From assembly GCA_016184115.1 (NCBI GenBank), contig JACPDH010000080.1:6116-70115 (forward strand): a stretch of DNA of 64,000 nucleotides, in the 5' to 3' direction. Position numbers and translations under genes: made by a program. The notes under the pieces are model-generated. The model saw only the letters and a program-made list of their open reading frames with translations, was not told the DNA's origin and searched no databases. Source of the stretch: Acidobacteriota bacterium (GTDB taxonomy: Bacteria; Acidobacteriota; Thermoanaerobaculia; Gp7-AA8). This document shows, piece by piece, positions 1 through 64,000 of the stretch (position 1 is its first letter; each line of letters begins with the position of its first letter).

Positions 1-864
1 GCGAGAACGCGAACAAGCCCCGCGTCGGGCTCGCGAGCAGCTCGGCCGCGATTGCGGCAGCGCGCTCAGGATCGGGCATCGTTCGCAGCACGCCGATGCG
101 CTGATATCCCCCCATCGACAGGCCGAACGCCATCGTGTTGTAGAGAATCGTCGCCGCGATCGGCATCGCCGCCGCTCCAACGAACGCCCACGAGCGCACG
201 CGCCAGCGCACGACTGCGTAACAGACCAGCACCGCCGCGATCGCGATCGCCGGCGGTCGGTTCGCGATGAGGAGTCCCGTGCAGAGCCCCGCAAGAGCCG
301 CTGTCGCGAGCGACGTCCGCTCCCGCGTCAGGCAAAGGAGCGCCCCAACCAGGAACAGCTGCGACGCTCCGTGCTGCCACAGCGCCTGGCTCGAAGTCAT
401 CCAGGTATTCGTTCCGAACGCGAAGGCCGCGACGCGATGACCGAGGCGCTCAGCTTTTCCATCAACTCCGAAAGCTGGATTACGCGCTCGGTGTCCCAGC
501 CTCGAGCATCGATCCAGAACTTGACCGGAAGGTAGAGCGGCGTCACAAGAATCGGCGTGACCACCGGATAGAGCGACGCGAGTCTGCCTCCAAGCGCAGG
601 CTGGATCCAGTACACGCTCTCTGCCGGAAGCCCTCCTCGCGCCGCAGGCAGCAAGTCGTCCAGAAACAGGGTGCCGTGCTCGAGCAATGTGAACGGGATG
701 ACCCGCGTCGAGTACGTGTCGCTCGCGCCGATCAGTCGAAAGTTCGCGTTGAAGACCACGAACGCAAGCAGCGCGACGAGGATTGCCTTGCGAGAATCTC
801 CACGACGCGCCGCCGCAGGCATCGCATCGTCACGTTCGCTCGTCGAAACAGTCACTGGGCGCAT
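1..864 (-). CDS. Polytopic membrane protein, putative glycosyltransferase (GT39/GT83-like). The N-terminus is at 864. The reading frame appears to shift near 397-420 and then continues in another frame past position 1, so the gene is partial at the window edge.
   Basis: ORF 397..864 (-) encodes an N-terminal TM helix plus a loop. Directly downstream on the same strand, a different frame translates to further TM helices (…LFLVGALLCLTRERTSLATAALAGLCTGLLIANRPPAIAIAAVLVCYAVV…) and runs off the window. The ORF-track frame 66..380 is Arg/Gly-rich junk. Confidence 0.4.
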
Positions 865-1065
865 CCTCGCTGATTGACATTGGCACTACTTGAAGATCGG
901 CGACAAGAATACACGCTGACGCCTTCCCCATCCGCGTCGAGCCGGCGGTGGCACCGAGGCTCGCGCCTCGTTCCTCTGCGTCAAGCCCGTCCACACACAC
1001 CACCGCGCCGTCTGGTATCGTTCGTCGCGCACCATCAGGCAGGGCCGTCTCGGCCACGGAACGAT

Positions 1066-3006
1066 ATGGAACCAATGAGCGCTTCAGAGGATGGGGAGAC
1101 GTCCCAGTTCGAAGGCACCCGGCAAACGCCGGCTGTCCGCCTCGCTTGGGGTGCCTCCCTCCTGCTCGCGATCACGATCGCGGCGCTGCTCGCCTTCGCA
1201 CCAACTCTCTCGATGCCCTTCTTCGCCGATGACATCGACCTTCTCCACCGCACGGCCGACTACCGCGAGGGCGTGCTCTCGCTCAGAGCATACGTTTCCG
1301 CGACCCACAATGAACACCGCATCCCCGTAATGCGCCTGCTCGTGCTCGCATCGACGACACCGGGCGGCCTCGATTCGCGCACATTCCACGCTGCCGCGAT
1401 CGCGGTCCACGTCGGTTGCGGCGTGCTCGTCGCGCTGATGATCGCCCCGGCGTTCGGGCGTGCATATGCACTGTTTGGCGGCGCGCTCTTCGCCGTCTCG
1501 GGCGTCTTTTCGTCGATGGTCGTTTGGGCTCCCACGAGCGCGGTGTTCTCGCTTTCGCTATTCTTCGTCCTGCTCGCTCGTCACGCCGTCGCAGGAACGG
1601 AACGGCCGCGACTCGTGATGGCGTCGATTGCGCTCCTCGCCGCGTCGCTCTCGCTCAACGGCAGCGTGGTGGCGGTCATCCCATTCTGCATCGGCTATTG
1701 GATGAAGCTGGGCCCGACGCGCCTTCGTCGGGTCGCAGTTGCCGCCGGGTGGATCGCCGGCGCAGCACTCGTCTTCCGCTGGTCGAGCGCCGCATTCGTC
1801 GCCGCTCCCAGTGACACAGGCGTCGGCGAGCTATGGTACATGGCGCGAAACGGCCTGTTCCTGGTCCTCTCTGCCTCGATTCGATGGATACGATCGTGGA
1901 TGGCCGCCTCCGCTGGTGCAGCGCCTAACGTTGCCGAGCTTTTGACCGGCACCCTCCTCGCGGGGCTGGTGATGCGCGCGCTTCCGCGGCAGCTGCGACG
2001 AGAGGTTCTGATCCTCGTCGTATCGGCCGCGCTCCTCGCGCTCGCCATCGGATATGGCCGTCGCGAGCAGCCGATTTCGGTGATCTACTGGACAGACCGC
2101 TATTACTATGCGTTTGCCGCTCCCTTCGCCGTCGCAAGCGTGGCAATCGCGCGGCTCGCGATCGGACGCGCCTCCCGATGCTGGCTGGTCGCGGCCCTCA
2201 CGGCCCTCGTCGTGGCGGCAGGAGTGATCGTCACGCGCCACCAGCTCGGGCCACAGGTCGGGGCGGCCCACATCCTCGCTCACACACGCGCGATGATGCA
2301 TGCGCGTTCGCTCGCGGCGCTGGTACGCGACGAGGCGGCGCGCGCACCGATGCGCGTTCCCGACGGTTCCGTGCCGCTTCCGGGCGTCCACAAGGGGAAG
2401 ATGACGCTGGCCGCGATCGTCCGCGGCGTCTACCCCCGCGGTATCGAGGGGCTAGAGCTCGTTCGTGGCGGAGCGCCCACCGACGACGCGCGCGTCAACA
2501 TCATCCTCAAAACGTGGGCCCTCCGCGAAGGCTGGACATGCAGCCCGGTAGAGAGTGTTTCGGGCCGGCTGCGGGCGACGAGCGACTCCGACGTCGACTT
2601 CCGCAAGGGACCGTTCGACGCCCAGATCGGTCCCGGCTTCCACGGATGGAACTTCGGTACGCGCTCGCGCTGGCTCTCGAGACGCGGAAGCCTAACGCTC
2701 CCCTGGGCGGGACAACGATCGCTCGTCGTCGAAGCGAACGTTCCCAGCGCGGCGCTGCGAAAGGCCGGCATCCTCGGCCCGGCCGACCGCGTGAACGTGC
2801 GGGCGAACGGCACCACCCTCGGCGCACTCGATTTCAGTGGCGACGACTTCGTCTCCCAGTCGTTCCCACTCCCTTCAGCCCTTGGCGATTCGATCGAGAT
2901 CTCGCTCGAAAGCACCTTCAGCTGGCACGCCCGGCAGGTCTATCCGAACAACCTCGATCCCCGCGAGCTCAGCGTGAACGTCATCGCCATCCGACTCGTC
3001 GACTGA
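1066..3006 (+). CDS. Large polytopic membrane protein (about 11+ TM helices) with a C-terminal soluble domain; putative membrane glycosyltransferase or envelope protein.
   Basis: Long ORF. The Arg-rich N-terminal extension of ORF 874 is discarded and the start is placed at ATG 1066 (MEPMSASEDGE…). There are many hydrophobic helices and the FFADDIDLL loop motif. The gene is divergent from the neighbouring membrane-protein gene. Confidence 0.55.
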   Translation: MEPMSASEDGETSQFEGTRQTPAVRLAWGASLLLAITIAALLAFAPTLSMPFFADDIDLLHRTADYREGVLSLRAYVSATHNEHRIPVMRLLVLASTTPGGLDSRTFHAAAIAVHVGCGVLVALMIAPAFGRAYALFGGALFAVSGVFSSMVVWAPTSAVFSLSLFFVLLARHAVAGTERPRLVMASIALLAASLSLNGSVVAVIPFCIGYWMKLGPTRLRRVAVAAGWIAGAALVFRWSSAAFVAAPSDTGVGELWYMARNGLFLVLSASIRWIRSWMAASAGAAPNVAELLTGTLLAGLVMRALPRQLRREVLILVVSAALLALAIGYGRREQPISVIYWTDRYYYAFAAPFAVASVAIARLAIGRASRCWLVAALTALVVAAGVIVTRHQLGPQVGAAHILAHTRAMMHARSLAALVRDEAARAPMRVPDGSVPLPGVHKGKMTLAAIVRGVYPRGIEGLELVRGGAPTDDARVNIILKTWALREGWTCSPVESVSGRLRATSDSDVDFRKGPFDAQIGPGFHGWNFGTRSRWLSRRGSLTLPWAGQRSLVVEANVPSAALRKAGILGPADRVNVRANGTTLGALDFSGDDFVSQSFPLPSALGDSIEISLESTFSWHARQVYPNNLDPRELSVNVIAIRLVD

Positions 3007-3095
3007 CATTCCGAGGAGCTGATGCCGCAGGCGTCTGCCGATTCCCAAGATTCCGGCATCGCATCATCGCTGCGCGAGCTATCGCGGTTCCGCCG

Positions 3096-4517
3096 CTACG
3101 CCGAGGTACGCTCTGAGCCCGCGCCCTTTCGTGCTCGTCGGGGAGTGACACGCAACCCGCCGAACATGACTCCGACTCGCCGCGCGTCCTCTCGGTTCGG
3201 CGCGATCGACTGCGCGTCGATCGTTTTCGCGACTCTCCATTCGAGCGTGACGAAGTTCCCGACACGCTCGCCGACGACCCTCCTCGGAATCACCCCCCGA
3301 TAGCGACGCGGTCTTCCAGGAATCGCAACCGCGTGCCGCAGCGAGATCTTCGTACCGTTCGCGTAGAGCTCGACGCCACGATAGTGAGCGCGCGCGGCGG
3401 CGTAGATGAGCTCGAACTCGACCGTGTAGTCATGATCGGGCGCAAGCCTCAGGTCGAGCGTCGAAACCGTGCCTGGGCCCGTCCAGCGACCATGCCGCCC
3501 AGGCCCCACTGCCTCGGCTGAGTGCCAGCCACTTCCCTCCACGGGCCCTGCAACATCCCACACGAACGAGCCGCGTGGTTCCGGGCTCGACTCGATGCAG
3601 CGCTGCTGATAGTGCTTCTCCAGTAGCTCGACCATCACCTCAGGCGGAAGTGGCTGTTTCATGTGCGCATGAGATGCCGCTCCGAACCGCTCGAGCAGCA
3701 ACTCGCACATGCGATGGAACCGCTCTTCGAACAGTGCACTCGCGCGCTCGTACATCGCGACATCGACGGAGTTCGCTTCCAACACCGCGTCGACGAGTCG
3801 AGGGGCGAGATCGGCCCTCCGGTTGCCCGTTGCAGCGACGTTGAACGACTGGTAGTTCGTCGCAGGCTTCCATCCGAACACAAAGTCGAGCATGAACGCA
3901 GAATCCTGAAAACGCTCGCAGAGCCCGAACATCGCGAAGCTTTCGAGCCGTTCAGCCGCAACGGAAGCCCCCAGGTTGGGAAATAACGAGTCACCGCTTG
4001 CCCACGCTTCGGAATGTCCCATCTTCTGCTGGTGTGTTTTGAGCTGCGCGGCGGGGATCGACGCGACGAAACCCGCTGCCCAGTTCGCCTGAGCGTGGAC
4101 CGTCACCGGATCCGAAAGGAACTCGTCGAGACTCAACGCTCGCGAAACGACGTAGTCGTGCTGGAACGCGTTCGGTGTCCTCGCCACGTAGTGGTAGGTC
4201 GAGACGAGGCGATCGACGGGATGCCTCAGCATCGTGACGAACACCGCGTTTCGAACGGCCTCGCCGATGCTGTAGACGTAATGTCCATTGAACAATCGAT
4301 ACCGGGACAGCTCCTCGCTCGTCCCGAGGTGTGGCCACCACCACTCGTCGGGTCGCGGGTAGCTCTGTCGCACGTCGAAGTGCTTCGCCAAGAGCGCACG
4401 AAACGTCAGTCCGGCAGTCTTCGGAATGTGGACGAACACGAGTCGCTCGTCGGCGGTCAGTCGATGCTCGAGATCAGGCAATGGAGAATCGTCACACAGA
4501 TTCGATACCGAAATCAC
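3096..4517 (-). CDS. Sulfotransferase family protein (PAPS-dependent; the HIPKTAGLTF 5'-PSB-like motif is present).
   Basis: N-terminal motif FVHIPKTAGLTF is typical of the sulfotransferase family (NodH/HS-sulfotransferase-like PKTGGT motif). 473-aa ORF with good codon bias. Confidence 0.65.
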   Translation of the reverse strand: MISVSNLCDDSPLPDLEHRLTADERLVFVHIPKTAGLTFRALLAKHFDVRQSYPRPDEWWWPHLGTSEELSRYRLFNGHYVYSIGEAVRNAVFVTMLRHPVDRLVSTYHYVARTPNAFQHDYVVSRALSLDEFLSDPVTVHAQANWAAGFVASIPAAQLKTHQQKMGHSEAWASGDSLFPNLGASVAAERLESFAMFGLCERFQDSAFMLDFVFGWKPATNYQSFNVAATGNRRADLAPRLVDAVLEANSVDVAMYERASALFEERFHRMCELLLERFGAASHAHMKQPLPPEVMVELLEKHYQQRCIESSPEPRGSFVWDVAGPVEGSGWHSAEAVGPGRHGRWTGPGTVSTLDLRLAPDHDYTVEFELIYAAARAHYRGVELYANGTKISLRHAVAIPGRPRRYRGVIPRRVVGERVGNFVTLEWRVAKTIDAQSIAPNREDARRVGVMFGGLRVTPRRARKGAGSERTSA

Positions 4518-4581
4518 GACCCCTGAGCCTCACCATCTCCCCCGAGCCTCCCGTTTCTGGCATCATGGGGGGCTGACACCC

Positions 4582-6801
4582 ATGGCATTCAACTGCATCT
4601 CCTGCAAATCCGAGATCGACCCGGAATCGAAGGCCTGCCCACGCTGCGGCGACCAGATCACCGATTTCCTACGCACGTATCAACAGCAACTCCTCGACGG
4701 AAAGTACCAGTTGTTGGAGCGGCTGGGACGCGGCGGGATGGGCGAGGTCTACAAAGTACTGCACACACACCTCCACACGATCCGCGTCGTGAAGGTGATG
4801 CGTCCGCAGCTGACGGGCGATCAGTCGCTCCACGAGCGCTTCGTGCGCGAGGCGAAACTCGCGACGCGAATCCAGCACCAGAACGTAGCCACTCTCCACG
4901 ATTTTGCGTCGCTCCCCGACGGCTCCTACTACATGATCTGGGAGTTCATCGATGGGCTGAATCTCGCCGCATTGATCCGTCGCGACGGCCGTCTCGGCAT
5001 CCGAACCGTCATCGACATCGCGATTCAAACGCTGCACGGGCTCGACTCGATTCACTCGGCCGGCATCGTCCATCGCGATATCAGCCCCGAGAACATCATG
5101 GTCTCGAGCGACTCATCGGGACAGCTGCGGGTCAAGCTGATCGACCTAGGCATCGCGAAGAGCGACGCCGTCGATAACTCGCAGACTGCTACCGGCATGT
5201 TCGTGGGCAAATGGAAGTACGCCTCGCCGGAGCACCTCGGCATGATGGAGCCGGGCGAAGTCATCGACGGGCGCGCCGACCTCTACTCCTTCGGCATCGT
5301 GCTCTACGAAATGCTCGCGGGGCGGCCGCCGTTCGAGGCGACGACGCCCGGGCAGTATCTCGTCGTCCATTCGCGCGAGACGGCGAACCCGCTCGTCGAG
5401 CGGCCGATCACGTTTCCCGACGCGCCTGGGCTCGAGAACGTCCTTCGCAAAGCTCTCGAGAAGAAGCGCGAGCTTCGCTACGCCAACGCGCGCGAGCTCG
5501 CGCGCGCGCTCGGTGAGGTGCTCAGCAGGATGCAGGGAGTCGACGACGTCCCGACGGCGATCACGCCGCTGCCGAGTTATCAGGGGCCGACTGCCCCAGG
5601 CTCGGGCGGTCCTGCGTTGCCGACGATGATGCAGACGCCGACGCCTCCGCCAGGACGACCGGGTGCATTCGACCCGACGATGGCGGTACCACAACCGGGC
5701 GCACACGCGCCGACGATGGCGGTTCCGCAGCCGGGAGCGCACGCGCCAACGATGGCCGTCCCGCCGCCGCCTCCAGGGCCGGCGTACTACCAGACGACTC
5801 CTGGCGCCGCGCAACCACCCCACCAGACAGCGCCCGGCGCGCCGCAGACCGTTCTGACATCACCGGGCGTGCATCCGCCCAAGAAATCGAGCAGCGCCCT
5901 CTTCGCGGTGTTAGGCGCCGCGGGAGCGCTCGTCCTCCTCCTCGCGGGAGCAGGCGGCTGGTTCCTTTACAAACAACTGCAGAAGGAGCAGCCCGAGCAG
6001 GCTGCCTCCACGACCGCGACGACGGCAACCGGAACCGCGACCGCGCCGCCCAGCGGAACGATCCTCGACGTCGCGGTCACCCCGACGACGTCGATGACGA
6101 CAGCCGCGGTTCCGGCGACCGAGACGACGAGCACGCTCGTGGAGCTCGCGCCGACCACGACCACCGCGACGGTTCCGCTGATTCCGCCGACCGACATCAA
6201 CACGCGGCCGCCGAAGACGACGACCATGACTCCGGTGACGAGGCCGCCTGTCGACACGCAGCCGCCTACGACGATTGAACCGGAGCCGGAGCCCCCTCCG
6301 GCCGACGACGCGATCGCGACCGCCGGCCCGTTCGGACGCAGGTCGCGCAAGCTCGTCACGGACGAGACCTACTCGCGCGGCTTCAAGCGCGGCATCATCC
6401 GCAATTACGATGACATGTGGGCCGGAACCGACGTCGACTGGGCCTCGGTCGCGCGCGGCGTGAAACTCTCGCAGTACGCGATCAAGGTCGGCCCATTCCG
6501 GAACATGACGCGCTACAACAGTTCCGCGCTCAAGCGAACGCTCGAAGTGACGCTGCAGGATGAGTTCGACGGGATCGCCGGATCGAAGGGCACGCTCCTC
6601 ACACAGAACGCGATCATCTGGGCCTCCGACGCCGAGGACGGTCCCACCGGCCTCGGAATCGAAATGATCTTCCGCGATCCATCGGGCCGCGTCGTCGCAA
6701 AGCTCCGTAATTTCGTGAGGGATTACCCACCTGACGACGCCGCGGAAGAGATGCTCGAGCAGCTCACCGATTTCGTCGAGGATCACCCCGTGATCAAATG
6801 A
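4582..6801 (+). CDS. Hanks-type Ser/Thr protein kinase. It has an N-terminal zinc ribbon, a Pro-rich tandem-repeat linker, one TM helix, a Thr-rich region and a C-terminal extracytoplasmic domain of unknown function.
   Basis: CxxC…CxxC (CISCKSE…CPRCGD). Kinase subdomains are present (GxGGMGEVYK, VHRDISPENIM, DLGIAK, SPE, DLYSFG). A 12-aa repeat (AVPQPGAHAPTM) occurs three times. Hydrophobic segment ALFAVLGAAGALVLLLAGAGGWFLY. Confidence 0.85.
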   Translation: MAFNCISCKSEIDPESKACPRCGDQITDFLRTYQQQLLDGKYQLLERLGRGGMGEVYKVLHTHLHTIRVVKVMRPQLTGDQSLHERFVREAKLATRIQHQNVATLHDFASLPDGSYYMIWEFIDGLNLAALIRRDGRLGIRTVIDIAIQTLHGLDSIHSAGIVHRDISPENIMVSSDSSGQLRVKLIDLGIAKSDAVDNSQTATGMFVGKWKYASPEHLGMMEPGEVIDGRADLYSFGIVLYEMLAGRPPFEATTPGQYLVVHSRETANPLVERPITFPDAPGLENVLRKALEKKRELRYANARELARALGEVLSRMQGVDDVPTAITPLPSYQGPTAPGSGGPALPTMMQTPTPPPGRPGAFDPTMAVPQPGAHAPTMAVPQPGAHAPTMAVPPPPPGPAYYQTTPGAAQPPHQTAPGAPQTVLTSPGVHPPKKSSSALFAVLGAAGALVLLLAGAGGWFLYKQLQKEQPEQAASTTATTATGTATAPPSGTILDVAVTPTTSMTTAAVPATETTSTLVELAPTTTTATVPLIPPTDINTRPPKTTTMTPVTRPPVDTQPPTTIEPEPEPPPADDAIATAGPFGRRSRKLVTDETYSRGFKRGIIRNYDDMWAGTDVDWASVARGVKLSQYAIKVGPFRNMTRYNSSALKRTLEVTLQDEFDGIAGSKGTLLTQNAIIWASDAEDGPTGLGIEMIFRDPSGRVVAKLRNFVRDYPPDDAAEEMLEQLTDFVEDHPVIK
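5674..5775 (+). repeat. 36-bp tandem repeat, about 2.7 copies, in frame inside the kinase linker (encodes PTMAVPQPGAHA).
   Basis: The unit ccgacgatggcggtaccacaaccgggcgcacacgcg is repeated with few mismatches. Confidence 0.8.
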
Positions 6802-7397
6802 GTGAGCCCCGTTCGCCTCGAAGGATCGCCGTCTTTTGCGGTTCGGCGACGGGACACGATCAGCGTCACGTCGCCGCCGCACGCCTCCTCGGTGACACAC
6901 TCGCCGAGCGGGGGATCGGTCTCGTATACGGCGGCGGGAGCATTGGGTTGATGGGCGCGATCGCCGACTCGCTCCTCGCCCGCGGCGGCGAAGCGATCGG
7001 CGTGATCCCTCGCACGCTTTGGGAACGCGAAGTCGGCCATCGCGGCCTAACCGAGCTGCACATCGTCGAGACGATGCACGAGCGGAAGGCAATGATGGCT
7101 GGACTCGCCGATGCATTCGTCGCGCTCCCGGGAGGATTGGGAACGCTCGAAGAGCTGTTCGAGGCGTGGACCTGGTCGCAACTCGGCCTGCATCGCAAAC
7201 CGTGCGCGATCCTCGATGCGAGCGGCTACTACGACGACCTCGTTTCGTTTCTCGACAAGGCAGTCGCTGCTGGATTCGTCGACGCAACCTACCGCGCGAT
7301 GCTCATCGTCGAGCGCGAGCCCGCAACTCTTCTCGAGCGCCTCGCGTCGTACGCACCACCGAGCGTGTCGCGGTGGATCGACAAGGCGACCGTGTGA
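6798..7397 (+). CDS. LOG family protein (cytokinin riboside 5'-monophosphate phosphoribohydrolase-like, TIGR00730-type).
   Basis: Motifs IAVFCGS, GLVYGGGSIGLMG and ALPGGLGTLEEL. Confidence 0.85.
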   Translation: MSEPRSPRRIAVFCGSATGHDQRHVAAARLLGDTLAERGIGLVYGGGSIGLMGAIADSLLARGGEAIGVIPRTLWEREVGHRGLTELHIVETMHERKAMMAGLADAFVALPGGLGTLEELFEAWTWSQLGLHRKPCAILDASGYYDDLVSFLDKAVAAGFVDATYRAMLIVEREPATLLERLASYAPPSVSRWIDKATV

Positions 7398-7400
7398 CGG

Positions 7401-7575
7401 GTTGTTGGTTGTTAGTTGTTGGTTGTTAGTTGTTAGACGGGAGTGGGAGGCTGCGGGTGAGTGCCTGAACCTCAACCGTTCGCGAGTCGGCACCAACACT
7501 CCCGCGGCACATATGTCGCGCGCAACTACCCACGCCTGTCTAACAACTAACAACCGACAACCAGCAACCAACAAC
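7401..7575. repeat. Inverted arrays of heptamer tandem repeats. The left arm (GTTGTTG/GTTGTTA)x5 is at 7401-7438 and the right arm (CTAACAA/CCAACAA)x5 is at 7538-7575. The ~100-bp core carries its own nested hairpin (cgggagtg…cactcccg). The element fills the whole convergent intergenic region.
   Basis: Direct reading of the sequence: gttgttggttgttagttgttggttgttagttgttag … ctaacaactaacaaccgacaaccagcaaccaacaac. Confidence 0.85.
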
Positions 7576-7579
7576 TCCT

Positions 7580-7864
7580 CTACCCACCACTCAGTGCCGG
7601 GAGGATCACGATCTCGCTTCGTGCATGAACCGGCGTCGCGAGGCCTGCCGCAAATCGAATGCTCTCTCCGTCAACGAAGATGTTCACGTGAGGCCTGACT
7701 TCCCCTTTTTCGGTGAGGATGCGGTCGCGCACGCCAGGGCAGCTCCCCCAGAAAAGCGCAAGCGCGTCGGCAAGCGACTTCGCGTTGCCGTCGACGCGGA
7801 CTTCGCCCCGGCTTCCGGCAAGATCGCGCAGCGGCTCTGGAATCACGAAGAGCATTGGCCTCAC
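7580..7864 (-). CDS. MoaD/ThiS-family ubiquitin-like sulfur-carrier protein with a C-terminal Gly-Gly.
   Basis: 94 aa ending in …ILPALSGG. The start overlaps the stop of the upstream gene (ATGA overlap). Confidence 0.65.
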   Translation of the reverse strand: MRPMLFVIPEPLRDLAGSRGEVRVDGNAKSLADALALFWGSCPGVRDRILTEKGEVRPHVNIFVDGESIRFAAGLATPVHARSEIVILPALSGG

Positions 7865-9003
7865 TTCGCTTTCCGGCGCGGCTTCGACACGACAGCCGCT
7901 CTGACCGACACGATCGGCGGAAGGCCATCCGCCATCAGCTCCCAGCTCTTCCCTTCGTCGGAGGAGCCGAAGAGCTTTCCGCTGCGCGTGCCGAAGTAGA
8001 CTCCGACCGGATCGAGGGGGTCGACCGCGAGGGAATCGCGCAGGACCGTCTCAAGCGCTCCCTTCTGCGGCAACCCTCTCGTCATCGGCTTCCAACTCCC
8101 GGCTCCATCGCGCGTCCGATAGACGCGCAGCTTTCCTTCCGGCGTGCAGCGGAAACCGTCCGACTCGAGCGGAACGATCCACGCGGTGTCGGGATCTTCG
8201 GGATGAACTGCCATCGCGAAACCGAAGTCGCTCGGAACGCCATTTGCGACATCGCTCCAGCTTTCGCCCCAGTCGTCGCTACGGTAGAGCCCCCAGTGAT
8301 TCTGCAGGTACATCCGCTCCGGCGCCGTCGGCGACTGCACGACCTTGTGTACGCACTGGCCGAACTCAGGATATTTGTCAGGAAGGAACTCGGCGCGAAC
8401 GCCCTTGTTCGACGGACGCCACGTCGCTCCCCCATCATCGGTCACGTACATTCCGGCGGCGGAGATCGCAATCCGCATCTTTTTCTCGTCGCTCGGGTCG
8501 AGGAGGATCGTGTGGAGGCAGAGCCCACCGGCGCCCGGCATCCAGCGCGGTCGGTGTTCGTGGTTCCAGAGCCCTTCGACGAGCGACCATGTCGCCCCCG
8601 CGTCACGGGAAACGAAGAGCGCCGCGGGCTCGACGCCGCAGTAGATCGTGTCGGGCTCGGAGTCGCGTCCCGGCGTGATCTGCCAGATCTGCTTCAACTC
8701 TCCGCCGCTCGACTCCGGGAACTTCACCTTCGATGTCTCGGGATCGGACCAGGTCTCGCCGAAGTCATCGCTGAAGGACGTGCTCGCTCCCCATGCCCAA
8801 CTCATCGCGCCAGCCCAAAGCCGCTGCCTCCCGGCACGGCTGTCGAGTGTCATCGCGTAGACCGGACAACCGGCGAAGTACGGTCCGCCGATCTCCCACT
8901 TCTCCCGACTCCTTCCCGATCGAAAGATGAACGAACCCTTCATCGTCCCCACGAGCACGAGGACGTCGCCGTTACGCGGCGAGACGTGACGGACCTCCGG
9001 CAT
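7861..9003 (-). CDS. BNR/Asp-box repeat protein (sialidase or glycoside-hydrolase-like beta-propeller).
   Basis: Several Asp-box-like motifs (SxDxGxTW: SRDAGATW, TDDGGATW, SDDWGESW, TRDGAGSW). The start is placed at M56 (ATG 9003, MPEVRHV…). Confidence 0.65.
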   Translation of the reverse strand: MPEVRHVSPRNGDVLVLVGTMKGSFIFRSGRSREKWEIGGPYFAGCPVYAMTLDSRAGRQRLWAGAMSWAWGASTSFSDDFGETWSDPETSKVKFPESSGGELKQIWQITPGRDSEPDTIYCGVEPAALFVSRDAGATWSLVEGLWNHEHRPRWMPGAGGLCLHTILLDPSDEKKMRIAISAAGMYVTDDGGATWRPSNKGVRAEFLPDKYPEFGQCVHKVVQSPTAPERMYLQNHWGLYRSDDWGESWSDVANGVPSDFGFAMAVHPEDPDTAWIVPLESDGFRCTPEGKLRVYRTRDGAGSWKPMTRGLPQKGALETVLRDSLAVDPLDPVGVYFGTRSGKLFGSSDEGKSWELMADGLPPIVSVRAAVVSKPRRKAK

Positions 9004-9170
9004 CGATGTTGTCTCCTTTCTCCCGATTCTATTGAACGGCCAGCGAGAGATCGAGCAGAACGCGAGAAACGTGACCAATCGGCAACGCGTAGCTCTCGCT
9101 GTGGGGCATCCCACGATTGCTTCAGGATTCAATTGCGAATTGGGTAAAATCGTCGCGTTCACCGTCAACC

Positions 9171-11153
9171 ATGGTTCCAGAACCCGGCGTCCATCTCGGC
9201 ATCTACCGACTCACTCAACGTCTCGGCGCAGGCGGGATGGGTGAGGTGTGGAAAGCGGAGGACACGCGGCTTCACCGCAATGTCGCGATCAAGCTGCTTC
9301 CTGCGGCGATGACCGGCGACACGGAATCGCGGGCGCGCCTGCTCCGCGAGGCACGCACCGCCGGACAGCTCTACCACCCGAACATCGCGACGATTCACGC
9401 GATCGAGCTCGACGGCGAAGCTCCCTACATCGTGATGGAGTACGTCGAGGGCGAGTCGCTCACCCACGCGATCGGAGCGCGTCGCCTAACCGAGATGCAG
9501 ATTGCCGAGATGGGACGCGGAATCGCCGATGCGCTCGCGGAGGCACACGCAAAAGGGATCATCCACCGCGACATCAAGCCCGACAACGTCGTGTTGTCGG
9601 GAAGCCGCGTCAAAGTCCTCGATTTCGGGATCGCGAAGCGTTATGGCGATTCCGCCGAAACGCCTCCCGGCGAAATCGTCACCGAAGCAGGCGTCGTCCT
9701 GGGCACAGTCAGTTACATGTCGCCGGAGCAGGCGACCGGCAGGCCGCTCGACGGGCGCAGCGATATCTTCTCGCTCGGCGTGATGCTCTTCCAGGCGCTC
9801 GCCGGGCAACTTCCGTTTCGCGGGACCAGCAATCTCGAGACGCTCAAGCAGATCCTCCGGAGCGATCCGCCGGAGCTCGGAGCGATCGCTTCCACCGTCT
9901 CTCAGGAGATGGCCGCGATTGTTAGGCGCTGTTTGCGCAAGCCTCTCGAGGAGCGATACCAGAGCGCCGACGAGCTCGCGCGCGATCTCGGTCGCATCGC
10001 ACTGCGCGGCTTCGTGGAGACTCCGCCTCATCCACGTTCGATCGCTGTGCAGACTTCCGCGAATTCCGAAGCAATCACGATGGTGCAGCCAGTACCTGCC
10101 GCGCCGCGGTCTCCCGCTCCAGCGGCAGACCTCGCCCCGGCACAACCGCTTGCGCGGACCGTCGAAGCGCCGCGCCCGGCATCGGCCGGTCTGTCTCGTC
10201 CTGCGGTCTCCGTTCCCGCGTCCGCGCTGCCTTCGGCCGTAACGCCGCCACCCGCAGTGCCGGAAGCGATACCAGCGCCCCCCGTGGCCACCCCTTCTGC
10301 AGCACCGGCCGCCGGGTTCAGCTCGACCGCACCCGGCATCGAACCAGGGACGGTGCCAGCTCCGCCGCCTGCGGCTTCCTACACGCAGTGGATCGTGGCG
10401 GGCGCGTCGTTCATCGTCGTTCTCGCGATTGCCGGCGGCTTTCTCGTCGCGAAGCTGCTCGAGCCGAAGAGCGAGAACCAGCTTGCGCCCGCCGAGGCCA
10501 GCCTCGATACGGCAATGTCGCAGCAGACCGCGTCGAGCTCGCCTGCAGTCGCCGTGCCCGCAACGCAGCCTTCCCAGCAGGCTGCGCCTCCGGCCACCGC
10601 GAAGCCGCCCGCCGATTCGCCGGCGGCAGCCGCGCCGACTCGGCCTCAACTGCGCGCGAAACCCGATCTCAAGGTGGCCGCCGCATCGGCCACGACTCCT
10701 CCGAGCACCAGTTCGACAGCTGCTGCGAGGAATGCCTCTTATCGTGCGGCGATGGATTCGCTCGAGGGGGCGGGCTGGCGCCACCTCGACGACCAGGGGC
10801 GCATGACCGCGGGCGCCGAGGCCGCGGAGCCGCTCTTCGCTGAGGCGCTCGAAGCTGAGCCCGACAACGTCTCCGCGCAGCTCCATCTCGCGGTGATTCG
10901 ACTCTTCCGTCGCCGGTACGAGGTGGCGCAGAAGGCGATTCACCCTCTGCTCGCGAGCGAACGTCTCAGCTACTCGGAGCGTGCGATCGCGTCGTACAGC
11001 TTCTCGGCAAGCGCCGTAGCGCCCTCGGGCGCCGGGACCGCCGAGTTCGAGTCCGCTCTCGATCAGGCTCTGGCACACTACGGGAATGACCCACAGTTCG
11101 TAGCCTTCGCGCGCGATGCGCGATGGCTCGTCAAACGCGGCAAGCTGCGATAG
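9171..11153 (+). CDS. Hanks-type Ser/Thr protein kinase with a Pro/Ala-rich linker, one TM helix and a C-terminal TPR-like domain.
   Basis: GAGGMGEVWKA, HRDIKPDNV, DFGIAK and SPEQ motifs. TM segment IVAGASFIVVLAIAGGFLVA. The start is the ATG at 9171. Confidence 0.85.
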   Translation: MVPEPGVHLGIYRLTQRLGAGGMGEVWKAEDTRLHRNVAIKLLPAAMTGDTESRARLLREARTAGQLYHPNIATIHAIELDGEAPYIVMEYVEGESLTHAIGARRLTEMQIAEMGRGIADALAEAHAKGIIHRDIKPDNVVLSGSRVKVLDFGIAKRYGDSAETPPGEIVTEAGVVLGTVSYMSPEQATGRPLDGRSDIFSLGVMLFQALAGQLPFRGTSNLETLKQILRSDPPELGAIASTVSQEMAAIVRRCLRKPLEERYQSADELARDLGRIALRGFVETPPHPRSIAVQTSANSEAITMVQPVPAAPRSPAPAADLAPAQPLARTVEAPRPASAGLSRPAVSVPASALPSAVTPPPAVPEAIPAPPVATPSAAPAAGFSSTAPGIEPGTVPAPPPAASYTQWIVAGASFIVVLAIAGGFLVAKLLEPKSENQLAPAEASLDTAMSQQTASSSPAVAVPATQPSQQAAPPATAKPPADSPAAAAPTRPQLRAKPDLKVAAASATTPPSTSSTAAARNASYRAAMDSLEGAGWRHLDDQGRMTAGAEAAEPLFAEALEAEPDNVSAQLHLAVIRLFRRRYEVAQKAIHPLLASERLSYSERAIASYSFSASAVAPSGAGTAEFESALDQALAHYGNDPQFVAFARDARWLVKRGKLR

Positions 11154-11248
11154 CGCGGCTCGACGGGTCGCCCCTCGGGCCACTTCGCCTCACGCCGTCT
11201 TCGTGAGAGACTTCGCCATCAACTCACAATTCGAAATGGAGGTCCACC

Positions 11249-11809
11249 ATGGTCACCCTGGCATCTCTCTGGCTTCCAATCCTTCTTTCCGGCGTCGCGG
11301 TTTTCATCGTGAGCTCGATCATTCACATGGCTCTGCCGATCCACAAGAGCGATTACGCCAAGATGCCTGACGAGGACAAAGTCCTCGACGCAATGCGCGC
11401 GGCCGGCGTAGGGCAAGGCGCCTACATGTTCCCACACTGTGGGAGCCACAAGGAGCTCGATTCGCCGGAAACGAAGGCGAAGATGGCACAGGGGCCGATC
11501 GGCATCATGTTCGTGATGCCGAAAGGGGGCCCGGGCATGGGGAAGTGTCTGGCGCTCTGGTTCGTCTATTCGCTCTTCATTTCGTTCATGTCGGCCTACC
11601 TCGCGAGCGCCTTCCTCGAGTCGGGGACGCACTACCTCGCGGTCTTCCGCCACGTTGGAACGACTGCATTCATGGCGTATGGCATCGGGCAGATCTCCGA
11701 CTCGATCTGGAAAGCGCAGCCCTGGAGCTCGACGATCAAGAATGTTCTCGATGGCCTGCTCTATGGCCTCGTCACGGCCGGCGTTTTCGGCTGGCTCTGG
11801 CCGCGATAG
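11249..11809 (+). CDS. Small integral membrane protein of unknown function.
   Basis: 186 aa with about 4 predicted TM helices and good codon usage. Confidence 0.55.
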   Translation: MVTLASLWLPILLSGVAVFIVSSIIHMALPIHKSDYAKMPDEDKVLDAMRAAGVGQGAYMFPHCGSHKELDSPETKAKMAQGPIGIMFVMPKGGPGMGKCLALWFVYSLFISFMSAYLASAFLESGTHYLAVFRHVGTTAFMAYGIGQISDSIWKAQPWSSTIKNVLDGLLYGLVTAGVFGWLWPR

Positions 11810-11922
11810 CGTGCAAGGTTGGCTCGGCGCTCACGCGCCGAGCCAACCTTGGTCAGCGTCGAGCAACCACAGCCCGGCCGCCCGCTTGCGGATTGACCTT
11901 TGGCACTTGGTCTCCGCCCGCC

Positions 11923-13353
11923 TCACTTCACGTACATCTCGATCACGTTCTCGATCGCGCGGCTGCAGACGCGGCAGAAGCCGACGTCGTCGCGCGTGAA
12001 CATCATGCAGTCGGCTTGCGGGCGGTAGAGCCCCTTCGCTTCGTATCCCGCTCCCTCGAACGCGCCGACCTTGCCCGCGTGGGCAAACGAGCTCAGCAGC
12101 TTGCTGTCCCAGAGGAGCTCTTCGCGGAAGAGTGCGTCCATCTCGCTCTCGGGTGCGCCGGTCGCGCGCAGCTCGCGGCGCGTCTTCTGCACGGCGGCCG
12201 AGTGCTTCTCGTACTCCTCTTTCGGCCACGGCGTGGGGAGTGGCGTCCCGCTCGTCACGAGGTCCTTCCATTTGAGCTTCGCCGGGTCGCGCATCGCGGT
12301 AATGTTAGGCTCCCACGGCTCAGGGATGTCGCTCTTCCCCGTCTCATAGGCGACGTCCGACGTGTAGTACTCGTCGGCGAGTCCGGCAAAGTGGTGCCCG
12401 AACTCGTGGACGAAGACGTATTCGGTAAAGCCGGAGTCGACGCAGGTCGTCGCCTGGAAGTTGTAGATTCCTCCACCGCCATACTGCGCCTCGTTCACGA
12501 GGATCTCGACGAATTCGTACGGAGCCGCGGACGCGACGTCGCGCATCGCCTTATTGTCAAAGGTGAGGACGTAACGTTCAGAATCGAACGCGTTGTAGAC
12601 GGCAGACACGGGAGTCCGTCGCGGCTCACCGGTCCGCGGCTGATGCACACCCGTCATGCCCGACACGCTCTCGACGGCCCAGACATTGAAGTCGCCCTTG
12701 CGCGACTTGAATGGCTCGACGCGGAAGAGGGCATCGGTCAACCGCCGCGCGTCGGCGCGGAACTTCTCCATCTCCCCGGCGGTGTAGCCTTCTGCGATCA
12801 GCGCAAGGTCGACTTTCGACGATGAGGGGCCGTTCTCGAGAATCGCCGTGACGTTAGGCTTCAGCGGGAGCGCCGCGGAGTTCACGAATCGCGACGACGG
12901 ATCGATCGTCGTCGTCCATACCTCGCGAAAACTCGTCCGATCCTCGCCTCGCTTCCGGAGGACGACCTTGACCTTTCCTTTCGGCCAGGGGAAGCGGAGT
13001 GATTCGTGAAACGTGCGGTGCTCCTCCTTCGACTCGGGGGTGGTCACCCATTCGCCGAAGATCGACGAGAAGCCGCGCGAATAGACGAGCTCGCCGCTTG
13101 CCACGTCGGTGACCTCGAAGAAATACTCACCAGGCTTCGATGAATCGATGAGCTGTGTCGTCGAACCGGGCCACGCCCCATCGTTCACGATCTGGTCGAG
13201 CGCGACGATCTCCGTCCCCTTGCCTCCGGTGTGGAAGTAGTCGACCCGCATCGTCCGGCCGTCGAAGAGCCGCTCGAATCTCGCCGGGTCCGCGAATACT
13301 GATGAAGCAAATACGGCGACGGCGAACATCCACGCGAGCGAAAAGCGAACCAT
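11923..13353 (-). CDS. Secreted M64-family (IgA-peptidase-like) zinc metallopeptidase.
   Basis: N-terminal signal peptide. HExxH motif in VFVHEFGHHFAGLADEY. Confidence 0.75.
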   Translation of the reverse strand: MVRFSLAWMFAVAVFASSVFADPARFERLFDGRTMRVDYFHTGGKGTEIVALDQIVNDGAWPGSTTQLIDSSKPGEYFFEVTDVASGELVYSRGFSSIFGEWVTTPESKEEHRTFHESLRFPWPKGKVKVVLRKRGEDRTSFREVWTTTIDPSSRFVNSAALPLKPNVTAILENGPSSSKVDLALIAEGYTAGEMEKFRADARRLTDALFRVEPFKSRKGDFNVWAVESVSGMTGVHQPRTGEPRRTPVSAVYNAFDSERYVLTFDNKAMRDVASAAPYEFVEILVNEAQYGGGGIYNFQATTCVDSGFTEYVFVHEFGHHFAGLADEYYTSDVAYETGKSDIPEPWEPNITAMRDPAKLKWKDLVTSGTPLPTPWPKEEYEKHSAAVQKTRRELRATGAPESEMDALFREELLWDSKLLSSFAHAGKVGAFEGAGYEAKGLYRPQADCMMFTRDDVGFCRVCSRAIENVIEMYVK

Positions 13354-13432
13354 GTGAATCCTCCGTTACGTTGCTTTGGTTGACGGCCTCGGGCATCTTC
13401 CACCGCTCCGCGCGTTTTTACAATGGACGACG

Positions 13433-14467
13433 ATGTGCCGTAACACGATTCCCGCAGCGCTGCTCCTCGCCGTGCTCGCACCGCTCGCGCTTTCCCAGGA
13501 ACAGCGCGCGGATGAGACGATCACCGTGCAGCGCGTCATCATCGACGCGCACATCCTCAACGGCTCGGGCGAGCCGCTCGAGGATGTCAGGCCATCACAG
13601 CTCGAAGCGTTCATCGACGACCTGCCGGCGCGGGTCGAGGCGATCGAGTGGGTCGCGGATGACGAGGACGAGCCGGAGCCTCCGAAGCGCTCGTTTGGAG
13701 ACCCGGCGCCGAGGCTCTCGGCACTCGATCGCGCTCCACGAGGCCGGCGCATCGTTCTCTTCTTTCAGACTGACTTCCAGCGTGCCCGCATCCGCGGTCA
13801 CATTCGCATGGCTTCGCACGCGAAGGCCTTCATCCGTACGCTTCAGCCTGACGACCAGATCGCCGTGGTCTCGTTCGACTCGAAGCTCAAGCTCTGGCAG
13901 GACTTCACGAGCAATGTCGACGATCTCGACCGCGCGATCGACCGGACGAAGGAGATCGCCGAGGTGGAATGGCGCGATCTCGGCGTCTACCCTTCGCTCG
14001 CCGCCTCTCTCGACCCAGCAGACGCGGCCGACGCCGCGACCGTGGAGATGGGCCTTCGCCGCATCGGTGAAGCGCTTCAGGACATCGACGGGCGCAAGAC
14101 ACTCGTCATGTTCGGATACGGAATCGGCGTCTACGCGGGCAACGGCGTCGTCAGCTTTCCCGGCTACGCGGAAGCGCGACTCGCACTCGAGACTGCCCGG
14201 ACCTCGGTGTTTGCGCTCGACGTCAGCGACGCCGACTGGCACACCCTCGAGGGCGGGCTCGAGATGATCGCCGAAGATACAGGCGGTTTCTACGTGAAGA
14301 CACACGAGTTCGCGGGCAGGGCGGTGAAGAAACTCCACCGCGCGATCGCGGGCCATTACGAGATCGTGCTGATCAAGCCCGTTGAGCACCATGGCATTCA
14401 CGCGGTCCGCGTGAACGCCAAGATTCGTGGAGCGGAGGTCTTCACCAAGAAGACGTTCACCGACTGA
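13433..14467 (+). CDS. Secreted von Willebrand factor type A (VWA) domain protein, of the VWFA-related acidobacterial type.
   Basis: Signal peptide. VWA-like core (RIVLFFQTD…, DQIAVVSFDS…); this architecture is recalled from TIGR03436-type proteins. Confidence 0.65.
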   Translation: MCRNTIPAALLLAVLAPLALSQEQRADETITVQRVIIDAHILNGSGEPLEDVRPSQLEAFIDDLPARVEAIEWVADDEDEPEPPKRSFGDPAPRLSALDRAPRGRRIVLFFQTDFQRARIRGHIRMASHAKAFIRTLQPDDQIAVVSFDSKLKLWQDFTSNVDDLDRAIDRTKEIAEVEWRDLGVYPSLAASLDPADAADAATVEMGLRRIGEALQDIDGRKTLVMFGYGIGVYAGNGVVSFPGYAEARLALETARTSVFALDVSDADWHTLEGGLEMIAEDTGGFYVKTHEFAGRAVKKLHRAIAGHYEIVLIKPVEHHGIHAVRVNAKIRGAEVFTKKTFTD

Positions 14468-14536
14468 TTGGCCTTTGGCCTGCTTTTCACTACACTTCGC
14501 CCTCTACTTCTCTCTCTTCGTACCGGAGGTGCGACC

Positions 14537-15661
14537 ATGACCGTAACTCAGGATGCCCCCACGGGCACCGCGCTCAATCAGAATCCTCTCAAGCTGAAAC
14601 GGGTGCATCACGTGGAGTTCTGGGTCGGAAACGCGAAACAGGCCGCGTTCTACTACCGGAAGGCGTTCGGATTTTCACAGCTCGCCTACCGCGGTCTGGA
14701 GACGGGAGCGCGCGACGCGGCCTCATACGTTCTCGCTCAGGGAAAGGTCCGCTTCGTGCTGACGACACCACTGACTCCCGAGCATCCGGCCGGGGAGCAC
14801 ATCCGAAACCACGGCGACGGCGTACGCGACATCGCACTCGAAGTCGAGGACACCGATTTCGCGTTTCACGAGGCGGTCCGTCGCGGCGCCACGCCTGTCG
14901 TCGCGCCGCACGACGTGACCGACGCGAACGGCACGGTCCGTCACGCCGCGATTCAGACCTACGGCGATACGATCCACTCGTTCATCGCGGCAAAGGCCTA
15001 CGCGGGCGACTTCCTCCCCGGCTTCGCACCAGCGCCGGTCGCGGAACCTTCGACTGGAATCGTGATGGTCGACCACATGGTCGGCAACGTCGAGCTCGGC
15101 AAGATGAACGTCTGGGCGGAGTGGTACCAGAAAGTCATGGGGTTCTCGCGCTACATCACGTTCGACGACAAGGACATCTCGACGGAGTATTCGGCGCTGA
15201 TGTCGATCGTCATGTCCGACGACAACAAGGTCGTGAAGTTCCCGATCAATGAACCGGCTGAGGGAAAGAAGAAGAGCCAGATCCAGGAGTATCTCGAGGC
15301 GTACCGGGGAGCCGGCGTACAGCACGTCGCGCTGCTCTGTGGTGACGTGATCGAGACGGTGTCGAAGCTGCACGAGAACGGCGTCGAGTTTCTGCGCGTC
15401 CCCGACAGTTACTACGACGAGCTGCCGGCGCGCGTTGGCGAGATCTCCGAGCCATTGGAGACCTTGAAAAGGCTCGGCATCCTCGTCGACCGCGACGACG
15501 AAGGCTACCTGCTGCAGATCTTCACCAAGCCGGTCGAAGACAGGCCGACCGTCTTCTACGAGATCATCCAGCGCAAGGGCTGCCGCGGATTCGGAAAAGG
15601 AAATTTCAAGGCACTCTTCGTTTCGATCGAGCACGAACAGGAGAAGCGGGGAAACTTGTGA
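14537..15661 (+). CDS. hppD: 4-hydroxyphenylpyruvate dioxygenase.
   Basis: [17 protein letters not shown], two VOC/glyoxalase-type repeats, and the C-terminal [11 protein letters not shown]. Confidence 0.9.
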
Positions 15662-16944
15662 CCGATTACCAGTCCGGCTTCGCCAACGAATTCGCCACCG
15701 AGTCGATCCCCGGCGCGCTACCCATCGGACAGAATGCGCCCCAGGCGGCCCCGTTAGGCCTCTACGCCGAGCAGCTGAGTGGCACGGCGTTCACGATGCC
15801 GCGCACGGCGAATCGGCGGTCGTGGCTCTACCGCATACGCCCCGCGGTGAAACACGGTCCGTTCGAGCCGGTCCCGACCGGACTCGTCCGCGGTACACCA
15901 TTCGACGAGCTCCCGCCGTCGCCTAACCAGCTTCGATGGGACCCGGTCGCGATCCCGTCAGAGGCCACAGACTTCATCGATGGACTCGTCACGATCTGCG
16001 GTAATGGCGATATCAACACATTCGCCGGAATGGCGGCGCACGTCTACCGCGCGAATCGGTCGATGAACGGGCGCTTCTTCTACGACGCCGACGGGGAGCT
16101 CCTCTTCGTGCCCGAGATGGGCCGGCTTCGCCTCGCGACCGAGCTCGGTGTACTCGACGTCGCGCCGGGAGAGATCGCCGTCATTCCGCGCGGAGTCCGT
16201 TTCCGTGTCGAGCTTTTCGACGCGACTGCGCGTGGCTACCTCTGCGAGAACTTTGGCGCTCTCTTTCGTCCTCCCGATCTCGGTCCGATCGGCGCGAACG
16301 GCCTTGCGAGCTCTCGCGACTTTCTGACTCCTGTCGCCGCGTTCGAGGATCGTGACGGCGACTTCGAGCTCGTCGCGAAATATCAGGGAGCGCTCTTCAG
16401 CGCACCAATCGACCACTCACCGCTCGACGTCGTCGCGTGGCACGGCAACTACGCGCCTTACAAGTACGACCTCGGCCGCTTCAACACGATCAACAGCGTG
16501 TCGTTCGACCATCCCGATCCTTCGATCTTCACCGTCCTGACTTCGCCGACCGACACGCCAGGCACCGCGAATGTCGACTTCGTCATCTTTCCGCCGCGAT
16601 GGATGGTCGCCGAGCACACCTTTCGCCCGCCTTACTTCCACCGCAACGTGATGAGTGAGTACATGGGGCTCGTGCTCGGGAAGTACGACGCGAAGGAAGA
16701 AGGCTTCGTCCCCGGCGGCGCGAGTCTGCACAACTGCATGTCGGGACATGGTCCCGACGCCGAGACATTCGCGCAGGCAAGCACGGCGACGCTCGAGCCG
16801 CAGCGTTACCGCGACACGCTCGCGTTCATGTTCGAGACGCGCTTCGCGCTGAAACCGACGAAGTTCGCGATGGAAACGGAACACCGGCAGCGGGAGTACT
16901 TCCGTTGCTGGGACGGACTGAAGAAGAACTTCGATCCGCGTTGA
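15658..16944 (+). CDS. hmgA: Homogentisate 1,2-dioxygenase.
   Basis: The N-terminus [23 protein letters not shown](A)PQ is a hallmark of HmgA. The GTG start overlaps the hppD stop. Confidence 0.9.
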
Positions 16945-16985
16945 AGACCAGGCCACGGCTGAACCGAGAAGGCAGAAAGGGCGCG

Positions 16986-17864
16986 ATGTCTGAACCTCTC
17001 AGAACGCTGCTGGCGCGACTCATCGACTACGCCGGACTCTTCCCTCCGGCCGCTCTGCCGATGGGGACGACGGTGTCGAACTACGCGCGCTACCGTAGCT
17101 CGGGTGAACGATGGATGCTCGGGCGGCTGATCGTCCCCGTCGCTCGTTTCGGCGAGCTCGAGCCCGCGCTGGCGAGTGTAGCCACAACGCGTGCCGAGCC
17201 GTGGCAGATCAGCGCGCTCACGGGCGCCGACCTGATCGCGGATCTCGACGAGATCGCCGCATTCAACGCGCGCAATCGCGGGCGCGCGATCGTCGACGCG
17301 ATCGAAACGAAAGTTGCGACGAGCGAGGGGATCGCGGCGGCCTCGGCAATCATCCCGCCCGAGATCGAAACCTACTTCGAGCTTCCACTCGCTCTCGATC
17401 CCGACGCACTCGTCGCGGCGATTGCAGGATCGGGACGCCGGGCGAAAATGCGGACAGGCGGCGTCACCGAGGACGCCTTTCCGCCTGCGGCACACATCGC
17501 GCGATTCATCGCTCGTTGTGCGGCGCACGGCGTTGCATTCAAAGCCACCGCAGGGCTGCATCACCCGCTTCGCTGCGTCCGGCCGCTCACCTACGAGCCT
17601 CGCAGTGCGACCGGCATGATGCATGGTTTTCTCAATGTCTTCCTTTCCGCGGCGCTGATCATCGGCGGCAGCCCCGTGATGCTCGCCGAAGAGCTTCTAG
17701 AAGAGACCGATCCCGCGACACTGACATTCGGCGACGACGCGATTCGCTGGCGCGGCAACAGCATCGCGACCAACGCGCTCGCCGCGGCGCGGGCGCTCGC
17801 CATTTCGTTCGGATCGTGCTCGTTCGACGAGCCAGTACGCGAGCTCCATGAGATGGCGAGCTGA
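16986..17864 (+). CDS. Conserved hypothetical protein of unknown family. It occupies the slot where maleylacetoacetate isomerase usually sits.
   Basis: 292 aa with good codon bias and an RBS (gaaagg). It lies between hmgA and fahA. No GST-like motif was recognised. Confidence 0.55.
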   Translation: MSEPLRTLLARLIDYAGLFPPAALPMGTTVSNYARYRSSGERWMLGRLIVPVARFGELEPALASVATTRAEPWQISALTGADLIADLDEIAAFNARNRGRAIVDAIETKVATSEGIAAASAIIPPEIETYFELPLALDPDALVAAIAGSGRRAKMRTGGVTEDAFPPAAHIARFIARCAAHGVAFKATAGLHHPLRCVRPLTYEPRSATGMMHGFLNVFLSAALIIGGSPVMLAEELLEETDPATLTFGDDAIRWRGNSIATNALAAARALAISFGSCSFDEPVRELHEMAS

Positions 17865-17982
17865 ACGCTGATATCAGACCGTATTACCGAGTCGGAGCGG
17901 GTGTCGCGGCTGCGTCGAGCCAGAAGCGTCACGCTCCTCTATAGTTCACCTTTCAGCCGATCACGATCTCACGAGCGAATCT

Positions 17983-19290
17983 ATGACGACGCATCTCGAC
18001 CACACGCATGACCCATCGCTTCGCAGTTTCGTCGACAGTGCCAACGACCCGTCGACCGACTTCCCCATCCAAAACCTGCCGCTCGGCGTCTTCGTACGCG
18101 GCACGGGGCGCCATGTCGGCATTGCGATCGGAAGATCGGTGCTCGACGTCACGAGCGCGGCAAGGGAGCTCTTCGCCGGCGATACCGCGACGGCAGCCGA
18201 GGCATGCGCAACCGGTTCGCTCAACGCGCTGATGGCTCTCGGTCGTCCAGCAGCGCGTGCGCTTCGCAGACGCGCAAGCGAGCTCCTTCGGCACGGAAGC
18301 GGCGAGCGTGCGGCGGTCGAGCGCCACCTGATTCCGATGCGCGATGTGCAAATGCTTCTGCCCGCCACGATTGGCGACTACACGGACTTCTACGCGTCGG
18401 TACACCACGCGACGAATGTCGGGAGCATGTTCCGTCCCGACAATCCACTGCTGCCTAACTATAAGTGGGTTCCGATCGGCTATCACGGCCGCGCATCATC
18501 GATCGTCGCGAGCGGAACTCCCGTCGTGCGGCCGAAAGGCCAGACGAAGGACGACGCAAGCGCCTCGCCGGCCTTCGGCCCCTCGAAGCGGCTCGACTAC
18601 GAGCTCGAGGTCGGATGCTTCGTGGCGGGACGGAATGCGCTCGGCGAAACGCTGCCGATCGCCGATGCCGACGACCGCATCTTCGGACTATGCCTTCTGA
18701 ACGACTGGTCCGCGCGTGATATCCAGGCGTGGGAGTACCAGCCACTCGGGCCGTTTCTCGCGAAGAACTTTGCGACGTCGATCTCGCCGTGGGTTGTCAC
18801 GCTCGATGCGCTGGCGCCGTTCCGCGCGCCGCTCGCGCCACGCGCCGAGGGCGATCCGCGCCCCCTTCCGTACCTTGACGGTGAGACTGACCGTAGCGCC
18901 GGCGGTTTCGCCGTCACGCTCGAAGTCGCAATTTCCTCGCGAAGAATGCGCGAGTCCGATATGCCCGCAACGGTCTTGAGCCGCAGCTCGCTGCTCGACG
19001 TCTACTGGAGCTTCGCGCAGATGCTCGCGCATCACGCGAGCGGAGGCTGCAACCTGGAGCCGGGAGATCTCGTCGGCAGCGGTACCGTCTCCGGCGAAGC
19101 GAAGGACGCGCGCGGATGTCTCCTCGAGTTGACATGGAGAGGCAGCGACCCGATCTCGCTGCTTTCGGGTGAGCAGCGCAAGTTCCTCGAAGACGGAGAC
19201 GAAGTCGTCCTGCGTGGTTGGTGCGAACGCGAGGGTTACGCTCGCATCGGATTCGGCGAGTGCGTCGGGGAAATCGTGCCGGCGCGGTAA
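17983..19290 (+). CDS. fahA: Fumarylacetoacetase (fumarylacetoacetate hydrolase).
   Basis: The N-terminal FAH-N region (FPIQNLPLGVF) and the C-terminal FAH fold motifs are present. ~435 aa, typical of FahA. Confidence 0.85.
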   Translation: MTTHLDHTHDPSLRSFVDSANDPSTDFPIQNLPLGVFVRGTGRHVGIAIGRSVLDVTSAARELFAGDTATAAEACATGSLNALMALGRPAARALRRRASELLRHGSGERAAVERHLIPMRDVQMLLPATIGDYTDFYASVHHATNVGSMFRPDNPLLPNYKWVPIGYHGRASSIVASGTPVVRPKGQTKDDASASPAFGPSKRLDYELEVGCFVAGRNALGETLPIADADDRIFGLCLLNDWSARDIQAWEYQPLGPFLAKNFATSISPWVVTLDALAPFRAPLAPRAEGDPRPLPYLDGETDRSAGGFAVTLEVAISSRRMRESDMPATVLSRSSLLDVYWSFAQMLAHHASGGCNLEPGDLVGSGTVSGEAKDARGCLLELTWRGSDPISLLSGEQRKFLEDGDEVVLRGWCEREGYARIGFGECVGEIVPAR

Positions 19291-19314
19291 CGACAGGGAG
19301 GGAGGAGGGTAGAC

Positions 19315-19433
19315 GGCAGAAAGCAGACGCCAGAAGGCACAAGTCAGAAGGCGAATCGGAGAACGCTAATTCACGCTCCGAAATCTGATATCTGCCATTC
19401 TCCGTTTCTGCCTTCTGGTTTCCGCCTTCTGCC
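19315..19433. terminator. Inverted heptamer arrays, (NNCAGAA)x7 then a spacer then (TTCTGNN)x5, forming a long hairpin between the convergent fahA and cupin genes. Probably a bidirectional terminator.
   Basis: ggcagaaagcagacgccagaaggcacaagtcagaaggcgaatcggagaacg … cattctccgtttctgccttctggtttccgccttctgcc. Confidence 0.6.
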
Positions 19434-19792
19434 TAAATCCGTTCCGGCTCCGCGACTGTCCGATCGCCACCTGCGTTGCCGGTGTTGAGCGTCGAAGCTG
19501 GCTCGAAGAGAAGCACAGAGACCTCAGCCTCCGCGACAGGCCGATGCTCCACTCCGCGCGGAACGACGATGAACTCACCCTCGGCGATCGGCACTTGTCG
19601 GTCGCGGAACTCCATCACGAATCGACCTGCGAGGACGAGGAACATCTCGTCTTCGCGCTCATGCTGATGCCAGACGAACTCGCCCTGAAACTTCACGAGC
19701 TTCACATGTTGGCCGTTGAGCTCGGCGACGATCTTCGGATCCCAGTGCGTCGAGAATATCGCCAGCTTCTGCGCGAGGTTGATCTTCTCCAT
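19433..19792 (-). CDS. Cupin-domain protein.
   Basis: Cupin 2 motif region (HQHEREDEMFLVLAGRF…VVPRGVEH). The start is at ATG 19792 (MEKINL). Confidence 0.65.
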   Translation of the reverse strand: MEKINLAQKLAIFSTHWDPKIVAELNGQHVKLVKFQGEFVWHQHEREDEMFLVLAGRFVMEFRDRQVPIAEGEFIVVPRGVEHRPVAEAEVSVLLFEPASTLNTGNAGGDRTVAEPERI

Positions 19793-19797
19793 ATGCT

Positions 19798-20415
19798 TCA
19801 CTTCACAGTCGGCACGGATGGGGCTGACAGACGCGTCGTCGGAGTCGGGTACTCGCGACGATCGACCAGTTCCGCGAGCGGAACCTCCCATACGTCGATC
19901 TTCTGATCGCCCACGAACGCTGGGATGTCGAGCTTCTTCCTCTCCACTCCTCGGCCGGCAACACGCACCATCGCCTCTTCAGGCTTGAAGAGGACGACCT
20001 GCGTGCCTTTGATCAAGAGCCCCGGGAGAAGGACGTCGCCGTTTCCCGGGATCTGCCGGAGCTTGAGCTGCGCGTCGGGGAGTCCGGGAGGCTGAAAATT
20101 GATGATGGAGTCCCCCGGCGGAACGTCGAGCATGATGAAGGCGCCTGTCTCCGCGACCCCTCCCGAGACGTACTGGACGCCCTCGACCGAGATCGCCGTG
20201 TCGCGAAAAATCGCGTATTTGCGCTGAATCTGCAGGTATGGGTCGGTCACCATGAAATTGTCGGTCGGTGGCAGCTCGACGTCGGCGATCCACCCGCGGA
20301 CGCTCACCGGTGAGCTTCTCGAGGGGCCTTCGTTCTTCGGAGCTGAGCAGGCTGCCAGGCCGAGGGAAACCACGAGTATGAGAACGAAAGCTGTGCGTCG
20401 GGTGGTCATCGTCAT
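19798..20415 (-). CDS. Lipoprotein of unknown function.
   Basis: Signal peptide plus lipobox (LGLAAC). Same strand as the downstream cupin gene, separated by 6 bp. Confidence 0.5.
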   Translation of the reverse strand: MTMTTRRTAFVLILVVSLGLAACSAPKNEGPSRSSPVSVRGWIADVELPPTDNFMVTDPYLQIQRKYAIFRDTAISVEGVQYVSGGVAETGAFIMLDVPPGDSIINFQPPGLPDAQLKLRQIPGNGDVLLPGLLIKGTQVVLFKPEEAMVRVAGRGVERKKLDIPAFVGDQKIDVWEVPLAELVDRREYPTPTTRLSAPSVPTVK

Positions 20416-20507
20416 CGGCCTCCGTGCCCGGTGCCGCAAACCACGCGGCGGGGGCACCAGCCCCTATAATAGACGGGCACTCCCGAGAGGCGACCAACAA
20501 CTACGCC

Positions 20508-21542
20508 ATGAGCGAAACTGACACTCCGCGATTCAAAGTACGTCTTCCATCGTTCCGCGATTTCCCCGCGAGGCTCGGGCGCATCGGCTGCGCCTTCCTC
20601 GCGGTCCTCGTTCCGTTGATCTTCGTCCGGAGCTGCTTCATTTCGTACGTCCCCCCCTCGGAGATCGGCCTGCGCCAGATCGCCTTCGGCGCCGGCAAGG
20701 GGCTCCAGAAGAACGTGATCGAGTCGGGATACCGCCGGCAGATCCGAGGCTACGAGACGATCCGCACGTTCCCGCGCGACGTCCAGATCCTCGAGTTCAC
20801 GAACAGCGAGTCGGAGCGCTCGCCCGATCACCGGACGATGCCCGCCGTCAACGTTCCGACGGTCGACGGCTACCCGGTACTCGTCGACGTCACCGTTCTC
20901 TATCGAATCAAAGATCCTTACCTCGTCGTGTCGAAGTTCGGTTTCGGGAACACGTACGAGGACAGCGTCGTGATCCGCTTCACCGACGCCACGGTCAAGC
21001 AGTTCATGGGGGCTCTCAAGGCCGAGGAGTTCTACCACCCGTCGCGGCTCGCGAAGGCCGTGCAGATGCGAGCCCGTCTCGCCGCGATCTTCAAGGAGAA
21101 CGGGCTCGAGCTGATGGACGTCCTCGTCCGCCAGTACGACTACCCCGACACGTTCCAGGCGCTGACCGAGCAGAAGAAGATTCAGGATCAGTCCGTCCTG
21201 ACCAACCAGGCGCTCGCCAAACAGGCCGAGGTCGACACGCGGCTCAAGCAGGTCGCCGCAGAGGGGCGGAACCTGGTCAACGTAAAGGGAGCCGAGTTCG
21301 AAGCGATGATGACGGAGGTTGGGGCGAACCGCGACCTCTACGAGCGGCAGAAACGCGCGGAAGCCGACCTTCTCGTCAAGAGTGCGGAAGCCTCCGGAAC
21401 CGAGGCGATCAACCGCGCAATGGAAGGCGCTGGCTCCGACAAACTGCTTCGTCTGCGCAAAGGCCTCGCACTCCTGAATGCGATCAAGGGCCCGATTTAC
21501 ATCACCGAAGACCCGACCGACGTCGGGAAGCTGATGAAGTGA
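20508..21542 (+). CDS. SPFH/band-7 (prohibitin/stomatin-like) domain membrane protein.
   Basis: N-terminal TM helix, SPFH-like core, and a C-terminal coiled-coil-like region. Confidence 0.7.
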   Translation: MSETDTPRFKVRLPSFRDFPARLGRIGCAFLAVLVPLIFVRSCFISYVPPSEIGLRQIAFGAGKGLQKNVIESGYRRQIRGYETIRTFPRDVQILEFTNSESERSPDHRTMPAVNVPTVDGYPVLVDVTVLYRIKDPYLVVSKFGFGNTYEDSVVIRFTDATVKQFMGALKAEEFYHPSRLAKAVQMRARLAAIFKENGLELMDVLVRQYDYPDTFQALTEQKKIQDQSVLTNQALAKQAEVDTRLKQVAAEGRNLVNVKGAEFEAMMTEVGANRDLYERQKRAEADLLVKSAEASGTEAINRAMEGAGSDKLLRLRKGLALLNAIKGPIYITEDPTDVGKLMK

Positions 21543-21556
21543 GGAAGAGGCGAACG

Positions 21557-22576
21557 ATGAAACGACTGCTGCCGCTCGCCGCTCTGCTGCTCGCCATACC
21601 GACGATGACTTCGTGCACGCCGCACACCACGGAGGCGACCGAGGTGGGCGTTCGCTTCAACAAGATCACGAAAAACATGGAGCTCGCGCAGCCTGGCGCG
21701 ACTTACTTCTTTGTGCCGATCCTCAACGAATGGCGCACCTTCGACGTGTCGACACAGAACCTGACGATGGTCGCACAGATCGGTGACGGCGACCGGCAGG
21801 TCAAAGACGACCTGAGATTCAAGACGCGCGACGGCAACGACATCGAGACCGACGTCACCGTTCGCTGGAGGATCGACCCGACGAAAGCCGATCACCTCTG
21901 GCGCCTCGTCGGCCCCAACACCGACAAGATCCGCGACCGACTCGTCCGCCCGCTGGCGCGGACTTACGTTCGCGACGTCCTGAACCGGCTCGACTCGGAG
22001 GAGTTCTACAACCCCGATCTCCGGTTCGGCGCCGCGAACGACGCGACGAAGCTGCTCGCGACTCACCTCGCTCCCTCGGGGGTCGTCGTCGAGCAGGTGA
22101 TCCTGGGCAACTTCGCGTTCAAACCCGAGTACCAGAAGCTCATCAACCAGCGCAAGGAAGCGGAGAAGAACGCAGAAAAACTCGAGGCCGAGATTCTCGC
22201 GACGAGCGAAGCGAACAAGGCCGCGCTGCAGCAGAAGGTCGCCGAGATGACCGAGAAGCTGACGACGGCGCAGGGCGACTTCGAGCGCGCGAAGAAGACT
22301 GCCGACGCGTACCTGGTCCGCCGCCAGCAGGAGGCCACCGCGACCGTCGCTGAAAAGAAGGCAGTCGCCGAAGGAATCCGGCGCGAGCGCGCGGCGCTCA
22401 ACAGCAGCGCAGGTGACGCCTACGTCACTCTGCAATTGATCGATGCGCTCCAGAAGAAGGAGATCCGCCAGATCCCGCAGCTTCCAGGTAGCGGCAACGT
22501 GATCATCGACGGAAACAAGCTGCTGGAACAACTCGGCGTGATCCGTTACAAGGACGCGGCGAAGGGCGACAACTGA
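21557..22576 (+). CDS. SPFH/band-7 domain lipoprotein (paralogue partner of the previous gene).
   Basis: Signal peptide plus lipobox (TMTSC). SPFH core and a long coiled-coil. Translationally adjacent to the first SPFH gene. Confidence 0.7.
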   Translation: MKRLLPLAALLLAIPTMTSCTPHTTEATEVGVRFNKITKNMELAQPGATYFFVPILNEWRTFDVSTQNLTMVAQIGDGDRQVKDDLRFKTRDGNDIETDVTVRWRIDPTKADHLWRLVGPNTDKIRDRLVRPLARTYVRDVLNRLDSEEFYNPDLRFGAANDATKLLATHLAPSGVVVEQVILGNFAFKPEYQKLINQRKEAEKNAEKLEAEILATSEANKAALQQKVAEMTEKLTTAQGDFERAKKTADAYLVRRQQEATATVAEKKAVAEGIRRERAALNSSAGDAYVTLQLIDALQKKEIRQIPQLPGSGNVIIDGNKLLEQLGVIRYKDAAKGDN

Positions 22577-22658
22577 CCTCGCGGCAAATTGCCGCACGAA
22601 CGAAACGAAGCAACCCGACGAGCGCGCGCCGGCCATCAACCGGGCGCCAGGTATCGCA

Positions 22659-23288
22659 ATGTACGATCCGAGCGGTTCCTCATTCGACTACGCAAACGTG
22701 ATCTTTTCCGTGCTGCAGGACTGCGAGCACCGCCGGCGCAGCTTCACCGACGACAACGTCCGTGAAGGGCTGCTCGAGTGCGCGAGAGAGAAGCTCGCGC
22801 GGGTGAAAGCGAGCTACCTCGAAGGGATGGGCTCGAAGAGCTACTGGCGCGACCTCGAGAAGGAAGTGCTCGAAACCGTGATGCCGCAGTACGCCGCGGC
22901 TGCCGCCGAACAGAACCGGCGAGAGAGGAATGGATACGGTGTCTTTCGCGGCGGCGACCTCGCCGCTCGCGTTGCCTTCGCCCTGCTCGGACTGGTCGCC
23001 GGCGCAGCGATCATCGCAATCCCGTTCATTCCGATTTTCGAAAAAGCGTTTGCGTTCGTGCTCGCCCTGGGTGGGTGGTTCTACCCCGACATGGTGCGGA
23101 TGACGTGGGAGTACAAACACTACAAACTCCTCAATCGCCTCGTGACCTCAGGCGAGCAATACCAAAGAAATCGCGCGACGTACGTCTCGACAGCCGATGT
23201 GGAAGGGGAGGACGAGCCGGATACCGACAGCCCGGCGCGTGCGGCCGCCAGACGCGCCATCGCCGCTGAGAGCACGCAGAAGCATTGA
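22659..23288 (+). CDS. Hypothetical membrane protein (two C-terminal TM helices).
   Basis: 209-aa ORF on the same strand, immediately after the SPFH pair. Confidence 0.5.
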   Translation: MYDPSGSSFDYANVIFSVLQDCEHRRRSFTDDNVREGLLECAREKLARVKASYLEGMGSKSYWRDLEKEVLETVMPQYAAAAAEQNRRERNGYGVFRGGDLAARVAFALLGLVAGAAIIAIPFIPIFEKAFAFVLALGGWFYPDMVRMTWEYKHYKLLNRLVTSGEQYQRNRATYVSTADVEGEDEPDTDSPARAAARRAIAAESTQKH

Positions 23289-23351
23289 TTCGCCCGCACC
23301 GGGATGAGAGTGACGGCCCGTGAGGTTAGCTGGAGGGATGGAGGTCGACGA

Positions 23352-24917
23352 ATGAGACGTCTTCTGGTGGGTGTAGCCGTCGCCGCGTTTGCGCTTGCCG
23401 GACTGCTGTTCGCGCAGACGCCAGCGCCCGCACTGCTGAAGTCTCCACAAGGAGAAGCTTCGATCTCGACCCTTGAGCTGAACGCGCAGCTTTACGTCGC
23501 CGCAGACGACTTCGTGAAAGCGATGGGTGGGACGATCGAGCCCGACGGCGCGGGCTTCAAGGTCACACTCCTCGGCAGACTCGGGGCGTTCGCTCCCGAC
23601 AACCAGTACGGTGTAGTCCGCGACGAGCTGATTGCCATGCCGGCACTTCCGACGGTGATCGAAGGACGCGCGTTCGTCCCGTGGCAGTTCTTTCGCGGTT
23701 TTCTGGGCAACGCTGGAGACTTCGACCTGCAGTGGAACGCCCAGGAGCGCATCTTCACCGTGTCGCCCCGCGTGCGCGAGAGCCTTACCGTCGGCATGTC
23801 GGTCATCGACCTCGACGACATCACGAAGGTCGTGGTTCAACTCTCGGGGCGCACCGAGTTCACGATCAACCGGAAGCAGCAAAGCTACATCATCAAGTTC
23901 GGAAACCCGATCGGCGCCCCGTTCACCGAGCAGAGCTATCAGAATGCGCACCTCGCCAAGGCGCTCTTCCGGCCTAACGAGCTCGAGCTCCAGCTCGCTG
24001 GTCCCGACGTTCAGGGAAGTGCCTACCGGCTCGACGATCCATTCCGCGTCGTGCTCGATCTTCGCCGAGGGGCGCCCGCCGTGGCTCCCGGAGCCGCGGG
24101 CTTCATCAAGCTGCCGCAACAGCGCCTTCCCGGTATCCGGACGATCGTCATCGACCCCGGGCACGGCGGCACCGACACCGGCGCGATCGGCCCAAGCGGG
24201 CTCGAAGAAAAGGCGATCACGCTCGCACTCGCGAAGAAGCTCTCGGCGCGCCTCTCGCGGCAGACCAGGGCGAGAATCGTCCTCACGCGCGACACCGACG
24301 ACCTCATTCCGTTGACGCAACGCACCGCGATCGCCAATGAGTTTCAGGCCGACCTCTTCATCTCGATCCACCTCAACTCCTCGCTTCGAAAAGGAGCGCA
24401 GGGCACCGAGTCGTATTTCCTTTCGCTGGAAGCGTCAGACGAGCTCGCCAAGCAAGTCGCCGAGAGGGAAAACGAGGAAGCGGGGGCGCCTGCCGCACCG
24501 GCATTGGCTGGAGACCTGAACTTCATTCTCTGGGATCTGGCACAACAGGAATACCTGAAGGAATCGAGCGACCTGGCCGAAACGATCCAGGACGAGCTCA
24601 GTAAGGCGACGAACACCGAGAACCGCGGCGTGAAACAGGCTCCGTTCCGCGTACTCATCGGAGCCACGATGCCGGCCGCGCTCGTCGAGGTCGGCTTCAT
24701 CTCGAATCCCGATGAGGAAGCGAAGCTCAAGAGCGATGAGCATCAGAACCGGCTCGTCGACGCGATCGTGACGGCGGTGGACCGATTCAAAACTCAGTAC
24801 GAAGCGAAACTCGGCGTGACAACGACGCCCGCACCTTCGGCCGTGCCTTCTCAGCCGCCGACGCCCGCACCGCCGACCGCGCCCCCACCAGCCGCAAGCG
24901 ACAAGGCGGGTCGATGA
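23352..24917 (+). CDS. N-acetylmuramoyl-L-alanine amidase (Amidase_3 / AmiC-like) with an N-terminal AMIN-like domain.
   Basis: VIDPGHGGTDTGA…, LFISIHLNS… and GFISNPDEE motifs. Signal peptide present. Confidence 0.85.
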   Translation: MRRLLVGVAVAAFALAGLLFAQTPAPALLKSPQGEASISTLELNAQLYVAADDFVKAMGGTIEPDGAGFKVTLLGRLGAFAPDNQYGVVRDELIAMPALPTVIEGRAFVPWQFFRGFLGNAGDFDLQWNAQERIFTVSPRVRESLTVGMSVIDLDDITKVVVQLSGRTEFTINRKQQSYIIKFGNPIGAPFTEQSYQNAHLAKALFRPNELELQLAGPDVQGSAYRLDDPFRVVLDLRRGAPAVAPGAAGFIKLPQQRLPGIRTIVIDPGHGGTDTGAIGPSGLEEKAITLALAKKLSARLSRQTRARIVLTRDTDDLIPLTQRTAIANEFQADLFISIHLNSSLRKGAQGTESYFLSLEASDELAKQVAERENEEAGAPAAPALAGDLNFILWDLAQQEYLKESSDLAETIQDELSKATNTENRGVKQAPFRVLIGATMPAALVEVGFISNPDEEAKLKSDEHQNRLVDAIVTAVDRFKTQYEAKLGVTTTPAPSAVPSQPPTPAPPTAPPPAASDKAGR

Positions 24918-25477
24918 CACTTCGCGCTCTTGCGCTCGGAGCGGTGGTCGTGTCTCTGCTCGCAGCGTGCAGCCGCAAGGGCCCTGTGCAGGCGACGAGC
25001 AGCCCGGCGCCGCCTCCGCCTACGGCAATGACGACGAAACCGGTTCAGCTCTTCTACGAGGACGAGTCCCTGCTCCTCGCGCCGCGCATTGAGCGCGTCG
25101 CACTTCCGGAAAGCGACGGCGCCGCGATCCGGCCGTTGCTCGCTGCGCTTCTCGCTCCCGCGCCGCCGGCGACCGAGCCGCGTCCGATACCGGAGGGCGT
25201 CGAGATCCGCGCCACGTTCCTCCTTCCAGACGGTACGGCGATCGTCGATCTCGGAGGGCCTCTCCTCACGGCGGGATGGAAGACGGGATCGCAGGCGGAG
25301 TTGATGCTCGCGTACTCGATCGTCCAGACGCTGACATCGAATCTCCCGTCGGTCCGGCAAGTCCAATTGCTGATCAACGGTCAGCCGGCCGAAACGCTCG
25401 CCGGCCACGTCTCGATCGAGCGTCCGCTGCAGCCGAATCCCAGGATTGTTCGTCCGCAAGCTGCTCGTAATCAATAG
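24914..25477 (+). CDS. GerMN-domain lipoprotein.
   Basis: Lipobox LLAAC. GerMN-like region. A 4-bp overlap with the amidase gene suggests an operon. Confidence 0.65.
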   Translation: MTLRALALGAVVVSLLAACSRKGPVQATSSPAPPPPTAMTTKPVQLFYEDESLLLAPRIERVALPESDGAAIRPLLAALLAPAPPATEPRPIPEGVEIRATFLLPDGTAIVDLGGPLLTAGWKTGSQAELMLAYSIVQTLTSNLPSVRQVQLLINGQPAETLAGHVSIERPLQPNPRIVRPQAARNQ

Positions 25478-25531
25478 CTTGACCTGCGAGAGTCAACGCT
25501 GGAATCGGCCCAGCGGCGTTACGTGATTTTT

Positions 25532-25561
25532 TTCACAAATCCGAGCCAATTCGGCTATACT
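25532..25561 (+). promoter_or_regulatory. Near-consensus sigma-70 promoter: -35 TTCACA, an 18-nt spacer, and -10 TATACT.
   Basis: ttcacaaatccgagccaattcggctatact. Confidence 0.55.
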
Positions 25562-25567
25562 CCGCGC

Positions 25568-25753
25568 GGCCTAAGAACTACTGGATGGGCAGGCGAAACG
25601 CATCCTGGTTTCCACCTGCCTCCCGAAAGGGAACGTCAGCACACCTAAGTCAGCCGCAGCACCGAGCAGCACCCCACTGAATCCGCAGTTGCATCGTTTC
25701 CAAACCCCATCCAGTTGAGGTTAGCGAGACCCCGGCAGACCGCCGGGGTTTCG
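25568..25753 (+). ncRNA. Candidate structured small RNA of about 185 nt, possibly 6S-like. Its 5' and 3' ends form a long closing stem (ctaa…actggatggg with cccatccagt…ttag), and it ends in a GC hairpin plus TTTCG.
   Basis: Promoter directly upstream. Terminator-like hairpin ccccggcagaccgccgggg+tttcg at 25730-25753. No ORF with coding character. Complementary segments 25581-25589 and 25706-25714. Confidence 0.35.
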
Positions 25754-25787
25754 TGCGTCTGGTGGAAACGAGTGGCAGGCACGCTCC

Positions 25788-25944
25788 GCTAGCCCCAATG
25801 GCCTGAAGTCAAGAAGAAGAGGCTGAAGTTAGAACGATGAACGATGAAGTTTGAACCCATAAAAGGGCCCCGGGCGGCTTTTCAAGGTTCAACGTTCGCC
25901 GTTCTACGTTCTAACTTCGAGACTTTCGTCCCTGGGTTCAGGCC
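25788..25944 (+). mobile_element. Palindromic MITE-like repeat element, copy 1. It has ~60-bp imperfect inverted arms and an internal (GAANNNT) heptamer periodicity.
   Basis: Matches the reverse complement of 30456..30632 at high identity: ggcctgaag…gaagttagaacgatgaacgatgaagtttgaaccc … gttcaggcc. Confidence 0.7.
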
Positions 25945-26024
25945 GTTTCTGCCAGCACGCATCGTTAGGCTGCACGATCAGCTCGCTCTTCGTCGGATCG
26001 ATCCTTGCGCTTCTCGATTCCCGA

Positions 26025-26477
26025 TCATTTCCCGCAGTCGCACTGTGGGCAGCCGTTGTCGAGCACGATCTTCCAGGAGCCGTCGGCCTCGCGTCGCCAG
26101 ACCGAATTGAATGTTCCGACGCGCTCCCCGGTGTCGACGTCCGTCACCGGCCCGCTGCTCATCGCGATCGTGCCCGACTCGAGCACCTCGACCTTCTCCG
26201 GCCCCCACGCGAAGGGAGCCTTGGGCCCCTCGAAGTAGCGCTTCCAACTCTCGGCCACTGCGCCTTGGCCGCGCGTGACGCCCTTCGCACTGAAGAAGAT
26301 CGCCTCGTCGGCGAGGAATGAGGTGAACTTCGCGTGGTCGCGATCGGCCATCGTCTTCGCGAAGGCAACCTCGCTCTTCCAGACCTGCGCCTTCAGCTCC
26401 GCGTTTGATTCGCCGCGTGCCGAGAGCATCGTCAACGTGAGCAGGGCCGCAATCGTCGTGAGTTTTCCGAGCTTCAT
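26025..26477 (-). CDS. Secreted SnoaL/NTF2-like (DUF4440-type) domain protein.
   Basis: Signal peptide. About 130-aa NTF2-like fold pattern. Confidence 0.5.
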   Translation of the reverse strand: MKLGKLTTIAALLTLTMLSARGESNAELKAQVWKSEVAFAKTMADRDHAKFTSFLADEAIFFSAKGVTRGQGAVAESWKRYFEGPKAPFAWGPEKVEVLESGTIAMSSGPVTDVDTGERVGTFNSVWRREADGSWKIVLDNGCPQCDCGK

Positions 26478-26576
26478 CGTCGTCTCCTCGAGTGAAGTGC
26501 GCAGGAGCCACTCTACGGCCCGCGCGCCGGGAGCGCGGTCACGAGTACGATAAAGGAATCGACGGATCGGTTACGG

Positions 26577-27026
26577 TTAGCCGAGCTTCTTTGCGACATC
26601 GACGACCGCGTCGACGTTTGCGAGGGTGACGATGGAACTGACGAGGTATGACTTGACGGCACTCTCGTGCTCGGCGACTTCGGCGTCACTGATTCCGAGC
26701 ACCTTCGCGTACCGGTTGACGAGCTCGCGCTCCTTCCCGTCGAAGCTGTTATCGGCCCACGCCATGAGGATGCAGGTCTTGATGAAAACGTTGCGCAGCG
26801 CGCTCGTGGTAAGCGCCGCGGCGATCTCCTCGGGAGTTGCGTCGGCCGCCCGCTCGAGCTCGGCGAGACTGCGCGTGCCGCCCGCGGCGTCCGCGTAGAA
26901 GCTCATCAGCAGCGCCTTCTCCTTCTCGTGAACACCACCTTCCGCTCTTGCCACCGCGAATAATCCGCGAGCGATCGCCTCTGCCTGCTCGTCGCTGATC
27001 TCGATTTCGGGGAAAAAGGTGTCCAT
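26577..27026 (-). CDS. TerB-like (tellurite-resistance TerB / DjlA N-terminal domain) protein.
   Basis: Repeated helix pattern with conserved acidic residues (…AWADNSFDGKERELV…). The start is at ATG 27026. Confidence 0.5.
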   Translation of the reverse strand: MDTFFPEIEISDEQAEAIARGLFAVARAEGGVHEKEKALLMSFYADAAGGTRSLAELERAADATPEEIAAALTTSALRNVFIKTCILMAWADNSFDGKERELVNRYAKVLGISDAEVAEHESAVKSYLVSSIVTLANVDAVVDVAKKLG

Positions 27027-27207
27027 CGCTGAGCGCCTCCGTTGCTGATCTGGGGAAGGCGGATTGTACCACCTCGCCTGCGGGACACCCCATCGCGGAA
27101 TCCAATACAATTCCGGCCGCACCCGGCTTTGCAGATGCCAACCGGACTCAACGACGCCGAGCAAAGATGGCGAGCGCCAGAATCAGATACGAGAAGGGAG
27201 ACGATCG

Positions 27208-27948
27208 ATGACGGATGGGCCAGCACGCGTAGCGATCGTCACCGGCGGCGCGCGCGGCATCGGTCGCGCGATCGTGCTGCGTCTCGTACGCGATGGATGG
27301 TCCGTTGCGTTCACCTTTCGCAGCTCCGCCGACGCGGCAACGAGCCTTGCCGCGGAAGCCGATGCGGAGCGCCTCCTCGCGCTCGAGGGCGACGTGTCCG
27401 ACGCGGAACGTTGCGCAGCGATCGTCGACGAGGTCATCGCGCGCTTCGGCCGCGTCGACGCGCTCATCAACAACGCAGGAATCCGCCGCGACACACTCGT
27501 CTACAACATGTCGGACGACGACTGGTCCGACGTTCTCCGCACAAACCTCGATGGCGCGTTCCACATGACGCGAGCCGTACTCTCCCCGATGATGCGGCAG
27601 CGCTCGGGGAGCATCGTCAACGTTTCGTCGCTCTCGGGACTTCATGCCGTCGTCGGACAGGCAAACTATGCCGCGTCGAAGGCGGGCCTCATCGCGCTGA
27701 CGCGCACGCTCGCCCGCGAATGCGGCAGGAGCGGCATCCGCGTCAATTGCGTCGCGCCCGGACTCGTCGCAACGGACATGACGGCGGGAATGGACCCCGC
27801 AGCGAAGAGCGAGATGCTCAAGTCGATCCCGATGCGACGCATGGTCACAGCTGACGAGGTCGCGGCCGCCATCGCCTTCTTCCTCGGAAACGATTCGAGC
27901 GGAATCACCGGACAGACGCTCTGCGTTGACGGCGGCACGACCGCTTAA
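27208..27948 (+). CDS. SDR-family oxidoreductase (FabG-like 3-oxoacyl-ACP reductase).
   Basis: TGGARGIGRAI, NNAG and the YAASKAG catalytic motif. RBS gagaagggag. Confidence 0.85.
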   Translation: MTDGPARVAIVTGGARGIGRAIVLRLVRDGWSVAFTFRSSADAATSLAAEADAERLLALEGDVSDAERCAAIVDEVIARFGRVDALINNAGIRRDTLVYNMSDDDWSDVLRTNLDGAFHMTRAVLSPMMRQRSGSIVNVSSLSGLHAVVGQANYAASKAGLIALTRTLARECGRSGIRVNCVAPGLVATDMTAGMDPAAKSEMLKSIPMRRMVTADEVAAAIAFFLGNDSSGITGQTLCVDGGTTA

Positions 27949-27965
27949 CGCGTTGCGCGATCTCA

Positions 27966-28901
27966 ATGCCCTACTTCTCCGTCGTCATCCCAACCCACAA
28001 CCGAATCGCGATGCTCGAGCGCGTGCTCGATGCCCTGGGCCAGCAGCTCGAAGCGCCGAAGTTCGAGGTCGTTGTCATCGACGACGGATCGAATGACGAC
28101 ACCGCCGCAAGAGTGAGCGCTCACCTCGATTCGAAACGCTGGAGCTACCCGCTTCGCTTCGAGTCGCAACAAAACTCCGGTCCTGGTCTCGCCCGGAACC
28201 GCGGCGTCGCGATCGCCCAGGGAAGCTACATCGTCTTCATCGGCGACGATACGGTTCCTGAGCCTCGGTTCCTCGCCGAGCACGCGCGCGTCCACCGCGA
28301 GTGCGGTGACGATCCATTGGCCGCCTGCCTCGGCTACACCGGCTGGCCGCACGATGGCCAGGTAACACCGTTCATGGAGTACATCAACGACTATGGGCTT
28401 CAGTTCGGCTACAAGCTGATCGAGCACGACACGATCGTCCCGTTCAATTTCCTCTACACGTCGAACATCTCAATCGATCGCGAGCTCCTCGCTTCGAACC
28501 CGTTCGACACCTCGTTTCCTGCAGCCGCCTGGGAAGACATCGAGCTCGCGTTCCGGCTCGACGCAAAAGGGCTAAAGATCCACTATGACGCGAAGGCGAT
28601 CACGCGGCACCATCACCCGATGACGATCGATTCGTTCTCGCGCCGCCAATACACCGTCGGGCGCTCCGGTGCAATCTTCTTCGAGAAGCACCCCGGCCTT
28701 GGCCATTGGCTCGGCGTCGTGGAGTTGGGCGAGAAAGGAATCGCGGGCGATGGCGAGCTCAGGCGCCTCCGCTTCTTCGCGCGCCTCGGCGAACGCTTCC
28801 GCCTCTTCGCACGCCCAGCCATCTTCGAACGCCTCATGCGCCAGCATTACCTGCGCGGCCTGAGAGACGGCTTGGCGGAGAGGCAGGTCAAACCCCTATG
28901 A
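27966..28901 (+). CDS. Family 2 glycosyltransferase.
   Basis: FSVVIPTHNR…, DDGSNDDT and the DxD-region characteristic of GT2. Confidence 0.8.
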   Translation: MPYFSVVIPTHNRIAMLERVLDALGQQLEAPKFEVVVIDDGSNDDTAARVSAHLDSKRWSYPLRFESQQNSGPGLARNRGVAIAQGSYIVFIGDDTVPEPRFLAEHARVHRECGDDPLAACLGYTGWPHDGQVTPFMEYINDYGLQFGYKLIEHDTIVPFNFLYTSNISIDRELLASNPFDTSFPAAAWEDIELAFRLDAKGLKIHYDAKAITRHHHPMTIDSFSRRQYTVGRSGAIFFEKHPGLGHWLGVVELGEKGIAGDGELRRLRFFARLGERFRLFARPAIFERLMRQHYLRGLRDGLAERQVKPL

Positions 28902-28937
28902 CCTTTGACCTGCTCTTCACGCGCAAACCTCGCTAGA

Positions 28938-29618
28938 ATGCCGCTCACTATGAAGGGCTTCTTTCTCACGGTCGAAGGCATCGAAGGAAGCGGCAAGACG
29001 ACGCAGATCCAGCGACTTGCGAAGCTGCTTCGCGCGCATGGTCAGAACTGCGTGGTCACGAAGGAACCTGGAGGGACGCCGATCGGCGACAGAGTCCGGG
29101 CGATCCTTCTCGATCCGCAGGCCGAGGGGATGGATCCAGCGGTTGAGCTCTTCCTGCTTGCCGCATCGCGACGGCAGCACGTCATCGATGTGATCCAGCC
29201 TGCGCTCGAGGCCGGAGCCACGGTGTTATGCGATCGCTTCGCCGACGCGAGTGTCGCCTACCAGGGTTTCGGCCGGGCAATCGAGCTCCAGCGCATTCGC
29301 GACCTGAACGAATGGGCGACGTCGGGGATCTATCCTGATCTCACGGTGATCTTCGATCTTTCCGAAGCGGAAGGGCTCGAACGGGCTCGCCGACGGAATG
29401 CAAAGGAGAATCTGTACGCTGAGAGCCGGCTCGAAGGAGAGGATCTGGCATTCCATCGGCGCGTTCGCGAGGGATATCTCGCAATCGCGAAAGAGGACGA
29501 CCGCCGCTTTGCGGTCGTCGACGCAGCTGCCGGCATCGACGAGGTTTTCGAGCGTTTCAAGGCGCTCCTCTCGGCGCGTGCGCCGAAGCTGAAGCTCACG
29601 GCGGCCGAGGGGTCATGA
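28938..29618 (+). CDS. tmk: Thymidylate kinase.
   Basis: P-loop EGIEGSGKTTQ and the DRF motif (LCDRFADAS). Confidence 0.85.
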   Translation: MPLTMKGFFLTVEGIEGSGKTTQIQRLAKLLRAHGQNCVVTKEPGGTPIGDRVRAILLDPQAEGMDPAVELFLLAASRRQHVIDVIQPALEAGATVLCDRFADASVAYQGFGRAIELQRIRDLNEWATSGIYPDLTVIFDLSEAEGLERARRRNAKENLYAESRLEGEDLAFHRRVREGYLAIAKEDDRRFAVVDAAAGIDEVFERFKALLSARAPKLKLTAAEGS

Positions 29619-30436
29619 CGGCAACGCCATCGCACCGTCTCGTCGACTCGGCGCGGCGACGCACGCTCCATCACGCGCTCATTCTTCAGGGACCGTCACC
29701 AAAGACGCTTCGTGCAACCGCAATCTCGATCGCCAAGGCGCTGAACTGCCGGAATGCTTCCGACGGCGACGGCTGCCCTTCGTGCCAGAAGATCGACCGC
29801 CAGATCCATCCCGACGTTCGCGCGCTCGAACCGGCCAAAGACCGGAAGGCAATCTCGATCGAGCAGGTGCGCGAGCTCGTCGCGGAGGCGGGGATGAGGC
29901 CTTACGAGGGAGGGACGAAGGTCTACATCATCGACCCGGCAGACTCTCTGAGCGGCGCCGCCGCAAACTCTCTGCTCAAGACGCTCGAAGAACCAGCGCC
30001 CGACACCGCGTTCGTACTGCTCACGCGCTCGGCCGACCTTCTGTTGCCGACGATCAAGTCTCGCTGTCAGATCGTCTTCCTTCGTCCCGAGCACGACGAC
30101 GTCGAAGAGGCCGATCCGGAGCTCGCACCCGCGCTCGCCGAGCGGCTCGCGAGCTTTGCGGAATCGCGCGACATGGGCGCGCTTCTCGGCATCGCTCCGC
30201 TCCTTTGCGCAGGCGACGCGAAGCATGGCCTCGCTCTCCTTGCCGCAACCCTGCGCGACATCGCGGCGGGTGTGGCGACGGGCCGCGCGGCGGGGGTCGC
30301 ATCCGCGATCCCCCCTTCTCGATTGCTCGATGCGGCTCAGCGCGCCGTGGAAGGCATCGATGCGCTGAATGTGAACGCAGACGCCCGACTCCTCGTCGAG
30401 GACGCACTCATGCTCCTCGCCGGCGCGAAACAGTAG
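29615..30436 (+). CDS. holB: DNA polymerase III delta' subunit.
   Basis: Zinc module CRNASDGDGCPSCQ and the SRC motif (TIKSRCQ). The conserved tmk-holB gene order is present. Confidence 0.75.
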   Translation: MTATPSHRLVDSARRRTLHHALILQGPSPKTLRATAISIAKALNCRNASDGDGCPSCQKIDRQIHPDVRALEPAKDRKAISIEQVRELVAEAGMRPYEGGTKVYIIDPADSLSGAAANSLLKTLEEPAPDTAFVLLTRSADLLLPTIKSRCQIVFLRPEHDDVEEADPELAPALAERLASFAESRDMGALLGIAPLLCAGDAKHGLALLAATLRDIAAGVATGRAAGVASAIPPSRLLDAAQRAVEGIDALNVNADARLLVEDALMLLAGAKQ

Positions 30437-30455
30437 CAGCGATCCTGCGCTTCGC

Positions 30456-30632
30456 GGGCTAGTCCTAATGGCCTGAACTTAGGGACGAAAGTCCTCGAAG
30501 TTCGAACGTGGAGCTTTCAATGCTGAACCCTGAAACCCCCGCTCGAGGCCCCTTTTCTGGGTTCAAACTTCATCGTTCATCGTTCTAACTTCGGCCTCTT
30601 CCTCTTAAGTTCAGGCCATTTAGGCTAGTCCC
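30456..30632 (-). mobile_element. Palindromic MITE-like repeat element, copy 2 (complete). It has ~23-bp terminal inverted repeats GGGCTAGTCCTAATGGCCTGAAC / GTTCAGGCCATTTAGGCTAGTCCC. Its right end supplies the TAG stop codon of msrA.
   Basis: High-identity reverse-complement match to 25788..25944. Located between the convergent holB and msrA genes. Confidence 0.7.
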
Positions 30633-31122
30633 GTACGAAGTGGCAGTTGTAGCCCCACGGGTTCTTCCGCAGGTAGTCCTGGTGGTACTCCTCGGCGTCG
30701 TACCAGGCGGTCGCCGGTACAATCGCCGTAACCAGAGGGCGCGGCCACTTCCCCGACGCGTCGACCTCGGCCTTGACTCGGTCGGCGGTCGCCCTCTGCT
30801 CCTCCGAGTGAACGAAGATCGCAGAGCGGTACTGCGTGCCGACGTCGTTCATTTGCCTGTTCAGCTGCGTCGGGTCGTGCATTCGGAAGAAGAAGCGGAG
30901 GATCTCCTCGTAGGAGATGACCGCGGGATCGAAGGTGATCTTCACGGCTTCTGCGTGCCCGCTATTGCCCTTCTTGACGTAGTCATACGTCGGGTCGTCG
31001 AGCGTGCCGCCGGTGTAGCCGACGACGGTTTCGACGACGCCTGGCAACTGGCGAATCAACTCCTCGACACCCCAGAAGCAGCCCCCGGCCAACGTCGCGG
31101 TCTCTCGATTCGGTTCGGTCAT
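30625..31122 (-). CDS. msrA: Peptide methionine sulfoxide reductase A.
   Basis: Active-site motif GGCFWGVEE. ~165 aa. Confidence 0.85.
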   Translation of the reverse strand: MTEPNRETATLAGGCFWGVEELIRQLPGVVETVVGYTGGTLDDPTYDYVKKGNSGHAEAVKITFDPAVISYEEILRFFFRMHDPTQLNRQMNDVGTQYRSAIFVHSEEQRATADRVKAEVDASGKWPRPLVTAIVPATAWYDAEEYHQDYLRKNPWGYNCHFVRD

Positions 31123-31303
31123 GTCGATTCTCCTTGAGGCCTTGGGGCTACGCCCGATCTTCGAAACCGGAGGGCGGCGCCGGTTCGTTCCCGACGCCCG
31201 CTCCCATGCTCCCATCCCAGGTTGAAACGACCGCGAAGGGTAAACGATTGGCGCACCCTCCCGGATTGGTACAATGCGCGGCCGGCTTCGAGCCGCACCG
31301 GCC

Positions 31304-32626
31304 ATGGACTTCTGGTACCTGATTCTTTCGTTCCTTTTCGTTGCGGCGAACGGCTACTTCGTCGCCGCAGAATTCGCGATCGTCAAAGTCCGCGCGACGC
31401 AGCTTGCCGAGCTGGAGGCGAAGGGATCGAAGGCGGCCACGATCGGCCGGCTCCTCACGCGCGAGCTCGACGCATACCTCTCGGCGACTCAGCTCGGCAT
31501 CACGCTCTCCTCGCTCGCCCTGGGCTGGATCGGCGAGCCGGCATTCGCCCACATCATCGAGCCGGTGTTCGAAAACTACGGTGCGCTCGCTCCCGCGCTC
31601 GCACACTCGATCTCGGCAAGTGTTGCCTTCGTCATCATCTCGATTCTCCACATCGTCTTCGGCGAGCTCGTCCCGAAATCGCTCGCGATCCAGAAGCCGA
31701 TCGTCACCACACTCTGGGTCGCCCATCTCCTCCGCTTCTTTTACATCGTGATGTACCCGGCGATCTGGCTCCTCAACGGCACGGCCCGGTTCATTCTCAA
31801 GTCGATCGGCATCGCGCCCGCCTCGGATCACGAGCTCGCGCACTCCGCCGAAGAACTGAGGCTGATCCTGGCCGACTCGGAGAGGGCGGGTGTCCTTTCG
31901 CAACCAAAGAAGGAGATCATCGAAGGGGTTTTCCAGTTCTCCAAGCGAACCGCGCGCCAGATCATGGTTCCGCGCACCGACGTTTTCGTGCTCTCGACGA
32001 CGAATACGATCGAGCAGAACCTTGAAGTGATCCGAAACTCGCGCCACACCCGCTACCCTCTTTGCGAGGGCAATCTCGACCGCACAGTTGGCCTCATCCA
32101 TGTCAAGGACCTCTTTCTTGCGCAGCTCCGAGGACCTGGGCGCAGCCTTGGGGAGCTCCGTCGCGACATCCTATTCGTACCGGAGAACACGACGGTCGAG
32201 CACCTCCTCGAACAGTTCCTCGAGCAACGAACGCACATGGCTGTGATTCTCGACGAATATGGCGGCGCTTCCGGCATCGTCTCGATGGAGAACATCACCG
32301 AAGAGCTCTTCGGGCAGATCCAGGATGAGTTCGATCGCGAACGGCTCGAAGTCGAGCCCCTCGGAGATGGGCGATACCGCGTTCGAGGCGACTACTTGAT
32401 CGAGGACCTTGCCGGACGGCTCCGTATTGACGTCGGGAAGCCGGCGGAGGAGACGATTGGAGGCTATGTCGCCGCAAATCTCGGGCGTGAGGTGCAGCCG
32501 GGCGATCGCTGCTCGCTAGGGCCCCTCGAGATCGAGGTGATCGAAGGCGAACGTTATCGTGTCCGTTGGGTGCTCGTCGTCGCGCCGCAATTGCCTCCGG
32601 AAGACGAAGGCACCAGCGCGGAGTGA
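31304..32626 (+). CDS. CNNM/HlyC-CorC-family transporter (DUF21 + CBS pair + CorC_HlyC).
   Basis: N-terminal DUF21 TM region (LSAT QLGITL), CBS domains, and the C-terminal CorC motif region. Confidence 0.8.
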   Translation: MDFWYLILSFLFVAANGYFVAAEFAIVKVRATQLAELEAKGSKAATIGRLLTRELDAYLSATQLGITLSSLALGWIGEPAFAHIIEPVFENYGALAPALAHSISASVAFVIISILHIVFGELVPKSLAIQKPIVTTLWVAHLLRFFYIVMYPAIWLLNGTARFILKSIGIAPASDHELAHSAEELRLILADSERAGVLSQPKKEIIEGVFQFSKRTARQIMVPRTDVFVLSTTNTIEQNLEVIRNSRHTRYPLCEGNLDRTVGLIHVKDLFLAQLRGPGRSLGELRRDILFVPENTTVEHLLEQFLEQRTHMAVILDEYGGASGIVSMENITEELFGQIQDEFDRERLEVEPLGDGRYRVRGDYLIEDLAGRLRIDVGKPAEETIGGYVAANLGREVQPGDRCSLGPLEIEVIEGERYRVRWVLVVAPQLPPEDEGTSAE

Positions 32627-32684
32627 AGCAGCCGGCTCGATCGAGCCGGTGATAGACTCGCGGGATACTCGGAGTCGAGCCGCA

Positions 32685-33212
32685 ATGTCGATCCAGGGAA
32701 GCCTGAAGACGATGCCCGTGCCGGAACTGCTGATGTGGATCAGCAGCTGCCAGAAAACGGGCACACTCGAGGTAGCGTCAGGCGATCACCTCGAACAGAT
32801 CGCATTCGATGTCGGGTTTCTGATCTATTCAGCCTCGACCGAGCTCGAGAAGACCTTCGGCCACATCCTCATCGCCCGCGGCATGCTGAGCGAAGCCCAG
32901 CATACGCAAGCGCGCCGGATTCGTGAGGACCAGCGGATCGCGCTCGCGAAAGTGCTCAAGGATCTCCACATCCTCCCAGAGGACGAGATCGTTCGGATGC
33001 TGCGAAAAAAGGCGGAGGCTGAGATCTTCGAGCTTTTCAAGAGCGTCAAGGGCGAGTTCCGCTTCCTCGACGACGAGCTCCCCGACCTCGATCTGCTGCC
33101 ACTTCGCGTCGACGTCGCCAGAGCGCTGCTTCGAATCACGCAGCAAATGGACGAGAGCGGCAACTACGACTACGACCAATCGGGTATCCGATTCGATATA
33201 CCGCCCGGTTAG
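32685..33212 (+). CDS. DUF4388-domain protein (PatA-like N-terminal receiver-like domain).
   Basis: MSIQGSLKTMPVPELLMWISSCQKTGTLEV is a typical start for DUF4388. Confidence 0.55.
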   Translation: MSIQGSLKTMPVPELLMWISSCQKTGTLEVASGDHLEQIAFDVGFLIYSASTELEKTFGHILIARGMLSEAQHTQARRIREDQRIALAKVLKDLHILPEDEIVRMLRKKAEAEIFELFKSVKGEFRFLDDELPDLDLLPLRVDVARALLRITQQMDESGNYDYDQSGIRFDIPPG

Positions 33213-33222
33213 GCGAGTGCGG

Positions 33223-33278
33223 AGTCCTAAGTCCTGAGTCCTGAGTCCTCAGTCCTCAGTCCTGAGGACTGAGGACTT
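33223..33278. terminator. Heptamer-repeat hairpin: (AGTCCTN)x6 followed directly by (NAGGACT)x2. Perfect 13+ bp stem between convergent genes.
   Basis: agtcctaagtcctgagtcctgagtcctcagtcctcagtcctgaggactgaggact. Confidence 0.65.
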
Positions 33279-33287
33279 CCTCGAAGC

Positions 33288-36044
33288 CTAACGGACCGGC
33301 CTGTGCCTGACGAGCGTCGATCCCGTCGAGCTCCAGACCTCGAGTGAGTAGTCGGAAAGCAAATAGGTTTTGCCTCCCGTGATCGCAGACGACCTTACAG
33401 CGGCGGCCGCGCTCCCCGCGAGCGGCTCCGCGATCCAGCTTGCGGCGCCGTTGATCCGAAACAGCTGCGGCGAAAACGTTCGACCGGTGATCAACGCGCA
33501 ATTGCCCGACACGTGGATCTGCTGATCGACGTAACCGACGCGGCCCGAGGGATCGCTAACGTAAGGATCGAGTAGCGTGCCCGCTCCGTCGAGCTGCGTA
33601 TCGGTATAGACGTAGACTCTCTGGCCGATCGCATAGACGGCGTTGCGCGCCGCGTCGTGTGCGATCGCGACGGGGTTTCCCGTTGACGCGCGCCCGACGA
33701 GCGCCGCCGGATGGAATGGGTCGGACACGTCGTAGACGCGGATCTCCGCCGGAACGCTGAGCGCCGCCCACGCGCGCGCGCCTCCGGCGGCCGCGGCGGC
33801 GACTCCCCCCGGAAGCGTCGCGCTCTTCGCGAGTGTCGTTCGCGGATCGAGCACGAGCGTACGCAGCTCGCATTCGCCACTCAAGCAATTCGTCTCGACG
33901 GTGACCCAGAGCGCGCCCGCTACGGTGCGCATCCCGATCATCCGCTGATCACTGCTTTCGTCGACCTGGTAAATCGAAGTCTGAACGCCCGCCGCCGAAT
34001 AGCCAGTTACCGTCCCGTTGATCGCGAGTACAAAGAGCGACGTTCCGACCGCCGCGATATCGACGATGCTCCCGCTCAGTGCGAGCTCGCGCCCCAGGCC
34101 CGGCATTCCTGAACTGTCGAGAGGAAGTGTAGTCACCGCACGTCCGTCGAAAAGATGGAGAACCCTGTCGCCGGCGAACAGATCACGGTAATAGCGGTTC
34201 GACGTTCCTGCAGCCAGCTCCAGAGGCGTGCCCGACGTCGACGCGTACTGGATCGTCGACAGTCCCTCCTCCGTCGCCACCACGGCAGAACCTGATCCGC
34301 TCGTCGAGTGAACCGTCGTGGACGTGGAGTCGAGCTCGATCTCCCGCTCGAGCGTCTTCGTCGAGGCATCCCAGTACTGGATCGTCGCCGTCGCGAGGAC
34401 GAAGAGGTTGTTGCCCGACATCTGTACGTCGCGCGCGATGATCGAATTCGTCCCCGGATAGATGCTGACCGCACCTCCCTGACCGAAGTTCACGACCGAG
34501 ATCCCTTTGAACGTGACACCGGCGACGAGCCCGGTTCCCGAGACGCCCAGACCGCTCGTCGTGGCGCCCTCGATCGTCGCGATCGCCGGCGCTGACGTCA
34601 GGACGCCACCGCTGAAGAACCTCACGGTCGTCGTGCCGCTCTCATTGAGGTCCGCAAACGCGATGTCGGAGCCTCCGCGCTCGACGAACGAAGGCTTCGC
34701 ACCGCCGAGGTCGACCTTCGTTGCACTCCCCTGGAGCGCCGAAAAATCGAGTGTCCACGCGGTCTGGTCCGCGAGCACGGCGATGCCTCCATTGCCATTG
34801 AGTGCCGCGGAGACGATCGTCGTACTGAGCGTGACCGACGACACTTCGACGGGAGGACTCTGCGACACGTCCCAGACTCTCGCACGCGTTCCCGACGTCG
34901 TCAGGACTCGCGAGCCGTTGCCGTCACGGACGATCGATGCGCTACCGACATCCCAGTTTGTCTGAGGCGTCAGCTCCCCCGCCGGTCCGACGCCGTACTT
35001 GAACAATCCGCCTGCAGGCTTCGCCGAAACGACCGAAGATCCGAGAGACACGGCCGAGCTCATCTGGCCTAACGCGTGGCCGCGCAGCACGAACGGCGCG
35101 GTGAATCCTCGCGCATCGAAACTCGCAAGTCCCGCGTCACCCGCCGCTCCATGGAGCCTTCCATTCAGAGCGAGGAGCTCGAGATAGCGATTCACCGTGC
35201 CGCCGAGCGGCGTCGACTTCCCGGCGAAGAGCTTCGCGGTGCCGGACTGCGACACCTCGTACGCACGCAGAATCCTGTCGTCGCCGACCAGGTAGACGAC
35301 CGAGCCCGTTCCCGCTACCGCCGCGTTTGCTCCAGCAGCGAGCGTCGCCACACGCGTCATCAAGGCGCCGCTTCCAATGAAAACCTCCGTCCGCTGTCCG
35401 TCCGACACGTAGAGCCGCCCCGACGCTTCGCTCACCCAGAGCGAAGGGGTCAGCGAATTGAACGTGCCGAGCTTCTGCGGCGCCGAAGGCAACTGCACGT
35501 TGTAGGCCTCGACTGTCGAATCGCCGTCGGTCGCGTAGAGTGTCGCGCCGAGCAGGGCGAGCGAACGTGCCCCGATGTTCGTCGTCGAGAGCGTCCGGAC
35601 GAGCGCGGGATTGTCGGCGACCGCCACGTCGATCTGCGCGACGCCTCCGCTCGTCGCCGCAAAGACATACGGGCCGAGTACCAGCAGATCGCTGACCGTA
35701 CCGCCGAGCGACGTCGACCCGATCGTCACGATCGACCCTCCGCTCTTCGACATTACGAGGAACTTCGCACCGCTCCCGACGTACACCTTCCCGCCGGCCG
35801 CCGCGACCGCGGAGGTCGTTCCACCGAGAGGGATCGTGGTGATCGGATACGGGGGATCGAACGACGCGTCGTATAGCTCGAGTCCCCACGACGTCGCGAC
35901 CCAGAGGTCGTTTCCGTCTACGGCTGCGTCGAGTGCCGTCGCGCGATACGCTCCGTCGAACACGGGGGTCCAGACGCACTGCGAAAGCGCCGGAAGGGAA
36001 ACGAGGAACGACAGCAAGGCGATGAGCGGGGTTCTTGCGTTCAC
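33288..36044 (-). CDS. Large secreted repeat protein with LVIVD-like beta-propeller repeats.
   Basis: Signal peptide after the GTG start at 36044 (MNARTPLIALLSFLVSLPALSQC). Recurrent ~40-aa repeats rich in G/S/T/V, as in LVIVD repeat proteins. Confidence 0.55.
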   Translation of the reverse strand: MNARTPLIALLSFLVSLPALSQCVWTPVFDGAYRATALDAAVDGNDLWVATSWGLELYDASFDPPYPITTIPLGGTTSAVAAAGGKVYVGSGAKFLVMSKSGGSIVTIGSTSLGGTVSDLLVLGPYVFAATSGGVAQIDVAVADNPALVRTLSTTNIGARSLALLGATLYATDGDSTVEAYNVQLPSAPQKLGTFNSLTPSLWVSEASGRLYVSDGQRTEVFIGSGALMTRVATLAAGANAAVAGTGSVVYLVGDDRILRAYEVSQSGTAKLFAGKSTPLGGTVNRYLELLALNGRLHGAAGDAGLASFDARGFTAPFVLRGHALGQMSSAVSLGSSVVSAKPAGGLFKYGVGPAGELTPQTNWDVGSASIVRDGNGSRVLTTSGTRARVWDVSQSPPVEVSSVTLSTTIVSAALNGNGGIAVLADQTAWTLDFSALQGSATKVDLGGAKPSFVERGGSDIAFADLNESGTTTVRFFSGGVLTSAPAIATIEGATTSGLGVSGTGLVAGVTFKGISVVNFGQGGAVSIYPGTNSIIARDVQMSGNNLFVLATATIQYWDASTKTLEREIELDSTSTTVHSTSGSGSAVVATEEGLSTIQYASTSGTPLELAAGTSNRYYRDLFAGDRVLHLFDGRAVTTLPLDSSGMPGLGRELALSGSIVDIAAVGTSLFVLAINGTVTGYSAAGVQTSIYQVDESSDQRMIGMRTVAGALWVTVETNCLSGECELRTLVLDPRTTLAKSATLPGGVAAAAAGGARAWAALSVPAEIRVYDVSDPFHPAALVGRASTGNPVAIAHDAARNAVYAIGQRVYVYTDTQLDGAGTLLDPYVSDPSGRVGYVDQQIHVSGNCALITGRTFSPQLFRINGAASWIAEPLAGSAAAAVRSSAITGGKTYLLSDYSLEVWSSTGSTLVRHRPVR

Positions 36045-36258
36045 GTGTGAATTGTAGCGGAGCACTCTCTGGCCCGCAGTTCTCACAGCCCTTCTGTTGC
36101 GACAACCGATAGCGGCCTGTCTCGCGACGAAGGGCTGTGAGAGATGCGGGCTAGGCCACGCAACGTGACGGCAACGTGACGCTTCCACACCCTATAATTC
36201 GCCGCGCTAGCGCCAGCTTTTGCGCCCGCATCCGATGAGAAGCCGACACGAACTTCGC

Positions 36259-37590
36259 ATGGCGCTCACCGCATTCGCGATTGCAGCGTCGCTCCTCGCC
36301 GCGCGCTGTTCCGGAGGAAATGGAATCATGAACGATCCGAATAAGGCGGAAGTCCTGGCGACTGGCCCGACAGCACTCGACGCGGCTGCGAGCGAATACG
36401 TGCGCATCGTCCTCGCTCTTGGCGAGCACGATTCTGATTACGTCGACGCTTACTACGGCCCCGCGGAGCTGCGGAATGCGATTCGCGCCGACGCAAGACC
36501 GGTCGAGGCGATTCGCGGCGACGCCGAAGCGTTGCATGCAAAAACCTTGGCACTTCCGGAACCGGAGAGCGAGATCGAGCGCCTGCGTCGCGACTACATC
36601 AAGACGCAATCCGCTGCCGTCATCGCACGTGCTGCGATGCTCTCAGGCGTTCAGCTCACGTTCGACGAGGAGTCGAAGGCGCTCTACGACGCAGTCGCTC
36701 CCGCTCACGGCGTCGAGCACTTCGACGAGCTCCTTCGCGAGCTCGACGCCGAGTTGCCGGGCGATGGCGCGGTGAGCACACGTCTCGACGCGTTTCGCGC
36801 AAAGTTCGTCATCCCGACCGAGAAGCTCGACGTTGTCTTTCAGAAGGCGATCGAAGGCTGCCGCGAGCGGACGCTTCGCCACGTCGCGCTTCCCGCCGAC
36901 GAGAGCTTCACCGTCGAGTACGTGACTGACAAGTCGTGGAGCGGCTACAACTGGTACCAGGGAAACTATCGAAGCGTGATTCAGGTCAATACCGACCTGC
37001 CGATCTACATCGACCGCGCACTCGACCTCGCCTGTCACGAAGGCTACCCGGGACATCACGTCTACAACGCTCTGCTCGAACAGCATCTCGTCCGCGAACG
37101 CGGCTGGATTGAATTCACCGTCTATCCCCTCTTCAGCCCGCAGTCGCTGATCGCGGAAGGAAGCGCGAACTACGGCATCGAGGTCGCGTTCCCGAAGGAC
37201 GAGAAGATCGCGTGGGAGCGGGAGCATCTCTTTCCTCTCGCTGGCCTCGATCCTTCGCAGGCGGAGAAGTACTACCGCGTCTTCGACCTCACCGCGAAGC
37301 TCGCCTACGCGGGCAACGAGGCTGCGCGCGGGCTCCTCGACGGCACCCTCACCGAAGATTCGGCAGCACTCTGGCTCGAGAAATATGCGCTCATGGCTCC
37401 CGAACGAGCGAAGCAGCGCATCCGATTCATCCGCCAGTACCGCGCCTACGTCATCAACTACAACCTCGGCAAGGACCTCGTTGAAGCGTACGTCGAGCGG
37501 CTCGCCAACGGTGACCCCGAGGCGCGATGGACGATCTTCACCGAGCTTCTTTCTTCGCCACGACTGCCGTCCGGACTCGTGTCGAGATAG
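36259..37590 (+). CDS. Lipoprotein, DUF885-like putative zinc metallopeptidase.
   Basis: Lipobox LLAARCSG. The HEGYPGHHV motif is like the HExxPGHH of the DUF885 family. Confidence 0.5.
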   Translation: MALTAFAIAASLLAARCSGGNGIMNDPNKAEVLATGPTALDAAASEYVRIVLALGEHDSDYVDAYYGPAELRNAIRADARPVEAIRGDAEALHAKTLALPEPESEIERLRRDYIKTQSAAVIARAAMLSGVQLTFDEESKALYDAVAPAHGVEHFDELLRELDAELPGDGAVSTRLDAFRAKFVIPTEKLDVVFQKAIEGCRERTLRHVALPADESFTVEYVTDKSWSGYNWYQGNYRSVIQVNTDLPIYIDRALDLACHEGYPGHHVYNALLEQHLVRERGWIEFTVYPLFSPQSLIAEGSANYGIEVAFPKDEKIAWEREHLFPLAGLDPSQAEKYYRVFDLTAKLAYAGNEAARGLLDGTLTEDSAALWLEKYALMAPERAKQRIRFIRQYRAYVINYNLGKDLVEAYVERLANGDPEARWTIFTELLSSPRLPSGLVSR

Positions 37591-37830
37591 GCGGCCTGCG
37601 AGCTTCGTCGCGACGTCGCAACAAAAAAACATACGGAACGTCCGGTTTGATACACGTCGTCGTCGCACCCTTCATCGTGACCGTTCGCACACCCCTTCCG
37701 CCAGCTTGAGCCTATCCTGCAAGCGTGGGCCTAACGGTCCACAGGCGCCCGGAACGCCTTCGAAGTTGCGATCTGGCCGCCTCAGACGTCGAAAATGGTA
37801 TCGATCGGCCCCGGTATCGACGCTTCAACT

Positions 37831-37874
37831 CCTCGCTGTCACATTTCGACCGATATTGGAATGTGACAGCGAGG
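37831..37874 (+). promoter_or_regulatory. Perfect 15-bp inverted repeat with a 14-nt loop (CCTCGCTGTCACATT-N14-AATGTGACAGCGAGG), upstream of a PilZ gene.
   Basis: Direct reading. Sits in a 390-bp intergenic region. Confidence 0.5.
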
Positions 37875-37976
37875 CCCAACGAAAGATGGTTTCCGGGCGG
37901 AACCCCGCCCGTCATTCTGGAAACGTCGCCGTGCTGCAAACTCACTCGCGGTACGCACCGGTGACGTCACAGGAGC

Positions 37977-38693
37977 TTGAGCATGGCGCAGGGCGCGACC
38001 TTCATTGAAGTCCCGGAAGTCACCGAAACTCGCGGACGTCCCCGCTACAACCTGCTGACCACGATCGAAGCTCAGTTCGCCGGTCAGGCGGCCCTGGTCA
38101 GGAACCTGAGCGCGAACGGAGTCGGCCTTCGCCACGCGGCGCAGGTTCGCGTCGGCTCGACCGTCAGCGTGAAGATCGAAGCACCGGAGAATGAGTCGGC
38201 GCTCTCGTTCCGCTGCCGTGTCGTCTGGAGCCGTCTTTCACGCTTCGCGGACGAACGTGGCAAACCGTTCTACGACTCCGGCCTAACAATCGTCGACGAC
38301 TCGCCGGCAGCAGCCGGATTGATGGGCCGCCTGATCCGCGCGTACGGCGTCCGAGACGCGGAATCGCTCGAAGCGAAACGCCGCGTGCTCGAAGAGCGTG
38401 CGCTCGCGCGAGCAGGCGCTCAACCCGGCCCGCGCGCGCAAGCGCTGCCCCGCATCACCCCCGACCAGGTTCTCCTCATTCGCGAGGCGCAGGAGTTTCT
38501 CGCGAACGACCCGGAGAAGACGGCGCGGTGGCACGAGCGGGCAAAGCAGTCGCTCGTCGCCCTCGGGCTCGTGTCTCCCGATGCGAAGTCGTCGCCTCAC
38601 CGGCGCGACGCGCTCGTGATCTGGGAGTACCTCGGCAGGACGCTCGACCTCGACGTCGTTTCGCTCATCGCCGGATTACGAAGCGAGGGCTGA
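37977..38693 (+). CDS. PilZ-domain protein (c-di-GMP receptor).
   Basis: RGRPRYN (RxxxR) and NLSANGVG (D/NxSxxG) motifs. Confidence 0.65.
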   Translation: MSMAQGATFIEVPEVTETRGRPRYNLLTTIEAQFAGQAALVRNLSANGVGLRHAAQVRVGSTVSVKIEAPENESALSFRCRVVWSRLSRFADERGKPFYDSGLTIVDDSPAAAGLMGRLIRAYGVRDAESLEAKRRVLEERALARAGAQPGPRAQALPRITPDQVLLIREAQEFLANDPEKTARWHERAKQSLVALGLVSPDAKSSPHRRDALVIWEYLGRTLDLDVVSLIAGLRSEG

Positions 38694-38709
38694 CTCTCAC
38701 GATCGACCC

Positions 38710-39837
38710 TCACTCGATCAGCGAGAGCACGTCTTCGGCAACGGCACGCGCGGCGTCGGGTCGTCCGAGCGCCTTCGAACACGCCCTCATCGCCGCGAGT
38801 CTGCTTCGATCGGCGAGAAGCTGATCGACCTTCCACCCGATTGCGGGAAGGTTGTTCGCGCGGATCGCTGCCCCCGCCTCCAGGAGGTGATCGGCGTTCC
38901 TCTCCTCCTGGCCCGGAATCGGATTTACGATCACGATCGCGAGCCCCTTCGCGAGTGCTTCGGAGGTCGTGAGGCCCCCTGGTTTACCGACGAGCAGATC
39001 GGCGGCGCTCATGAACGTGTCCATCTCGCGCGTAAAGCCGACGAGGTCGATGCGGACATTTCGCGCCGACCTCGCTGCCATCGACCCCCGCAACCGTTCG
39101 AGCAGTTCTTCGTTGCGGCCGCAGATCACAACGACCTGTGCCGGATGCTCGATCGCGGCGAGCGCGCCGACGAGATGCTCGACCGGGCCGACGCCGAAGC
39201 CTCCCGCGGAGACGAGCAGCGTCGTCCGGTCGGGATCGAGCCCGAGCCGCAGGCGTGCCTCCCTCACGTCTGACTCGACCGCGAACTTCGGGTCGACGGG
39301 GATGCCGCTGACGCGGATCGATTGAGGGTCGATCCCGAGCGCCGCGAGGTGCGCACGCGTCTCGTCGAGTGCGACGTACCAGCGGTCGACGCTCGAAGCG
39401 AGCCACATCGCATGCACATCGAAGTCGGTCACGACGACCGCGTGCTTCGCGCACACGCGATCCTTCGACTTCATCCACGAGACGATGCTGCCGGGCAGGA
39501 AGTGCGTGCATATGATCGCGTGCGGCTCGAGCTCCTCCATCAACCGGACGAGACGTCGCGTGTTGAGCCGTTCGAAAGCTTGCCGTAGCTTGTCGTTCTT
39601 CCACGGCTCGTCGAGCCGGTCGTAGAGCCAGCCGAGTACGTCGGGCGCGCGATTCACCATCTCGATGTACGCGTTGGCGTAGAGCCGGCGGAACGCGGCA
39701 TTCGTCGACTCGAGCGCGTCGTGGTGGGTCACCATCGCCTCCGGATCGACCACGCGGAATGCGCGCTCGAGCGCGTCGGCGGCACGCGTGTGCCCAGCTC
39801 CCGCGGAGGCCGAAAAGACGAGGATTCGTCTGGTCAT
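38710..39837 (-). CDS. GT28-family glycosyltransferase (monogalactosyldiacylglycerol synthase / UgtP-like diacylglycerol glycosyltransferase).
   Basis: RILVFSASAGAGHTRAA N-terminus, and a C-terminal GT-B motif region (GKPGGLTTSEALAKGLAIV). Confidence 0.75.
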   Translation of the reverse strand: MTRRILVFSASAGAGHTRAADALERAFRVVDPEAMVTHHDALESTNAAFRRLYANAYIEMVNRAPDVLGWLYDRLDEPWKNDKLRQAFERLNTRRLVRLMEELEPHAIICTHFLPGSIVSWMKSKDRVCAKHAVVVTDFDVHAMWLASSVDRWYVALDETRAHLAALGIDPQSIRVSGIPVDPKFAVESDVREARLRLGLDPDRTTLLVSAGGFGVGPVEHLVGALAAIEHPAQVVVICGRNEELLERLRGSMAARSARNVRIDLVGFTREMDTFMSAADLLVGKPGGLTTSEALAKGLAIVIVNPIPGQEERNADHLLEAGAAIRANNLPAIGWKVDQLLADRSRLAAMRACSKALGRPDAARAVAEDVLSLIE

Positions 39838-49880: not shown

Positions 49881-51020
49881 ATGGCTCCTGATGCAACCTC
49901 GCGCGGCGAGCGGCTCTTGCGCTGGACTGCGCTCTTTACCTGGGCCGTAGTTACCTACCCGTTTGCGCGCAACGCTGCGATGTTGCCAGGGGCGCTCGCT
50001 CGTCCTGCGACGCTCCTTTCGCTTCTCTGCCTCGCGGGCTTTCTCTCGCTCTTTCTCGCCGGATATGCAAAGTTCCGCAAGCCGATCCAGCTCGCGATGC
50101 TGGTCGGCGAGTCGCTGCTCGGGCTCGCGCTCGTCACATTGGAACCTTCATCGTTCGCGCCGATCCTCGCCGTCATCGTCGCGGCGCAGGCGGCGAGCTG
50201 TCTCTCGCTTCCGCTCGCCTTCGCCTGGAGCGTCACACACGCGCTCGCGCTCTGGGCAATCTTCGCGCGAAGCGGCGAGTTCGGCTCACCGTTCGCCGTC
50301 GCGCTCGCGTACTTCGCGTTCCAGGCGTTCGCTCTGATCACGGCGCACACGGCCGAAAGCGAAGCGGATGCGCGACGCGAGCTCGAGCGCGTCCATGCCG
50401 AGCTCGAATCGGCGACCACGCTCCTCGCGCTCAACAGTCGCATCGCGGAGCGCACGCGCATCTCGCGCGATCTACACGATGTTCTCGGTCACCATCTCGC
50501 CGCGCTCAGCATCAACCTCGAAGTCGCGAGCCACCTCAGCGAAGGCAAGGCCCGCGAACAGGTCGAAGCGAGCCAGGCGATCGCCAAACGACTCCTCGCT
50601 GACGTTCGCTCGACCGTGAGCCGCAATCGTGTCGACGAGTCGATCGATCTTCACGGCGCCATTCATGCGATGGCCGCCGCGTTTCCGCGACCGCGCATCG
50701 AGGTCTCCGTCGAGGAAGGCCTGGGAGCAGTCGACCCCCTCACCGCGGAGGTCGTATTGCGCTGCTGCCAGGAGGCGATCACCAACTCTGCAAGGCACTC
50801 TGGAGCGCAGTCGATGTCGATCGTGATCCGCAACATCGCCGGCGCGATCGAGATCGCAGCGCGCGACGACGGCTCCGTCGCACCCGACGCCGAGCTCGAG
50901 CTTCGCTCGATTCGCGAGCGCGTCGCCGCTCGCGACGGTCGCGTCGTCGTCTCCACCGCAGGTCGCGAAGGCCTCTCGCTGACGATTACGATTCCGATCG
51001 CAACGGAGACAGGCGCATGA
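49881..51020 (+). CDS. Membrane sensor histidine kinase, HisKA_3 type (partner of a NarL-family regulator).
   Basis: Six TM helices. H-box RISRDLHDVLGHHLAAL. HATPase region present. Confidence 0.75.
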   Translation: MAPDATSRGERLLRWTALFTWAVVTYPFARNAAMLPGALARPATLLSLLCLAGFLSLFLAGYAKFRKPIQLAMLVGESLLGLALVTLEPSSFAPILAVIVAAQAASCLSLPLAFAWSVTHALALWAIFARSGEFGSPFAVALAYFAFQAFALITAHTAESEADARRELERVHAELESATTLLALNSRIAERTRISRDLHDVLGHHLAALSINLEVASHLSEGKAREQVEASQAIAKRLLADVRSTVSRNRVDESIDLHGAIHAMAAAFPRPRIEVSVEEGLGAVDPLTAEVVLRCCQEAITNSARHSGAQSMSIVIRNIAGAIEIAARDDGSVAPDAELELRSIRERVAARDGRVVVSTAGREGLSLTITIPIATETGA

Positions 51021-51658
51021 TCCGCGTCTGCCTCGTGGAAGACCAGCAGCTTGTGCGGCACGGCATCCGCACTCTGCTCAGCCTCGCGCCCGACATCGAG
51101 GTCGTGGGAGAAGCCGCTGATGGCGAGGAGGGGCTCGCCGTCATCGCCTCGACGAAGCCCGACGTCGTCCTTCTCGACCTTCGAATGCCGAAGCTGAACG
51201 GACTCGAGCTGCTGCGTCGCCTCCGCGAGCGTGACGCGCTCCCTCCGACTCTCGTGCTCACGACATTCGACGACGACGAGATGGTCTTCGCCGCGATCCG
51301 CTCCGGGGCGCGTGGATTTCTCCTGAAGGACGTCTCGCTCGACCGGCTGACTGACGCGATTCGGGGACTCGCCGAGGGAGGGAGCTGCATCCAGCCTGCG
51401 ATCACCGAGCGGATCATGCGCGCGATGGAATCGCGACAGCCCGAGTTCGAGAGTGGACTCGTCGTAGAGCAGTTGAGCGAACGAGAGATCGAAGTGCTTC
51501 GCCTCGTCGCTGCGGGCTACAGCAATCGCGAGATTGCGGACCTTCTCTCGATCTCCGAAGGAACCGTGAAGAATCACACGTCGAGCATCTTCGCGAAGCT
51601 CGGCGTACGCGATCGCGTTCGCGCGGTGCTCAAGGCGATCGACCTCGGATTGATCTGA
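51017..51658 (+). CDS. NarL/LuxR-family response regulator.
   Basis: Receiver domain plus a C-terminal HTH (LSEREIEVLRLVAAGYSNREIADLLSISEGTVKNH). Confidence 0.85.
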   Translation: MIRVCLVEDQQLVRHGIRTLLSLAPDIEVVGEAADGEEGLAVIASTKPDVVLLDLRMPKLNGLELLRRLRERDALPPTLVLTTFDDDEMVFAAIRSGARGFLLKDVSLDRLTDAIRGLAEGGSCIQPAITERIMRAMESRQPEFESGLVVEQLSEREIEVLRLVAAGYSNREIADLLSISEGTVKNHTSSIFAKLGVRDRVRAVLKAIDLGLI

Positions 51659-51672
51659 CAGGCGCCGACGCC

Positions 51673-52245
51673 CTACGCCTTCAGTGCGAGAAGCTTCTCC
51701 CTCGACGACTCGAAGACGTCCTTGTGAAGGCTCTTCCCGTGTGCGTCCATCGTGACGATCACCATGAAATCCTCGACCCAGAGATGCCAGATCGCTTCGG
51801 GGCTTCCGAGATCCATCCAGTCGACGCCGTCGACCCGCTTGATCCACTGCGCGCAGACCTGGGCCGCGCCGCCGATTGCATGCATGTAGACGGCGCCATA
51901 CTTCGCGCAGCCCTCGAGCGTTTTCGGCCCCATGCCGCCCTTGCCGATCACGCCGCGAATGCCGTAGTCACGCATCACTTCCCACTGATAAGGCTCTTCA
52001 CGTGAGCTCGTCGTCGGACCCGCCGCATTGCAGACCCACCGGTCGCCATCCTTAACCATGACCGGACCGCAGTGATAGATGATTTGCCCCGCGAGGTCGA
52101 CGGGCGGCTTCGTGCCGGAATGAATCCTGTGGTGCATCGCGTCGCGTCCCGTGTAAAGACGTCCCGTGATCGAGACCGTATCGCCCACGTTCAGGCTGCG
52201 AACGGTCGCTTCGTCGAGCGGAGTGGTGAGTTTGTAGTTGGCCAT
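51673..52245 (-). CDS. Fe-S hydro-lyase beta subunit (class I fumarate hydratase / L(+)-tartrate dehydratase beta chain).
   Basis: MANYKLTTPL…VGDTVSITGRLYTGRDAMHHR is characteristic of FumA C-terminal or TtdB. Confidence 0.8.
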   Translation of the reverse strand: MANYKLTTPLDEATVRSLNVGDTVSITGRLYTGRDAMHHRIHSGTKPPVDLAGQIIYHCGPVMVKDGDRWVCNAAGPTTSSREEPYQWEVMRDYGIRGVIGKGGMGPKTLEGCAKYGAVYMHAIGGAAQVCAQWIKRVDGVDWMDLGSPEAIWHLWVEDFMVIVTMDAHGKSLHKDVFESSREKLLALKA

Positions 52246-52258
52246 GATTGCTCGCTCG

Positions 52259-52280
52259 CTTGTTGGTTGTTGGTTGTTAG
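52259..52280. repeat. Solo heptamer array (GTTGTTG/GTTGTTA)x3 between the fumarase alpha and beta subunit genes. It has the same unit as the 7401-7575 element.
   Basis: cttgttggttgttggttgttag. Confidence 0.7.
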
Positions 52281-52285
52281 AGCCG

Positions 52286-53203
52286 TCAATACAGCCACGC
52301 GGCCGCACGACCGCTCGCCGCGTCGATCTCGACGCCGCGACGGCGATAGGCCCAGCACATGTATGCGATGCTGACGAAGAAGCTCGCGGGAAGCCGGTTT
52401 GCCTTGCCGATCTTGCAGGCGAGCAGCGTCGTCTTTCCTCCAAAGCCCATCGGGCCGATCCCCGACTGGTTCGCCTTGGCAACGACTCGGTTCTCGAGCT
52501 CGGCGAGCACCGGATCCTCGCTCGGCTCGTCGAGTAGGCGGAGCAACTGCTCTTTCGCCACCGCGTAACCACTGCCGCGATCGCCGCCGATACAGACACC
52601 GAGGATGCCTGGGCCGCAGCCCTGCCCCTGCGCCTGGAGGACGCAGTCGAGAATCGCATTCTCGACGCCGGCAAGGTCGCGTCCGCCGAGCTGCGGATGC
52701 GGCAGGCTGTACTGCGCGTTCATGTTCTCGCAGCCCCCTCCCTTGAGCATCACCTTGATCTCGACGTGCGGCTTGCGCCACTGATGGAAGTGGAAGACGG
52801 GCGAGCCCGGCCCGGTGTTGTCTCCGGAGTTCTTCCCCGTTAGGCTGTCGACGCTGTTCTGGCGGAGATATCCCTTGCGCGTCGCCTCACGCACCGCCTC
52901 GGTTGCTGCCTCTTCCAGCGTGAGCTGGTCGTAGCCGACCGGCGTGTGGATGTAGAAGAGGATCGTTCCGGTGTCCTGGCAGAGCGGTGCCGACTTCTCC
53001 TTCGCGAGGCCGATGTTGCAGCCGATGATGTTCAACGCGACCTCGGCGTTCGACCCCTTCTCCTCGCTCGCCTCCGCGGCCGTGACCGCGCGCACGACGT
53101 CGTCCGGAAGGATCGCGCTCGTCCGCCGGATCAGCTCCAGAATCGTCTCGTAAAGGGCGGGGTCGATCGCCGTCTGCTCCGCCTGTTGTGCCGTTGCGCT
53201 CAT
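52286..53203 (-). CDS. Fe-S hydro-lyase alpha subunit (class I fumarate hydratase N-terminal / TtdA-like).
   Basis: CQDTGT…, …GGGC…, …CIGGD… are cysteine-containing motifs of the class I fumarase catalytic domain. Confidence 0.8.
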   Translation of the reverse strand: MSATAQQAEQTAIDPALYETILELIRRTSAILPDDVVRAVTAAEASEEKGSNAEVALNIIGCNIGLAKEKSAPLCQDTGTILFYIHTPVGYDQLTLEEAATEAVREATRKGYLRQNSVDSLTGKNSGDNTGPGSPVFHFHQWRKPHVEIKVMLKGGGCENMNAQYSLPHPQLGGRDLAGVENAILDCVLQAQGQGCGPGILGVCIGGDRGSGYAVAKEQLLRLLDEPSEDPVLAELENRVVAKANQSGIGPMGFGGKTTLLACKIGKANRLPASFFVSIAYMCWAYRRRGVEIDAASGRAAAWLY

Positions 53204-53246
53204 AGCTTGTCTCCCGGTCGTTTACGGCGTGACACCCGCCTGGGGC

Positions 53247-53915
53247 TCACGCGAAATGTTCTCTCGCGCTGCGCAGCATTTCGCGCAGGTGCGCGACGTA
53301 CTTCTCCATCATCGGATCGAGACATGCGTCCGCCGCCACCCCTTCGTCGCGAAACCCGAAACCGCGGGGTCGCACTGCCTCGGAGAGCGCCACGTAGTAT
53401 TTCTCGATGCTCTCATCGGGCATGACAACTTCCCATCCCGTTCCGCCTAATCGGTCACCCGTGAAAAACGCGCGCGCGTTCTTCGGTGGCGCGCCGTAGC
53501 CCCGCCCCGCCGATCGGACCATGAGCTGTGTGATGACACCACCAGGCCTCGCGTCCTTGAGAACGAGCTGCCGGACTCGCTCGAAGTCCTTCATCGCCGG
53601 GTCGTCTCGCAGACCGGCCCAGTTCTGCTCGTACCAGTCGTCGAATCCCGGATGGCGGCGTCGAAGTGCCGAGATCGCGAGCAGGCATGCTCGTCCGAAG
53701 ACGAGGACATTGCGAAGGCCGGCGAGGCGCTTCTCCTTCGCGTCCGAGCTGAACCACTCGAGTCCCTGCTCCACAAGCTGGAGCATGTCCTCGCCCGACT
53801 CGACGAGCTCGGCACTGGTTTTCTCGTGCACCGCTGCGTTTCTCCAACGCCGGACTATAGCACCGGCCAGCCAGCCCTTACCGGTGACACGCAGCACGCT
53901 CCTCATGTCGTACAC
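53247..53915 (-). CDS. Hypothetical protein.
   Basis: 222-aa ORF with coherent codon usage and no recognised motif. Confidence 0.45.
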   Translation of the reverse strand: MYDMRSVLRVTGKGWLAGAIVRRWRNAAVHEKTSAELVESGEDMLQLVEQGLEWFSSDAKEKRLAGLRNVLVFGRACLLAISALRRRHPGFDDWYEQNWAGLRDDPAMKDFERVRQLVLKDARPGGVITQLMVRSAGRGYGAPPKNARAFFTGDRLGGTGWEVVMPDESIEKYYVALSEAVRPRGFGFRDEGVAADACLDPMMEKYVAHLREMLRSAREHFA

Positions 53916-53926
53916 GGGGAACGTTC

Positions 53927-54640
53927 ATGCCGTCGCCCTATCGGACTCAGGTTGCCCTTGCCTCTCCGAAATCCGATAATTCAGTCGCGATGCCATCCCT
54001 TGCCGACCGGCGCAGGTTTGAGCACCTGACGCTTCCGAAGCCGCTCCCTGCGAGATTCGGCTCGGAGAAGGTCTTCATCCTCGACCTCTCCATCAATGGC
54101 GCTCGGGTCGCGCATCAGCACCCCCAACTGGCGACCTCGTCAGAGTTTCTTCGTTTCGAGTGGCAGGGCGCCGAGCTCGCGTTCGAGTCCGAGGTCCTGC
54201 GGACATCGGCAGATTCGACGAAAATCGGAAGCACGACCGTCTGGGAGTCGGGGCTCTTTTTCCTCGAAGCTGTCGGGGGCTCCGACAGGACGATCCGCGA
54301 GCTCCTCGCCGACCAGATCCTCCGCGTGCTCGATGAGCGGAAAGCGAATGCTCGCGGCATCCCGCCGATCGCCGCGACGTACGTCAAGACGGGTGGCAGG
54401 GAAGGCGGATATGTCATCTGGAGGCTCGCCGGAGGGCAGTGGCGCTCGACGGCGAGCGAGAAGGCAGACCAGCCAGCCGACGGCTTCACCGTTTCGGCGC
54501 GCGAGTCGAGCGACCAGGTGCAGATGTTGCGCGAAACTTACGAGAACTCCGACTTCGAGGGACGCAAGATGATCCGCAAGATGGCGGAGCTCGCAACCTC
54601 GACTCCGGAAGGAGTCGCAACGAGGAAGTTCCAACCTTAA
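53927..54640 (+). CDS. PilZ-domain protein (the start may be the ATG at 53990).
   Basis: DRRRFEH (RxxxR) and DLSINGARV (DxSxxG) motifs. Confidence 0.6.
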   Translation: MPSPYRTQVALASPKSDNSVAMPSLADRRRFEHLTLPKPLPARFGSEKVFILDLSINGARVAHQHPQLATSSEFLRFEWQGAELAFESEVLRTSADSTKIGSTTVWESGLFFLEAVGGSDRTIRELLADQILRVLDERKANARGIPPIAATYVKTGGREGGYVIWRLAGGQWRSTASEKADQPADGFTVSARESSDQVQMLRETYENSDFEGRKMIRKMAELATSTPEGVATRKFQP

Positions 54641-54760
54641 AGACAAGAGAAAGGCGAAAAGAGAGCGCGGACCCTCTTGCAGTTCTCCCTTCCCCTTTTC
54701 CGTTCTCGCTTTTCCCTTCTCCGTTCCCTTTGCTCCTTCCTCCCTGGTCCCCCCTCCCAC
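54639..54760. repeat. Purine-rich arm (AAAGACAAGAGAAAGGCGAAAAGAGAGCG), a short spacer, then pyrimidine-rich heptamer-like array (CCNTTYT)x8. Imperfect inverted configuration.
   Basis: ctcccttccccttttccgttctcgcttttcccttctccgttccctttgctccttcctccc. Confidence 0.5.
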
Positions 54761-54780
54761 CTCGCGCTGCTCGCGGTATC

Positions 54781-56031
54781 ATGACGCTACCGATGAGTCG
54801 ACCGGGATCTTCAGCGGATCGCGCGGATGCCATCGCTGGCGCGGCGAGCGGCTTCAAGTCGTTCGAGACCGCTCTCGAGCAGGCCGCCGACGGGATCGCC
54901 CTGTTCGCGCCCGACGCGTCGGGAATCCTCACGGTCAGCTTCGCGAACGCCGCGCTCTGCCGCCTCTTCTCGCGCGCTCCATCCGAGATCGTCGGCATCG
55001 CGGTCGACGAGCTTGGCATTCGCGAAGACGGCGCGAAGAACGACGCGGTCCGCGAACGGCTTCTCGCAGGACAGCGAATCGCCGGCTCGGGCTCCCTTCT
55101 GCGGGCCGATGGTGTCCGCAAAAGCGTCGACGTGAGCATCGTTCCGGTGCGTGGCGACGGCGGCGACGTCTCTCAATGGATCGCGATCTTCCATGACCTT
55201 CGGGAAGTCGACGCTTCGTCGAAAGATGCGGTCGCGGCCGAGCTGGCCGCGCGCGCGGAAGAGTTGCGCGAGGCGATGATCTGGGACCATCTCGTCAACT
55301 ACTACCAGCCGATCGTCGACCTGAAGACGGGGATCGTCACACACGCCGAAGTTCTCGTTCGCTGGAATCATCCGACGCGCGGATTGCTCGGCCCCGACAA
55401 GTTCCTTCCTCTCGCGGAAGCCACGGGACTGATTCGCGACGTCACGATGTGGTGTTTCGAAGATTCGTTCCGGCAGCACCGTGAGTGGCAGAAGGCAGGT
55501 TTGAACGTCGGCCTCGCGATGAACCTCTCCCCGTCGAACCTTCACGACACCGCGATTGCCGAAACGATCACCGAGTTGCTCGAGACATCAGGAGTCGATC
55601 CAGGAATGCTCCGCGTGGAGATCACGGAGAACGCGATTCTCGACGACCCGACGCACGTGCTCGCGCTTCTCTCCCTCTTGCAGACCTTCGGCGTGTCGCT
55701 CTCGCTCGACGACTTCGGCACCGGTTACTCGTCGCTCACGAACCTGCGCGAGGTGCCGTTTCAGGAGATCAAGATCGACAAGTCATTCGTCCTTAACATG
55801 ATGGAGGAGGAGGGCGACCGCGCCGTGGTGCGTGCCGTGATCGACCTCGCCCACAGCCTCGGCAGGCACGTCGTCGCCGAAGGGATCGAGGACGAGCAAA
55901 CGCTCAATCAGCTGCGCAGCTGGGGCTGTGACTACGCCCAGGGCTACTTCATCAGCCGCCCGATCCCACCGGCACAGTTCGAGGTGTGGGCGAGAAACAA
56001 CCTGGCGGGAAAAGCAGGTCAAAGGTCATAG
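54781..56031 (+). CDS. PAS-EAL domain protein (putative c-di-GMP phosphodiesterase).
   Basis: EAL signature motifs (…EVLVRW…, …EITEN…, …DDFGTGYSSL…, …KIDKSFV…, …EGIE…Q…). Confidence 0.8.
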   Translation: MTLPMSRPGSSADRADAIAGAASGFKSFETALEQAADGIALFAPDASGILTVSFANAALCRLFSRAPSEIVGIAVDELGIREDGAKNDAVRERLLAGQRIAGSGSLLRADGVRKSVDVSIVPVRGDGGDVSQWIAIFHDLREVDASSKDAVAAELAARAEELREAMIWDHLVNYYQPIVDLKTGIVTHAEVLVRWNHPTRGLLGPDKFLPLAEATGLIRDVTMWCFEDSFRQHREWQKAGLNVGLAMNLSPSNLHDTAIAETITELLETSGVDPGMLRVEITENAILDDPTHVLALLSLLQTFGVSLSLDDFGTGYSSLTNLREVPFQEIKIDKSFVLNMMEEEGDRAVVRAVIDLAHSLGRHVVAEGIEDEQTLNQLRSWGCDYAQGYFISRPIPPAQFEVWARNNLAGKAGQRS

Positions 56032-56190
56032 GTCAGAGGTCAAGGCAGGCAGGAGTCCGGCGTGAAGGCGTTCGGTCTGCCGGTAAGGCATTGCTCTCGT
56101 CGATCACCGTCGTTCGACCACACCCCGGAGTCGGGCAGCCTTCCACTCCCGCTGCCTGCTATGACCTGTGACCTTTGGCCTGTGGCCTGC
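56015..56190. repeat. Inverted heptamer arrays. (AGGTCAN)x4 is at 56015-56053 and overlaps the stop of the EAL gene. (NTGACCT)x4 is at 56154-56190. They are separated by a ~100-bp spacer.
   Basis: caggtcaaaggtcataggtcagaggtcaaggcaggcagg … ctgcctgctatgacctgtgacctttggcctgtggcctgc. Confidence 0.75.
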
Positions 56191-56246
56191 ATTCAGAAAC
56201 TTCCCCACTCCGTTCACGTAGAGTGTCCCAACTCAGGAGGAATCTC

Positions 56247-57137
56247 ATGTCGCTTCAGCTCCAGATTTCGGGCCTCTCGAAGACCTACGCGAACGGCGTA
56301 CAGGCGCTCAAGGACGTCTCGTTGACGATCCCAACAGGCATGTTCGGCTTACTCGGGCCGAACGGCGCGGGCAAATCGACGCTGATGCGGACGATCGCAA
56401 CCTTGCAGGAGCCCGATTCCGGCTCGATCACTCTCGGCAACATCGACGTCGTCCGCCAGAAAGACGACGTCCGCCGCATTCTTGGCTACCTCCCCCAGGA
56501 GTTCGGTGTCTACCCGAAGATGTCGGCCGAGGCGATGCTCAATCACTTCGCAGTGCTCAAAGGGATTCACGATGCGAAGGCGCGAAAGGAAGTCGTCGAG
56601 GCGCTCCTTCATCAAACGAACCTCTGGGAAGTGCGAAAGCTCAACCTCGGCGGCTATTCGGGTGGAATGCGTCAGCGCTTCGGTATTGCGCAGGCGCTGA
56701 TCGGTGACCCGAAACTCATCATCGTCGACGAGCCGACCGCAGGGCTCGATCCGGGCGAACGGAACCGCTTCCACAACCTCCTTGCTGAGATCGGCGAGAA
56801 CATCATCGTCATCCTGTCGACTCACATCGTCGAGGACGTGTCTGACCTCTGCAGCCAGATGGCGATCATCTCGCACGGCCGCGTACTGCTGACGGGCGAT
56901 CCGGCGAACACGATCGACGAGATGAAGGGGCGCATCTGGAAGAAGACGATCGCAAAGCCGGAGCTCACCTCGTGCCAGGAGCGCTACGCCGTCATCTCCA
57001 CGCGGCTCGTCGCAGGACGCACGGTAGTACACGTGTTGAGCGAGAGCGATCCGGGTGACGGATTCGAACAGGTCGACCCGGATCTCGAAGACGTCTACTT
57101 CTCGACGTTGAGCCGCGCAGGCGAGATCGCGGCCTGA
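56247..57137 (+). CDS. ABC transporter ATP-binding protein.
   Basis: Walker A GPNGAGKST. Signature LSGGMRQR. Walker B IIVDEPTAGLD. RBS aggagg. Confidence 0.85.
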   Translation: MSLQLQISGLSKTYANGVQALKDVSLTIPTGMFGLLGPNGAGKSTLMRTIATLQEPDSGSITLGNIDVVRQKDDVRRILGYLPQEFGVYPKMSAEAMLNHFAVLKGIHDAKARKEVVEALLHQTNLWEVRKLNLGGYSGGMRQRFGIAQALIGDPKLIIVDEPTAGLDPGERNRFHNLLAEIGENIIVILSTHIVEDVSDLCSQMAIISHGRVLLTGDPANTIDEMKGRIWKKTIAKPELTSCQERYAVISTRLVAGRTVVHVLSESDPGDGFEQVDPDLEDVYFSTLSRAGEIAA

Positions 57138-57160
57138 CGGCCGAGGGACGGGAGCTCACG

Positions 57161-60100
57161 ATGTTCTTCGAAATCACCCGCTTCGAGCTGAGATTCCAGC
57201 TCCGGCAGCCGATCGTCTGGATCTCGATGGCGATCTTCTGCATTCTCACGTTCTTCGCCGTCACGACCGACAACGTGACGATCGGTGGATCGATTGGCGC
57301 GGTGAACCGGAATGCCCCGTATGTGATCGTCCAGATCCTCTCGATCATGTCGATCATCGGCGTGTTTGTGACGACCGCCTTCGTCGCGAACGTCGTGAAC
57401 CGCGACTTCGAGCTCAACACGCACTCGCTCTTCTTCTCGACGCCGATTCTCCGGCGCGACTACCTCGGGGGGCGCTTCCTCGGCGCACTTCTCGTCGCAT
57501 TTCTGATCTTCGTTCCAGTCGCCGGATCGATCTGGCTTGGCAGCCTCATGCCCTGGCTCGAGCAGGAGCGCATTGGCCCGTTCATGGCGGCGCCCTACCT
57601 TTACTCGCTCCTGTTCATGGTCCTGCCGAACCTGTTCTTCATGTCGGCGATCTTTTTCTCGCTCGCGGCGCTGACGCGAAGCATGATGTACACCTACGTC
57701 GGCGTCGTCGCCTTCTTCGTCCTCTACGGCGTGTCGCAGTCGATGATGGCCGATCTCGACAACCAGACGATCGCCGCGCTCGCCGACCCGTTCGGGCTGG
57801 CCGCATTCGAGCTAACGACGAAGTACTGGACCGTGTTCGAGCGCAATGCGCTCGTCCCCGCGATCGGAGGACCGATTCTCGTCAATCGCATCGTCTGGAC
57901 GATCATCGGTGCGCTCGTCGTCGTGTCCACCATTCGCTCGTTCAAATTCACGGCGACGCTGGAAGGAAGGAAATCCAGGAAACGCAGAGCGAATGCAGGC
58001 TCGAACGAAATGGTCACACACGTCGGGACCGACGGCCTCCAGCACCTCGCAGCTCCGCGCTCGTTCGACGCCGCCGCGCAGTTCCGTCAGTACCTTCGTC
58101 AGGCTTCGATCGAGCTCTCGTCGACGCTCACGAGCGCCCCCTTCATCGTCCTCGTGCTGATCGGAATCCTAAACATCATCGGGAACAGCCTCGCGCTCAA
58201 TCAGCTTTTCGACACACCCATCTGGCCGGTCACCTCGGCGATGATTCAGGTGATCAGCGGATCGTTCTTCCTCTACGTCTTCATCATCCTCGTCTTCTTC
58301 GGCGGCGAGCTCGTCTGGAAGGAGCGACAGCTCAAACTCAATGAAGTCTACGATGCTCTGCCTGTCCCTAACTGGGTGATCTGGGCATCGAAAATTACCG
58401 CGCTCGCGGCGGCGATCGTTACCCTCCAGCTCGTCGCGGCGCTCACCTCGATCGGCTTCCAGATCGCGAACGGCTATTCGAACGTCGAGATTCGGACGTT
58501 TGCACTAGGCCTAACTCTAGACCAGGGCGTGATCTTCTTTCTCCTCGCGGCGACCCTCTCGTTCTTCGTCCCCTCCGCCGCATGGGGCTCGAGCACGTGC
58601 TCTACCGCTACGCGCAGGTGCCGCCGAACCCCTGGTCCGACATGAACGGCTACGGCCATTTCATGCAAGGCATGATCTCGGTCTACGCCTATTGGATCGC
58701 GGTCGCGGCGATCCTCCTGGTCGTCGTCCATCTCTTCTGGGTGAGAGGGACGGAGTCGGCGTTCGCGACACGCGCGACGCTCGCACTTCGCCGCCTCACG
58801 CGCGGCTCGATCGCCGCGCTCACCCTGGCACTCGCCGTCGCGGCCTCACTCGGCGGCTGGATCTTCTACAACACAAACGTCGTCAACAAGTACATCACCA
58901 CGAACGACTTCGAGCAGTCGCAGGCGGAGTTCGAGACGAAGTACAAGAAGTTCGAGGGGCTCGCGCAGCCGCGCATCGTCGACGTCAAGGCCGACGTCGA
59001 TCTCTTCCCCGCGGAACGCGACGCGAACATCCGCGGCAGCTACCTCCTGAAGAACAAGACCGCGGCGCCGATCGGCGAGCTCCACCTCTGGCTCAGCCCG
59101 CTCGTGAAGGGGCGAACGATCGTCGTCCCCGGAGCGAAGGTGCGCGAGAGCGACGCGAAGTTCGGCTACACGATCTACACCCTCGCGAAACCGATGCAGC
59201 CGGGCGAGACCATGACCCTGACGTTCGAACTCGAAATTCGCAACGACGGCTTCACCAACAACCGCGGCGTCACCAACTTCGTCGAGAACGGCACCTTCTT
59301 CAACAACTACGAGTGGTTCCCCTACGTCGGCTACCAACCGGGGAACGAACTCGTCGACACGAACAAGCGGCGCAAGTACGGCCTCGAACCGATCCAGCGC
59401 ATGCCGAAGCTCGGCGATCCCAAATGGCTCGGCACCAACTACCTCGGCACGCAATCCGACTGGCTGAACTTCGAGACGACCGTCTCGACGAGCGCCGATC
59501 AGATCGCCATCGCGCCCGGCTATCTCCAGCGCGAATGGACGAAGGATGGGCGCCGCTACTACCACTACAAGATGGACGCGCCGATCCTCGGTTTCTGGTC
59601 GTACCTCTCCGCGCGATACACGGTGAAGCGCGACCGCTGGAACGACGTCGCGATCGAGGTCTACTACCACGAGCCGCACGCCTTCAACGTCGATCGGATG
59701 ATCGAATCGGTCAAGAGATCGCTCGACTACTACACGACGAACTTCGGCCCCTACCAGCACAAGCAGGTCCGCATCATCGAATTTCCGGGCTACGAGCGCT
59801 TTGCTCAGGCGTTCCCTAACACGATTCCCTTCTCCGAGTCGATCGGATTCGTCGCGCGAATCGAAAAACCCGAGGACATCGACTACGTCTTCTACGTGAC
59901 GGCGCACGAAGTCGCGCACCAGTGGTGGGCACACCAGGTCATCGGCGCCAACATGCAAGGGGCGACGGTCCTCTCGGAGACCCTCTCCCAATACTCCGCT
60001 CTCATGGTCATGGAAAAGGAGTACGGCAAGCAGACGATGAAGCGCTTCCTGAAGTACGAGCTCGAGAGCTACCTTCGCGGACGAGGGAGCGAGCTCGTCG

Positions 60101-60693
60101 GCGAAACACCGCTCGAGCGCGTCGAGAATCAGGGCTACATCCACTACCGGAAGGGCTCGCTCGTCATGTACGCGCTGCGCGACTACATGGGCGAAGAAGC
60201 GCTGAACCGCGCGCTCGCCAGGTTCGTCGCCGACCACAAGTTCGCCGAGCCGCCATACCCTACTTCTCTCGACCTGCTCAGCTACATTCGCGCCGAAGCG
60301 TCGCCCGAGCTGCAGCCCGTAATCACTGACCTGTTCGAGTCGATCACGATCTACGAGAACAAGGCGACCGCCGCCTCGGCATCGAAGCGCGCCGACGGGA
60401 AATGGGTGGTATCGCTCGAGATCGCGGCGGGCAAGTACCACGCAACCGCCGCAGGAAAGGAAGAGCCGGTGAAGATCGGCGACCTCATCGACATCGGCAT
60501 CCTCGGCGACGACCCGAAAGACAAGACCCGCGGCGCTCCCATCCTCTATCTCGAGAAGAAGCGAATCGATCGACCCAAAATGAAGTTCGAAATCGTCGTC
60601 GATCGCGAGCCGTCGAAAGCCGGCATCGACCCGCTCAACAAGCTCATCGACCGAAACCCCGAAGACAATCTGAAGGCAGTGGAACGAAAGTAG
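57161..60693 (+). CDS. ABC-2 type permease fused to an M1-family (aminopeptidase N-like) zinc metallopeptidase. The reading frame is interrupted by a 1-nt frameshift near 58570-58590; the two ORFs in the track are 57161..58645 and 58582..60693.
   Basis: The first ORF has 8+ TM helices and ends in Arg-rich junk after …LSFFVPS. The second ORF starts with more TM helices and continues into an M1 domain with HEVAHQWW…E (HExxH-18-E). The two overlap by 64 nt in different frames. Confidence 0.6.
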
Positions 60694-61083
60694 AAACGCG
60701 AAACGCGGAACGGGAAACACGGAACGCCGAACGGGGAACGCGAAACGCGGAACGGGAAACGCGAAATGTGGAACGGAAAACGCGAAATGTGGAACGCGGG
60801 ATGCGAATGTCGAAACGCGTTACGCGACGAGAAACACAGAACGTTCAAGGCAACCCCAGCCGCACCTCAAACGCGGAGCTCATGAGAGCTAGCTCCTACC
60901 CGGTTCCGCGCCTCATGTAACGGTTTCGCATTTCGCGTTTCGCATTTCGCGTTTCGCATTTCGCGTTCCGCATTCCGCATTTCGCGTTCCGCATTTCGCA
61001 TTTCGCGTTTCGCATTCCGCATTTCGCATTTCGCGTTCCGCATTTCGCGTTCCGCATTTCGTGTTTCGCACTCCGCATTTCGA
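60694..61083. repeat. Large inverted pair of heptamer tandem arrays. (GAAACGC/GGAACGG/GAAATGT…) about x24 is at 60694-60860. (GCATTTC/GCGTTTC/GCGTTCC) about x25 is at 60905-61083. Together they span the whole convergent intergenic region.
   Basis: Direct reading. The ORF-track entries 60402..60920 and 60896..61129 are only translations of the repeats (TRNAERE… and MRNAKCG…). Confidence 0.85.
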
Positions 61084-61470
61084 TTACTTCTTCGGCGTGA
61101 TCTCCTTCTCCTCTCTCCACAACTTCCAACGATCGCGGAAGGTGTAAGGCGTGTACGCGGCCGGTGTGGAGAGAAGTGAGAAGGCGTCGATGGTCGGCAT
61201 CGGAGTCGCGTCGCTGTTGGCTGTTCCTGCGGCTGCAGCGAGAACGAACCCCACGGTGCCGAATCCAGGCACGTGGAGCAGGTAGGGCTCAGGAGCTTTG
61301 ATCTGCGACTCCTCGACGACGACCTCGTAGAGGATGTACATCATCGCCGGTTTCGAATAGTCGGGCTTGTCCTTGTCCTGAGCCTCAGCGGTTTTTGCCG
61401 GCTCGGCGGAGTGCATGGACAGTGCGAACAACGCGGACGCAAACGCGAACGCAGCAATCTTGATCCTCAT
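61084..61470 (-). CDS. Small secreted hypothetical protein.
   Basis: Signal peptide MRIKIAAFAFASALFALS. 128 aa. Confidence 0.45.
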   Translation of the reverse strand: MRIKIAAFAFASALFALSMHSAEPAKTAEAQDKDKPDYSKPAMMYILYEVVVEESQIKAPEPYLLHVPGFGTVGFVLAAAAGTANSDATPMPTIDAFSLLSTPAAYTPYTFRDRWKLWREEKEITPKK

Positions 61471-61600
61471 GTCTACCCTCCTTGGCGTCGGGCGGCGCGC
61501 AAACTGCCCGGTACGCCCCCTCCCATTCTCAAATATAGGACGAACGCGACACGCCGGATGTTGCAATCTTCATTCGGGCTGCCGGTAGAATCGGCGTCGG

Positions 61601-62422
61601 ATGCCAAGAATCGCGTTTCTCGAGCTCCTCGACCGCTATGACGCGGAGATTCTGGAACGACAGCGGCAGGCGGAGCTCGATCCGGTTCCGGAAGCGTTTC
61701 ACCAGCTTCGCGTTCATGTGAAGCGGGCTCGTGCGCTCCTCGAGCTCGTCGACAACGTCGCGCCGAAGTTTCGGCGAACGCGATCGATGCGAGTCTTTCG
61801 TGAGCCGTTCCGAGCCGCCGGTACGATTCGCGACCTCCATGTGCAGCTCGAGATCGCTACCAGCACGGCGTCGCTCTCGTCCGACATCTCGACCTACCTC
61901 GGTATGCTCGAGGCGCGCGAGCATAACGCCGTCACCGCCTGGCTGGCGTCGGGGCCGCGAGTCTCACCTGACCAACTCGCCGCGGTCCGCCGCGAAGTCG
62001 AAGACGCGCTCGCGCGTCGCGGCTGGGTCGAGCTTGCCTCTCGCAGCTGGATGCACTTCATCGCGCGGCTTCGCGACACCCTCGCGTTCGACGTTCACGC
62101 TGCCGACCTTCATGATCTGCGCAAGCGCGTCAAGGACTGCTCGAATCTGACCTGGATCCTCGCAGAAGTCGCGCCGGAGCTGATCATCGCGAAACCGCTG
62201 ACCAGGGCACTCGACAAGCTCCAGAAACAGCTCGGAGACTGGCACGACCTCGACGTCGCCGTTGCCACGTCGGACGAGCTCCCGACGGAAGAACCAGGAT
62301 GCAGCTCCCCCGCAGGCTGGACTGAATTTCGCGCATCGATCGCCGCGAAGCGCGAACAGCTTCGCGAAAAAGTGCTGCGCAATTGGCGGGCGCTCGCGAA
62401 CGTCACGCCGCCGGGAGTCTAG
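61601..62422 (+). CDS. CHAD-domain protein.
   Basis: Repeated His/Arg-containing helices (FHQLRVHVKRAR, LHDLRKRVKD, LGDWHDLDV) typical of CHAD. Confidence 0.65.
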   Translation: MPRIAFLELLDRYDAEILERQRQAELDPVPEAFHQLRVHVKRARALLELVDNVAPKFRRTRSMRVFREPFRAAGTIRDLHVQLEIATSTASLSSDISTYLGMLEAREHNAVTAWLASGPRVSPDQLAAVRREVEDALARRGWVELASRSWMHFIARLRDTLAFDVHAADLHDLRKRVKDCSNLTWILAEVAPELIIAKPLTRALDKLQKQLGDWHDLDVAVATSDELPTEEPGCSSPAGWTEFRASIAAKREQLREKVLRNWRALANVTPPGV

Positions 62423-62503
62423 CCCAGGTTATTCATGAGACCTCTGCTGCGGAGCGCGATAGCCGCATGAGTATTCGCCGGGCTAGTGTAGTGTTTGGGC
62501 CTG

Positions 62504-62520
62504 GGCCTCCCGGCCCGGGA
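62504..62520. terminator. Short GC hairpin (ctcccgg-ccc-ccgggag) between the convergent CHAD and FadL-like genes.
   Basis: gggcctcccggcccgggagcc. Confidence 0.35.
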
Positions 62521-62542
62521 GCCGGTGTCCGCTTCTCGTCGA

Positions 62543-63898
62543 TCAGAACTTCATGACGACCGAGATCGAAGCGACGTCGGAGAGTGACGACGTGTCGTAC
62601 GCCGCGTCGACCTGCCAGCGCGGCCACGAAAGCCCGACGCCGAGCGTGTAGTGACTTACGTCGTCCGTCTCCGGAAAGAGGATCTCGGCTGACATCGCGT
62701 CGTGTCCGACGAGAGGGCCGCGATAGGCGATCGCGTGCGCCGGATCGGTCCACCAACCAGCTCGAATCGCAAAGGGGACCCGTGTCTGGATGTAGTACTC
62801 CACTCCCGCGTGAATCTCCGTCGCGTCGTCGGCCTCGTAGCCACTCACACCCTCCACCTTGGTGAGTTGATCGCCGTCGTACACGACTTCGATGACCGAT
62901 AGAAAATCATTCGTCGCGACCGAATAGTCGATCCTCGCAACATCGACCCCGAGGAGGAGGTTAGGCGTCGGATGCCATGCAACACCCACGCTCGCAGCGT
63001 CGGGTATCTCGAACCTCGTCGTTCCGATCAGGTCGAGCTGCGCCGGCGAGTTTGCCGAGATATTTCTCGAGAAGACAGGGGCGGGGAACTCAGGCCCCTT
63101 CTTGTAGACCGCGCCGAGGCTCCACGCGGAGCTCGGCTGCCACTTCACCCCGGCAACCCACGTGATGTCGTCATCGGTCTCGTCGCCGTAGAGCCGTGCA
63201 CCGTTCTGTTGGGTGATGAGAAACGTCGGCTGCCCAGGGAGATCGGTGTCGATGCGATGGCTCGACGCCACCTCACTGAAACTGCTGTAACGGATCGCCA
63301 TGCCGACGGAAACATTCCCGAAATCGTGCGCCGCGGCGAGCCCGAAGCTTTCGAGGCTGATGTCGACACTCGACGCGTACGGATAGATCTGACCCTCCAC
63401 GCAGTCGCCCCTCGTCTGGCAGGCCGCGAACGTCAACGGCGCTCCGTCGGGCCCCACGAAGTATGTGGGCGTGGGGTAGCGTCCGATCGTGTCGATCGTG
63501 TTCTGCAGGTCGAGCGACGAGTGATAGAACAGCGCGAATGACGAACGTTCGAGCGGGTAGACGACGCTGACGAACGAGACGTCGACGTCCGTCGCCGCAA
63601 AATCGGTCCTCGGCAGATCGGGGTAATAGCCACCCGTCGCGAAGAGCTGCGACATCGTCGTCTTTCGCAGTTCCAGTGAGACCTCAGGCTCTCGCAACAC
63701 GGTTAGGCCGGCGGGGTTCGATTCGGCGGCTGAAGCATCGTCCGCGATCGCGACGAACGCGCCGCCCATCCCGAGAGCGCGGGCGCCCGGATTCGCAAAG
63801 TCGAATTGGAGCCCAGAAAGCGCCTCGATATCGGTGTTCTGCGCGACGAGCGGAACCGCAAACGCCAGCGCGATCGCGGCCACGGAGACGTTCCTCAT
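62543..63898 (-). CDS. FadL/TodX/OmpP1-family outer-membrane transport protein.
   Basis: Signal peptide. The GMGGAF motif near the N-terminus. Beta-barrel pattern with a C-terminal Phe (…VVMKF). Confidence 0.65.
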   Translation of the reverse strand: MRNVSVAAIALAFAVPLVAQNTDIEALSGLQFDFANPGARALGMGGAFVAIADDASAAESNPAGLTVLREPEVSLELRKTTMSQLFATGGYYPDLPRTDFAATDVDVSFVSVVYPLERSSFALFYHSSLDLQNTIDTIGRYPTPTYFVGPDGAPLTFAACQTRGDCVEGQIYPYASSVDISLESFGLAAAHDFGNVSVGMAIRYSSFSEVASSHRIDTDLPGQPTFLITQQNGARLYGDETDDDITWVAGVKWQPSSAWSLGAVYKKGPEFPAPVFSRNISANSPAQLDLIGTTRFEIPDAASVGVAWHPTPNLLLGVDVARIDYSVATNDFLSVIEVVYDGDQLTKVEGVSGYEADDATEIHAGVEYYIQTRVPFAIRAGWWTDPAHAIAYRGPLVGHDAMSAEILFPETDDVSHYTLGVGLSWPRWQVDAAYDTSSLSDVASISVVMKF

Positions 63899-64000
63899 GG
63901 CGGACCTCCAGGGTGCATCGTCCACATCGGTGCCATGCGGCGCAGTGACCTCCGCACGGCCCGGCCTGTCCGTTCGTCACCCGTTGGCGTAACGCGACGC

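What the first reader, a model, noticed from the sequence alone, without database searches (positions are those of the whole stretch)
60694..61083. Genome-wide motif class: inverted pairs of heptanucleotide tandem arrays as intergenic elements (largest example)
At least seven intergenic loci in this window share one architecture. Each has a tandem array of a 7-nt unit, a spacer of 0-110 bp, and then the reverse-complement array. The loci are:
- 7401-7575, unit GTTGTTR.
- 19315-19433, unit NNCAGAA.
- 33223-33278, unit AGTCCTN, with no spacer.
- 54639-54760.
- 56015-56190, unit AGGTCAN.
- 60694-61083, unit GAAACGC.
- Both MITE-like copies at 25788 and 30456 carry GAANNNT heptamer periodicity inside their arms.
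- A solo GTTGTTR array at 52259-52280.
The heptamer differs at every locus, so this is not one mobile sequence. It looks like a mechanism or selection that repeatedly builds 7-nt-periodic palindromes. Most copies sit between convergent genes, so a terminator or genome-architecture role is likely. Three of them supply the stop codon of the upstream gene: TAG for msrA, the EAL gene and the cupin gene. Heptamer STRR repeats are known in heterocystous cyanobacteria, but I am not aware of this inverted-pair, variable-unit form being described in a GC-rich genome.
Basis: seen in the sequence. Interest (0 to 1): 0.8.

Follow-up and report, generated by a model that had tools for sequence, protein, structure and literature searches.

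The report
Heptamer-repeat hairpins at gene ends
An uncultured Acidobacteriota genome marks many gene ends with long hairpin-forming pairs of 7-base tandem repeats; similar elements are reported in Xanthomonas, cyanobacteria and Geobacter, and their function is still unknown.

Summary
Period 7 is the only enriched tandem-repeat period that is not a multiple of 3: 14 arrays against about 1.7 expected. Most arrays come as inverted pairs that fold into long hairpins (z -4 to -15). The flagged element (60693-61083) has arms of roughly 16-19 and 22-23 GRAACGC units. It exactly fills the gap between the stop codons of a convergent M1-peptidase gene and a small ORF.

The window comes from an Acidobacteria MAG. 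In relatives at 86% protein identity the same element sits at the same place with about 4+4 or 9+8 units. At 74-76% identity it is gone. In more distant orthologues the slot holds ordinary terminators, plain hairpins, or heptamer/octamer pairs with other units.

Units are not unique to a locus. Modules with conserved borders recur at non-orthologous loci in the clade, and units drift at orthologous loci.

The architecture is not new. Convergent pairs, stop-codon abutment and a 4-5 unit mode match the published Xanthomonas GGGAATC repeats. Cyanobacterial STRR hairpins and Geobacter paired heptamer sites are also similar. New here are the phylum, several units that cannot form G-quadruplexes, and the orthologous expansion series.

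Most likely these are slippage-built hairpins marking transcription-unit ends. That function is inferred, not shown.

The parts
60693..60827 (+). Main element (E6), left arm. About 16 good and up to 19 recognisable units of G[AG]AA[CT]G[CGT], decaying towards the centre. It starts at the last base of the peptidase TAG stop codon.
60828..60922 (.). Main element (E6), spacer. It holds decayed inner units and a small central hairpin (GGAGCTC..GAGCT.GCTCC).
60923..61083 (+). Main element (E6), right arm. About 22-23 units of GC[AG]TT[TC]C, the reverse complement of the left-arm unit family and enriched in the T variant. It ends one base before the stop codon of the convergent ORF.
   Evidence: The outer ~50 nt are confirmed by an independent assembly.
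58582..60693 (+). M1 aminopeptidase gene, the C-terminal part of a permease/M1 fusion. Its TAG stop codon abuts the left arm.
   Evidence: Pfam PF01433. 100% identical to the NCBI MAG protein HYU52_12870.
61084..61566 (-). Convergent small ORF of 160 aa. Its TAA stop codon abuts the right arm. The gene is syntenic in relatives.
7398..7579 (.). E1. Five GTTGTTR units, a 103-nt inner palindromic region, then five reverse-complement units. It fills the gap between the stop codons of the LOG-family gene (+) and ThiS (-).
   Evidence: (pair I17: 65-nt arms, 82% complementary). Fold dG -110 kcal/mol, z -14.9.
19297..19435 (.). E2. A CAGAAGG-like array, a spacer, and CCTTCTG units. It lies between the fumarylacetoacetase gene (+) and the cupin gene (-), and the cupin TAG sits at the array edge.
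   Evidence: Fold z -3.0 and -5.1. Identical in two other assemblies.
33215..33280 (.). E3. AGTCCTN units (6-9, depending on the count) run directly into about 2 reverse-complement units with no spacer. It lies between convergent genes (DUF4388 on +, a 966-aa ORF on -).
   Evidence: Perfect 16-bp stem, z -3.7.
54641..54760 (.). E4. A decayed element: a purine-rich left remnant (AAAGGCGAAAAGAGAG) and a pyrimidine-rich right array of period 7/14/21. It is orthologous to a clean AGGCGAR pair in L164.
   Evidence: It no longer folds better than shuffled sequence.
56013..56191 (.). E5. Four AGGTCAN units, a 111-nt spacer, and four reverse-complement units. Both arms have the inner border CTGCCTGC. 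It lies between the EAL gene's stop codon (the TAG is inside the array) and the conserved upstream region of the ABC ATPase gene.
   Evidence: The fold shows 6-bp helices separated by single mismatches, z -7.4.
52259..52280 (+). Solo GTTGTTR array of about 3 units, between the two fumarase subunit genes (both on the minus strand). It is conserved at the same place in L164.
25788..25950 (+). Copy 1 of a ~170-nt dispersed palindromic repeat. This is a separate class, with only about 2.4 GAACGAT units inside.
30456..30627 (-). Copy 2 of the same palindromic repeat, in inverted orientation. Its CTAG terminus supplies the msrA stop codon.

Best explanation
What it is. The flagged region is the largest local example of a clade-wide population of STRR-like heptanucleotide simple-sequence-repeat modules. 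They are usually arranged as convergent inverted pairs and occupy the 3' boundaries of transcription units. They sit either between the stop codons of convergent genes or between a stop codon and the next gene's promoter.

Shown.
- Each pair can fold, as RNA from either strand or as extruded DNA, into a long imperfect hairpin of 30 to about 150 bp.
- The 5' arm is the G-rich version of the unit.
- Copy number changes several-fold between close relatives.
- Unit sequence drifts or is replaced at orthologous positions.
- Modules with conserved borders are dispersed among loci.

Inferred.
- The 7-nt periodicity is a mutational signature. Replication slippage favours about 7-nt units (an idea attributed to Mrazek et al. 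2007) and acts separately in each arm. It is not a recognition code.
- What is retained is the hairpin at the end of the transcription unit. It would act as a terminator or insulator that needs no U-tract and works in both directions, and/or as a block to 3' exonucleases, as proposed for REP/BIME elements and for cyanobacterial STRR hairpins.
For: Position.
- E1, E2, E3 and E6 fill the space between convergent stop codons. E5 lies between a stop codon and a conserved promoter/RBS region.
- In about 20 of 23 pairs from varied genomes, a stop codon lies within about 25 nt of the element edge (crude gene calls).
- The divergent gap in the same syntenic block carries no array (window 61567-61600 and L164 14068-14211).

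Same slot, different occupants. Downstream of the same orthologous gene:
- L002 and L012 have a canonical hairpin + T-tract.
- L024, L025 and L069 have plain hairpins.
- L001 and L003 have heptamer pairs with other units.
- L015 has an octamer pair.

No alternative terminators. Canonical terminators in the window are no more frequent than in shuffled sequence (11 vs 12.4 and 18 vs 12.8). Other convergent gaps carry long plain hairpins.

Folding. z is -11 for E6 and -4 to -17 for the other pairs.

Slippage dynamics.
- The orthologous E6 has about 4+4 units in L164/L165, about 9+8 in L166 and about 16-19+22 in the window.
- The arms have different super-units, 21-mer against 14-mer.
- Unit order is not mirrored between the arms: 78.6% complementarity observed, against 78.6 +/- 1.5% when unit order is shuffled.

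Period specificity. Only periods 7 and 8 form strict inverted pairs. By the looser partner test, a few period-5, 10 and 13 arrays also have partners.

Literature. The same architecture, stop-codon proximity and depletion between divergent genes are reported in Xanthomonas. Termination or transcript-stability roles have been proposed for STRR hairpins.
Against: - There are no transcript data. Termination or stabilisation is inferred from position alone.
- The hairpins lack U-tracts. From my own knowledge, such 'I-shaped' hairpins terminate poorly in vitro with mycobacterial RNA polymerase (Czyz et al. 2014).
- Solo arrays exist that cannot form hairpins. One lies inside an operon, between the fumarase subunit genes.
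- Some pairs are very asymmetric: 4-5 vs 16 units and 2-3 vs about 13 units.
- Arm lengths are not statistically coupled beyond a shared mode of 4-5 units.
- E4 has decayed without being replaced.
- Rehm et al. found no regulatory role in Xanthomonas.
- The slippage idea offers no tested reason for a preference for 7 nt, or for how the two arms come to share one unit.
- The polarity (G-rich 5' arm in 23 of 26 pairs) is unexplained.
Confidence: 0.5

Rival explanations
1. Non-adaptive or selfish repeats. The arrays and pairs are by-products of slippage plus template switching or ectopic copying. They accumulate wherever they do least harm, which is at 3' intergenic space, and have no function of their own. 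Their association with gene ends reflects purifying selection elsewhere: against frameshifts in coding sequence and against disruption of promoters.
For: - Unit drift and wholesale unit replacement at orthologous sites.
- Loss of the element at 74-76% protein identity, and a decayed E4.
- No register-specific complementarity in E6, and no arm-length coupling.
- Very asymmetric pairs.
- Patchy distribution even within Acidobacteriota.
- No function was found in Xanthomonas.
Against: - 54% of period-7 arrays have an inverted partner, against 0.5% of random 35-mers. Pure slippage does not produce inverted partners.
- Both arms are retained across the clade at 86% protein identity.
- The slot is filled by genuine terminators in other lineages.
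- There is a consistent polarity.
- A consistent mode of 4-5 units in unrelated phyla suggests a constraint on size (for Xanthomonas and Geobacter).
Confidence: 0.28
2. Miniature mobile elements of the REPIN/MITE type. The inverted pair, or a bordered array module, is the unit of mobility. It would be mobilised in trans by a transposase that recognises hairpin DNA (for example a RAYT-like or IS110-like enzyme), with the heptamer arrays acting as its arms.
For: - Modules with conserved borders occur at non-orthologous loci. CTGCCTGC-YN-TGRCCT occurs in window E5 (both arms), in L164 region F and in L166 region B. GCTCATCGCCTCTCGCC occurs three times in L164 and once in L166. Neither occurs in the 165 other loci.
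- A pair is nested inside another pair in L164.
- A 250-nt palindrome is inserted in the spacer of the L166 orthologue.
- In Geobacter, IS elements sit at a fixed distance from analogous paired sites.
Against: - No transposase was identified in the window or the fetched loci. ORFs were not all scanned, so this is weak evidence.
- I saw no target-site duplications.
- The GRAACGC unit of the main element occurs at a single locus in all the sequence available.
- Rehm et al. found no association with mobile elements.
Confidence: 0.12
3. DNA-level protein-binding arrays. These would be periodic binding sites for a global regulator or nucleoid-associated protein, as was proposed for the Geobacter paired sites.
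For: - Regular periodicity, with 21-nt super-periods (about two DNA turns) in E3, E4 and E6.
- Aklujkar et al. annotated analogous paired repeats as putative global-regulator sites.
Against: - At least 8 unrelated units occur in about 100 kb of one clade. That would need many proteins, or one that ignores sequence.
- Units drift at orthologous sites.
- The elements sit at gene ends rather than at promoters.
Confidence: 0.06
4. G-quadruplex / i-motif elements, as proposed for the Xanthomonas and Nostoc GGGNATC repeats.
For: Same architecture, and the same preference for about 4 units, as the Xanthomonas repeats.
Against: - The units here (GAAACGC, GTTGTTR, AGTCCTN, AGGTCAN, CAGAAGG, AGGCGAR) have no runs of three G, so they cannot form canonical G4s. 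This can be read directly from the sequence.
- The 4-5 unit mode persists without G4 potential, which weakens the G4 explanation for Xanthomonas as well.
Confidence: 0.02
5. Assembly artefact or chance.
For: The source is a short-read MAG. Tandem arrays break k-mer assemblies, so the exact unit number of the longest array could be wrong.
Against: - Independent assemblies reproduce E2 fully and the edges of E1 and E6.
- Orthologous elements are present in four other assemblies.
- Enrichment is far above simulations.
Confidence: 0.02

Closest known systems
Xanthomonas GGGAATC heptamer repeats (Rehm et al. 2015, PMC4692102)
   Same: - GC-rich genome with intergenic heptamer arrays.
- 70-75 convergent inverted pairs per genome.
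- The G-rich array lies on the coding strand within 0-50 bp of the stop codon, sometimes overlapping it.
- Depleted between divergent genes.
- Mode of about 4 units.
- Length varies between related genomes while the type (solo or pair) is kept.
- Function unknown.
   Different: - Xanthomonas has one dominant G4-capable unit. This clade has many unrelated units that cannot form G4s.
- Arms here reach about 23 units.
- Pairs can be nested.
- Different phylum (Acidobacteriota).
Cyanobacterial STRR (short tandemly repeated repetitive) sequences
   Same: - Heptanucleotide tandem repeats in several unit families per genome.
- Intergenic.
- Can form hairpins (hupS-hupL, and near gene 3' ends).
- Proposed roles in transcript stability or termination (PMC2670836).
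   Different: - STRR are defined in heterocystous cyanobacteria with their own units.
- Paired arrays were reported to be few in Nostoc.
- The units here are unrelated, and the inverted-pair form predominates.
Geobacter metallireducens paired tandem heptamer/octamer sites (Aklujkar et al. 2009, PMC2700814)
   Same: - Several classes of 3-5 tandem 7-9-nt repeats.
- They occur as pairs on opposite strands with a variable spacer, dispersed through the genome.
- Period 8 occurs alongside period 7, as in locus L015 here.
   Different: - They were annotated as putative regulator-binding sites.
- Some lie at a fixed distance from IS elements.
- No analysis of position relative to gene ends is given in the text I read.
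REP / BIME / REPIN elements of enterobacteria and pseudomonads (own knowledge: Gilson, Higgins; Bertels and Rainey 2011)
   Same: - Extragenic palindromic units, often in inverted pairs that form hairpins.
- Mosaic or nested arrangements.
- Located at 3' ends and between convergent genes.
- Reported to stabilise upstream mRNA and attenuate transcription.
- Dispersed families with conserved sequence.
   Different: - REP units are about 20-40-nt imperfect palindromes without internal 7-nt periodicity.
- They are linked to RAYT transposases, which were not looked for here.
Bidirectional intrinsic terminators
   Same: A hairpin between convergent genes that can form in both transcripts. The same genomic slot is used in orthologous loci.
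   Different: There are no flanking A- or U-tracts, and the stems are far longer (30-150 bp against 5-15 bp). Termination is untested.
TAACTGA direct repeats of Beggiatoaceae, cyanobacteria and Bacteroidetes (MacGregor 2015, PMC4679880)
   Same: Intergenic heptamer direct repeats of 2-6 units with a scattered phylogenetic distribution.
   Different: They are mostly solo and lie just upstream of start codons. Only one inverted case was reported, and there is a single unit.

Membership tests
Cyanobacterial STRR | Tandem repeats with a 7-nt unit in non-coding DNA | tested here: met
Cyanobacterial STRR | Characteristic unit sequences (own knowledge: STRR1 CCCCAGT, STRR2 TTGGTCA, STRR3 CAACAGT) and occurrence in heterocystous cyanobacteria | tested here: not met
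   The source is an Acidobacteria MAG. The units are GRAACGC, GTTGTTR, AGTCCTN, AGGTCAN and CAGAAGG. AGGTCAN resembles STRR2 only loosely.
Xanthomonas/Nostoc GGGNATC G4 repeats | Unit GGGNATC with G-tracts able to form a G-quadruplex | tested here: not met
   No unit in the window has a GGG run.
Xanthomonas/Nostoc GGGNATC G4 repeats | Convergent inverted pairs, with the G-rich array on the coding strand next to the stop codon | tested here: met
   compared.
Xanthomonas/Nostoc GGGNATC G4 repeats | Preference for about 4 units per array | tested here: met
   The mode is 4-5 units in 28 pairs.
REP/BIME/REPIN | Conserved extragenic palindromic unit present in many copies per genome | tested here: inconclusive
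   Bordered modules recur at 3-5 loci in about 100 kb of clade sequence. No whole genome was available, and the GRAACGC unit is single-locus.
REP/BIME/REPIN | Association with a RAYT (Y1 transposase) gene | not tested
   Only about 20 window ORFs were scanned against Pfam, and none is a transposase. The whole genome was not available.
Intrinsic (Rho-independent) terminator | Stable GC-containing hairpin at the end of a transcription unit | tested here: met
Intrinsic (Rho-independent) terminator | U-tract immediately 3' of the stem | tested here: not met
   The consensus scan finds no more terminator-like sites than in shuffled sequence, and none at the elements apart from trivial matches inside the arrays. 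The sequences after the right arms lack T-runs.
Intrinsic (Rho-independent) terminator | Transcripts end at the element | not testable with these tools
   No transcriptome data.
MITE | Terminal inverted repeats, target-site duplication and multiple near-identical copies | tested here: inconclusive
   The two ~170-nt copies at 25.8 kb and 30.5 kb align over most of ~170 nt and have conserved termini. The heptamer pairs themselves show no near-identical full-length copies. Target-site duplications were not examined systematically.

The most novel reading that the evidence does not exclude
A process or factor that does not depend on unit sequence builds and maintains 7-nt (sometimes 8-nt) periodic hairpins. 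These would have a fixed polarity (G-rich 5' arm), a preferred size of 4-5 units, and often 6-bp helices separated by single mismatches. They would form a distinct, widespread class of transcription-unit boundary element that needs no U-tract, in Acidobacteriota, Xanthomonadales, cyanobacteria, Geobacter and some Bacteroidota. The period would reflect the footprint of a conserved machine (RNA polymerase, a helicase, a nuclease or a polymerase) rather than chance slippage.
Probability: 0.15. Interest if true: 0.8.

Novelty: new variant of a known kind. Interest (0 to 1): 0.45.

Why it matters
Over-representation of heptamer simple-sequence repeats in bacterial genomes has been reported since at least 2007 (Mrazek et al., as cited). 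From my own knowledge, STRR date from 1990. No accepted function or mechanism exists.

This clade adds three things:
- The Xanthomonas-type architecture (convergent pairs abutting stop codons, about 4 units) occurs with units that cannot form G-quadruplexes. G4 formation is therefore not the common denominator.
- An orthologous series runs from no element, to about 4+4 units, to about 9+8, to about 16-19+22. This allows direct study of how such elements expand and whether pairing is maintained.
- In orthologous loci the same slot is filled by canonical terminators in some lineages and by heptamer or octamer pairs in others. That turns 'are they terminators?' into a clean experiment.

If the elements do mark transcription-unit ends, genome annotation and terminator prediction for poorly studied GC-rich phyla would need a new model.

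Tried and rejected
- Three-frame stop trap. Period 7 cycles a stop codon through all three frames, and many G-rich units contain TGA or TAG. Comparing arms read inward and outward gave 1.37 against 0.94 frames closed, p = 0.07. The main element has no stops in its arrays. Rejected as a general rule.
- Arm-to-arm copying or register-specific selection in E6. The best register gives 78.6% complementarity, equal to shuffled unit order. No support.
- Arm-length coupling across 28 pairs. 16 pairs are within +/-1 unit, against 15.5 when arms are permuted; Spearman 0.20, p = 0.30. No support beyond the shared mode. The three E6 orthologues look symmetric, but n = 3.
- Automatic clustering of units (single linkage, 6 of 7 matches, with rotations and both strands) chained everything into one cluster and was useless. 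I defined families by eye and by exact border motifs instead.
- Rfam and tRNA/tmRNA searches found nothing in the window.
The protein search found the close relatives.
- Exact-protein look-ups failed for the peptidase, the 160-aa ORF, the ABC ATPase and the DUF4388 gene, probably because start codons were called differently.
- Strain-level copy-number polymorphism could not be assessed. Logan contigs break inside perfect arrays.
- Literature searches found no description of heptamer repeats in Acidobacteria in the held library.
Full report
**1. The observation**

The sequence at 60693-61083 is as described. There is a left array of G[AG]AA[CT]G[CGT] heptamers, a spacer of about 95 nt, and a right array of the reverse-complement unit. 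The repeat finder reports arms 60685-60827 and 60940-61082, 143 nt long and 74% complementary. Many alternative registers score equally well.

The other listed loci are also present.

Period 7 stands out:
- With a strict sliding-window criterion, period 7 gives 7 arrays and period 14 gives 5. Every other period from 4 to 15 gives none.
- With a looser criterion there are 14 period-7 arrays, against a mean of 1.7 and a maximum of 6 in Markov-3 simulations. The only other enriched periods are multiples of 3, which come from coding sequence.

The elements are not assembly artefacts:
- Two Logan assemblies from other runs reproduce the 19.3 kb element base for base.
- One Logan contig confirms the first 31 nt of the 7.4 kb array before breaking inside it.
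- Another Logan contig starts inside the right arm of the main element and matches window 61033-61100.
- The exact number of units in the main element remains unverified.

**2. Source and context**

The M1-peptidase ORF upstream of the main element is 100% identical to a protein of an NCBI MAG annotated as 'Acidobacteria bacterium' (HYU52_12870). The nearest relatives are Thermoanaerobaculia MAGs. GC content is about 63%. There are no Rfam or tRNA hits.

Using GC3-based gene calls and Pfam:
- E1 (7398-7579) lies between the stop codons of a LOG-family gene (+) and ThiS (-).
- E2 lies between fumarylacetoacetase (+) and a cupin gene (-).
- E3 lies between a DUF4388 gene (+) and a 966-aa ORF (-).
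- E6, the main element, lies between the peptidase (+) and a 160-aa ORF (-). In these four cases the element essentially fills the gap between convergent stop codons.
- E5 lies between the EAL gene's stop codon, which is inside the array, and the upstream region of an ABC ATPase gene.
- E4 lies between tandem genes.
- The solo GTTGTTR array lies between the two fumarase subunit genes.

msrA is 30625-31305 (minus strand), and its TAG comes from the CTAG end of the palindromic repeat.

**3. Structure**

- The main element folds into an imperfect hairpin of about 150 bp on either strand: dG -205 and -224 kcal/mol, z about -11.
- E1, E2, E3, E5 and the pairs found in other genomes give z of -3 to -17.
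- E5 folds as 6-bp helices separated by single mismatches at the variable seventh position.
- E4 no longer folds better than shuffled sequence, so it is a decayed element.
- Canonical hairpin + T-tract terminators are no more frequent in the window than in shuffled sequence.
- Other convergent gaps contain long plain hairpins, for example a perfect 17-bp stem at about 11814-11851.

**4. The two 'MITE-like' copies**

Copy 1 (+) and copy 2 (-) align over most of ~170 nt and have conserved termini (CTAGCCCnAATGGCCTGAA...). They are a genuine dispersed palindromic repeat containing about 2.4 GAACGAT units. They should not be pooled with the locus-specific arrays.

**5. Distribution in other genomes**

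I collected 162 loci (2.5 Mb with the window) around peptidase homologues from many phyla.
- Among the non-multiple-of-3 periods tested (5, 7, 8, 10, 11, 13), period 7 is the commonest (63 arrays), followed by period 8 (37).
- Strictly defined inverted pairs occur only for periods 7 and 8.
- 54% of period-7 arrays and 32% of period-8 arrays have a reverse-complement partner within 350 nt. Only 0.5% of random 35-mers do.
- Pairs occur in Acidobacteriota (L001, L003, L015, L071), Steroidobacter (L013), Luteimonas (L054, with the Xanthomonas-like unit GGGATTC) and Adhaeribacter (L029). No array was detected in the Massilia and Janthinobacterium loci or in most other loci.
- In about 20 of 23 pairs a flanking stop codon lies within about 25 nt of the element (crude gene calls).
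- The 5' arm has G>C in 23 of 26 pairs. The two-sided binomial is about 1e-4, but some pairs are orthologous and so not independent.
- The modal arm length is 4-5 units.

**6. Orthologous comparisons**

These are the most informative results.

*Close relatives.* Synteny (EAL, ABC ATPase, permease/M1 peptidase (+), small gene (-), CHAD (+)) is conserved in relatives at 86%, 76% and 74% protein identity. The gap between the peptidase stop codon and the small gene's stop codon varies as follows.

| Locus | Protein identity | Gap (nt) | Content |
|---|---|---|---|
| L164 = L165 (two independent assemblies) | 86% | 83 | about 4+4 units of the same GRAACGC family |
| L166 | 86% | 407 | about 9+8 units, with a foreign 250-nt palindrome in the spacer |
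| window | 100% | 390 | about 16-19+22 units |
| L167 | 76% | 57 | no heptamers |
| L168 | 74% | 389 | no heptamers, but an unrelated long inverted repeat |

The element is therefore vertically inherited within a shallow clade, and its copy number changes about five-fold.

*Arms of the window copy.* The two arms have different super-units, a 21-mer against a 14-mer. Their dominant variants differ (GAAACGC against GAAATGC). Unit order is not mirrored: 78.6% complementarity, against 78.6 +/- 1.5% for shuffled unit order. The arms are currently expanding independently.

*Distant orthologues.* Downstream of the same gene, the slot holds canonical hairpin + T-tract terminators (L002, L012), plain hairpins (L024, L025, L069), heptamer pairs with other units (L001 GTGCTGA, L003 GCTGTTG) or an octamer pair (L015 GTCGCAAA).

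**7. Units are dispersed, fast-evolving families**

- L164 and L166 are as rich as the window, with 13 arrays in 23.6 kb and 7 in 14.7 kb. Apart from one weak period-5 array in each and one period-8 call overlapping a heptamer array in L166, no other period is represented.
- In region A, the window's decayed E4 is orthologous to a clean AGGCGAR pair in L164 (4-5 against 16 units). The flanks are conserved and the unit has drifted.
- In region B, the window and L166 carry AGGTCAN. L164 carries an AGGCGAR pair with an AAGAGTC pair nested inside it. The downstream promoter/RBS region is conserved in all three.
- Bordered modules recur at non-orthologous loci. CTGCCTGC-YN-TGRCCT occurs in both arms of window E5, in L164 region F and in L166 region B. 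GCTCATCGCCTCTCGCC occurs three times in L164 and once in L166. Neither occurs in the 165 other loci.
- GRAACGC is confined to the E6 locus.
- The solo GTTGTTR array between the fumarase genes is conserved in L164.
- An apparently solo long array in L166 is the long arm of an asymmetric pair.

**8. What is known**

- According to Rehm et al. and MacGregor, Mrazek et al. 2007 found heptamers to be the most over-represented long simple-sequence repeats in many bacteria and suggested a polymerase-slippage cause.
- Rehm et al. 2015 described GGGAATC arrays in Xanthomonas. They reported 70-75 convergent inverted pairs per genome, the G-rich array on the coding strand within 50 bp of stop codons (including overlap), depletion between divergent genes, a mode of four units, and length variation with conserved type between species. 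No function was found, and they favoured G-quadruplex formation.
- Aklujkar et al. 2009 listed several classes of paired tandem heptamer and octamer sites on opposite strands in Geobacter metallireducens.
- STRR heptamers form hairpins between hupS and hupL and near gene ends in cyanobacteria. Proposed roles are transcript stability, translational coupling or termination.
- No paper in the held library mentions heptameric repeats in Acidobacteria.

**9. Interpretation**

*Shown.* There is a lineage-enriched population of heptamer-array modules, mostly in convergent inverted pairs, at the 3' boundaries of transcription units. They have strong hairpin potential, a polarity rule and a 4-5 unit mode. 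Copy number and units turn over rapidly, and modules are dispersed between loci.

*Inferred, about 0.5.* The hairpin at the end of the transcription unit is the functional entity. It would act as a terminator or insulator that needs no U-tract and works in both directions, and/or as a block to 3' exonucleases. The 7-nt periodicity would be a mutational signature of slippage.

*Main rivals.* The elements may be non-adaptive or selfish repeats tolerated only at gene ends (about 0.28), or REPIN/MITE-like mobile elements (about 0.12).

*G-quadruplex formation.* The unit sequences exclude it for this genome. The persistence of the 4-5 unit mode without G4 potential also weakens that explanation for Xanthomonas.

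*Unexplained.*
- Why 7 nt (and, less often, 8 nt).
- How both arms acquire the same unit.
- Why the 5' arm is the G-rich one.
- What solo arrays inside operons do.

**10. Verdict**

The architecture is already described in other phyla, so this is a new variant (new phylum, several non-G4 units, nested and greatly expanded forms) of a known but unexplained kind. Interest is moderate, at 0.45. The main value is that the comparative series found here makes the terminator question experimentally testable.

Noticed in passing
window 57161-58645 and 58582-60693: The permease/M1-aminopeptidase is a single protein of about 1197 aa in relatives (P0002, P0003, P0010). Here it is split into two overlapping ORFs (494 aa ABC-2 permease and 703 aa M1 peptidase). 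This is probably a frameshift near 58600, either real or a MAG sequencing error.
   Followed up: partly
window 25770-25965 and 30440-30635: Two inverted copies of a ~170-nt palindromic dispersed repeat, alignable over most of their length, with termini CTAGCCCnAATGGCCTGAA. Both lie between convergent genes. The CTAG end of copy 2 supplies the msrA stop codon.
   Followed up: partly
window ~11814-11851: A perfect 17-bp hairpin (CAAGGTTGGCTCGGCGC-TCAC-GCGCCGAGCCAACCTTG) between convergent genes. It has no heptamer periodicity and no T-tract. It seems to be the plain-hairpin version of the same 3'-end slot.
   Followed up: no
window 37591-37976: A 386-nt gap between tandem genes contains a perfect 19-bp stem (CTCGCTGTCACATTTCGAC...GAATGTGACAGCGAG) and several other hairpins (z -3.3).
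   Followed up: no
L015 2714-2752, 7492-7585, 12100-12194: An Acidobacteriota MAG carries an octamer family (AGTCGCAR/AGTCTCAR) at three or more loci, as inverted pairs abutting stop codons. This is a period-8 analogue of the heptamer pairs.
   Followed up: partly
L166 4773-5047: The spacer of the orthologous GRAACGC element contains a ~250-nt palindrome of its own (CGCGTCGCGTAGCGACGGCCG...CGGCCGTCGCTACGCGACGC). It looks like an insertion into the centre of the hairpin.
   Followed up: no
L164 8816-9039: Nested pairs. An AGGCGAR pair encloses an AAGAGTC/AAGAGAG pair in one intergenic region. The whole region folds with dG about -148 kcal/mol and z -13 to -15.
   Followed up: partly
window 56192-56230; L164 9040-9090; L166 136-190: A conserved motif, GAAACTTCCCC-N(8-12)-CGT-N-GTCCCAGC.CAGGAGGA, lies upstream of the ABC ATPase gene in all three genomes. 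It is probably a promoter or 5'-UTR plus ribosome-binding site, immediately downstream of the repeat element.
   Followed up: no
window 52246-52285; L164 4961-5007: On the mRNA strand the solo array between the fumarase subunit genes reads (AACAACC)n just upstream of the downstream start codon. It is CA-rich and unstructured, so it could affect translation initiation rather than termination.
   Followed up: no
L076 4126-4169: Epilithonimonas (Bacteroidota, 37% GC) carries a GTTGTTR array with the same unit as window E1. This is either convergence or a widely favoured unit.
   Followed up: no
L010 1-77: A contig starts with (CCAAGAA)n running directly into its reverse complement (TTCTTCA...). 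This is another zero-spacer heptamer palindrome, at an assembly break.
   Followed up: no
L167 3289-4551: The fumarase subunit genes appear fragmented (48, 82 and 120 aa). A zero-spacer CGTGGGG/CCCCACG-like heptamer palindrome (3871-3942) lies at the position where the window and L164 have the GTTGTTR array.
   Followed up: no
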